Assembly: GCA_012295275.1 (NCBI GenBank)
Contig: CM022670.1
Span: forward strand, 5,518,001-5,582,000
Origin: Chrysomallon squamiferum
Lineage: Eukaryota > Animalia > Mollusca
Direction of reading: 5' to 3'
DNA length: 64,000 nt
The notes under the pieces were generated by a model. It had not been told where the DNA came from. It did not search any database and saw nothing but the letters and a program-made list of their open reading frames with translations. Shown here piece after piece: positions 1-64,000 of this stretch (positions within the stretch are counted from its first letter, which is position 1; every line of letters begins with the position of its first letter). Both the position numbers and the translations under genes were made by a program.

Positions 1-155
1 TAATAATGCTTAAAACTAATAATTAAAGTAATAACTCTTGAACAGTAGCAACTGAAATTATGTTCATATTCTTAAAAAAAACATCAAAGGACTAATAATT
101 ATTCATCTCTTAAAATATGAAATTAAAAAAAAATAGAAATAAAATAAAAATTCAC

Positions 156-3100
156 CTGTTTGTCTCTAAATGATCGTTTGCCTTTGTACTTCATTTTGTG
201 TTTGACCATCATAAAAGCTTTTTCTTCTCTTTTTGTTTGTTTGTTGTACTTGACTGTGGATTCATCTTCTGTCGTCCATGTGCATATTTTTCTCTTCCTT
301 TTCTTCCTTCCTGCAGTGACATATAAAAGTAACATCAAATTATCTTCGTAACAAAAATCCAATGACATTTATGTTCTCTAATAGGACATTGACAAAAAAG
401 CATAGGATAAAAAGTTTTTATATTAAAAAGATGAATTTGCATTTTGATGCATCAACACTGTTTCACAGGAAGGTACGTAATACATACACATAATTTGAGA
501 AATGAAAACTAGCATTCAAACTGAATGAACTTTAGTAGTGTATTTTATTTAATGCTATCATAAATTCTTATTCTTTAAAAAAATAATCTCGTGTTCAATT
601 TACCATGATGGTCGCCAGTCTGGATTCACGGTCATGTGCTTTCTTCTTGTGAACATTCTCTATTGCTGCCAGATTTGGTAGCTCACCACTGAAAATGAAA
701 CAGAATTATCATTATTACTATTGTTGTTGTTGTTATTATTGTTATTACCAGCAGCATCAGCATCAGTATCTTCCTCTATCGATTATTAAAAAAAAATATA
801 CTAACAATAATGCAGTATTTCTTAGTAGAATATTTTCAGTATTACAAATGAATTCATTCATGGCACTTGGTAAAAGTGAAGATATTGATGAAATACTCTC
901 CTTCATTTCTAACTCAGTTTTTCACTGTAAATTGTTATTTGGGAAACACCATTTTGCAGACATCAAATAAAATCAAGATGCTACAACATTGCTGATCACT
1001 TTACAAGACAGTGTCTATTTTTGGAGACAGATTTCATCATCAATAATTCCATGATGGTTGTGTGTATAAATTCTGAGTGTTATTAATCTATTAACACTAA
1101 AGTTGTAATATTATGAAATGAAAGTGTTTCTCTGATTAATTAACTGTAAGTAGTCATTATCAACAGGGGAAAGCTATCTGTGTGAAACAACATTTATTGG
1201 AAAAATAAATGATAAATTACCTTTCCTCCTTTTCTTCAATATCAGCGTGTTTTCTTTTTTTGGCACCTGAAGGTCTTAAATCCACAGCCTTCAATGCCTG
1301 ATGTTGCTGAATCTTCTTAAAATCCTCTTGTGTGAGAATTCGATTTGTTGACACCTCCTTAGCCTTTGCCTTCCTTTCTTCAGGATTTTCTGGAACATTC
1401 TCAGAATTTGTCTTCTGGAATTAAAAGTATTCTTCTAAGTTTGCTTAAAACGTGCGAATAAATGTGAATGCAGTCCATTAACTTAATTTCATTTTTTTTA
1501 TTTGGTAACGCACAGACACTAACTTTATAACAAAGAAATAAAAACATTTTAAAAATTAAAAATAAAAACATTATTATAGTTTATGATTATACATGTACTA
1601 AAAAATGACATATAACTAATCCAAAGACGTAAGAATTGTAACCCATAATGGGTACACTTATTAAAATTTGTCTACCTATTAAAACATTTGATTTATAGGT
1701 TTGCTCAGAGTTAAATCAACAATTAACTTGGAGATGACAAAAGAAATTAGACTGATGGTTGTGCATCTAACAAAACATTACAATAACTGATTTAATGATG
1801 TAAGAACTACTCACCTCATCCTCATCTGATGAATGATGAACATCAATCCACTCTCCATCACTGTCATCATCATCACTACACGAGTCCCAATCATCTGTAG
1901 AATAGTTTACATACACACATTTACAACAGGCAGTGAAATAAAGCAAGAATGAAACTGACTTAACACTTTGACTGCTTAATTAAAAATAACTCCAGCAAAA
2001 TCAAAAACACTGGTAGCTGTGCCGCTTCAGCCCAGATGACAGCACGAACTGGCCGATGTGATGATTGTGAGTGTCTGGGGATGTGTCTGCTTCTTGTAGC
2101 ATAACAAAAATATTTTTTTAAGGCCATGCAGTAAAACTGCTTTCTGCAGTTAAACTATAATAAAAGTTTGAATGAATGTATCTGCTTATGGAAGGATTGG
2201 AATAAACTAACCAAACGATACATTAAAATTAAAAAAAATGTAAAATAAAAATTACACAAAATGATTAATTTTATTAATATATAAAAAGATAAATAAGGAA
2301 CACCTAAAGAGCAATCCCAGTAGAATCTAATTCACTTATTCATTCACTCACTAATTCTTCACTCATACAACCATTCAGGTTTTCACTTAACTCATTTACT
2401 TCATCAACAGAACACCTACTCATTCATTGATACAATCATTTATTAATTTCATTCATGTATCTATTGTCTCATTCATTCACTCACTTCATTCACACAGTTA
2501 GTTAGTTATTCAGTGAAACCTTGCTCAGCTTCTTCTTCTTTCTCTTCTTCTACTTCAGGAAGACATTCAGTTCCTGGTATAAAATCTTTTGTATCTTTTT
2601 CTCCATACTTCAGCAGTGACATTTCTTTTGTTGCCTCTGAAGGACGACCCTATATATGTATATATATAAGAACAAATATCAATTGTTTTTAAAGGCTATA
2701 AAGTGTGCCCAGCAGAGCTATGCTTTACAAACCTTTGTTCTCATTATCATGGAAATCTTTTATATGTTTATTTAGTTTACCTTGATTATTTCAAAGTGAC
2801 TGTTATTTGACTTAACAACAAAACCTGTTATTATTATTGTTAGTTATTTTTTAAAAAGGTAAAATAAATTATCAAAGCCTTGTTCAAAATAAAAGCTAAT
2901 GAAATATATACATTTTTTGTAAATACTGAAAATAAAATAAAACAAAGATAAATTCATAATAAATAAATAAATGTATTTACCCTATCTCTTTTGTGTAACA
3001 GGTCTGGATTAGTTTGTCTGAATGTTGATATTAATGATCTGGCTGCCATCATTACAGCTAAAGTTTTTAAAATAATAACAAATTAAATAAAGTGAATAAT

Positions 3101-6100
3101 AAAAATAAATTTCACATTCTTTAATAAAACATTCAAAATATTTTTGGATTATAATTACCTTTAAACAATTTTAACCAATTCTTTGTCTGTTTGCTGTGTA
3201 ATATTTTGAATGATTATGAAAGTGTGAATATATGTTTCTCTGTGATTGTATAAATGTATATTTTAATACATTTTATCAAGGGTATGTGTCAGTATGTCTG
3301 TATATGTTAATACGTTTTTATCAAGGATATTACCATTGGCAAAACTGAAAGATCATTATGTGAAGTCTATGTATCAAGGGAGATAACTCAAGAAGGCAGA
3401 CTTACATTTTATCCTGTGTGATTTGTACTGAACCAAATCTCTCAAGAGATCTTCACTCATAGCTAGAGGACATCTTGAACACATTTCACGAACAGCATTT
3501 AACCTGTAATGGAAAAGAACCAAGTGTTTTTTTGTCTATGTTTTTGGCATATTCATATGATTAAGAATATTTTATACGTATGACACTTACAATATATTTC
3601 ACACATTTGTTTATTTGTAATTTAAATCTGGCACATTTATATAATTCGAACCATAAAAATGGAGATGTTAGGTTCCAGATTTTTTCATATACCATAGATT
3701 TAAATTTTACTAGAAATAAGGGAGGAAAAAAACAACAACAACAACAGGGAAAGAAAATGATAAAATGATAGATGTAACAATTTTATTGATTTATTTATTT
3801 ACATGAAATGACTCACCCAACAGCCATCACATCACTGGAATTCCGCTCTGTAATAAAGTTATTGGCTATTGTCATTAATACTTCTTCAAGAACCTGAAGG
3901 AAAAATATTAAGCAGTAATAATATAGATAGATTTATATAAAATATCTGTTAATACTGAATAGCTTATACTCATGTGGTTAGGGTGTGCTACTTAACAATC
4001 ATTTGTTACTTTATTTAAACACTGTCTTTCAATTAGATATGTAATGTGCGTCTACTTCCAGCATTTGCTGATGTTTTCTTTTTGATTTTAGATAAACAGG
4101 TTCCATTTTTTGTGAGATTTAAATTTATATTAATGCCAAACAATCATATTTTTAATGAATTTAATGATAATAAATTGTAGTTATGATCCACAGAATGCCA
4201 GATAAGGTTTGCTAATATTAGTATAAAAATGTTATTAAAAAAATAATTGAGAGGTATAATTCCAATGATTATGAATGAAAACGTCAGCTTAAATTCATTA
4301 TGCTTCAAGAAAATTAAAAACACACACCTCTGGAGGTATTAGTTCATGGCTGGCCTGAGCTGCAAACAGTAACAATCTGGTCACCTCTGGAAAAGCCAAT
4401 ATTAATTTTTTTATTATATTATAATTTTTTTTTTTATGTTGAAAAGTATTTCTATCTTTATTAATCATCTAAAGTGTACAAGTTAATATTTACTGCATTA
4501 TTTTTTAACAGTAGATGCATACAGATTAATGTGCTTGTGAAATTATACGCATAAATTACCTCTTTGATGCGGCTGAAGAAATCTCTTGATGTAAGGATAA
4601 AAGTTAAACAACTGCAACTGAAAATAAAATAAATAAATAAAGTCCAAGGCTAAATACTCATTAATATAATTATATTTTTACCTTGTAACATTTCAAAATT
4701 AAAATTTGAAATATCTGTACATGTAATAATTTATACTATAAAATGCTAAATTATCATGTCATTTATTCACAAACATACATCATTTTGTTTTTAATATTAA
4801 TACAAAATTTATTAATTTTTTTATATTTTGCATATATAGGCCAAATATTGAGTACAAATATTGGCCAGAACTTTTATTAATTATTTCCCACTTCTCCTAT
4901 TATCATTCTGTTGCTTTATTTCGACATTATTAGAATTGTATATCCAAATAAATTGATAATTAATTCTGTCTAATAGTCAGCTCATGAGTAGCTCAAAACC
5001 TCCTCAGTCTGATTTGTCAATTAGTGCCAGCACTGAATGGTTAAAATACCTGATGAATTCCTATTAGTCGTGACACCAAGTCTATTAACAGCAGTTTAAC
5101 TTCAAAACGTTCATTACAAGTCTCCAGCTTTTTAAACAACTTCTCACAAAAACCTGAGAACAAAAATAAAATAGAGAGAGAAAAAAGAAATATATCTGGG
5201 TTTTGGGTTTTTTTTTTTTTTTTTATCTATTTAAATTACGTACTAATTAAAGTTAGATAAATATGAACTAAAGCAGAGGATAAAATCAGCAAAAATGAAA
5301 TTAACCAAAAGCTGCATGATTGTGTCTAAACATTAAAATATTTTTTAAATTATTTTTATTTTATTGGTACATTTTAAAAATTTTATTTGAATAAATACAC
5401 ACAACACACTTTTATAAGCATACAGAGACAGGAACACATATCTAATGAATGAAAATGTTTAAATGTTAAACTTACTTTGTGGATCATGTATTAGATGTAG
5501 TGCAGAAAAATTAAAAATTTCTGGTTTTCTTTTCTTCTTTTTATTTTTCTGAAAATATGAAATTTGATGAATTTAAACCATAAATAACAGTATTTTATAT
5601 AATTAATTTACTGAGAATACTGCTTCTTGAAAACTGTTTAGCAATCAGAAATTAAGGCTGTTTTATCTTAATATAGACAAAAATATATAACAACAAACTT
5701 TTTTATAAAATGTATTTCAGTATGTTAGAACACAAAATGGCAGCCTCTGTTTTTTTCATGAGCTTGTTATAATATCATTGTAGATATTTATTAAAATTTA
5801 CAAACTACCCTTAGACTATTTTATTAGAATAACTACTGCCACACTTTAAGAAACATTTATAAAACTTGACAGATACAAATATATTTCTGTCTACTCATTA
5901 CATCACCATAGATACCTTTAATTTTACCTGTACAAGTAATATAATTAAAATATAAAGATAAAGAAAATGTAGTTTTTATAATAAAGGGAGATAACTTACT
6001 TTCAAGACCTGAAGAGCTCTGTTTAATTTCTTTTGTCTTTTTTTTGTTTTCTTCCCAACTCGATTTCCAAGTTGTAGTTCTTTTGCTGTCTTCTGAGGTT

Positions 6101-9100
6101 TCTGCATGTTTTTAAAAAAAAAGAAAAAAAAAAAAAAAAAAGAGAAAAGAAAAGAAACAGTGAAAGAAGAATAAGTAAATCAATGAAATTAATCCCAATC
6201 ATAAGGGTTAAGTAAGAAATTAACATATTTAAAATTATTATTAACTATTCAAATTTCCTTAAAGAAGGTTTTCAGTTATTACAAGACGTTTGGTATGTGC
6301 TGTTTTGAAAATCAATGAACATTAGGTTTCATTATTTCAATACCACTTATTTTTTTTAAATGTGACAGTGAACTCTTAAACTATGAGTAGAGAGTGAATG
6401 TGGGATAAATAATTATAATTACCTCATCATCACTGTCACTATCATCATCTTCCTCTTGTGCATCTTTTCCCAAAAAGAATTTCACAGCAGCTACAACAAT
6501 CTACAATTGAAGAAAAAAAAAAAATTAAAATAAATAAAAAACCAATTAAACAATAAATTTGCACAAATGAAAACCTGAACTTGAGAATAACTAAAATGTG
6601 GCTAAACAATGACCTAAAGTGTGAGATGGGTGTAGTTAACAATTAATTACATTCTGTAGTGAAATTTTATGTAACCAAAACATAAACAGGAATAACTAAC
6701 TGAAAATAATATAACCATATTTAATTCGTTTTCAGTATATTGTAAGTAGATATTAACTAAATTCAAGTCCTGATAAAGGTAATGAAATGAATCTAAAATA
6801 AAGAAGGAAGCCTATTTTGATCGTACTTATTTACAGTTTTATTCCTACCAGAAACCTTTATTTACACCTGAACATATTTATTATATTTTTAACTTGGCCA
6901 TCTCTTTAGTATAAAAAGCAATAGAATCCATTCACATATTGTTATAACAAAAACTAAGATTTAACATAAATATATAAAAACAAAATGAAAGTAAAAAATA
7001 AATAAATAAATAAATAGGTTTTAAATTGTTTTTCACAAAATCATCCAATTTTGACATTTGATTATGACAACGTAGTTCAAGTTAACAATTTTATAAAATA
7101 AATATTACTGAAAGAAGCTTTGTTGAATTAAAAAGTAAATACCTTTGTCACTTTGGAGAAACAAGCTGTTGTGATAACATTGACTGTCTTTGCATCATTC
7201 CACACATTTCTTCTGTACAGCTCTATCATCACATCCTACAAAATTATTTTTTAAAAATGTAAATATACTGATATAATCTTTACCAATTAACTTAATATTA
7301 ACTTAATATAAGTTATATGCATAATTTATTATGATCTATTTAATTTCAAGACATTTACAAAAATAAATTTCAGGTTCCTTTTGGTAAAATGTTGTAAAAG
7401 AGGATTTCAAATTAGCTAATATTTTTAATCTTAATGTCTATCTGTGTATTCGTGGGTGTGTTCTATATTCATTTATGTTTTGTCTACTGTATTATCAGAA
7501 TGCAGGGTGTGGCTGTATATGAATGTGTATATTGTGTGTGGATTGTTTCCTTATTTCAAACAATACTGTGAAAAAAACACAACCCTAAGATTATTATAAA
7601 TACCAGTGACATCTTGGCAGCCACAGCATTGCTGTCTCGTAACATGGTGTACATGAAGTTCTGTAGTGTCTGCAATTTTAAATATAATTAACACTTCATC
7701 TTGTTTTGTTTTATTTATTTATAAACTTTTTTTTATTACATCATAGTTCTTCAATAAAATATAATTTTTTTTTTTTTTTTTTTTTTTTTGCAGGTAACAT
7801 TATTATGAATATAAGTTTAAAAGTACAGTAAGATTAAGATAGATTAAGCTGTTTACTGAGATAAAGTGTAACAAATTAATTCATAATTAATTGAATTTAT
7901 TTTTAAAATAAAACTCTTACTTATCCATCTATATCTATATCTATATCTGTATCTGTATCATCTATGTCTATATCTATATCTAAATAACCAGTAAAAACTA
8001 TGTTATGATATATGGTTATCATTTTACAATTCAATAAACTAATCAACTGGTTTAACAGCCTGGATAATTACACAATCAAAAAATGACTAAATTTGTTCTA
8101 ACTATTCTAAAGTAAGAGTAAGTCTCTCTCTGTAAAATCTATGCTATTTGTATTACTTACTGTGTTCAATTTAACATTCTTGTGTTTTGAATTGACGTTC
8201 TTGATGTCAATGACAATGTAGTGGTACAGTGTCTTCCTCAACACTTTGTCCTGGCAGCGGAACAGCTCAAAGAACAACTCCAACACACTTGTCGCTTGAA
8301 TTAGATTTTTATTCCTTAGCAGTATCAGTGATTTTACAATAGACTGAAATGTAATGGATACTATTATCACTAACGTTAGTGACATTTCGAAATCATTGTT
8401 ATAAACATCTTTTAGGTGTATTTCTCCACACAAAGGATGTTCCTGAGAGTTCCAAACTGGTAGAGAAAATAGCACCAAGTACCAAACAAAAACTCAATAA
8501 GTGAACCACAAACAGACAATCATTTAGATTTCAAACAGTTTTATTACTATTATTATGATAAACTATTTTAATAAAATTTGTGGATGTTTAGCCAGAGTCT
8601 TGCCAGCGAAAATATTGTTTAAAAAAGAAACAGACCATCTCTCACACAAACACTTAAACAGTTTTTCAATCTGATAAATTAAGATAAACCAAATGAAGTT
8701 TAAAAAGTTATGAGTTACTAGTCTCATTGTGGGATCGAGTGCTGTAGAATGTCTCTGAAGAAGTTCTTTCAGTTGTTGTGGAAAGTCAGAGAGCTCAGCT
8801 GAGTAACATTGAGAAATCTGAAACCAGAATGTTTTGGATTTTTTGTTACCAAAATACAAAATCACTGCTTTTTTGACTGCATATCTATTTCTAGTTCTAT
8901 ATGAAATTAATTTCATGATAAAAATTAATTGAAAAAAAAAATTAGAAATTTAATAACAAGAAATGAAAAAATAAAAAAAAATAAAAATATAAGAATATTA
9001 GCATAATTTTATTATTAAAAGTTTTTTTTTAATTACTATTTGGATTTTTTAATAAATGTAGATAAAAAAATAAGCCACTGAATTTAAATACTAATCACTA

Positions 9101-10120
9101 ATCTGTTGCATTAGTTACATCTCTTCAATGGCTATTAAATATTAACTCTCTAAAACAAGAAAAATTAAATGAAAAGAAAAACATTGTTGAGCAAAAGGGC
9201 TATTTCACACACATGATAAAATATTCCATATTAATTGCTACTGTTGTTATGAAATACTGACTGAAAAAAGAAAGTTAAATTAATAAAACAATAAATCTAA
9301 TATGCTAATAAATACCTGTGCAAGAAATGTTATGAGTTCATCCAGTGTCTGTGAATACTGTGATGGTTTAAGCTGAAAAATCTGTAGATTTGACTCATAA
9401 TGTCGATACTGTTGCAAGAACTGAAAGAAGGAAATATATATTTTTTAAATTGTATATTACTTTAATTGATAAAATGCATATGGAAGATTGATATATTTAA
9501 TATAAATGATAATTTATTTCTTTCTTCTTATTATTTTTATAATTATTATTATTATTTATTTTTTAATATTTTTTTTAATAAAAGAAAAAATATGAACCTA
9601 GCCTCAACATAGAGCAGTTCTCTTTGATATTTTCTTTTGCTGCAAGATTACTAATGTTGCAATATTTGTAATTACAATCCATGTGAGACATTTAGCTTAT
9701 CAATATTGTGAATGTACTTTAAAATGTACTTTCAAATTTTCAGTCTTTTACTCTTTGCCTTTAGTGAATAAATCAGCAGCAATGATTTAAAAATATCAAA
9801 GGGCCAATACAACAAGTCAATAGTAATTATTTTAATGACAAGACAGCTACTTCAGTACTTGACCACCTTGAAACTATTTCTCAGATTAAATCAAATGTTA
9901 ACAGAAATCAGAAGGATTTCAACGAAATTCTTAATACAACCACAATAGAAGATAATGATGATGATGATAATGATATCTTGATGATGACAATTAATGAATT
10001 ATTCAATATCACTATAGACCGAGCTGACTGACATCTCAGTGAACTGATGATTAATAAATCATAAATACGATTATTAGCCAATTTAATCACGGAAAAATAT
10101 AAATTACAATAATGTGAAAT

Positions 10121-10151
<31 letters not shown>

Positions 10152-10314
10152 AAAAGAATAATAATGAAATATACAAAATAAAAATAAAGGAGAAAAAATT
10201 GAAACTAATTTGTAATTATTATACCTCTTCCTTATATGATTCCGGGTCCCTTTTGATAAGATTCTGTAGCTGAGGCAGATTATTTGGAAGCTTATTACGA
10301 TTTCTATCTGTCAT
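156..10314 (-). CDS. SDAD1: Protein SDA1 homolog (60S ribosome biogenesis), multi-exon, last exon(s) beyond the left edge of the window
   Basis: ATG at 10314 gives [30 protein letters not shown], the hallmark SDA1 N-terminus. Exons, all GT-AG: 10225-10314, 9316-9420, 8719-8817, 8161-8343, 7604-7669, 7143-7235, 6423-6500, 6000-6101, 5476-5548, 5050-5153, 4560-4617, 4328-4386, 3817-3893, 3406-3503, 2981-3057, 2520-2649, 1815-1894, 1221-1414, 604-688, 156-310. Phases close at every junction except for a frameshift inside the last visible exon. Conserved motifs include [47 protein letters not shown] and KRSFRDKQ. Confidence 0.96.
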
Positions 10315-10662
10315 CGTAACTACTAAATATCTATAAACGCAAACACATATGATATATTATTTACATACACGTGTGTGAAACAGGAAATATTTGACCGGAA
10401 GTTTTTCTCAAGAAATAAAGCTAATAAACACCAGTTTCGAATAATGATTTTAAACATACTTTCTTTCTAAATTATTATTTGTAGAATATTAAATTATATT
10501 TTTTGGAGAGATGTGTATGAAATATTACGATGAAAATTATAACAGTATAACGGTCATAATTGTGTAACATACTAGATGCTACTGGTTCAAAATTCAATAA
10601 AATAAACATTATTTTTAACCGATGCCTTGACCTCAATAAACAGAGCCAGCATTTGAAACAAA
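10315..10662. promoter_or_regulatory. Bidirectional promoter region SDAD1/ANAPC15
   Basis: The divergent ATGs are separated by 348 bp. The region has a perfect ETS/GABP site ACCGGAAGT (10394-10402) and an E-box CACGTG (10368-10373). Confidence 0.7.
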
Positions 10663-11991
10663 ATGTCTGCGCCCTTATTTCCTTCATTAATACCTAGGGA
10701 AATTGACCAACTTTGGTTTACTGTCGACCGACCTATTGATGATGAAAATGAATTATCGAAACTCGAAGAAGAATATCAGACATGGGTAATTTGTCGGAAC
10801 TTTAAACTTCTGACGTTTATACTTGCACATGACATGTACCCAGTATAATCATAATGACAACACTGTTGAACACACACACGCATGCACGCACTCTCGCACG
10901 CACAGACAATCGCGTGCGCCTTAAATAATAAATATATAGTTTGAGTTATATGTCACGTTCTTTTATTTATAACATCGTCATAAAATGTAAATTTTAATGT
11001 TTCGTTTGATTATTATTTATTTATTTATATATTTTTATTATTTTTATTTTTAAAATTTATTTTGTATTTTTAATTTTTTAGCAATGCAGTATTGCAAATA
11101 AGGACAGCACTATCATTCCCATTGGCAAGACATCGGAGGTAATTCATGTTAAATTGTGCTCTCACTTAAGTCACAAATTTATTATTTAGTCACAAAATTT
11201 TATACAGTGACCAGAAAAAGTAATGCGAACAGATATTACTGTAAACTGTTATTAATAAATTATATTTTGTGAATTTTTGAAGTGTTATAAATTTTGTTCA
11301 CTCTAGCATTTAGATGAAGAAGATGAAGAGGAGGAGGATGAGGAAGGTGATGACGATGATGAGAGTGACACAAATGATGATACCGATCTGATGGATGAAC
11401 GTGACTCAGCTGATGATGCTAGCACGTGTAAGTAGTCACAGTTAGTGACATCAGACTTGGAGACTTGTTATGCTCTTTCATATACTTCTGAAACTTTATT
11501 TCTGTTGAATAATTTATCATTGAACCAGTTCATAGTTCAAGGTTGGGTGGTCTGAATTACTGTCTAAAAGGAAAAGATAAATAAATATTCTGGAACAATA
11601 TTAAATATCAAAATGGGCATATGGTGGTATATATAAATGATTTAACCATAGATTTTATATATATCAAGTTAGTATTTTTTTGCTTTTTGACTCTAACTAA
11701 TCGTCACTAATCAATAAAGAATTATTACAGAATTACATATTTATAAGGTCGAATGTAGTTAAATTAATTAATTTCAACAAAATCCTCACAGAAGTTTTAC
11801 AGTTCAGAATGTGAAATGATCTCTTGAAATATCCACAGAACTGGTTATTTTGTCGTGCTTTATTGGTAGTTGGTTTGGTTAGAAGAAACACAAGAATTAG
11901 TACCATGTATATACAAAATGTATTTAATAGTTTGTATAATTCTCAGTTTAGTTTTATTAAAATAAGTTACTGATGTATCTTTTCAGATTGA
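10663..11991 (+). CDS. ANAPC15: Anaphase-promoting complex subunit 15
   Basis: Exons 10663-10785 (MSAPLFPSLIPREIDQLWFTVDRPIDDENEL...QTW), 11082-11138 (QCSIANKDSTIIPIGKTSE) and 11307-11427 (acidic D/E tail). The protein then either reads through to TAG at 11433-11435 (...ASTCK*) or splices gtaagt to the acceptor at 11986 (...ASTY*, stop at 11991). LFPSLxPR, LWFxxDRP, IPIGK and the acidic tail match APC15. Confidence 0.93.
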
Positions 11992-12589
11992 TGTAATTAG
12001 GAATATGTCAAGAGCTTCATCTTGAAACTTCATCATTTTAGTGTTCTGCTGTTTTGCCTGTCAAAAGAATACAAAGTCAGAGTTTAAACTGCTGATTCAG
12101 AGTGTTTTTTATTTTTTTTTTATTTTGATCTGACACTCCTGCCAGAATAAAACAAACTTCAACTACATTAGATCTTCAAGTTATAATAATATTTATTTTT
12201 GAAAAAAACCTGTTAGCAGAAATGCAGATCAGTATATAAGACAAAATATTTACAGAGCAGTTTCTCTGAACAGAACTTTGTATAACAGCCATATTGAATT
12301 GTCAATAACAACTTTGGAATCAGCAAGCAGATATGTTCAGTTTGATGGCATTTGAATGCAGAAGAATCACTTTACAAATCTGTAAGAAGTAAAACTGTTG
12401 AGAAAAGCATCAACTCAGTTGCTCATCTTGAAAGTGCGGATGAAATACCAGGGGAAAATGTCGTTAACAAGACAATAATATTTTCATATATTTTAATAAA
12501 TAAAAATTATCAAACATTTTGTTGTTTGTTTTGTTATTATTATTGTTATTTATTTATTTTTGAAACAATGATCATTATAAATTAAATAT

Positions 12590-12810
12590 ATTATATTTGA
12601 AATTTACATATCTTCATTACAAGTTAAATATAGTATTTGAAATTTATCTATCATCATTATAAATTAAATATATATTTGAAATTTAACTATCATCATTATA
12701 AGCTGGATGTATTATACTTGAAATTATATACAATTATAAACTGAATGTAATATAATATTTGAAATTTAACGTCACTATAAGTTAGATGCAATATACTTGA
12801 AATTTAAGTA
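12590..12810. repeat. Degenerate AT-rich minisatellite (~38-40 bp unit, ttgaaattta...catcattataa)
   Basis: About six recurrences of TTGAAATT at ~40-bp spacing. Confidence 0.75.
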
Positions 12811-15800
12811 TCGGTGTACTTTAGTGGTGTGATTCAATAGTAATGGTAAAAAAAAAAATTTAGTATTTTTTATTCTTATTAATAAGAACCAGCAACATCA
12901 AAGAAAGTATTAGAAAGATTTAGATCTCATAACACACATCGCCATTATCCTGATATCAGCAGCAGTTGGCTCTTTACATCATCATGGTTACAGTTCTTCA
13001 TGACCACTAGTTTGTACATTTTTATTATTATTATTTTTTAAAATCTTTTTTATTTTTTCTCCTGTGGACAGTAATTCGTTTTTTGTTCTTACTTTAATAT
13101 CTTTATCATGAAATGCCAAGTTTTTCAAATGGTTTTCTTTCACTGTTTGCAGTAGTTATCAGATGCAGAAATTGGATAGTACAATTGTTGTGTAGTCTTT
13201 CAAAATATCTAAATATCTGAAGAAATATTTATAGTTAAGCAAACTATCTGTTTTTGTGAATTTTTTTATATTATCTTTCATTTATTTTTTATTTTAGTTT
13301 TGTTATTATTTTTATTTAACCATGATTAAAACAACTAAAAAGATGTATTACAAATATCACATCCATTTTAGACACGATATAAAACAAATGTTGCTTAAAT
13401 TTTTTCATTATTATTATTATTATTTTAATAAATAATAACTGAATATTTAATTTCAATGCCTTATGATAAATAATACTTATAATATTTGTTGATGAAACTT
13501 TTTCCATGCTTTTAATGTTCTTCATGTGACCTGTTTCATTAGAACGTACACAAAGTTGCTAATCATTTTACACTGGATCTCAAAAAAGCTTGTTGATTTT
13601 TAACTGGGTTTGTTTGTTCTTGTGTATTTGTATATTACTTATTGCAAGTTACAGACTTCAAAAATACATATTTACACTGATTTATTTTTGTAATTTTGTT
13701 TTTTTATTTCACTATAAATCTTTTTTTTACCAAATTGTATTTGTTTCTACTTTTTGAGTTGTGAGAAAACACACACACACTGTATTTTTGTTTATATTAT
13801 TTTAATAAATATTTTATACTTGTCAACACACACGTACACATGCACACACACACACACACAATCCACATACACTTGCCACTTACACATGCAGACATCAAAT
13901 ACACACCAAACATACACATATAACACAATATATACACACACATCTAGATACCCTCACACAAAAACAAAACACCCAACACTCACAAGGACTAAAAAAACAA
14001 AATTCACGAGTAACAAGATTATGGGTCACATTCATCAAGCTTCCAAATGAGAATTGTTCAAGTGTGATTACAGCCTGACTTTATTAGCAAACACTGACTG
14101 CAACTTAGAAAGTGTTTAGTTTTTACATGTGTTGTGTTGGCATAGAGTTGTGATTCTTAGAGTTGGCTTCCATTAATTATTTTATTTATTGTGTGTTTTG
14201 TGTGTTAAAAGTGGTATCTACTGTACCAGAGAAACTGAATTCTGCAAAATACTTCAAATTCGAACACAAAGATCTTCAGAAATTGTTCTTATTATTATTA
14301 TTATTTTAAATTCTATGCAAAGGGATAAAATAATATTCCTAACTGTATTATTACCTACCCTAACAATGATGATTATTATTTATTTTGTTTTTAAATTTAA
14401 ATTATTTTCCAAATGTTTTGTTTTAATAAAAATATTAATTAACAACAATTAATAAATATGTAAAATATAATTTAAAAAGTCATCTAAGATATATAAAATA
14501 AATAAATGGATAATTAGTCAAACAGTAATAGTTAAATCTAATATTACACTGGTTTGTTTTATGTTATAGATAGATCATATAAGATTAAATATTTTTAAAT
14601 TAAATTTTATGTTTTTCTTTTCTTTTTTTTCTTTGCTTATCATTAAAATTTAATTTTGATTTTAATTCATTTTATCATTATTTTAATTTATTTTGTATTC
14701 CAACATTAAATTATTTTTTCTTTCATATACAAATGTGAGATACATCATCATCATAGGTTATTTCCCTATCTTAATTTCTTGCCCCTGTTTCTTCATAAAG
14801 AATTTTCACTGCATTTAATTGATTAAAAATCTACTTTTCTCTCTCTTCATTTTCATATGAATTCACTCCAATTCCAGTTTGCATTGAATTTATATATATA
14901 TATATATATCTTAATGCCATTAAATTTTCATTATTATTTATCACCAATAATTTTGAAATGTGTTACATATTTTTATAATCATTTAACAAACCATATTTAT
15001 TTTTAATTTTTTGTTTTAAACTGCTTGTGTCAAATATAATTGAAAGAGTGTTATCTATAAACCTGTAACATTATACATAATTTTTTTAATTTCTTTTTGG
15101 TAATATTTGTTTCACAAATTCTTTTGTTTGCTTTTTACACTTGAACATTGGCTGTGATACTGGTAGCCTTACCTTGTTGCTATTAATAGGCAGTTATCTG
15201 TAAATAAAAATCTCAAAGTGTGTTTTGAATTTCGTGTGTTCTTTATTTTTGTTTTTTATTAACATAAACTGAAAAATTTGTTTATTACAAGTTGCAACCA
15301 AAACTCAAATAACAGTGAAACCAAAACTCAATCCAAAAGCATAAGAAAACAACCCCTCAAGTTGTGGGTCTTTGGCTGGCACACCTTACATGGAACATCA
15401 AAAGTCACCTAGAGGTACAGCATGCAATGTTTCCAGAACACCTATTGCATTAAAACAGTGCACCTGCCAATCAAAGTTCAGATGTCCTGACAGGTTAAAA
15501 ACAGCACTACAGATCCCAGCAAAAGTATGTTGATTACATACATAAAAACCTGTTAACAATAACCCAGATGATTCTATTTTCTTACACTATATTCACAAAT
15601 ACCCTATTCTGTATTGAATACTGCTAAATGTTAACATTCTCATTCTACATGTGTCAATTTTAAATATAATTTAGTATTCACAATTACCTTCCACAAATAA
15701 TGGAAATCAAACACAAATATGAATATTCATGATTAAGTAATGAATATTAATGTTATGAAAATGAGTACAGGGCAGGACTTTGAGAGATTCACAAACTGCT

Positions 15801-16865
15801 GTCTGCCTGGCCTGTTCACCTCACTGGATTCATCATCATCATCATCATCAACATGGACTCTGGTGTTGAGAACCAGTAACCGTAATCATTTTGTGATGCT
15901 GCGTTGCACACATTGTTGACGTTGCAGAACATAAAAACATGGCTCTAAATCTAAAATAGCTGACAGCACTACCTGCAGTCTATTGTTTATTGTTTAGTTC
16001 CAGAGTTGAATAGTCTTTCTGTTTGTTAGGGTAAATTAGGGTAGGATGTTGAGTTTGGGAATACATGCACACACATCATACAATATTTTATTACTGGATG
16101 ATATGCAAACAGCTCTCATGTGGTTTATGTATGTATATTTGTACTGAAGGTATTACACTGTAGTTACTGATGATAATGGTGAGCTTGCAGTTGGATTTCT
16201 GTCTGATATAGTTCATAATAAGGTGTGCATGCCATGAACACCATGGACATTGCTGTTACGATTTTTGTTTGCAACTGGGCAATAAATAAAAAAAAACCCT
16301 CCAAAACAAAATCAACGTAAATATATATAAATATTTGAATAAAACTTATAGGCATGAACTATTTATTATTCAGTGTACACTAACAAGCTGCAAAAATGAT
16401 TATAAACAACCAGAATTACACACACATGCACACACAGTCACACACACATATATACAAAAATAATATACTATTCAATGATAGAATTAGAATGCAGTTTGTA
16501 CTTATTATCATGGAATGTGAAAGGTAAGGAAAATCAAAAGGAAATGATTATTTAATTATTTATTTATATTAGTTTTATTATTTTCTAATGACATGTTCTA
16601 TATATTTGATGGAAGTGTGGAAACAGTGTTAAAGAATTCTCATGTGAAAAGGTGGACAGATAATATAATAAAACTATTCTTAGAAGAAATATCTATATAT
16701 GATAAATGAAAGATTCATTGAAACAGAAATTATTTTCAGATTTAAACTAAGATTCATCATTAACCTTCCCAAGTTAATAATTTTAAATAAAAGATAGTTT
16801 ATCTGTTATGAATTTTGCCAGGTGAATATTTTGAAATAAGAATAATTTTAAATTATTTCTTAATG

Positions 16866-17910
16866 TTTATGTGAAACTTTAAGTGACAACCCAGTTTATG
16901 TCAAACTTTAAGTGACAACCCAATTTATGTGAAACTTTAAGTGACAACCCAGTTTAGGTAAATCGATTATTAAACCTAACCTTTATGCTAAACCTAGCAT
17001 TAATCCTATGCTTAATGCAATGCCTAATAGTAATCTAACCCAAACACTAATACTAATGCTAAACCTATTGCTAATCCTGACACTAACCCTTGTATCAATA
17101 TGACAGATTAAGGTTTTATTCAGATAAAAGTTACCTTTAATTTTATTCTAAAACATTATAAACTTTACCAAATTATTATTATTATTTTGTTTTTTTAGCA
17201 ATCATTATAAAACTTATATGAAAACTCTTCACTTAAATAGATAATTAACGTGACCCAAACTATAACCCTTACAATAATGCAAACCCTAGCCCTAACCTTA
17301 CTTGTATCAATAAGATAAAGTAAGAATTCAATGAAATGAAAGTTATTTTATATTTTTTCATAACATTCATCATTTATTTTACCAAGTTATTTTTTTCGAA
17401 CAAAAGTGATATTAAACTTTACCTACCACTAATTAAAAACTTTACAATGATTTTTTTTTTAATGAAAGTTTTTTCTTTCTTTTTTCTTTCTTTTCTATTT
17501 TTTATTTTCTTTTATTTTATTATTATTAATTTTTTTTTATAATAACACTCATCATAAAATGTTATTAATGTTTACATGAAAAGTTTCTTGATATAAATAG
17601 ATAATTAAATCTAACCCTAAAGCAAACCCCAGCCAAACAGCTAATGCTCACCCTAACTGAAGCCACAACTTTATTTGTAATAATAGGATAAATTAAGGAT
17701 TTATTGAAACAAAAGTTATTTTACACTTTATCCGAACATTGATCATATAATTTTTCCATGTTTTATATATGAAGAGTATTTTCAGATAAGTAATACTACA
17801 CTAGCCCTAACCCTAATCCAAAGTCTAACCTTAACTCAGACTTAAACCATAATACTAATGTTTTCCTTACTGCTAACCCTAAACCTAAACCTAACCCTAG
17901 CCATAGCCTC
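16866..17910. repeat. Composite repeat: 3 x 30-bp tandem (tttatgtgaaactttaagtgacaacccag) followed by degenerate longer units rich in (a/t)aaccct hexamers; probably a non-autonomous DNA-transposon relic
   Basis: 30-bp tandem at 16866-16953. Blocks of ttgtatcaata..agataa recur near 17090, 17302 and 17675, interleaved with ctaaccctaa-like tracts. Confidence 0.6.
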
Positions 17911-18080
17911 ACATATATTGTTGACAAGACAAGAACTGAAGTTGTAGATAAATGTTATAAAAGTTGTTACTTAGAAGATTACTGAGTATATTTTCATTTG
18001 TGGAATAACAATGATGCTATGAAATAATGATAAATACAGTTATATTAGAATGGAATGAAAATGTGATTCATGAAAATAAA

Positions 18081-20045
18081 CTATGGATGAGGAAGGCAGA
18101 AACAGTATTTCTTCAAGTAATGACTATCCACACATTTTGATTGATCTCCAAAAGCATTAATTCGACTGATATCTCCGTCAACAGTGTATTTCTTTGTCAT
18201 CTCATCATATTTCACAGTCCCCTCAAACATGCCCTTACCAGGACTGCTTACAATGGTTAGCTGATAAAGAGAAAATGCTTCAGTTCTGCTGCCATAGAAA
18301 ACAGTTCTGTTGATGACATCGTTTTTACTTTTTTTAAAGTAAAGTACTTTATCATTTGGCATCATAAGTGATGCATCCACTATATTGGAAACTCTAAGTT
18401 TAGCACATTTAAATCTGTAATCGTTTAATATGTAGTTGAGTTCTGACACTAAGCACTGTGCTGCGTTCAGTGCCTTTTTAGAAGTATTTAATAACTTCTG
18501 CCTGGCGAAACACATACACCAATGGGGTTGTATAGAAGCGTCAAAACAAGACCGACTGTTGGGAATTTCTTTAAAAAATGTAATTCCTCTTTTTGACGTC
18601 TCTCTCTTCATTGTCTCTCCTTTGAAGTAGAGTATATCTTTTAAAGTTTCATAAACGTCAAAAGGAGTAGAAAGTCTTTTTGAATTCAAAAGTAGATTAT
18701 TCCATAAAGTGCGATATTTTCGTAAAAACCAGCGAGGAAATACAAAAAATAAAAAAGGTAGTCGTTCTTCCAGTTTTCCAACAAACGTATTACGAATTCC
18801 ACCATATCTATTTCCATGATCACTGAAGTAAATAAGTAAAGTGTTATCTAGTATTCCGTCATTTTTGATAGTCGTCAGAAAGCGAAAGTGAGGATCATCT
18901 GCCATTCCTGCGTCATTGACGTTGTCGTGGGAAAGTCGAGTAAGAAATGCAAACGCAAAGTATGGCTTGTGAATATTCTGAACAGTAAAGTCACGTACGT
19001 ATTTTAAAACAATATCAGACTCCATTCGATCTCCAACACAGTGGTGATCACGATTCCACAATGATTTCTGTTTTTCCATGGCAACGCTAAACGCTCTGTT
19101 GTAATAGTCTGCCGGGGCTTTATGGAAGCCTTCCTTGCAGTACGTAAAGATTGCGATTTTCGGTGCATCTTCGGCATATAAAGTTTTGAAACCATGCTTA
19201 GAATATTCTTTCCATATAAAATTATATTGGTCAAACGGTTTTTTCACCATGGTTTCATTCCACGGCAGTTCGTCCACGTACTTACCAGCCATCATCGGAA
19301 CGATGTTAACAAAAGTATTATCGGCAACTTTTGTATAACCAAGCATCTCAATGGCTCCGAGCTTTTCAAGAAATTGTTTTGTTTTAGGCATCTGTCGCAT
19401 GAAGTTCAGCCGGGATACGGAATCAACTCCTATCATCAATACATTTAAGGTTTCTTTTGGCTTATGTTGCTGCAGGTATTGCTGTAGTTTTGTTCTGCAG
19501 TCTCTCTCAACGTCAGGTTTAGGAATAACTATTGAGTGAAAGTTTGTGTATATTCTGCCTTCTGATCTGCTGTAACAATACACTCGTATAAATTCATGTT
19601 TTGACTGAATATCAGAAGAAAAAGGTTTTTCCAAAGGTCCATAAGTAAAATAGAAATCAGTTTCGTTGGGTCCTCTGATAATGGGCTGATATTTGCAATA
19701 TTTAAAATCACCTTTGTAATATTCATTTATGACAGTCCAGTTTAGTCTGAGCATTGGACCATCTTCAAAGGTTATCGAAGGTTTTCCTAAGCAGATAATT
19801 TTTTTCCGTATTCGTATAATATGTAAAATGGATTTGTCGAATGGATCAATGTCTGGTATTTTACAAGTCTGAGTGTCTATAAGAAAACCCCGTGAACTAG
19901 TTTCAGATGTGTGTAACTCCAGAAGGGGTATACTGGAACGGGAAAACACCTTAAACTCTAACAGAAAAGTTAATATCAGAAAAACTGCAAGTAAAACGAC
20001 CAGTCGAAAAAATCTCCTTCTGAACAACGTTATCTGGCCAGCCAT
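18081..20045 (-). CDS. DUF229-family (alkaline phosphatase/sulfatase superfamily) type II membrane protein, ~654 aa, single coding exon
   Basis: The ORF track gives 663 aa from a non-ATG start. The true ATG is likely 20045, which follows a splice acceptor ttacag|ATG. N-terminal RRRFFR plus hydrophobic anchor. Family motifs: NVLMIGVDSVSRLNFMRQMPKT, GYTKVADNTFVN, TLYAED, SHD, FSDHGNRYG, GKLEERLP, LSTPFDVYETL, RSCFDASIQPHWCMC, ISRINAFGDQSKC and KKYCFC. Confidence 0.92.
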   Translation of the reverse strand: MAGQITLFRRRFFRLVVLLAVFLILTFLLEFKVFSRSSIPLLELHTSETSSRGFLIDTQTCKIPDIDPFDKSILHIIRIRKKIICLGKPSITFEDGPMLRLNWTVINEYYKGDFKYCKYQPIIRGPNETDFYFTYGPLEKPFSSDIQSKHEFIRVYCYSRSEGRIYTNFHSIVIPKPDVERDCRTKLQQYLQQHKPKETLNVLMIGVDSVSRLNFMRQMPKTKQFLEKLGAIEMLGYTKVADNTFVNIVPMMAGKYVDELPWNETMVKKPFDQYNFIWKEYSKHGFKTLYAEDAPKIAIFTYCKEGFHKAPADYYNRAFSVAMEKQKSLWNRDHHCVGDRMESDIVLKYVRDFTVQNIHKPYFAFAFLTRLSHDNVNDAGMADDPHFRFLTTIKNDGILDNTLLIYFSDHGNRYGGIRNTFVGKLEERLPFLFFVFPRWFLRKYRTLWNNLLLNSKRLSTPFDVYETLKDILYFKGETMKRETSKRGITFFKEIPNSRSCFDASIQPHWCMCFARQKLLNTSKKALNAAQCLVSELNYILNDYRFKCAKLRVSNIVDASLMMPNDKVLYFKKSKNDVINRTVFYGSRTEAFSLYQLTIVSSPGKGMFEGTVKYDEMTKKYTVDGDISRINAFGDQSKCVDSHYLKKYCFCLPHP

Positions 20046-20151
20046 CTGTAACGATATTAATATGGACAGCAATTAACATGTTTTAAAAATTCTATTTGAA
20101 ATTATTGCATTTTACTTACTTGAATTTTAAATATCATCATCATCATCATCA

Positions 20152-20183
<32 letters not shown>

Positions 20184-21069
20184 TTATTATTATTGTTGTT
20201 GCTTTTGTTATGTTCCCCTAAGGATAAAATGAAATTGTATATTTTATTTAATTTTGATTATGTTAGTTTCATTTTGTACGATGCTACTAAAGATAATTCA
20301 TATATTCGCTACATTTAAACAAGTACGTTTAAAATCGCTCTTTGGGCCGATTATTCTTTTAAAATTTTGTACCGATTTCCGGTAACTGAATTTATCTAAT
20401 ACGACACAGTAGTTTTCTAGGAAATAAATTCTATTATATTACCATACCGAGGAATGGTTTCACTGAGTAAATGTGGCCATTTACTACATTCATAAAATAC
20501 TAGTTCGACCTCCGAGATCACGTGCTTGAATTTGTAATATGAAATATTCAGATAAATAAACGTAACTAATTACTTGACACTTTGTATTTGTATCCACAGT
20601 ATTATTCAAAATACAAGATACTATTTCTTTGTTTTATTTATTTATTTATTTATTTATTTATTATTATTATTATTATTCAAGTTAGAGAAATGTTATTTAG
20701 CGTGAATTTTAAAGATTGGTAACGTTTTGTAAATCATTTTGGATACATTATAATTATGTGTAGAGAATAATATCCACTTTCAGTGATTGCCATTCACCCT
20801 AAAAATTATGCTATATATCATTCATCCATTGACTGAGGCTGTTTGCAACATAGGATTTCTGTTTAAATATGATTAAATACAGTGTAAAACAAATATACAC
20901 TATTCATTTCCAAAGATACATTTTATTATCCGTTACAGACAATTTATATTTGGTGGTTTTTATGGTCAAACATTATTAGTATCAAAATCAGTTCAGAGAA
21001 CTAGAAGAAAAACCTATTTTACGTATTATTTTCATCCTGTTTTTGCCTAAGTTTATCTCACACGTAGTA

Positions 21070-21625
21070 GAGCAAGGTGGGGTAAAATGCCCCGTCAAGA
21101 TCAAATGCCTATCGGAATATATCAGATATCACGTGACGAATCCAATATTTGGAACTTCGATTTGAAAACTTGGTACTTTTATTTGAAAGAGAAACAGATA
21201 AACAGAACGATTAGTTTCTTAGGTCTGTTTGATTAAATTTGTCATGAGTTTAATAAAATACATATTTCCGTTTATTTAGTGTTATCGTGTACATTATCGT
21301 GTAAAGTAAACAGTATTTTTAGTGAAAGGATTTGCTGATTGATATAAACACACATGAATACAATCCCCTACTTTAACAAAAAAATGTGTGTGTGTGTGTG
21401 TGTGTGTGTGAAATAAAATAAGAAAAACTGTACTAATATATGGTTGTCACAATGGTGCATGACGCTTTTGGTTCGGCATTTCAACTCTTTGACTCTTTGA
21501 TTTATGTAAGATGTAATGGTTGTTAATGTAAAGGTGGGCGTTTGGCCCCAGCCGCTGATTTAAGTGGAAAGGAAGGAATTAAATAATTTCTTTAAAATGG
21601 TGGGCGTCTTGGTTCACTTTGACCT
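21070..21625. mobile_element. Degenerate MITE-like element
   Basis: The left end gcaaggtggggtaaaatgcccc (~21072) is an imperfect reverse complement of tgggcgtcttggttcactttgacc (~21601-21624). An internal copy gtgggcgtttggcccca lies at ~21534. Confidence 0.35.
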
Positions 21626-21956
21626 AATATAGTTCACCATTTACCTGACATATATGATAAATACTCCCATTCTTATAGCTGTTATTTTAAGAGTCATCTC
21701 CACAACAAAACCGTAGAAGACGTATCATTACTAATTAAATTACTTCTTCCAGTTCGTACAGCGAAAGCTTTTATTTTCTTTTTTCAAAAACAAATAAAAA
21801 ACAAATAATAATAAAAAGAAAGTGCATCGAGCGTTCTTAGTGATATCAAGGTAGGAAATGTGTACTACCTATGTTTGGATGAAGAATCATATCACTTTTC
21901 AAAGCATTTTGAAAAGAAAAAGTTAGAAACAGTTTTAAAAGTGTTTTGGTACTTAC

Positions 21957-21998
21957 GTCCGTATGGTTAGTCTTTGTCCGTGAAGAGTGCTATTTATA
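21957..21998 (-). promoter_or_regulatory. Putative TATA-box promoter and short non-coding first exon of the DUF229 gene
   Basis: The minus strand reads TATAAATAG (~21990-21998), followed ~35 nt later by a consensus donor GAC|GTAAGT at ~21957. This could splice to the acceptor just before ATG 20045. Confidence 0.45.
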
Positions 21999-22079
21999 AC
22001 CTGGCTGATTCCTGCAAATCGGCTGTATTCGCAGCAGAGGAATGCTACTTGGAACTACTGAGGACATTCGATTGAGATT

Positions 22080-22280
22080 AGAGGGGTGTAAGGGTTATAT
22101 CAAATATACTCACTGTTGCTCTGTGGTGTAGGTTATCATATCTGCAGTTACTCTGTGGTGTAGAGGTGATATCAAATATGCAGTTATTCTATTGTATAGG
22201 GTGATATTAAATATAATGTTACTGTATGATATAGGAGTATTAAATGTAACGTTACTCTGTGATGTAGGGGTATTAAACAT
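22080..22280. repeat. Degenerate minisatellite (~35 bp, ctctgtggtgtagagg..atatcaaatat)
   Basis: Five to six imperfect copies are visible. Confidence 0.65.
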
Positions 22281-23240
22281 ACTTCTACAAAAGCAAAAGG
22301 AAAATTCAGAAGCAAAGCTGTGATGAAGCGTGTACTAAGTGACCAAAAATATTTTATTCTCGAAAATTTAAAAATGGACAAACTACTAGTTCTGGAGTTG
22401 GTGCACATCAACTGGATGCGAGTTTTATCACGGGCCTGAGCTCCAGTCCTACATAAAAATAATAACCGGCCAGAAAATTTTCGGTTAATGTTTGCATCTG
22501 CGATTTCCAAGACTTTTCCATTTTCTGGACCAGTGCTCCTCCTTTTAATCAGTGTATTTGAGGATCATCACTACTGTTAATCTGTGGCGTAGAGATGATG
22601 TTAAATATACTGACGTTTACTCCATGGTGTTTATTTATTTATTATTAATATTATTTTGTTTGTTTGTTGGGGGTGAGTGCGACAACAATCCTATAAACTC
22701 GCTTTAGGGCTGCTCATGATTAAATAACCGTTTTCAATGTTTAACAAACACCCAACACATCTTTACACAACCGGTATCTATAAACATCTGTCAACAATTT
22801 AAGATTCTGATTATTATGTTATTCTTTAAGCAAATGAAATTTGTATGAAAATATTATGGATTTTTTTTTTATCTTATTTTTAACCATATTTACTTTGTTA
22901 TGACTCATTTAAAATTTGTATCCATTATTATTGTTGTTACTATGTTACAATCATCCTATAGTCTGAATAAGTAAGTGTCAGATGTTTTTGCATTTTTAGG
23001 CTGTTTATGCAATTTTTTCTTTATGTAATGATGTGGTTAATTTCATTTTTTTTATTTTTTTATTATTATTTAGGAATTGTGATACCACTTGTATCCAGTT
23101 GATATGCACCAACTCCAGAACTAATAGTTCGTCCATTTTTAAATTTTCCTGAATAAAATATTTTTAGTGACTTAGTACACATTTCACCACTGCTTTGCTT
23201 CTGAATTTTCCTTTTGCTTTTGTAGAAGTATTTTTAATAT
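22271..23240. mobile_element. Long inverted-repeat element (MITE/foldback-like), ~150-bp arms
   Basis: 22271-22419 (tacttctacaaaagcaaaaggaaaattcagaagcaaagc...tagttctggagttggtgcacatcaactggat) is the reverse complement, with scattered mismatches, of 23092-23240. No transposase ORF inside. Confidence 0.8.
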
Positions 23241-24843
23241 TCCGAAGAACAAAAAATAAAAAAATAAAAATCCCTCCAACATTTCACTTCCAAAATCAGA
23301 GTGAAATGTAGATCAGGTATTTAACTTTATTTGTGCAATTTGTAGTCTCATTATTATAACATTCTAGCATTAAAATATATTTTGAACTAACAACCAATTG
23401 TGATACCATATTTGTTTTTACTTGAGACTAGCATGGAAGCTGGACATAAGTTACAGTTTAGAATGCACTTTAAACAAAATTATTTGTGACATATGACACA
23501 GCTACTAAAATAGGAATCATTTACTGTGGCCTTGGTGCACAGGAATTTGACACGTGTTGCTTGAATTCAGCAATTTCAGTTATATTACTGACTGAGGTGT
23601 ATCAGTCATGTTACATAGTACAGATTTACTGCTTTGTTATTCAGGAGATTACAAAGGTGAGCTGACATCACACAAGTCAGCAGGTGAAATTCAGCTGTTT
23701 ACATCAGACCTGATATTGAAAACTGTTTGTGTTTTTACTAGCAGTTGCTAGTAAAGTGATCAACAAAGGGTGGCATCACTAAGTTAATTTTTTTTACCAA
23801 AATTTATGGCAAGGTATATAACATGTATAGACATTTTTTTTTTTTCTCTCTCTCTCTCTCAGTGTGTATGTGTGTGTAGATATATGTAAAATGAAAAGAA
23901 TTTGAGAAAATGCATCAGTGAACTAATTTAAATGTTTGGAAATATACTTATTTGATTCCAATGATAAGTAACACTAACTTTCATCATACCAATTTAATGT
24001 GCACACAGTTATGAATGACAATTTGCATATTACTAAAGTATCCCGAACAGAAATATTTACATTACTCAGCTCAGATAATTAAGATAATTATTATGCCACT
24101 AACCTGAAAATAAAACCTTTTAACAAAGTGTGATTTAAGAAGTAAATTTCTGTTTATGTCATATATACACATATATAAAAAATATACAAAAATACGGAAA
24201 TATTTATAATGAATTAATAAGTTAACATTCTTTTCACCACAAACTTTTTGATATATATATAAAATAACTTTTACCAATCTGTAGATTTTCAATGTCAGTT
24301 TGTATGAAATAGTCATTTTTAGACTGTGTGAAATACTGAGTGTTAGTTTGAAAGAAATATTAAATGCAAGTTAATTTGAAACAGTCAGTGTTAGTAACTT
24401 AATTTGCATGAAATATTCAGTGTCCACTATCGTTCAGTTATATTAAATATTAATCATTCTTCTTGGTCCATATTAAATGTTAAAAGACTGGATGGAATGT
24501 AGAATCTTCTGAACAACCTAGAAAAAAAAAAAAAGTGAAATATTATCAAAAAAATATTTTAATAAATGTATTTAATTATTACTAAACCACTTGAAACTTT
24601 CAGTCATTAAGTTAACCTGGTTTATCCTATTACAAAATAAACTTGTTTCATCAAATATAATAATACATTGATTACTGTCTCTTTACCAAAATTTAAATCA
24701 GTCTGTTCTGATATCTTAATAAATCACAACATTAATTTTTATTGGAATAATAGAATTATTTTTTTTCCCACAATTTGTCCATATTTTCTTTGTAAGTTTT
24801 ACACAGTAATAATAAAAAGGACAGATTATACCTAAACGTAGAG

Positions 24844-27800
24844 TCAGCCAAATGTCACCGCGAGTTCGTAACAAGCAACAAACACTGGGTGTTTGCCTGT
24901 CATCGTCAGGTTCAATCTTGCAAAATATTCTCCAGGTGGAAAGACCTCAGTCAGCACATCAAAAGTAGCACCTTTCCGTAAGTCATAGACTCCCTTCAGT
25001 ATAAAAACATCAACATAACTCTCATATTCATAACCATACATTCCTGTCAACATATATTTTATAAAAATCAGTTTACCTGGTTCATTTCCAAGTCAAATAC
25101 TCCCTGACATTATGTCAACAAAACTCCCTTTATCAATAACTGCCAACATATAAACACATTAAAATAATTATATTATTTGAGTGAAGTCACCAAAAATGGA
25201 ATATTAATTTTCCTCAAAACAGGGTTTTATTCAAACTATTTTATAATAAGCAACAAACTGACTTTCATGATCTCTCTTGTACACGGTAAAAATTCCCTTT
25301 CTCTTATGTCATGTTCATCTGATATAAACATATCGAGTCAAATTATACATACCTTTGGGAAAGGACAATGACATGGAATTTTGGCATCAACAAAAGCTTT
25401 AGGGCAAATTGGTGGTTTAATCAAAGAACAGATGTCGTCATAGTTACATGAGCCAATGAATCCTAAACAAGGTAGAGTCGTGTTCCCGAATGATGTTTTT
25501 TTTATCAGAGTAACATTGGCCTGAAAAACATCAAATACATTATTTTTACACAGCTGATAATTTAAATAAAGTTATACTCTTAAACCACATCAGGAGGAAT
25601 TTACACCTAATAAGTAGTGTATTAACTGGACTTTAAAGCAAATTAATACTTGTAATGGACAATTTATCTGGCATTTCTGATTGGAGGTAATCCAGATTTT
25701 CCAGTTTTCGAGATAACTCTGCTTTCTTTGAGACACAAAATGATTTCTTTTCAGCATGTTTAGAAGGCAGTTGTGATAAATAGTGAAAATGTCATAAGTC
25801 ACAAAAAGTGAAATATAGTGGCTAAATGGCAAAGTATATAAAACCTCTCAATTTTAAAAATAACCAGTTTTCTGGTAGATAAACATAATGTTACTGAAAA
25901 TTTCAGGGATTTCTTGTAATTAGTAGTTTCAAAGACTAATAACACTTCTATAATTTTATGAATACTCTGGTTAGGAATGACAACATATAATAGTATGACT
26001 ACTGTTACATGTACAAAATATCAACATGTAGCAGTGTGACTACTGTAACATGTACAAAATGTCAACATGTAGCAGTGTGACTACTGTTACATGTACAAAA
26101 TGTCAACATGTAGCAGTGTGACTACTGTAACATGTACAAAATGTCAACATGTAGCAGTGTGACTACTGTTACATGTTGTCAACATATACAAAATAATCAA
26201 CATGTAGCAGTGTGACTACTGTTACATGTACAAAATGTCAACATGTAACATGTACAAAATGTCAACATGTAGCAGTGTGACTACTGTTACATGTACAAAA
26301 TGTCAACATGTAGCAGTGTGACTACTGTTACATGTACAAAATGTCAACATGTAGCAGTATGATTATTAAGTTATTATATACAAAACATCAACATGTAGCA
26401 GTGTAATTACAAAATATAATTTAAGAGTTGACAGTATTAGGACACTGTGTACATAATTACACCATTAAAATAAACTATTAAAATATAATGCAACTTATAA
26501 ATTCAAGTGATAACCAGCAGATACTGTGAATATATAATATAGCACTCTGTTAGTTACTTACAGCCAGGTTAGATGGTATTGTCATGTCATTTTCCACATA
26601 AAAAGAAACAGTCATTCTGCCTGGAAAGACAAGAGGGTCTGGATCAAAGTTCAAGCTCTTTATAATCATTGTCCCCTGAGGCATTCCAGGACACTGCTTG
26701 TAAGAGAACTGCAACAGTTTTACCCGTTTTACATTCTGCATCTAGAATAGAAATAAAAATACATCTAAATTAGTATTACGTCAAATGTTTTCTCCCACAT
26801 TAACCAGAAAATAAATAAGTTTCAACATATACCAAATGGCTATTCTATTACAAATTCCTATTTCAGTATAGGCTATAGGACTACTTTTTACTTTTATTTC
26901 AATTTTCCTTTACACATATACAAACCAACTTTCATGATTAATCATGCACATACATTACATCATGCTGTGAGGATTTCAGCTGATATGTGAATTCATGCCA
27001 TGAATACTGGACTTTTTTGATGCAAAGAAGTAGGAATATTACTAATTTACTGCTTTGTTTCAAACATATTTTGTTAATACATACACACAGATATTTATAT
27101 CAAACTGAGTAGGGTTTTTTTTGTTATTAATATGTAATCTAATTATTCTTAATAAAACAGTACATTAGAATAATACATATATACTTTTCTTTTTTTGTTG
27201 TTTTTGTGTTTCTTATATATACATTCTCCAACAAACTCAAAGTCATGTGACAGCTTTCATATTCTTTTATTGCACAGAAATTGTTTTATAATTATTTTAA
27301 ATTTCTTTTCTAATTTCAGACATGCACATCCACATGCTGGACATTTAACATTAGAAGGCATAAATATGAACCTAATTTGATCAGTGGTTTTTAACCATAG
27401 ATAATTAATATATTTTTCTTTCATTTTTTGTTTTCTTACCTACTCCTCTACTATCTCTATACTCCAACCCACTTTATGACAATGGTATTATTTTGCAGGT
27501 ACTTGTACCCTGAGCCTGTATTATAATGAATCATAGAAGCACATCATGCATTGCTTTTGGACACAAAATTAAAAAAATGTTGTTAAGAAATAGTTAATTT
27601 GGTAATAAAATTCTAAAATACATATTCATCTCTACATGTTGCTTACTTTCATTAGTTTTCAGTGATTTTCATAAAACTTAAAAGACATCCATGTACTAAT
27701 CACAACATCTTGTCTTATTAGCTCAGTTTGTAAAGTGCCAGACTGATGAAATGCTGGCTGGTATTGGAAACATGGGTTGAACTGTTGTCCGCTAGTATGA

Positions 27801-29594
27801 TTTATCATCATTTACAATTGTAATGAAAGAGTGAATGAAATATAGAAGAGAGATGCAATTAAAAACGTTATTTTATTTTAATATAGTTCATGAAATAAAA
27901 AATATGAAAATGATGAATCATATTAGAGATTTCTTTTTATGTAAAATACAACTAGCATGTGAAACAGTTGAAACTATTTAGTTGAAACATGTTTTAGAAC
28001 AGACACTACTGTTCTGGCCAATGCTAAATTTTATTGAAAGAAAAAGGAAAAAAGTAAAAGTTTGCTTAATCTAAAGGGTGCAAGGATTAACTTAGCCATA
28101 AAAATCACTGATACTGATAGTGATGTGCATCATACTGATACATCATACACTGATACTGTGATATTAATTCTGTGACAGTGAAGATGTAGCTGCTATATAT
28201 GTTACAAAAGTTGTCACTGTGCTTCTCTCAAAGGTCACCTGACTTCTGTGACATGTTTTTGCTTTATTTGTAGGGGGTTCCCTCATTCTCATTTATGTAT
28301 TGTCATTATTTTTAGTAATATTTACATATTTTCTAAGAATTAAAACATATCATGATGTAATATACATATTCAGCATCATCGTATTCATTTATTGCCATGT
28401 CATCTTTGATACACAGAGTTGAATCAACAGACAAATTTACCATTTCAAAATGACCATTGTGTGACTGTAATAAGCTTATTTGGTAGTGTAAATCATAGTT
28501 AAAATCAAGCTACAAATTGTGCATTTCTCTAAAAATTTTATACAAATATTTTGGGTAGCAAGTACTTAATTTTGGATATCAAAATATGAGGTGTTCTCAG
28601 CAAATTGGTATGGACTTAGTCATTACCTCTGCTGGCAATGTCTGAAAAGTTCGATATTGCATTTGTTTAATCTAGTAATTATGTGGACTAATAATCCAGT
28701 TTTAGATAATATTTTCTTTCTGATCAAGATGTTGGTTATGAAGACGGTTCTTAGCAACTTTGATTTTTATGACTTATTTTTTACATCTGTGTAATGAAGT
28801 TATTCAGCAAATGAACATTAATTAATGTTATTAATTAACTGATAAAATAAAATAAAAAATAAAAAATAAAATATTCACCAGTCTTATAAAATGATATTTT
28901 TGTACACTGGTTTAACTTCTATGGAGTTTTTAAGAATTTCATAATGAAGGTGTAAGGTACATATGAGCTAAGTAGTGCAAATAATTGATAAAAATTCAGG
29001 AATGTCAGCAATATGCTTAACAATACTAAACTCTTCTCAAGCCTCATTTCAATCTATAAACTGTAATAGTTAATACATGTATATTGTATATCCATAATAT
29101 TGGTTTCAATCTATATGAGGCATTTAGTGTTTAAATAAATCAGTTTCTCCAAAGAATGACAGATTCTGATAGAAAAAATACCGGCTAATTTTATTCTGAT
29201 AAAAATTCCTAACTTTTAACTTAACTTGGTGTACTTTTAATCTACATTTTTTTTTTTTTTTTTTTTCTTTCTGATGATGATATATTATTATATATTATAT
29301 AATTTTATAGGAAAATGGTATTTTTGAAAATTTTGTCACACATCTGTATAGTGATACTGACACTAGTGACAGTCACATTCATAGACAGTGCTAATGACAG
29401 ATTTAACTTGAATCTTAAGTTATACAAGTTAGTTAATAGTATAGTTATACTACAAGTTGTAGTAATATCAGGCGACTCACTGTCATTTCTTCCATTTCAA
29501 AGTGAACAATATTTTCTACGTGTTTTGCTGATACACATTCTGTAAATGTATACAGCAAAGATAAAACAATTAGAAAATAAATGCTTGAAGTCAT
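24844..29594 (-). CDS. GM2A: Ganglioside GM2 activator-like secreted/lysosomal lipid-binding protein (ML/MD-2-related domain), ~203 aa
   Basis: Exons 29481-29594 (signal peptide MTSSIYFLIVLSLLYTFTECVSA), 26562-26741 (FSYKQC...IKSLNFDPDPLVFPG), 25353-25520 (LPCLGFIGSCNYDDIC...CP...IPCHCPFPK) and 24844-24993 (GVYDL...GEYFARL...VACYEL). All junctions are phase 0 and GT-AG. The cysteine pattern is that of GM2AP. Orthology versus paralogy is unresolved. Confidence 0.88.
25977..26410. repeat. Minisatellite, ~41-bp unit (tgtcaacatgtagcagtgtgactactgttacatgtacaaaa), ~10 copies, in a GM2A-like intron
   Basis: Near-identical head-to-tail copies with no spacers. Confidence 0.95.
27712..27795 (+). mobile_element. 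Decayed tRNA-derived SINE head / tRNA pseudogene
   Basis: A-box-like tagctcagtttgtaaagtg (~27719-27737) and B-box-like gggttgaact (~27774-27783). It does not fold into a clean cloverleaf. Confidence 0.4.
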
Positions 29595-29912
29595 AGTGTA
29601 TTATTATCACTTTTTCCTCCTTTACAAAACAACAGTCGGAAGCACATGATAATCACGAGATTTTAGTCTCAATTAATATTGAGTTGTCTGAAACCGTTTT
29701 TTCAAAAACATTTGAACAAATCAAGACTCGATGGGGTTTTTTTTTTTTTAATTTCGTGAATAATACGGAAACAGACGAATTGTTCCGATTGTGACGAAGG
29801 CCGTGAAATAGAGTGGGGGGATAAAAAAAAAAAATAAAAAAATAAAAATGGCTGCTTACATGCGATGAAGATGTGGAGAAAATTGCAAAAATGAAAAGAT
29901 TTTTGGATATCA
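29595..29912. promoter_or_regulatory. Bidirectional promoter GM2A-like/FBXW7, with a probable non-coding first exon of FBXW7
   Basis: CpG-enriched relative to the flanks. YY1-like AAAATGGC at 29845-29852. A donor CA|GTAAGC at 29912/29913 could pair with the acceptor tttcag| at 31696. Confidence 0.55.
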
Positions 29913-31720
29913 GTAAGCACTTGATTAGGTTATCGCATTTGTTTTTAGTCTCGACATCGAATTAATGAATAAGTTTAACATGTTTCAAATAATCGAAATG
30001 AAAATTCGTCGTGAATGTTTTCAATTTAATTCAATAATTCATTAGTTCAATAGTTGAATAGTTCCTAATATTCATTATATTGTAATAATTATATATAATT
30101 TTATATCATATTATTAAATTAAGGTTTATATCAAGTCAGACGAACCGAATACCGTTTAAATTGTCCATTTTAGATTTATAATTTCTAACTCGTAACTGCT
30201 ATAGACTATAGCATACTACTATAATGTCTTTGGTATAGATTAGAATAATAAAAATACGTATATAACATTATGATTATCATAATTACACTGATTATTATCT
30301 CGGATTTGATTTATACCGTATAAGGGTATTTTGATATAGAGCGTATAACTATAACGTGTAAGCCATTTTAGTTATATAATTCAGTCTGTTCATCAATTCT
30401 CAAAAAGCACAGAGAAACAAAATTTAAATTTACAGATTGGCTGATTCCATTTTGATTTTTTTGTACTTTAGTGTTAATTAATAATAATAATAAAGTCAAA
30501 CGTTGTTGCCCTAAAACTATTTACCACAATACTGAATAATATCTCTTTGTCTAATCTGACATATTTTATTATTTTTATTAATTTTGCTATGCACAATTTT
30601 AATGTATATGATGATCATATCAGTATATATCTTGATTCTTAAGCAGGATTGCCACCTCCATCAGCTAAAGCTTTGGCTACTTTTCTCTCAGCAAGAACAA
30701 ACAAATAAAGAAAAATAAACTCATTTAGACATGTTCTGGATACCAGAATTAGCTATATTTGCAACTTAATATGTGCATATGTTATCTTGACATCCAGACC
30801 CAAGCAATTTTAACTGTTTATATCAAAAATCATCAGAGTTTTACACACACTGCTATTTCAGATCACAACATTGAGTCAAAATGATTTTGCACCAGTAGTA
30901 ATTACTGAAGTGACAGAAGAAATTTCCTTCCATGAAATCTATTTCTGTCTGTCTTTCCATTTCCAAAACACTTTAGATTTAGTTCTTCTGTGTAGTTCTT
31001 GTAATATATAAATGTCTCGTTTTTGGTGCTTAAGTTTTGAAAAAAACCCTACTCACAATTAACATAATGTATAAACTATTTCTACATCACTTTGTCTCAG
31101 TTTGCCTAATTTCTTACAAGTCACTATTCAGTGAAAAATAGTGAAGAGTTGGACAAAAAGCAGTCTTTTGGCTGTTTGGAGTTAAGAACATTGTCAGATT
31201 CCTGTTTTCATAAGCTTCATTGTTATATCTTATTGATTTATTCATCCCTGTATTACCTTGCTTTGTCTAAACATTAACATGCTGGCAGTTGGTAAAGTTA
31301 ATGAAAAATTATGTCTTTTTCTCAGAAAATGAGGCATGCAGCAAATAACAGTGTGCATAAAAGTGCTTTATTATTAATATCTATCAAATGCCTCACTTGA
31401 TGGAGAAAAAGTATGTTTAAACTTATTTTTAACAAAATATCAAAACTTCTGTTGCATTCCAGTGACTAAAGATTAGTGTATGTGACTTAAGACATGGTTT
31501 GATGACAAGTCACATTTCAACACTGATATTGATATGTTATATATATATATGTCATTTGATCATTGATGTTGATGAGCTGTTATTTCAACACTGATGGTGT
31601 TGACAATATCTGTGTTGTATTGTATCAAGTAATATTTCTTACTATTAATTGAGTGTATTTTTGTTTCTATTAGCTAAGTTTATTTGGTCATTTCAGCATT
31701 TCTGCTAATGATGTCCTGGC

Positions 31721-34700
31721 ATGGCTCGTCGCAGAATTGATGTTAACACTGCAACAGCTGTTGAGTTCGAAAAACTTGTTGGAGTTGGTGCATGCAAGGC
31801 TGAAGCTATCATTAAACATCGAAATGTACTGATAGTAGTTTTTATGTGTGAATCCATTAATAATATGCTTCTACCACATTATAATTTTTTGATACATAAA
31901 ATTTCTGATTAATATTAATATAAATGTATATGTTGATATCAGTTATAATGTTTAGCAAGTTAAAAATAGATTTAACTAATAAAAAAACAAACAGAATATA
32001 GCTTTACATAAAGAGTTATGGTATTGACATACAGAATAGAGTTAGTATTAGTGAATAATAGCATCCACATACAGAATATGTGGTGATATATCCTGAGACC
32101 TGGTATTCACCTGATATTCACATATACTACAAAAACAATATAGAATTTTATTTCAGTACCACTTAGTGTTATTCTGATTTAATGCTTGTAAAATGTTTTG
32201 AATGTGTTTTTCTTTTTAATCTTTCTTTTTTCTCTCTTCTTTTCTTTTTGCTGTTTATTTATATTTGATTCTTGCAGGAAATAGGTTCTTTTAGAAGTGT
32301 TGATGACCTGAGTGATGTTCCTGGGGTCAGTAGCTGTTTAGTTCATCTAAACCGAAAACGTCTGCTGTGTCGACCATTACCTCATAAAATTAGAGCTTAC
32401 ACACCTCGCAGAGGGTAAGATGTTTTTCACACTGATAAAATGTGTTTTTGTACCTTTAAAATCTACTGTTAAAATACTTTGTTACTAAAATCTTCAGTTA
32501 AAATACTTTGTTACTAAAATCTTCAGTTAAAATACTTTCTTATGCTACTAAAATCTACTGTTAAAATACTTTCTTATGTTACTAAAATATGTTATGATAC
32601 TAAAATGTACTGTTTAAATACTGTATTGTGTTACAGAAATCTTCCTTTGAAATATTTTCTTGTATTACCAAATGTCCTGTTAAAATAAATTATAATTTAT
32701 TGTGTTATAAAAGTTTAGTGTTAACATCTACAAGTTCAACTTGTTTGCATATTTAAAATTAATTTTTGTCATATATTTATAAACATCTCTGTAAAAATGT
32801 TTTGTAATTTAGATTTATTAATTTTACTAGTCATGAGAAATGTATTGGACTTCTGCTTGGAACTTAGTATCACATTAATGATATGAATCTGACATATTTT
32901 GTGTTTATCCAGTGGATGCTTTTAATAATATTCACAGTAATCAGTTACATTTTTTGCCCTGCCTTGAAAAATCATCATCTCCAAGAAAGTGTTATGTAAT
33001 GAGATGATGTGATAAAGTTAAATGAAAAGTGCTAAACAATGGTCACTCAGAAGGGTGCAGTTATTACGAGTAACACAGAAAATAATGGTACCATGGTACA
33101 TGAAAAATAATTGATGTCTTTTTTGTCGTCAATATTTCAACCATAGAATAATTCCAATAGACAATTATTATTTTGTGCTGGTGTGTCATTAAACAAACAT
33201 TAAATCATCTAATTACAACATATTTTTTTCTTAAAATATTTTCTTTCATTACTAACATACATTTTTTTTTTTTTTTTTCTGTGTAGACTTCGTAGGCTGA
33301 CTCGACAATCTTCCCAGCAGACCACATCAGAAAATTGTAGTGTGACAACTCAAAATTCAGACAACTCAAATGCAACATGTCATCAGTCAGACAGTTCAAG
33401 TGTGACAACACAACATTCAGATAGCTCAAATGAGACAACACAGCATTCAGACAGCTCAAATGAGGCAACACAACATTCAGATAATTTCAGTGTGACAAGT
33501 CAACATTCCGAAAATTTGAGCATTTCAAGTCGTCGACAGTTGGTGACACGGTCTCGAGTACATGATTTTTCTGTCAAAGATCTGTCTGAAGTTAATGGTC
33601 ACCAGTTGTCTGTGTGTCAAGTGAAAACACAGGTACCTGTCTTTAGTCAACAGTCACCTGTTAGTATTGTCTTTAGTCACCAGTCACCTGTTAGTATTGT
33701 CAGTAGTCACCAGTTACCTGATAGTTGTAACCAGTCATCTGTGAGTACATGTTGGTTATCACCAGTCACCCCTCAGTAGTCACTAGTCACATGTCACTAT
33801 TGTCAGTATTGTCAGTAGTCATCAGTTACCTGTGTGTGTGTGTCAGAAGTCACCAGTCACCTGTAATTATTGTCAGTAGTTACAGGGATCTGTATTCTGA
33901 AAATCCTGGTGTTTAGTAGAGATGTCCTAATTTCTGATTTTCTTGGCTAATTTCTTAATTAGCAGGTTTTTGGACTGAATATGGTTAGTCTGTTTAGATA
34001 TTTGCTATTGGGAGGAGTAACAGTTTTAACATGTCTAAAAACAGCACATTTTTTAGAATGTATTCAGTGTACACTTGTTTGTATTTTATGCATATTACAT
34101 ATATCCACAATTTTTATTGCCATGCACTTGTATTTATCCTCTTTACTTGCACTTAATTGCTGCACAGTTTGTTACAGTCACAAACATAAAATTAAACATC
34201 TACATGTATAAATCAGTATTCTGTTTCTAATTAAAATAGGACTTTTAACAACATATTTTATTCAGATTCAAACCACAACAAGTGATAAAATTATTTAGCA
34301 AAAGTGTTATTCTTATTTGTTTATGATTACTTGCAGTCTGGTTTTCAGACCTCTGCTTACATTTGTACAGTTATTTTTCATGTCCATCTCAATTAGTTTA
34401 ATTTGAATGCAAATTTAAAAGAACTGTTTATTGTCAACTTCTAAGCACAACAGTAGAACAATGCATTTTTGCAACTATTCATGCAGTTTTTCACATGATC
34501 TCATTCCATGTGACCAGTTGGTGATAGATAGACATCTCTGTTGTACTCATTCATAGAAACAAAGTCTGTATCAATTGATGAATGGTATAAGAAGGAGATA
34601 AAAAATTCATTAAGAATTCCACAAAAAAGGCCTTTAATGATTTGAAGTTTATCAGTAATCACCACATTTGTTTATATTGGGAATATATGGGTATGTTTTA

Positions 34701-37700
34701 ATAGTCATGAGTTGTATAGCGAAAACAAAGAGATGTATGTATTAATAATCACATCTGTCTGTAGTTATCTGTAGTAAATAAAATGTAGATGTGCAAAAAT
34801 AATTGTGAGTTCCGTGGTTGGTATTTATTAGCAATCATTAATTGTTTATACTGCAGGAAATGACAATTTGATATAGATATATTGGTTTTGAAGACAGTAG
34901 GCAATTTGATGAATGATGTAAAAACGTGGTGTTTAATAGTTAAAACATTTGTTTTTTAAATTCCTCGAAGCTGTTGTGAAAATCTGCCTTAGGTTTCTTA
35001 ATGAAATGTATTACTTTTAACTAAGAATTTTCAGCTCATTTTTACTGAATAAAATGAATAAAAACTTGTAAAAGATCTGTTTTACTCACATACACATTAT
35101 TTTTATTATTCTATTTTTGCTTTTTTTAAAAATTTATTTCCATGCAGGGTAATGTGAATTTTTCAAATCACTGTTTATAGTATCCAGAGTACTGAAGTCA
35201 TATGAAGTAATTTGTTGTTTTTTTTGTTTTTTTTACAGAATGGTGCAACACAGCCAAATGAACCAAAATATATGGATGCAGCAGACAACAGTGTTGGTGA
35301 TTTAACTGTTGACCATTCTAATGATGGTTCTGATCAGAGTGATGACGATGACGATCATGATGATGATGATGATGAAGTTGAAAGTGAATGTAGCTGTGAC
35401 TTGCAAGATGCTGCAGTTTTGAGACTGAGGCAGTCTGGGTTCATGGGTTCATGTACAGCAGTCTGCTCCTATAGTCATGTATGTAATAACTTCATGTTTA
35501 GTGAAAGTAAGCCTGTTTCTTCTAAAATCTGCTAAATATACTTTATACCTAAAACACTGACCCCTCCTTAGACTACCAAAAATTCTTATACAGCAGTAGA
35601 GTTCCATGAAAGAACAATCCAGCTGGACAAAATACACACAAAATAGTGGGATTCACAGTAGTTAGAATGACAAAGCTAACTTAACTATTCTGTTACAGAT
35701 TTTATGCAAATTGTAATGGAGAAGAAAGCTTTTAGGTGAAAAATGCAAATCTGTTAATTGACCTTGATTTTGACTTTATCAAAGTATATAATATCTGATT
35801 TTTATTCTTTCTTTCTTTTCTTTCCCCCCGCAAACCACACAGAATCGACATGTCCTTGTTATTTGTGAAAAAGATAATTAAACTTACGCTTCAAAATTGT
35901 TTATGTTACAGATGAAGAAAAGAAAATCAACACTTCTGAAGGATGATGGATTGTCACCAAGGAAGAAAATATGTCGAGTTCACTGTAAACACAGGTATTT
36001 ACTAAGAATTATTGTGAGTAGGTCCAGCCCAAATACATCTGATTATGCAGCAGAGTGCACTATCTTCAGTTACTGTTTCATATTCAGTTATTAAATTGTT
36101 CCTGTAAGAATAATTATTCTTACAGGAACCTTGTTCCATTCTTATCTTATGATGTGATGCATTCAGAATTTGAATATTTACCACTTTTTTTCCTTTTTTT
36201 TAAATTTTTTATTTTTTATTTTTTTTTTTTTCGACTGTGATGTGTTTTCTCCTAAGAGGTAGAGCCAGAGTTACACTGTTTAAAAAAACAAAATAAAATG
36301 AAATACTGTATCAAACATTACATTAACATATTTTCAAAACAGAATTTAAATACAGGTGTTAAACTCAAATTAAAAGAATGAATCATATTGAACAAGTTAT
36401 TATCTTAAAGACCTTATCAGTCTAAAGCAGATTGTCAAATATCTTTTGAAGAAAAAATCATTAATAATGATTTGATTATCTTTTTGTTTTTCAGTTATTA
36501 TCCCTGTCGTCATGCTTCAAATTCTGTCAGCAGCTGGATGCTGGGTAACTGCCCAAGTGGCAGTGTAGCCTTGTCTAGACAACGGATACCATCAAAAGAA
36601 AACCCACCACCCAAACTTTGTGGTTGGCTTCAAACATTCCAGGTTACAATTGTAATGTACCTTGTATTTGTGTCACTGTAACTGGCTAACAACTATGAGT
36701 ATATACAAAAAAGACACATTTAATATTAGTTTAGTCTGGTTTTATTGAACCGTTTAACAGTTGTAGGTATGCTTTTCTTACTGTGAGAGGCCTTATGCAT
36801 TAAATATTGGTTCACTTTGTAGGGATGGAGCAATGCTGAAAGGCTGATGGCTCTTGACGAGCTAATTACCTTCTGTGATCCCACACAAGTACGGCATTTG
36901 ATGCAGGTGATTGAGCCCCAGTTTCAGCGTGACTTCATTTCTCTGTTACCGAAGGAGGTTTGTAATTGATTTCACAAAGTCCTCTTGCAGTTCACTGTTT
37001 TACAAAGTTGACAGTATTTAATGAAATAGATTTCTAGTTAACGCTTTCATAAAGTAGACTTGTAGTTTACTCTTTCATAAAGTAGCTTTGTAGTTTACTA
37101 TTTCACAAAGAAGATTTAATTGTATCTTGTAGATTTAGAAAGAGATACATCTGTGTTTTACAAAGTATTTGTTTCAGTTTTACAAAATGATCACCTCAGT
37201 ATATACTAACCTGGTCGCTATTGTGGCAAAATACACTGAGCCTAGTTAATGTAGGATTCTATGTATCTAAAAGCTACTCACAAATTTTGATAATGGTAAC
37301 ACATTTTTTTTAAATTTGATTTTAGTTACGCAGACAGAAATGTCAACTAATTTATATAATTTTATAGGTAATATTTTAACAGAAATTTTCCTAACTAGTG
37401 GCAGAAAGCTGACCTATCACTGCAATAAACTGCTCTGTGTATTAATACAAACTTGTTATTACATCTGACTGTGTATTGTTAATACAAACTTGTTATTACA
37501 GCTGATGTTCTGTGTATTGTTATTACAGCTGATGTTCTGTGTATAGTTATTACAGCTGAGTGTCTGTGTATTGTTATTACAGCTGGCTCTCTATGTGTTG
37601 TCATTCTTGGAGCCCAAAGACTTGCTGCGTGCTGCTCAAACTTGTACTTACTGGCGAGTGCTTGCTGAAGACAATCTGCTGTGGAGGGAGAAGTGTAAGG

Positions 37701-40700
37701 AAGAGACAATTGACGAGTCACTAGTCTATGGTTGTCGACAGCGACAGAAAACTCGCTCTCAGAAAAGTCAGTGGAAGTCGCTGTACATGCGGCAGTACCA
37801 GATTGAACAGAACTGGCGTACTGGAATAATCAAGCCTCCAAAGGTAAAATCTTTTCAAATTTCTTTAATCTCCATTTAAGTAAAACTCAGTTACAGAATT
37901 TTGAAACCAAAACCCATGTAGATAGGTTCAGTTTGCCATTTCTCAACTAGTATTTATGTTGTGCATATGGTCAAATGCATTTTATAACTGACAGAAAAGT
38001 TTGAATTTTGATGTGCGTTCTGTAACAACAATAATGAGATTACAGTTTTAGATATATAGCAAAATTTGAATATTTCAGATGCTGAAAGGACATGATGATC
38101 ACGTGATAACCTGTCTGGAGTTTTGTGGCAGTAGAATAGTCAGTGGCTCTGATGACAACACACTCAAAGTGTGGTCAGCACTGTCTGGAAAGGTAACATT
38201 TGCTTTAATAAACATTATCTAGGTTCTAGCAACCATAACTGTCAATTTTTTTCCATTTTATGGATGTTTTTACAAAGAAAAGGTCAGACAAAAAAATCGT
38301 TCCTATCTCTATTCCAACAAAAGTTAGGGCTGTTTTCAGTATAACCCCCCCCAGCCTTTATAATCTGATTTTTATAATTCAAATGCAGCCATGATGGTTA
38401 GCATTTGATAACTTTCAACACATGCCAAATTTTCAAGTCCTCTCTAAAAAGCTTTTTCTTTTCAGACTTTCAACTTGACAGAAAAACTGTTTTTAGACAA
38501 TACTAATGTGTTTTGTGTTTCAGTGTTTGAGAACTGTTATTAGAAGATACACCTGTGTTTTGTGTTTCAGTGTTTGAGAACTCTGGTGGGACACACAGGA
38601 GGAGTGTGGTCTTCACAGATGTGTGGCTGTGTGGTTATCAGTGGCTCAACTGATCGAACTTTAAAAGTATGGAATGCAGACACTGGTCAGTGCAAACATA
38701 CTCTCTATGGTCACACCTCCACTGTCCGATGTATGAGTCTCCATGGAAACAAGTTAGTATCAGTCCACTCATATCTTAACCATTGATTATAAAATAAAGT
38801 GCTAATTTTTATCTGTATTTTATTTGATTTTTAGAAGTGATCTTTTTTGCTGCTTTTTAAAAAATTATTATTATTATTTTTTTTTTATATGTTTCTAATG
38901 AAAACTTTAACCATATTCATTTAACTTTTAATAGTGTACAGAAAACTGTTCTAACAAATGTGTCTGTAATTTAATAAAAATGTGCCCATTAAAGCTTTCA
39001 TCTCATGTTGCCATACATACAATTTAACACTAATAAATCCAGGAAGTTGTTATTTTTTATTAGTTTCATGGGTAGGCATTACCTGAGACCCACCTAGTAA
39101 CATGGTATTCTCTTTGCACCACATTTGTTGTCTTTACCATATTTTTATATTGTCATATTTTTCTAATCAACATTGTAATCAACTGAGCTGAATGTGGTGT
39201 TGGCAAAACAGCTGTGCTTGAATGAATACGTTGAAACTCATTTAGAATGGAGTGGAGTTTAAATCACTTTTGTCACTGTTTCTTTCAGCTGCTTGTAATA
39301 AATCTGTCAGTAAAATAAGAGAGAAATGATGATTGTTGATGACATAATGCCAGCTAATTCTGTGAATGTAACCAATTTTAAGTAATCTTTGAAATTAAAT
39401 ATCTGGTCATTTCTAATTAATCAAATTTTGGAAAGTTTGTGAGATAATTTCATAGATAAAATCAATATTCTGTTTATACTTCTCATCTCAGAAAAACAGC
39501 TTTAAAAATATTGCTAACAATATTTTGAGCATTTGTAATATTTGTTATTTTAAACATGCAAGATATATTAAATCGAAGGAGTGTCTTCTGTTTTTTAACT
39601 AATATTAAATATGTCTGAGAACTGGTGAATGAAAGCATTATGCAACAGTGTGTATATTTTGTTTTTAATGTTTTAATTAGTTTCATGCAATTTGTTTTTA
39701 AGTTTACTAATATTCGTAATATTTTGGTAATAATAATTGTCTAATTTTAGCTCCAAAAATAATCAATCACCTTTAAAATAACAATTGATTTAAACTACAG
39801 AAAATAATTAATAGTTACAGGTATCTTCCATCTATTAGTTACATAAACAGCTTGAAAAACAATAAATGCTGTGCTGTATTTTCCAAGAAAAGGAATTTGA
39901 ATTTTTGTACTTTGTGTTTGCTAATTAGAATTTTATTTAAGGTTATAGTCTAGATTCAAAGTTTACATCCATGTTACATTAAGAAAAATAACGAAAGATA
40001 TTTGTATATGTAATATAGTAATAATGCATGTAATTCTGATCCTTATATGAATTTGTTTATAATAAATGTTTTTTATATGTATGCATGACAAATCTTTATA
40101 AATGTTTGTTTTAGAGTTGTGAGTGGTTCACGTGATGCTACACTGCGACTGTGGGATGTTGAAAATGGTCACTGTCTTCATGTGCTCATGGGCCACGTGG
40201 CTGCAGTAAGATGTGTGCAGTATGATGGGCGCCGGATTGTCAGTGGTGCCTACGATTACACAGTCCGGGTTTGGGACCCAGAAACTGAAAGTTGCCTTCA
40301 CACACTTCAGGGTCATACAAACCGTGTATACTCCCTACAAGTAAGTTGTTACAGCTTTCATAATATTTTCAGTAAAATTCAGGGTCACAGAAACAGTATA
40401 TACTAACTACAAGTGAATTGTTGCAACTTTCATAATACTTTCAGTAAAATTCAGGGTCACACAAAGAGTGTATACTTCTTCAAGTAACTTGTTACAGCCT
40501 TCACAATACTTTCTAGTGACCATCAAAACTGTCATATTGGTATCTTCCACTAATAAAATGTCCCATGTTTTAATTTGATATTGATCTGGTAGATTAAATA
40601 TACTTTCACATATAAATTTTTGAAGTCCAGGAATAAAATAAAGCAACAACTTGTTTTAAAATATGAAGGGTTTGTAGTAATTTGGTAATATAAAAAACAA

Positions 40701-41850
40701 ATATTAAAAAAACAAAAAATGAAGTTTTATGGCAGTGTTAAATATCAGTGAGAGAGGTCTGGTTGAAGCATACTACACAAGTAGATACAGACAGACACTG
40801 CTGGTGAAGCATTGTTTTGTCTTTTTTTAATTTAATATTTAAGTTGATTTATTTCAGTAAATTAAAGTAGTATTATTGTTTTCTATCTTACAGAACTAAA
40901 AATGTTTTTTAAAACAATTATTGGATGTAAATATGTTACATTAATATTTTGTGCAAATGTGTAAATAATACTGCTGATTACTGCAAATAAAAGTTAATAC
41001 TGTTGTAAATCATTACACTACAAATTATTTGTGCAGCAGCTTTTCAAGAAAGTTCACCTCCTCTGCAATTTAATCTGTTTTTTTTTCTGTTTTTTCTGAA
41101 TCTCACAAAATTATGTTTTGTAGTACAAACTGTGATTGAGTGTTGGTCAAACAGTGTTAGGTAGGCAAATATTGCTGCTCATCTGATCATTTTAAAAAAT
41201 GATTTAAAGTTCTCCCATCATTTAACAACAAGCTGTGTTTTGTGTTTTTATAGTTTGATGGTATCCATGTGGTCAGTGGTTCACTGGACACATCTATACG
41301 AGTGTGGGAGGTGGAAACTGGAAATTGTCTTCACACTCTGATAGGTCACCAGTCATTGACCAGTGGTTTGGAGCTCAAAGACAATATACTTGTATCAGGA
41401 AACGCAGACTCAACAGTCAAAGTGTGGGACATTACTAGTGGACAGTGTCTGCAGACTCTGCAAGGTCAGTCAGAACCAAACTTTTTGTAAATTCTTTAAA
41501 CATTTCATTTCAGCTTTTTGTAAAAGTAACTAATTCTGATATTTGTTTCATTTGTTTCAGGACCAAACAAACATCAGAGTGCTGTGACATGTCTGCAGTT
41601 CAATAAAAAGTTTGTTATCACGTCATCTGATGATGGGACAGTTAAGATATGGGATTTAAAAACAGGAGAATTTTTACGAAATCTGGTTTCCCTGGACAGT
41701 GGTGGGAGTGGAGGTGTTGTGTGGCGTTTGAGAAGCAGCAATACTAAACTGGTGTGTGCAGTGGGCAGTCGGAATGGAACTGAAGAAACTAAGCTTCTTG
41801 TTCTTGACTTTGACGTGGAAGACAAAAAACTTAGCACTTATAAAGAATGA
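31721..41850 (+). CDS. FBXW7: F-box/WD repeat-containing protein 7 (SCF substrate receptor) with an N-terminal tandem helix-hairpin-helix extension, ~825 aa
   Basis: Exons 31721-31825, 32278-32414, 33287-33632, 35239-35478, 35912-35994, 36495-36642, 36823-36957, 37583-37843, 38079-38192, 38571-38752, 40115-40340, 41254-41464 and 41561-41850. All are GT-AG with closing phases, total 2478 nt. The D-domain/F-box (ALDELI...[32 protein letters not shown]) and WD40 repeats ending [17 protein letters not shown] are diagnostic. The core (35912-41850) is near certain; joining of the first four exons is inferred from phase. Confidence 0.93.
32455..32690. repeat. Intronic minisatellite (~27-34 bp, ctaaaatct(a/t)c(t/a)gttaaaatactttgtta)
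   Basis: About seven degenerate copies. Confidence 0.8.
33633..33885. repeat. ~30-bp tandem repeat (cagtcacctgttagtattgtc) starting at the FBXW7 exon-3 donor
   Basis: Repeated cag(t/c)acctg units begin with the cag|gtacctg junction. Confidence 0.8.
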
Positions 41851-41851
41851 T

Positions 41852-42790
41852 TGTCCACATACATAGTATTTTTAAACAATGTGTCCACATGGAGGGCAAG
41901 TGTATAGTTTGTCCACATTGAGGCTGAGTGAATGTATACAGTGTGTCCACTTAGTGAGTGTATACAGTGCATCCACATACAGTAAGTGTGTGCAGTGAGT
42001 GTGCACAGTGTGTCCAAAAACTGGGTGAATGTATACAGTTTGTCCACATACACTGAGTGTATACAGTGTATCCACATAGAGTAAGTGTATACAGTGTGTA
42101 CAATGTGCCCACATACTGGGTGAATGTATACAGTGTGTCCACATACCTTGAGTGTATACAGTGTGTCCACATACATTGAGTGTATACAGTATGTCCACAT
42201 ACACTTAGTGTATACAGTGGATCCACACACATTGAGTGTACACAGTGGGTCCACATACATTGAGTGTATACAGTGAGTCCACATACACCGAGTGTATACA
42301 ATGTATCTATATGTTGAGTGAGTGAATGTTTACAGTGTGTCTACATACATAGTGAGTGTGTACACTGTCCACATATGTATTAGTGTATACAGTGTGTATA
42401 TGTATCTTCATATACAGTGTGTCAGTGTACAGTGTGTACAGTGTCCACACAGTGAGGCTCTACAGAGTTCATATACAGAGTGAGTGTAAACAGTGTCAGT
42501 ATACAAAATAAGTGAATGTATATAGTGTTTTTACATTCAGTGAGTTTATACTGTGTCCACATACAGTACGTATATATAGTGTCCACACACAGTGACCGTA
42601 TACAGTACAACCACTTACAGTGTGACCATATACAGTATGTGAATGTATACAGTGTGTCCAGTGGTAGTCTATATACAGTATCCACACATTCTAAACATGA
42701 TAGTAGTCTGTTGGCAGTATAAAATGTAATTGCATGTATACACAGTTTCTGTATAGTACGATTGGACAGTGTGTTCACAAAAATGCTGGT
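41852..42790. repeat. Minisatellite (~26-30 bp, gagtgtatacagtgtgtccacatacatt) directly after the FBXW7 stop codon
   Basis: Dozens of degenerate copies of gtatacagtgtgtccac. This array explains the spurious CIHS/VDTL ORFs. Confidence 0.92.
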
Positions 42791-44044
42791 TAGATGAGTA
42801 CAGAGTGAATGTGTAGAATCCCCATACAGAGAGAATGTGTGCAGACTAAATGCAAAGTGGCTCTTTAAACAGTGTCACTAAATTTACATAAGGAAAAATT
42901 GCAGAATTTGGTGATGCTTGTTTTTTTTTTTAGATGTGCCTGTTGTTTTCTGTGTTGTTTTAATTTTGTTGGCTGGATGTTGAGAAGGGTGACAGTGTCA
43001 TCAAATGTCCTGCTCAGTTGTAATTATACTGCTATTGGCACAAGTGCTTATCTTTGTTTTGTTTCCATCAGACATTTTGTTTGTATGATAGGCAGGCTTG
43101 ATTAGATATTTTATTTGTTTGATTACAATGTTCATTTGTGTTTTGTTTTTTTCTGTTATATATGTTTAGATTATTTTTTTGTGTGTTAGATAATGTGGTA
43201 AAGTTGAACATTTTGTTCAGCTGTGTATAGCTGCATGATGTTTGTGAGGTGTGGTTGGATGTTCATTGTTTTGTTTGTGAGATATGGTTATATGTTCAGT
43301 GTTTTGTTTGTGAGATATCTATCAGAAGTTTTAAGCAAGAATGGTGAAATAAGAATTTCAGTTAAGCCAAAAAAAAAAAAAAAAAAAAAACCCCCCCAAA
43401 AAAAAACAATCTGTGAATTTGTTTTAATATTACAGTTTGATTACATCAGTCTGTTCAGTAGTCCACTGTGGTCATGTTAGAGTAATGCCTTACGTCTAAA
43501 CATTTTTTCCCTTTATTGTTCCTTTTACTTCTTTTGTTGTTGTTATTCATTTAATAATTCGTAATATTGTCAAGGATATATTATGTTCATACTAAATATA
43601 AAGGATAATTTCTTCCTTTTTACTTTCTTTTTTCTTCATTTTTTTTTCCATATAGAATAATTGTGGAATATTTATTTGTTTTTTTAAACTCAAAAAAAAA
43701 AAAGGACAATAAAGATGTCTTTCTTGTTAATATTTCTGATGTGGGTCAAATAAAATAAATAAAATTAGTATCAAATTGAATTGGTAACTAAAATAAAATT
43801 AACAGTGTTTGAAAAGGTTTTCAAAAATTACTCTCCAGTTGAAAAGTTTTCCATCTCAATATCTGACACAGAAATCACATCTCCCAACAGTTTAGGTTAA
43901 GAATAAGTTGTAACCATGTTCAGATATTTGTCACAGACACCATCCATGTGTTGATGTATTAGCCATAGATATCAGTATGTTCTGACATTTTTTGTATGGT
44001 GCATTTCCACATGTTCAAGCTGTTTTGCATTACATCATTAGCCA

Positions 44045-44375
44045 CAAACAATTGTTAAAAAATTATCAAGTACATTTCTCTAGGTCAACAACAATTGTTA
44101 GATGACTGTCTACTACATTTCTGTTAGGTAACTCAACAATTGTTAGATGACTGTCTACTACATTTCTCTTAGCAACAACAGTTGTTAGATACTGTCTACT
44201 ATATTTCTTTTGGGTAACGCAACAACAGTTGTTAGATGACTACTACATTTTTCTTTGGTAACAACAATTGTTAGATACTGTCTACTACATTGTTCTTTGG
44301 TAACTCAACAACAATTGTTAGATGACTCTACTACATTGTTCTTTGGTAACTCAACAACAATTGTTAGATGACTCT
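44045..44375. repeat. Minisatellite (~37-45 bp, caacaattgttagatgactgtctactacatt...ggtaact)
   Basis: About eight tandem copies. Confidence 0.9.
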
Positions 44376-45169
44376 TCTTTCTGTTTATCCCATTTTCTGG
44401 TGTTTGTGTTTGTATGTGATGTTTTCCTGTGTGTTTATTTTATCTGATAATCCTTATTCAGAGATTGTAATATGTTCCAGTATCATGAGTTGTAATATGT
44501 ATATAACACTTCTGTAACATTGTATATTTGTTAGATGAGTAAGGGTGTAGACACGTGTGAGGTAATTCAGTGTATGAAAGTGACTTGAATATTTCTTTTA
44601 TATACTTGTTGATGAATATTTGAGGATTAAAAGATGGGTTCATTAAAATTTATTAAACCCTTTATATTGTTGTTCTCTTCATTGATATCATTAGACACAG
44701 CAAAACTGGATGCACAGGCAGATCATACCTGAACAAGGTATTGGTGAGAATAGAAAAAACAGTTGTAGTGGAAAACGAATGTTCAGAAGCATACATCAGT
44801 TAGTGTTCATCTGATCAGCTGTTACTTTCCAGCAAGCTGGACAATATAAATAATTTTATGAAATCTATTTAATTAAAAACCAATACAGAACTGGAAATGT
44901 CCTGATTTTTTTTACAGAATCCATACTACTACTGCTGCTGCTGCTGCTACTACTACTACTACTACTACTACTACTAATAATAATAATAATAATAATAACA
45001 ACAACTGTATGTAATTTCTAATCAAATATTCTTTGAAATATGCCAATTATTTTTATTTCAGTTATTTATTAGTTTGTTAACAGTATTTGGAATTTCCAAC
45101 ATTTTCTTTTTATGTTGAGGGAGAATTTGATTTTTTTTTTTACTTTTTTTTATTTTTGTTTTACTTTAT

Positions 45170-45406
45170 CACCCTTCAACATGCCCTCTACAGATTTTTC
45201 ACTTTGTATAAAAAACCAGTTCATAAATCACTGGATTACAGGACAAACACGAACAAAATAGAATTGCGTTATTTATATATTTACTGTAAATTCTAAATAG
45301 CCACCATATATAAATAACGCAATTCTATTTTGTTCATGTTTGTCCTGTAATCCAGTGATTTATGAACTATATTTTTATATAACACTGGAGGGCATGTTAA
45401 AGGGTG
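45170..45406. mobile_element. Near-perfect foldback/hairpin element (MITE-like)
   Basis: Arms 45218-45280 and 45306-45368 are reverse complements with about one mismatch. Outer arms cacccttcaacatgccctc (45170-45188) and gagggcatgttaaagggtg (45388-45406). Confidence 0.85.
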
Positions 45407-45903
45407 GTACGACAAAAAAACCCACCCATGATACCATCAGTAAAGTACACAATTCCTTGAGTTACATCACCATATTTATTTCACATTAACTACAGTCTGT
45501 TTATACGACCACCAACTTTCATTTCCTAATGGCTACTTTCGATTATTTTCTGTCTTGCTGGAAACATCATTAATATCAATCCTGGCAGATGTCTGATCAA
45601 AATGATACTACTAAATGAAAAGTTTGATTGTTCATCGTCCATCCTTTTGTATCACTAATTAGATAGAAAAATTTGAAGAGTGAAGGCTTCAAAAAGATGT
45701 TTTACAATTTATATTTATAAATAATTAATCCATGGATAAAAGGGACATTATGTAGCTAGGGTCAGCTCCTATTAATGAGTAACTAAATGTATGAAAGGTT
45801 TGTGGCAGTTTCTGTTATGGTAAAGTTACCTAAAAGATGGGTGTCTGATGTTTAAAGAGGGGCATAGAGTCTGTGTCTCATTTACTGAAGAAATTTAACC
45901 AAA

Positions 45904-51160
<5,257 letters not shown>

Positions 51161-51339
51161 CTGTCGTAGTAAATAGTTCCTAGATTTGCTGATTAATTTA
51201 ATGAAACACTATGAGCACTTGTCTCGGTGAAACACTGTATATCAAGTGAATCAGTCAAATGTAGTTAGCTGAGTATTATCAAAGAGCTCTATCAGTTATT
51301 TATTTTTGTCCTGTAATTGGTATGAATACTTCCAACTCT

Positions 51340-51575
51340 TATCATTTGTATATGACATCTGTACTTTCAACACATCACTTGTATATATCTGAACTTTGAA
51401 TTTGAATGTGATATCCCATCAACTAGATCTTCTGTTTCAGCACATCACTTGTATGTGATATCTGAACTTTGAACACGTCTTATGTGATATCTGAACTTTG
51501 AACACGTCTTCTATGTAATATCTTTACTTTCAACACATCACTTGAATGTGATATCCGTACTTTCAGCACATCAGT
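51340..51575. repeat. Minisatellite (~30-33 bp, tgtgatatctgaactttcaacacatcacttg)
   Basis: About seven degenerate copies in the presumed 5'UTR intron of the sushi gene. Confidence 0.8.
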
Positions 51576-51909
51576 AAAAATACTTTAAACATTAAAATGT
51601 TTGTGAACACCCTTGTGACACTTGTTACATGTTATACCGGTTTGCGGCGCGGGTATTACATGTCTGATCCTTGATTTCGCACGGATTCAATCTAATTAAC
51701 ACAATGTTCAAACAGTGTTAATGTTCGGATACCGGAATTAACCAATTACAGAATAATTGTCGAAATCATAAAGGCACTTTAAGGTATCCACAAATTATTT
51801 ATCAAGAAAATATTGAGACGTATAATGTATTTTATAGTCGGCAATAATAATGATAATAAATCTGTTTCTTTCAAAATAATAAACACTGTTCAGACGTGGA
51901 TGAAATCAC

Positions 51910-52135
51910 CCTGAGAGACGAGGAAGTATTTCTTGCTGAAACACAACTGTACATTCATCAGCGTGACGTGACGCACTGCCGTTACTGTAATGCAATCTCG
52001 TAACTGTGCGCGCACACAAAAGCGGTTCTAGAAGACACTATTGAATTTGATCTTAATAAGGTTTTACGGCTGTTCTCTGTATCACGCTAAAACCTCGTTC
52101 CAAAACATTATACGTACATTAATTACTTCCAGAGG
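51910..52135. promoter_or_regulatory. Probable divergent promoter between the ShK-sushi gene and CCDC158
   Basis: CpG-enriched, with CRE-like TGACGTGA at 51964-51971. A minus-strand donor G|GTGATT lies at ~51910 and a plus-strand donor AG|GTGAAG at ~52134. Confidence 0.4.
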
Positions 52136-52339
52136 TGAAGTATTTATTTATTTTATCATTGTTGTTGTTGTTGTTGTTTTTCTTTTGTTGTTGCTGTTGT
52201 TAAAAACAATATTTTAAAAAGAAATGACATTTTATTAAATGATACCAGAGAGCATTTTAAAAATAAGGTCAGTACACATAATTTGCTAATAGACACACAT
52301 TAATACCTGTCTTGCACAGTAAACAGTCGCTTCAAAAAG

Positions 52340-52965
52340 TGTTGACAGTGGACTGTAATCTAGAATACAGACACACCAATATCTGTGTTAACAGTTAACT
52401 GTAATCTGAAACACACATAAACAAACATCCTACAGACTACATCAGTGTTAACATTTAAGTGTAACATAGATCAGTTATGCCAATATCAGTGCTAACAGTT
52501 AACGGTAATATATAACACAGTCGCCAACATCAGTGTTAACATTTAAGTGTAACATAGATGAATGTAATATCTAGAATACAGATAAAATAGAACACAGTCG
52601 CACCAGTATCAGTGTTAACAGTTGAATGTAATCTAGAATACAGATAAACCAACATCAGTTTGTTTAACAGTTAAATGTAATCTAGAATACAGATAAACAA
52701 ATATCAGTGTTAACAGTTAACTGTAATCTAAACCACAGTCGCACCAGTTTGAGTGTTAACAGTTAACTGTAATCTAGAACACAGACCAATATCAGAGTTA
52801 AAAGTTAACTGTACTCTAGAACACAGACAAACCAACATCAGTGTTAACAGTTAACTGTACTCTAGGACACAGACAAACCAACATCGGTGTTAACAGTTAA
52901 CTGTAATCTAGAACACAGACGCACCAATATCAGTGTTAACAGTTAACTGTAATCTGGAACCTATA
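52340..52965. repeat. Minisatellite (~43-46 bp, cagtgttaacagttaactgtaatctagaacacagacaaaccaacat)
   Basis: About 13 copies. The unit carries palindromes GTTAAC and ACAGTTAACTGT, plus TCTAGA. Confidence 0.92.
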
Positions 52966-53630
52966 CACACAGTATTACTGAAAACAGAGAACTGTAATTT
53001 TAAGCACAGACACTCTGTAGTGCTATACTTGACACGGTCTGTAACAATACAAAGCTGTATGTAACACTGGGAAAGAGTATATGGTAAAAACACCGATATA
53101 TAACATAATTTACAAAAATTATAATTAATATACTCCAAATCTCGATACCCGGTACGGAAAATATCACATATTGCAAATTCGCCTAGTATTGTAAACAGCG
53201 TCTGGACGATTTTCTAAATATTTTTATACATGTGGGAAAATTCTTAACTCGGATTATGAGTTACAAAGTTAGGTGACTGCCTGCATAGACATATTGCACC
53301 GTTCCATAGAATTTCTGTCTCCCGTAATTCACAGACAAACGAATTTTATATCTGAGATGATGATGATGATGATTATTATTATTATTATTATTATTATTAT
53401 TTCAGGCATTTTGAGAGAACTCTTTAGCAGATGTTGAGGACCTGCTGTTTTAGTTACGGTTTAGATTGCTCGATTTTTCAAGTACATTTTATATTAATCT
53501 AAATTAAATATATTATTTTATTGTTTTCTCATGGATGTTTAAAACAAACAATTTTGTCAAACTGTATGTTCATATATACTCAGGGATTTTAGAAAAGTAG
53601 TAAAGATTGCCATGTATCGATTTCACAGTC

Positions 53631-54006
53631 CCGTAGGAAAGTGAGATATTGATTGATTTCATTTCATTTGGGTATGAACTAAACAAAAATTGTAAGTAAA
53701 TCTTTTTTTAGACACACGTAAAACCCAGAATCCAAGATGGCCACCAACACTCAATTAAAAATACAGAAAATGGCATATCTCTGGATTATCAGGCATGTTT
53801 GAAAAATCAACACTAGATCTAACAGCACTGAAATTGGTCAGTTCCAAGATATGCCATTTTGTGTATCTTCCATCAGTGACAGCTGCCATCTTAAATTTTA
53901 GGCCTTACTAGTGTCCAAAAATGTATTACCTAAGATTTTGTTTTGTTCATACCCAAATGAAGTCAAATCAATCACTATCTCACTTCGGGTATCCGATTCC
54001 TACGGA
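53631..54006. mobile_element. Foldback MITE (~375 bp) with long imperfect TIRs, in a 5'UTR intron of CCDC158
   Basis: Ends ccgtaggaa and ttcctacgg. Paired blocks: aagtgagata/tatctcactt, ttcatttgggtatgaac/gttcatacccaaatgaa, aagatggc/gccatctt and aaaatggcatatct/agatatgccatttt. Confidence 0.85.
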
Positions 54007-54211
54007 AGTACATCTCAGTCTACACTATAGGCGGAATTTACTATATAACATAAACCACTCGTAAACGTATTGCTTAATCAAGACTACAAGGAACAATTAC
54101 AAACATAAACAAAAAGTTAAAGATTTTGATAGTTTACAAATTATCATAAATTACTTCATGTCAGAATTTACATACTGCTGCTTTATCTTTAATCAGAAAG
54201 ACTGAAACAAA

Positions 54212-54583
54212 ATGGATTTACATAGCATTTCGTCGTCTACTGTATCATCACTTTCTCCAAGGGACTTATCATCTAACAACGCTTCAGCAAACTTGACAAC
54301 AGAGGATAAACCAAACGGAACAAATTCAGCAATGGCTAAGCATTCTTTACCTCACAAACTTTCGAGTTCTGATTTCGCTGAACAAATAAAACAATTAGAA
54401 ATTGAAGGGAATAAACTGAGGACTTCGTCTGCCAATATTTTTGAAAATAGCACGAGCGGTGAGACTTTATTTCATGACAGGACATGTTTGATCAGACAAT
54501 AAATATATAATTTATAACTGTTTATAATTATGCCTCTGTATCGAAAAATGAATGAATGATTGAATAAATAAATAGTAATTTTT

Positions 54584-54633
<50 letters not shown>

Positions 54634-57600
54634 GAGAGTGTAAGAGGTAACTGTTTAAACTTCAATACTAAAAATGTAAAATCTGTTGCTAGTTTCAGAA
54701 ACCATCATTTATATCCCATTTTTGTTTACAAATGGTAATTCAAATAAACAGTTTTAATTTTTATTTTCTGTGTAAATAAAATATAATATAATATGAAGTT
54801 TTTTGTTTATAAATGCTAATATAACTAAACAATTTCATTTTTGTCTGCTATCTGAGATTGTCTTTTTAATTTATTGATTTAAAACAGAGTACTTCAACCA
54901 GTGTGACATATTTAATTTTTATTAAAGTCAAGTTACATTTAGTATTTTAATGATAGATTCAGTGATCATAATCTTGACATAACCTCTACCTGCAGAGATC
55001 ACCATAATTGGAGTTATAACTGAATCTCTGGTGCATTGTATAATGTATTTTCAAGTGCCTGGATATTATTTATTTCTACCACAGTTTTAGATTTTGTGTC
55101 ACATGGTGATATGGTAGTGAAGAGGTTAATAAGTAACTGCGTAAATATTTATAATTTTTAGTATTTAGTATTTAGTCACTGAACAAGCCTCATTTGTTGT
55201 TGTTTCTGTGATTAAAATAATTATAAATACTATTTAATAATGTATTTTTCTTAGAATTGTAGTTTCTAATATTTCAGCTTTCTCACCATACAGTGAGGCA
55301 GTGGGAACTTCACAGGTATGTTTACTGTTTCTGGTGTTAACCATTATCAGTACAGTTGTATAACTAATGTATTTTACATTATATCATGCTTTTGTATACT
55401 AATGTAGTCTATATTATATCCTTCATTATATAGTACATTTGTATAACTAATCTGTATAATTAGTGTATTCTGTTATAATTGCATTATTTATTATTAAAAA
55501 AATATACTTTTATAATTACCTTATTCATTATTACACAATATACTTTTATAATTACCATATTCATTATTATACAATTTACTTCAAACAAATTTTTGTTTAA
55601 TTTTTTAAAATTTATTTATTTATTTATTTTTTTGCAGATATCTAGAAACCTTTCAACCAATTTGTCATCTCTATCATCTCTCATAGACATTGGTTCAGAA
55701 CAAAAGACCATTGCAGATCTGAGGTTAATAACTATTTATATTATTTCATACATAATTTCTTCTCAATAAATTTTATTGTTAATCAAATTATTTAATAAAT
55801 TAGTAACTAAAAATTGCTACAAATAACCATATTGAACTTAATTAAAGTAAAAGATCAGTGTTTGAAAAATATTTTTGCAATAAACATAATACATAAGCAA
55901 AACTAAATATATAGATAGATTACAAACAGAAATAAATGTAGATTAGTTATAGATAAAGTAAATAATAGAATAAACACATACAGGTTGAAGTTCCCAAAGT
56001 CAAAAAGTCTCAAAACTCGGCCTGATATGTGTACTGTATTCAGTTTATGTGTACAGTATTTCAACATTTCAAAACATGCAAATTCCTGTACTTGGCAGGG
56101 GTCTTCAAATGATGATGTTCTTGGGAACTTGTAGATATGTTATAGATCAAAGTAAACCTTTAGATGAAAATAAATTGTTTGTATTTGTTGTTTTTTTTCT
56201 TTTTTAATCAATAAATATTCTTGTAATAAGAAAGTAAATGCACAGATAAAAATGAATGTATAAAAGTAGAAGTGTCACAAAGGATAAAATGTATTTGCAG
56301 AGTGCAGCTTGATCACCAACAGAGAGAGACAGAGCAGCTACAGTCTCATCTCTTACATGAAGGCGTGTCTGGGCGAGGCTTTGTGACAGTGCGGCCAGCA
56401 TTCTCAACAGTATCTGAATCAACAAGAACACCATTTGAGTTTGTTCCACCGTGTGTTTCCACTTTATTAAATCAAATTAAAGACAGATTTTCAAGCATTT
56501 TTTTTTACTTGTGATAAAGAAGAATACAGAAACTGTAATGAAATTGTAATAATGATATACCTGTAAGAGGATTAAGTCTTGTGATAAAAACTACTCTGAT
56601 GAAAGTGTAATAAAAACTATCATGATGTGACATCATGCAATTGTGATAAGAAGTGATGTAATTGTGATTTGTGTTCTCATTTCCAGATCTCACCTAGAAC
56701 GAGCTCTTAAAGAGTCACAGGAACAACTTACTCATCTCAGGAAGAAGCTGTATGAGGTGCAATATGGTTATACATCCTGTTACATTATTGTCATACATCC
56801 TGTTACATGGTTGTTACATACCTTGTTATATTATAGTCACTACATGTTACACTGTTGTTATACACCTTGTTACATTTGTGTCATACATCCTGTAACATTG
56901 CTGTGATCTGTGATACATACACAGCATTTATGTATTTACAGAGTATGTATATATACACTAGTTTAGATTTTTCAGATAGTTGCATATTGTTTTAGATATT
57001 ATAATCTTATTATACTTTCAGATGAGTGAGAAAGCTGAAAGTGAAAAAAGACAGTTTCGAATAAATATAGAGGAACTGAGAGCCAAACTCCATGAAACTA
57101 TTGTAAACAGAGACACAATACTAGAACTGAGGTATCATATCTACTTTTTTCCATTGTTCTTTTTAAGTTATTCCTGCATATAGCATTTGCCAACAGGTCC
57201 TTCTGTCATATCTGTATACACAGTTTACACACAGGTATAAATATGATGTACATGTTATATTCAGTGTGACTGTGATGAACAGTATTTTCAATGCAACTAT
57301 ATGAAGTAGATGTTACTTTTAGTATAAGCGTGTGATGTACTTGTATTCAGCATAACTATGACTGACATGTTACATTCAGTATGACTGTGAGGTAATTCCC
57401 CATTCAGACAAGTCCCCACTCAGACAATTCTTCACTCAGACAATTCCCCACTCAGACAATTCCCCACTCAGACAATTCCCCACTCAGACAGTTCCCGACT
57501 CCACACAAAATATTGAACAAATTTAGTATTTTTTTTATTAAACTTTAACCAACTATAATTTTCATTAGTATTGACATATAAAACTGCTTGATTTACTTCA

Positions 57601-57816
57601 GTCTTACACAATGGCCAATGCCCTTAAGTATGTCTGGGACAGTCTTGCTGTTGTCATGCCTGTCAGTGCCCCCTTATAAAGACCTCATCTTGTGTGCAAT
57701 TGGCAATCAGTTAGAAGCCGTCTTTTCATGGCTTCATAAGCAATTGGAAAATAGCATAGTTTTATATCAAATATAGATTCAAAGTAGGTGAGTGTGTTGT
57801 GTGTGTGTGTGTGTGT

Positions 57817-57860
<44 letters not shown>

Positions 57861-57875
57861 CTGTGTGTGTGTGTG

Positions 57876-57927
<52 letters not shown>

Positions 57928-57968
57928 TTGTGTGTGTGTGTATGTGTATGTCAATGTTGTGTCTGTGT

Positions 57969-58019
<51 letters not shown>

Positions 58020-60705
58020 TATGTGTTTGTAGTTGATTCTCCTATTTCTTTGTGTAGACAGAAGGAAGCTGTTTCCCATGAATTGTTGATCAGTAAACTA
58101 CAGTCAACTGTGCAGGATCTACACAGCAAGTACCAAACCACAGAAAAGGTAAATTGAAATTGTTCAAATTGATGCTTAGATTGATTTATGACATTAACTT
58201 TTCTCATATTTATGTGTAGATTTAAGTTATTAAAGTTTGATGTTTATCATATTAATATGTAGACTAAATTATTAGTTAGATATTTGTCATATTAATGTGT
58301 ACACTAAACTATTACCACTTCACATTTCTGGCATTAATGTATAAACTATGTTACAGCTGTATGATATTACTCATATTAGTGTTAGACTAACTGTTAACAT
58401 GTATCTCTGTTCCTTCTAGCAAATACATATGGCATTCACTATTCATTCAGAAATAATTTATTTATAAACTGCAGTGCTTTCTGAGACTTCATTTTGTTAT
58501 ACACTGATATTATTGTTTGGCAGTAAAGTTGGAGGTATTTTACTAAGCATTCCATTCTAACTACCTGAAGTGATATTATAGAAAAATCTGTGAACATTGT
58601 ATATGAGAGATATTATTTATCCATTATTTAAAAATAAATTCAATCATGTGTATGGCATAGACATTTCCCATAATAATATGTACAGTAAGTTATAAAAGTT
58701 TAATATTTTCATGTGTTAATAGTAGGTTTTTATAGTTATGAAAAGGTATGTAACTACTGCAATGTAACCATGTTTTGGGCTTTTTTTTTAGGCTCTGACT
58801 GATGTAACAAAGAAACTTGAGGTGTGCACTGAATCTAATGTTGTTATGGAAACTGCAATAAAGCAGGTGAAGGTGATTTTGGTGGAGAAAGAGGCAAAGC
58901 GTGGTAAGCCGTATTTTGAAAGTGATCCGGTCTGTGAACAGAAGTACACAATGCTTTCTCATACACTGCAGAGGTGTGTGGAGGAGCTCGAGACAGAGAT
59001 AGAAACAAAATCCCTGAAACTGACAGCAGTGAGTCCTCGTTCTTTTTGTTGTAACAGTGATATTTGTTATAATAGTCCTCTTTCTTTTTGTTGTAACAGT
59101 GATATTTAATAACTGATTTTTTTGTAAATTAATATTGTGATATTTTTTTTTTATAATAGTCATATTTGTTTTTGTTTTGACAGTGATATTTTTTTTTTTT
59201 TTTTAATCGTAATATTAATATTTTTTTGTAACATTAATATTTTTTTTTTAATAATGATCTTTTTTTTGTAACAGTGATATTTATTTTTAGGTAACAGTAA
59301 TATTAGTTTGTTTCTTATAAAAGTATTTCCCAAAATATCTATGAAGATTTACTTTTCTGTAGAACAGTGTTTATCTTCATAACTGATTTTATATTCAGTG
59401 TAAATGTTTGTGTTAGGTTTGCATGTTTTTAGTGTATATATTTTGCATTTTTTATGTTTTTGCAGATGGAAGAGGAAGTGAATATTTTAAAGATGTCAGC
59501 TCAGGAGAAAGAAAAACTTCTTACTCAGATTCACCAAGAAACGTAAGTTTATTAATTAGTCACCGAGTTGTTCTTAGTTCATTATAAATAAGTCACTAAA
59601 AAGTTATTCTTAGTTCATTATAAATAAGTCACCAACAAGTTATTCTTAGTTCATTATAAATAAGTCACCAACAAGTTATTCTTAAAAAATAAGTCACCAA
59701 CAAGTTATTCTTAGTTCATTATAAATAAGTCACCAACAAGTTATTCTTAGTTCATTATAAATAAGTCACTAAAAAGTTATTCTTAGTTCATTATAAATAA
59801 GTCACCAACAAGTTATTCTTAGTTCATTATAAATAAGTCACCAACAAGTTATTCTTAGTTCATTATAAATAAGTCACTAACAAGTTATTCTTAGTTCATT
59901 ATAAATAAGTCACTAACAAGTTATTCTTAGTTCATTATAAATAAGTCACTAAAAAGTTATTCTTAGTAAATAAGTCACCAACAAGTAGATCTTTGTTCAG
60001 GGATTCAACAAAAAATATATTTGTGTATTTATATCTATCTGCATGCATATATGTTTTTGCATATGTATAAAAAATTATATTTTTATGTATGTATGTTCTT
60101 ATATACACACATATATCTGTGTGTTGTTTATGTACATGCCTTTATATGTACATGTATGTGTGTTTGATTATATGTGTTAATAAGAAGTATATTTTATTTA
60201 AGATTGAAGAAAGAGACAGAAAATGCCACAAAAAGGTATTTTTATTTATCTATTAATATTTTTATTATTATTTTTTTTTTTTAACAAGTGAAAAATATAA
60301 GAGTTGATTACAAATTACATTACTATGTGAGTAATATCAGAGGTTTTTTCTAATTGTTACGAAATTTTTTCAAGTTTGCTCAAGTAGTTTTATTAGATGT
60401 TGCAACATTTTCAAAAAGCTTGTTTATTTTACTGTATGTCAATCATACTGTAATGTTTACCCCTTCTGTGAATATTCACAGCAAATAGCAAATTTTCTTA
60501 TGTCTGCATGTTTTTAGTTGAGTTTAATTAGAGGTTTCTTGCAGAGCACAGCAGCTGTCAACAGACTGGGAACAACAGCTTGAGTCAGCCAGTGAAAGAG
60601 CAAAAAATGCCAGGTCACAAGTCTCTGCCTTACAGAGTCAACTCACCCTGTTAGAGTAAGATGTTTTAATTAGAAAGTTACCTATTATTACAAAAGTCTC
60701 TCTTG

Positions 60706-60801
<96 letters not shown>

Positions 60802-63800
60802 GTCTCTGTCTCTGTCTCTGTGGATTGATCCATGCCATTTATATGTATGTTTTCATTGGTTTTGGTTGCTTTACAGAAACCAGTTAGATCAGCAGGTGAA
60901 GCTCAAGGATGAAACAATTTCAGAGCTTGAGTCAAAGATTAGTCAACTCAGATTGGATTATGGTGAAGATCGAACAAAGTGGCAACAAAGAGTAAGTAGA
61001 GAGAATACTGTAGAAAGTGGCAATGAAGAGTAAATAAAGAAAATACTGTAGAAAGTGCTACCAGAATGTTGTTGGACTTCAGATTGAAATATTTGAAATA
61101 TCTTCTAATTATATTATTAGAAAACACTTGAAAGATATTTGAATTTTTATTAGAAAAATGTTAACAAATATTTAACTGTTTAACACAGAGAGAGGCTCTG
61201 GAACATGATCTTGATGAAGTAAGGAGAGAACTTGCAACAGTCAGGTCAGAAAGAGAAGAATTCAGTCACAGATGTGTTGCCATAGAAACCCACAATGAAC
61301 ATTTACAGGTAAGATTGTGACAAACCAAAATCATTAATTATTTTTGTTATTATTATCATTATTTGAAATACTGTCACAATGATTATGTAATTAATCATTG
61401 ATTAAAATATTTACACAAAGACTTCTATAATTAATCATTATTTAAAATCTCTCCTGCATCCTTTTTGTTATTATTGTTATACAAAATATACAATGATGGC
61501 AAGTTTTACTGTACATTTTTTTAGAGCTCATTGTCACATCTTCAGATAGAACTGGAAAGTGAGAGAAACCGAAATGTGAAACACAGAGAAAGGGAAGAAA
61601 CTCTTCACACTAAGTTGATGTCAACAGAAATGGAGTTATCCCACAAGCAGCAGGATATAGATCGCCTTGAAAAGATGCTTGAAGTTGTTAAACAGGAATG
61701 TAGCAACCAAATCAAAGACAGGGTGAGTACAATTAATAACCAAATCAAAAACAAAGTGAGTACCATTACAAACTGATCAAAAACAAAGTGAGTACCATTA
61801 CAAACTAATCAAAAACAAAGTGAGTACCATTAACAACCAAATCAAAAACATGATTTAACAGAGTGCGAGTACTTTTAACAACCAGATTAAATAGTATGAG
61901 TAATTTCAATAACTAGATTAAATAGTGTAAGTACTTTTAACAACTAGGTTAAATAGTGTGAGTACTTTTAACAATTAGATTAAATAGACTGAGTAATCTT
62001 AACAACTAAATTAAATAGTGTGAGTACTTTTAACAACTAGATTAAACAGACTGAGTAATTTTAACACCTTGGTTAAACAGACTGAGTAATTTTAACACTT
62101 TGGTTAAACAGACTGAGTAATTTTAACAACTAGACTAAAAGTGGTTTGAATGTTTTCAGGTGGCAGCAGTAGAGGAGACTGAGCGAGTTCAGAGAGAAAA
62201 GCTGGAGACACAGCTGTCTTCACTGACTGAGCAACACCACAAAGTGAACCTTGAGCTGGAGTCAGCTAAACGTGAGTCAGCAGAACTGAAACATCAGACC
62301 GAAGTTTTGACACAGACTATTGAATCATACAAGTCAAAACTGGACACTGCACTGAGTGACAAGCAGCATTTGTCAGAAACTGTTTCAGATTTGAGAACAA
62401 ATGTTGAAAGAGTCGAGAAAGAAAGAGATTACTACTTGAGTTTAGTTGACCAGAAAAACGAGGTATTGTCCAGAGTTACTGACCACAAAGAAACATTAAC
62501 AGTGCAGCTTGAGGAGAAAACACTCAATTTGCTAACGCTGAAACAGCAGTCTGAAAACATCTCACAGCTAGTGGAAGTGAATTCCAGGACAAGTGAAAAT
62601 ATCCGTGAGGAGAAAGAACGAATTCTGAGCCTGCTCAGTGAGAAAACAGCAGCTCTGAGAGAACTTGAAATGCTCCATGAAAACCTGAGTAAGAAAGTGA
62701 AGTTGAGAGAGAAGAGGATTGGAGAACTGGAGGAGGAGAGACAGAAACTGACAATAGACTTGAATCTGCGTACTGAACAAACGAACATGGTCACACACGA
62801 GAAAGAGAAACTCTTCAGTGAATTGAAGGAAAGTCGGTTTGAAGTTGCCTGTGTAAAGGCAGACATTAAACAATGCAAGGAGGAATTGACAAAACAAAAA
62901 AATACATTTGACAAGGAACTTGCACAACTTCAGTCAAAACTGAAAAGTTTGTATTAATTCATTATTTTGTGTCACATTCAGATTTCATTTAATGAGATGC
63001 TGAATGTTTCATGTCACTGTTTTAAAGACATCTGACATTTGGAAAAGAGAATTAATAATTATTATTAGTCTTACTTGCTCTGAAACAAAAGGTACTTTAA
63101 TTCATTTCAAACAGAGAACTAATTTATTAAAGCAGAATATTCACATATATACAATATTGTTTTAGAGTTTTTCCTTGTTTTCCTTTAGAAACTGATAACT
63201 AATCTTTTTTCTTTCATCAAGTCAGGCAGCCATTTATTTTCCAATATATAAGTAAAATATTTAGATATGTTCAAACACAGCTAAGATGTTGTTTTATTTT
63301 CATATATGCAAGAATTGTTTGTAATAATGATACATACAAGTAATTTATTTATGTTTATTACAGGATCAGAAAATGATTTAATTTTAGCACAGAAAGCAGT
63401 AAGAAGTAAGCAGTGCCTGGATAACAAAGGTATTTACAACTGTCTGTGTTTACTGTTATTTTATATACCAAGTGTAACAGTAAACTGTACTGTCTTGTTA
63501 CACATGTCTGTGTTTACTATTTCTTTATTTACTATCTGTTAGAATACACTTCACTGTATCTTATTACAGCTATCTATGTTTACTGTTTATTTATTTATTC
63601 TATGTTAGAGTAAACTGTACTGCATGTTATTACAGCAGTCTGTGTTTACTGTTATTTTATTTACTATCTGTGACAGTAAACTGTACTGTTATTACAGCTG
63701 TCTTTGTTTACTGTTATTTTATTTACTATCTGTGACAGTAAACTGTACTGTTATTACAGCTATCTTTGTTTACTGTTATTTTATTTACTATCTGTGACAG

Positions 63801-64000
63801 TAAACTGTATTGCATGTTATTACAGCTGTCTGTGTTTACTGTTATTTTATTTACTATCTGTGACAGTAAACTGTACTGCGTGTTATTACAGCGGTCTGTG
63901 TTTACTGTTATTTTATTTACTATCTGTGACAGTAAACTGTACTGTGTGTTATTACAGCTGTCCGTTATGCTGACAAAATGCAGAAGGAGATCACTAACAA
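54212..64000 (+). CDS. CCDC158: Coiled-coil domain-containing protein 158-like, continues past the window end
   Basis: Exons 54212-54458, 55278-55315, 55638-55723, 56301-56450, 56687-56756, 57022-57131, 58058-58148, 58792-59028, 59466-59542, 60203-60235, 60545-60655, 60877-60991, 61189-61308, 61525-61722, 62160-62946, 63364-63429 and 63958->64000. Phases close throughout. Segments LERALKESQEQLTHLRKKLYE...EKRQFRINIEELRAKLHE, ILVEKEAKRGKPYFESD, ERAKNARSQVSALQSQL and AVRYADKMQKEITNK resemble, from memory, vertebrate CCDC158. Confidence 0.82.
57393..57500. repeat. 16-17-bp tandem repeat (acaattccccactcag), ~6 copies; possibly subterminal repeats of a DNA-transposon relic
   Basis: Direct inspection. 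Confidence 0.8.
57790..58030. repeat. (GT)n compound microsatellite
   Basis: Direct inspection. Other microsatellites: (ATT)n 46620-46686, (TA)/(CA) 47375-47517, (CT)n/(CA)n 49448-49541 and 50300-50442, (AAT)n 50657-50704 and 54586-54631, (CT)n 60700-60820. Confidence 0.97.
59558..59985. repeat. 36-bp minisatellite (aagttattcttagttcattataaataagtcaccaac), ~12 copies
   Basis: Near-identical head-to-tail units, period 36, starting just after the donor at 59542. Confidence 0.95.
61704..62140. repeat. Intron built almost wholly of 30-33-bp repeats carrying the donor motif GTGAGTA
   Basis: The exon end caaccaaatcaaagacagg|gtgagtac is recopied as aaccaaatcaaaaacaaagtgagtacc, then grades into ttaaatagtgtgagtacttttaacaactag units. 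Confidence 0.88.
63430..63960. repeat. Intron built wholly of ~60-64-bp repeats carrying the acceptor motif ttattacag|c
   Basis: About eight units of tattacagctgtctgtgtttactgttattttatttactatctgtgacagtaaactgtactg. The last one supplies the real acceptor at 63957. Confidence 0.9.

Follow-up and report, generated by a model that had tools for sequence, protein, structure and literature searches.

The substrates of FBXW7, a major tumour suppressor, act largely on chromatin, where the way in which it locates them has been explained only in part. The N-terminus of human FBXW7alpha reportedly binds DNA; targeted literature searches for a paper on this binding found none. DDB2, a receptor of the ubiquitin ligase CRL4, is itself a DNA-binding protein and reads UV lesions with its WD40 propeller. 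The human FBXW7 isoforms carry, according to one description, different localisation signals at the N-terminus (PMC11694028), and human FBXW7 is reported to act at DNA breaks, where it is retained via its N-terminus, in a source that also names DDB2 as a binder of poly(ADP-ribose) (PAR) (PMC6486556). Among helix-hairpin-helix (HhH) proteins, the K164A substitution in ComEA of B. subtilis is reported to lower transformation more than 100-fold and the equivalent K166A to abolish binding in EMSA (PMC9747964), and K62/63A is reported to abolish binding by ComEA of V. cholerae (PMC3879209). The isolated HhH pair of EEPD1, a two-domain fragment, is described as not binding DNA unless the protein is dimeric (PMC12988330).

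The window, the whole 64,000-nucleotide stretch of Chrysomallon squamiferum DNA that was analysed, contains an FBXW7 gene of 13 coding exons, all with GT-AG ends, which together form one open reading frame of 825 aa with its sole stop at the end (Table 1). The order of domains is a ComEA-type HHH_3, a disordered linker, the D-domain, the F-box and the WD40 repeats. A sequence-only reading of this DNA had joined two HhH exons, 31721-31825 and 32278-32414, to the FBXW7 exons. Their boundaries, phases (0, then 2) and GT-AG ends are as it claimed, with exon 3 starting at 33287, and the frame does run without a stop through the phase-0 junctions 33632/35239 and 35478/35912 into the FBXW7 core. The exon at 35912 is also the counterpart of the common exon of vertebrate FBXW7, as proposed, with Met277 and the basic stretch both matching. 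With respect to gene extent, the exons within 31721-36957 stand, and the non-coding leader exon (to 29912) and the remainder to 41850 had been missed.

Table 1. Features of the FBXW7 gene of C. squamiferum, in positions of the window
Feature	Position	Strand	Content and evidence
Non-coding leader exon, 3' part	29855..29912	+	Joint 29912/31697, GT..AG, in 3/4 RNA runs; short side of 58 letters in X1
Coding exon 1	31697..31825	+	24 nt leader, ATG 31721; residues 1-35, first HhH motif with hairpin G21-V22-G23, K26, R34; RNA, HHH_3
Coding exon 2	32278..32414	+	Residues 36-80, second HhH motif (hairpin G51-V52-S53), N60, L64, C66, then Arg-rich tail
Coding exon 3	33287..33632	+	Ser/Thr-rich linker with 30-bp minisatellite at 33327-33516; RNA, ORF
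Coding exon 4	35239..35478	+	Acidic linker; RNA, ORF
Coding exon 5	35912..35994	+	First residue Met277, then basic NLS-like stretch; matches common exon of vertebrate FBXW7
Coding exons 6 (36495-36642) and 7 (36823-36957)	36495..36957	+	D (dimerisation) domain, beginning of F-box
Coding exon 8	37583..37843	+	F-box, linker helices; PF12937 E 2.4e-13
Coding exons 9-13 (38079-38192, 38571-38752, 40115-40340, 41254-41464, 41561-41850)	38079..41850	+	WD40 propeller, phosphodegron-pocket arginine motifs; stop 41848-41850; WD40 seen on closest homolog

The RNA evidence consists of assembled contigs from four runs of one study. Joint 31825/32278 was found directly in three of the four runs and joint 35478/35912 in all four, while joints 32414/33287 and 33632/35239 are absent from the RNA joint table because joints at repeats were dropped from it; these two are instead supported by adjacent pieces within contigs, exon 3 adjoining exon 4 in X4 record 11. 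Two single contigs, X3 record 9 (3124 nt) and X2 record 6 (3637 nt), each contain the HhH exons, exon 3 and the last WD40 exon, and offsets in the X3 contig agree with the gene model to the base as far as exon 8. The HhH exons are thus joined to the F-box and WD40 exons in RNA, as had been claimed, in contigs from two of the four runs. Contig depth over the HhH exons and downstream was 18.5 vs 35.1 in one run and 9.3 vs 15.1 in another, a measure that cannot rank gene parts.

The match to the ComEA/HHH_3 profile is significant, as the sequence-only reading had it: Pfam HHH_3 (PF12836) gives exon 1 alone 31.4 bits against a cut-off of 27 (E 2e-7, profile 4-35) and continues at 36-61 in exon 2, where its 11.6 bits are alone below the cut-off. 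The FBXW7 HhH domain scores 55.3 with TIGR00426 (cut-off 53.1). A homolog, P0001, scores 49.4 bits with PF12836 and, with TIGR01259, which describes the whole ComEA protein, 48.7 bits, under the cut-off of 152.35. Residues 1-74 of P0001, 66/72 identical to the C. squamiferum protein, served as the fold model. The AF2 model of this domain (pLDDT 87.9) has the two-HhH fold, and its best structural match is ComEA 8dss (Z 12.6, rmsd 1.0, 66 residues aligned; Foldseek E 7.8e-4), compared with Z 4.4 for ERCC1-XPF. Profile matches come in the order EEPD1 9yi2, ComEA 8dfk and ComEA 8dss, EEPD1 being the best PDB match by whole-sequence E (2.7e-27) and ComEA having the best single-domain score (64.1 bits, vs 56.7 for EEPD1). 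Tex, Spt6 and TEFM share the fold, as do PsbU and GspK, the last two not being known to bind DNA. On these scores EEPD1 and bacterial ComEA are both candidate donors of the domain, whose Atlas neighbours, at feature scores <0.9, are ComEA-type clusters from bacteria or viruses.

Residues were counted over 80 distinct full HhH stretches on FBXW7 proteins. In the 8dfk alignment FBXW7 position 26 corresponds to B. subtilis K164, and the same offset sets K193, K197 and K199 on lysines. All 80 stretches have K or R at position 26, beside neighbours (24 and 25) that vary freely, which is the pattern expected of a phosphate contact. G23, A27, R34 and F40 are each found in all 80, G21 in 76, and C66, which lies beyond the ComEA pattern, in 78. 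The second hairpin is often degenerate, with G at position 53 in 35/80 and R at position 55 in 19/80, where the residue is otherwise mostly small; a second GxG with its following lysine (Bs K193) is lacking in the C. squamiferum protein, which has G51-V52-S53 and C55. Net charge over the 80 stretches is modest (median +4, range -4 to +9). Prediction of an HhH homodimer scored 0.01 against a mark of 0.42, in a run without folded controls, and counts neither for nor against such a dimer.

By its place in the tree the protein is an FBXW7 orthologue. It is sister to that of Gigantopelta (100/99) within a lophotrochozoan clade (100/99), and the core, nested among mollusc FBXW7 proteins, is 96% identical to Gigantopelta over 491 columns. 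The protein matches the D/F-box profile, and the D-domain appears as three helices at 298-337 in the model of the closest homolog. Three arginine motifs of the phosphodegron pocket are common to all seven proteins compared (C. squamiferum, gibbon canonical, two paralog rows, crab, amphioxus and Clytia). The linker of about 260 residues is predicted to be flexible, residues 73-290 of the closest homolog model having pLDDT <50. It contains eight S/T-Q sites, against 0-4 in 17 other proteins; a cluster of ATM sites as a family feature was rejected, the cluster being a product of the species-specific 30-bp repeat.

HhH domains were found at the front of FBXW7 in a cnidarian (jellyfish), crustaceans including crabs, an annelid, a brachiopod, nemerteans, echinoderms including starfish, a hemichordate, amphioxus and a tunicate. 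They also stand at the front of a second vertebrate FBXW7 paralog in sharks, lungfish, amphibians, turtles, alligator and birds; chicken has both this paralog and canonical FBXW7. The paralog, which is linked to RRP8, is often mislabelled as an RRP8 isoform. In total the full domain is present in 123/340 F-box-bearing proteins examined, a sample that favours carriers, and none of the insect, nematode or canonical vertebrate FBXW7 rows showed it. To our knowledge, Drosophila Ago and C. elegans SEL-10 lack HhH. The second paralog was not seen in mammals, teleosts, frogs or squamates among the matches listed (two lists of the best 120, at most 15 members per cluster), and a word search with the shark HhH, with just five chondrichthyan proteins in 51 candidates, is too insensitive for dating. 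The intron position at codon 35|36, the 5' edge of exon 2, is common to this gene, a nemertean, the vertebrate FBXW7-like paralog and the canonical long isoforms. The sequence-only reading was right that a ComEA/EEPD1-type module is spliced in frame to FBXW7, yet the cnidarian-to-bird spread and the trees make this neither a recent event nor a mollusc or annelid addition. Judging from these comparisons, the HhH-bearing FBXW7 is most probably the original form in animals, and the lineages that have served for FBXW7 research have lost it. One fusion would have preceded the cnidarian-bilaterian split, with later losses of the domain in insects, nematodes, caenogastropods and canonical vertebrate FBXW7.

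Canonical vertebrate FBXW7 likely retains a degenerate second HhH half, which starts at the shared intron position and lies immediately upstream of the alpha start. Four weak (about 11-bit) profile matches mark this relic, which is nearly invariant from fish to mammals and keeps its helix faces (F40, L46, V49, N60, L64) without the hairpin glycines of either signature; such near-invariance without the hairpins indicates a constraint other than DNA binding. The canonical gene would thus have lost the first HhH exon and kept a degenerate second one, and the second paralog would have kept the whole domain. Accordingly, the open frame conserved upstream of the alpha start in mammals can be reinterpreted as the remnant of a structural domain. 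Constraint on the 23 codons ahead of this start may lie in the protein or in an IRES reported for circ-FBXW7. The Cys-rich front exon of the canonical long isoforms was considered as a relic of HhH exon 1 and rejected, the best window of the first-half profile scoring no better than -16 bits in 4/4 rows.

As to function, we think it reasonably probable that the HhH domain binds DNA weakly and without regard to sequence, that dimerisation of FBXW7 reinforces this binding, and that the ligase is thereby enriched on chromatin. The first hairpin and K26 would touch DNA phosphates in the manner of ComEA K164/K166/K63. A single domain would be too weak, so that the D-domain dimer would provide two, the basic tail assisting in many lineages. 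Tethered SCF would then more often meet phosphorylated chromatin substrates (of the MYC, Notch ICD or Jun type) or DNA-damage sites, and DNA contact combined with degron binding would act as a two-signal filter. Because the second hairpin is G-V-S and the EEPD1 pair needs a dimer, a weak tether that works by avidity is likelier than a stable DNA anchor, though the first-hairpin lysine is kept. The degenerate second hairpin, the modest charge, the failure of the EEPD1 fragment to bind DNA on its own, the presence of the fold in PsbU and GspK, the several lineages without the domain and a relic conserved without hairpins all count against a DNA tether.

The same degenerate hairpin, together with C66 outside the ComEA pattern and a canonical relic that keeps helix faces alone, would suit a module for protein contact or autoregulation whose target is a partner, a deubiquitinase or the FBXW7 core, not DNA. 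HhH pairs are described as mediating heterodimers in XPF-ERCC1 and Mus81-Eme1 (PMC12988330), and USP28 has been reported to bind the FBXW7alpha N-terminus (PMC6019044). We nevertheless regard this as rather unlikely, since the ComEA DNA-contact position is basic in all 80 stretches next to freely varying neighbours, and the nearest folds are ComEA, not XPF. The domain might also recognise another polyanion or DNA structure (RNA, PAR, forks, ends or cytoplasmic DNA), serving as a sensor of damage or foreign DNA in place of a general chromatin tether. The fold it shares with Tex, Spt6 and TEFM is compatible with such a role, EEPD1 is said to prefer fork-like dsDNA (PMC12988330), ComEA affinity is given as 2.5-fold higher for DNA ends (PMC3879209), and PAR is reported to recruit human FBXW7, though via the WD40 (PMC6486556). 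However, ComEA, the closest in both sequence and fold, is a general dsDNA binder, the linker is followed by a basic NLS-like exon, and the S/T-Q cluster is confined to this species, so that this explanation too seems unlikely to us.

There is very little probability left for the fusion being a gene-model artefact, with the HhH exons as a separate gene, a mobile element or an untranslated leader, an explanation already largely refuted. Upstream, an ORF of 21 codons (ATG 29891) runs out of frame across the HhH start codon, Met277 could begin an HhH-less protein, HhH-less isoform models exist in Styela and birds, and the RNA support is from contigs of a single study. Against this, single contigs cover the HhH to WD40 exons, the full domain recurs across many phyla, the N-terminus is identical to that of Gigantopelta at 66/72 residues, and the intron position is shared.

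The ancestral animal FBXW7 may have been a DNA-tethered SCF receptor, a proposal to which we give an even chance. The tether would have been lost in mammals, flies and worms each, the systems used to study FBXW7, whereas birds, turtles, amphibians and sharks would have retained it on an unstudied second gene. Mammalian FBXW7alpha would have its start codon inside the wreck of the old DNA-binding domain, and PAR- and ATM-dependent recruitment may have replaced the tether. A predicted nucleic-acid-binding domain retained from jellyfish to chicken would offer a direct handle on how FBXW7 finds its substrates. Automatic Pfam annotation already displays the HhH and FBXW7 architecture, so that what is new is its recognition, dating and explanation; the sequence-only reading knew of no HhH on FBXW7, and targeted literature searches likewise found no paper describing one.

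The C. squamiferum protein has the same D-domain, F-box, WD40 propeller and pocket arginine motifs as FBXW7, Archipelago, SEL-10 and Cdc4, and differs from canonical vertebrate FBXW7 in carrying a folded HHH_3 (residues 1-66) where the latter has only a degenerate half. With ComEA (PF12836, TIGR00426; 8DSS, 8DFK) it shares the two-HhH fold, the first-hairpin GxG and the position of the essential lysine. Unlike in ComEA, the domain sits on a eukaryotic ubiquitin-ligase subunit, without a membrane anchor or the ComEA oligomerisation domain, and the second hairpin and its lysines are poorly kept. EEPD1 (9YI2), another protein of animals, has flexible linkers bearing ComEA-type HhH modules before a dimerising core, and is the best functional analogue, with avidity through the dimer. 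Whereas EEPD1 is defined by tandem HhH modules, two per chain, together with an EEP domain at the C-terminus (PMC12988330), the C. squamiferum protein has a single HHH_3 stretch followed by F-box and WD40 and does not belong to that family. Should the weak DNA tether hold, the protein would work like DDB2 of CRL4, another receptor of a cullin ligase that one of its own domains brings to DNA; here, though, the receptor belongs to an SCF and would be tethered by an HhH domain that is separate and probably sequence-independent.

The FBXW7 locus in the window reads, from its sequence, as a gastropod-type gene on the plus strand, with a single 825-aa frame in 13 coding exons, all of which are flanked by AG and GT. 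The exon phases by which the sequence-only reading had joined a ComEA-type helix-hairpin-helix (HhH) domain to FBXW7 agree with the translation of these 13 exons. Five sequencing runs matched part of the window; four are RNA, from one study, and were aligned over 29400-43400 as assembled contigs, not long reads. The leader joint 29912/31697 and the joint between the two HhH exons, 31825/32278, were each seen in three of these four runs (X1-X4), and joint 35478/35912 and the seven joints downstream in all four. The exon 3 joints are missing from the joint table, but are visible as adjacent contig pieces. Two contigs (X2 record 6 and X3 record 9) each extend from the two HhH exons as far as the last WD40 exon, and the offsets of the X3 contig equal the gene model exactly, up to and including exon 8. 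Ending of the HhH transcript at TAG 33777, raised earlier as an alternative to the fusion, is not the main path because exon 3 ends at 33632 in contigs from X2, X3 and X4. Through the upstream ORF and the ATGs near the FBXW7 start, less of the HhH form might be translated, or initiation might shift downstream to Met208 or Met277.

Features of the FBXW7 locus and neighbouring genes
Feature	Position	Strand	Remarks
DUF229 gene, long exon	19029-20048	-	PF02995, E 1.5e-54
Gene head to head with FBXW7 leader exon	29481-29594 (first exon), spliced to 26741	-	First exon signal-peptide-like; later exons contain Cys and resemble those of ML/GM2-activator lipid-binding proteins; no Pfam match in the two short exons scanned
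Upstream ORF	29891-29912 + 31697-31740		21 codons, out of frame; begins in leader exon, stops just beyond main ATG
Two further out-of-frame ATGs	31708, 31711		Near FBXW7 start
FBXW7 frame	ATG 31721 to stop 41848-41850	+	
Coding minisatellite	33327-33516		30-bp unit, about 6 copies; lengthens the FBXW7 linker and gives it a species-specific S/T-Q cluster
Related 30-bp repeat	33638-33725		Runs on into intron
FBXW7 3' UTR	41850-43356		Long, with 28-bp and related repeats; lengths differ among RNA runs
Exons, then membrane segment	45904-49349	-	Reading frames; we take the exons to resemble sushi/CCP repeats

In a profile scan of the window exons, exon 1 by itself exceeded the HHH_3 cut-off, and exon 2 picks up the profile at position 36. 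The closest homolog, P0001 from Gigantopelta, has an N-terminus identical to the window protein at 66 of 72 positions and was folded in its place. Its residues 1-74 gave a predicted fold with pLDDT 87.9, the best structural match being ComEA 8dss (Z 12.6, rmsd 1.0, 66 residues; Foldseek against ComEA, E 7.8e-4). The full-length model is confident over 1-70 and disordered over 73-290; helices of the D-domain and F-box come next, and then the propeller. Of the 14 PDB sequences matched by a profile built from 25 HhH copies, EEPD1 and ComEA ranked first.

Homologs were taken from an F-box-exon search (best 120 of 499), a whole-alignment search (best 120 of 1104) and a third search, run against 1.84 billion representatives (150 listed). 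A local HhH profile matched 70 of the first 179 proteins (64 full, 2 half, 4 weak). The final set held 457 sequences, 340 with a D/F-box, and a full HhH domain was present in 123 of these 340, which is not a frequency because the queries were biased towards carriers. Carriers include lophotrochozoans (gastropods, bivalves, one chiton, Lingula, Lineus, Owenia), crustaceans (Hyalella, Eriocheir, Cyprideis), non-vertebrate deuterostomes (Glandiceps, three sea stars, Branchiostoma, Styela) and the cnidarian Clytia, whose match is under the cut-off yet clear (TIGR01259 E 5e-9, TIGR00426 E 1e-7). Vertebrate carriers belong to a second paralog, FBXW7-like, found in sharks, rays, Callorhinchus, lungfish, caecilians, salamanders, turtles, alligator and birds including chicken. 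Among the rows examined, HhH was not found in FBXW7 of the insects Hermetia and Epargyreus, Trichinella, Gordionus, a millipede, the caenogastropods Littorina and Batillaria, Priapulus (573 aa, from a model that may be short) or three unicellular holozoans of uncertain orthology. No row, carrier or otherwise, could be named as sponge, ctenophore, placozoan or anthozoan. In three caenogastropod-type proteins (P0043, P0047, P0272) no HhH could be detected, although they too begin with a short basic motif of similar kind.

A tree of the FBXW7 core alone (52 rows, 492 columns) placed the window protein sister to Gigantopelta (100/99). The FBXW7-like rows form a single clade (100/99), joined at 98/98 with canonical vertebrate FBXW7, itself a clade (100/99); lungfish and two turtles possess both. 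Littorina and Batillaria fall within carrier gastropods, and HhH was therefore apparently lost in caenogastropod-type FBXW7. A second tree, built quickly from 32 rows with SH-aLRT as its only support and with long branches flagged, is weak in its deep order; it set Clytia within the animal group and the insects among arthropod rows, some of them carriers. The FBXW7-like paralog adjoins RRP8, since many bird and turtle models are labelled RRP8 isoforms or fused with RRP8 sequence. Among these models (P0131, P0140, P0176, P0185, P0214, P0273) are some that splice RRP8 onto the second HhH exon; such hybrids are either read-through or merged gene models. The RRP8-linked region is presumably paralogous to 4q31.3.

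Half-domain isoform models from Tubulanus, birds, one turtle and one caecilian start at position 36, the codon boundary of the window HhH intron. This boundary, common to the lineages, suggests a single origin of HhH on FBXW7. Within the homologs examined, the profile scan found no HhH in canonical vertebrate FBXW7 beyond a degenerate second half, which lies upstream of the alpha start. At least 23 upstream residues are present in 57 of 78 canonical proteins with the alpha-start motif, and differing 5' sequences meet this block at one common point, where protein models rather than DNA indicate a probable exon boundary. Fifteen distinct 31-residue blocks scored 9.7-21.1 bits (z 5.1-6.7) against a profile of positions 36-66, with 0 of 20,000 shuffles each, and the block was the top-scoring window in all 57 proteins. 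An invertebrate-only profile still gave 11.5 bits (0/20,000), hhalign aligned the block with the HhH second half in register (P 3.6e-5, probability 71.5), and in a background of 262,353 windows the top two were more fish relics and the next scored 5.8. Judged by similarity, the block appears to be a relic of the HhH second half, in which hairpin G51 has become E and position 59 is the alpha start Met. An IRES of circ-FBXW7, reported to cover 120 nt ahead of the ORF (PMC6019044), could add nucleotide-level constraint at the relic.

The HhH-FBXW7 fusion is real and ancient. Public Pfam annotation already shows the domain on FBXW7, and the literature searched, with few subscription journals and supplements outside its scope, gave, among the matches listed, neither a description of it nor a paper on an FBXW7-like paralog kept in birds and lost in mammals. 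The main text of the EEPD1 paper (PMC12988330) mentions neither FBXW7 nor ComEA. The fusion is thus apparently undescribed, and a domain-architecture table in some supplement could list it.

The function of HhH on FBXW7 we infer from its residues and relatives. Position 26, aligned with K164 of B. subtilis ComEA, holds a K or an R in each of 80 distinct FBXW7 copies, and R34, by spacing the likely equivalent of V. cholerae R71, is present in all 80. Loss of the Geobacillus equivalent of K164 abolishes DNA binding (PMC9747964), and V. cholerae ComEA K63 is likewise needed (PMC3879209). Counted against strong DNA binding are the degenerate second hairpin, the modest net charge and the behaviour of the EEPD1 HhH pair. 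The domain might instead serve as a protein-contact module, which we regard as improbable, or as a sensor of RNA, PAR or DNA structures, which is no less improbable. Human FBXW7 is brought to breaks by WD40-PAR binding and retained there through ATM phosphorylation of its N-terminus (PMC6486556); it is speculation that this recruitment took the place of an HhH tether.

Of these readings a tether acting through avidity is favoured, and we consider it reasonably probable, because FBXW7 possesses a dimerisation domain (PMC11694028). The HhH domains of dimeric FBXW7 would together hold weakly, and more ligase would thereby be concentrated on chromatin. The predicted fold of the FBXW7 HhH, with P0001 as stand-in, is that of ComEA. 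EEPD1 binds DNA as a dimer and not as an isolated HhH pair (PMC12988330).
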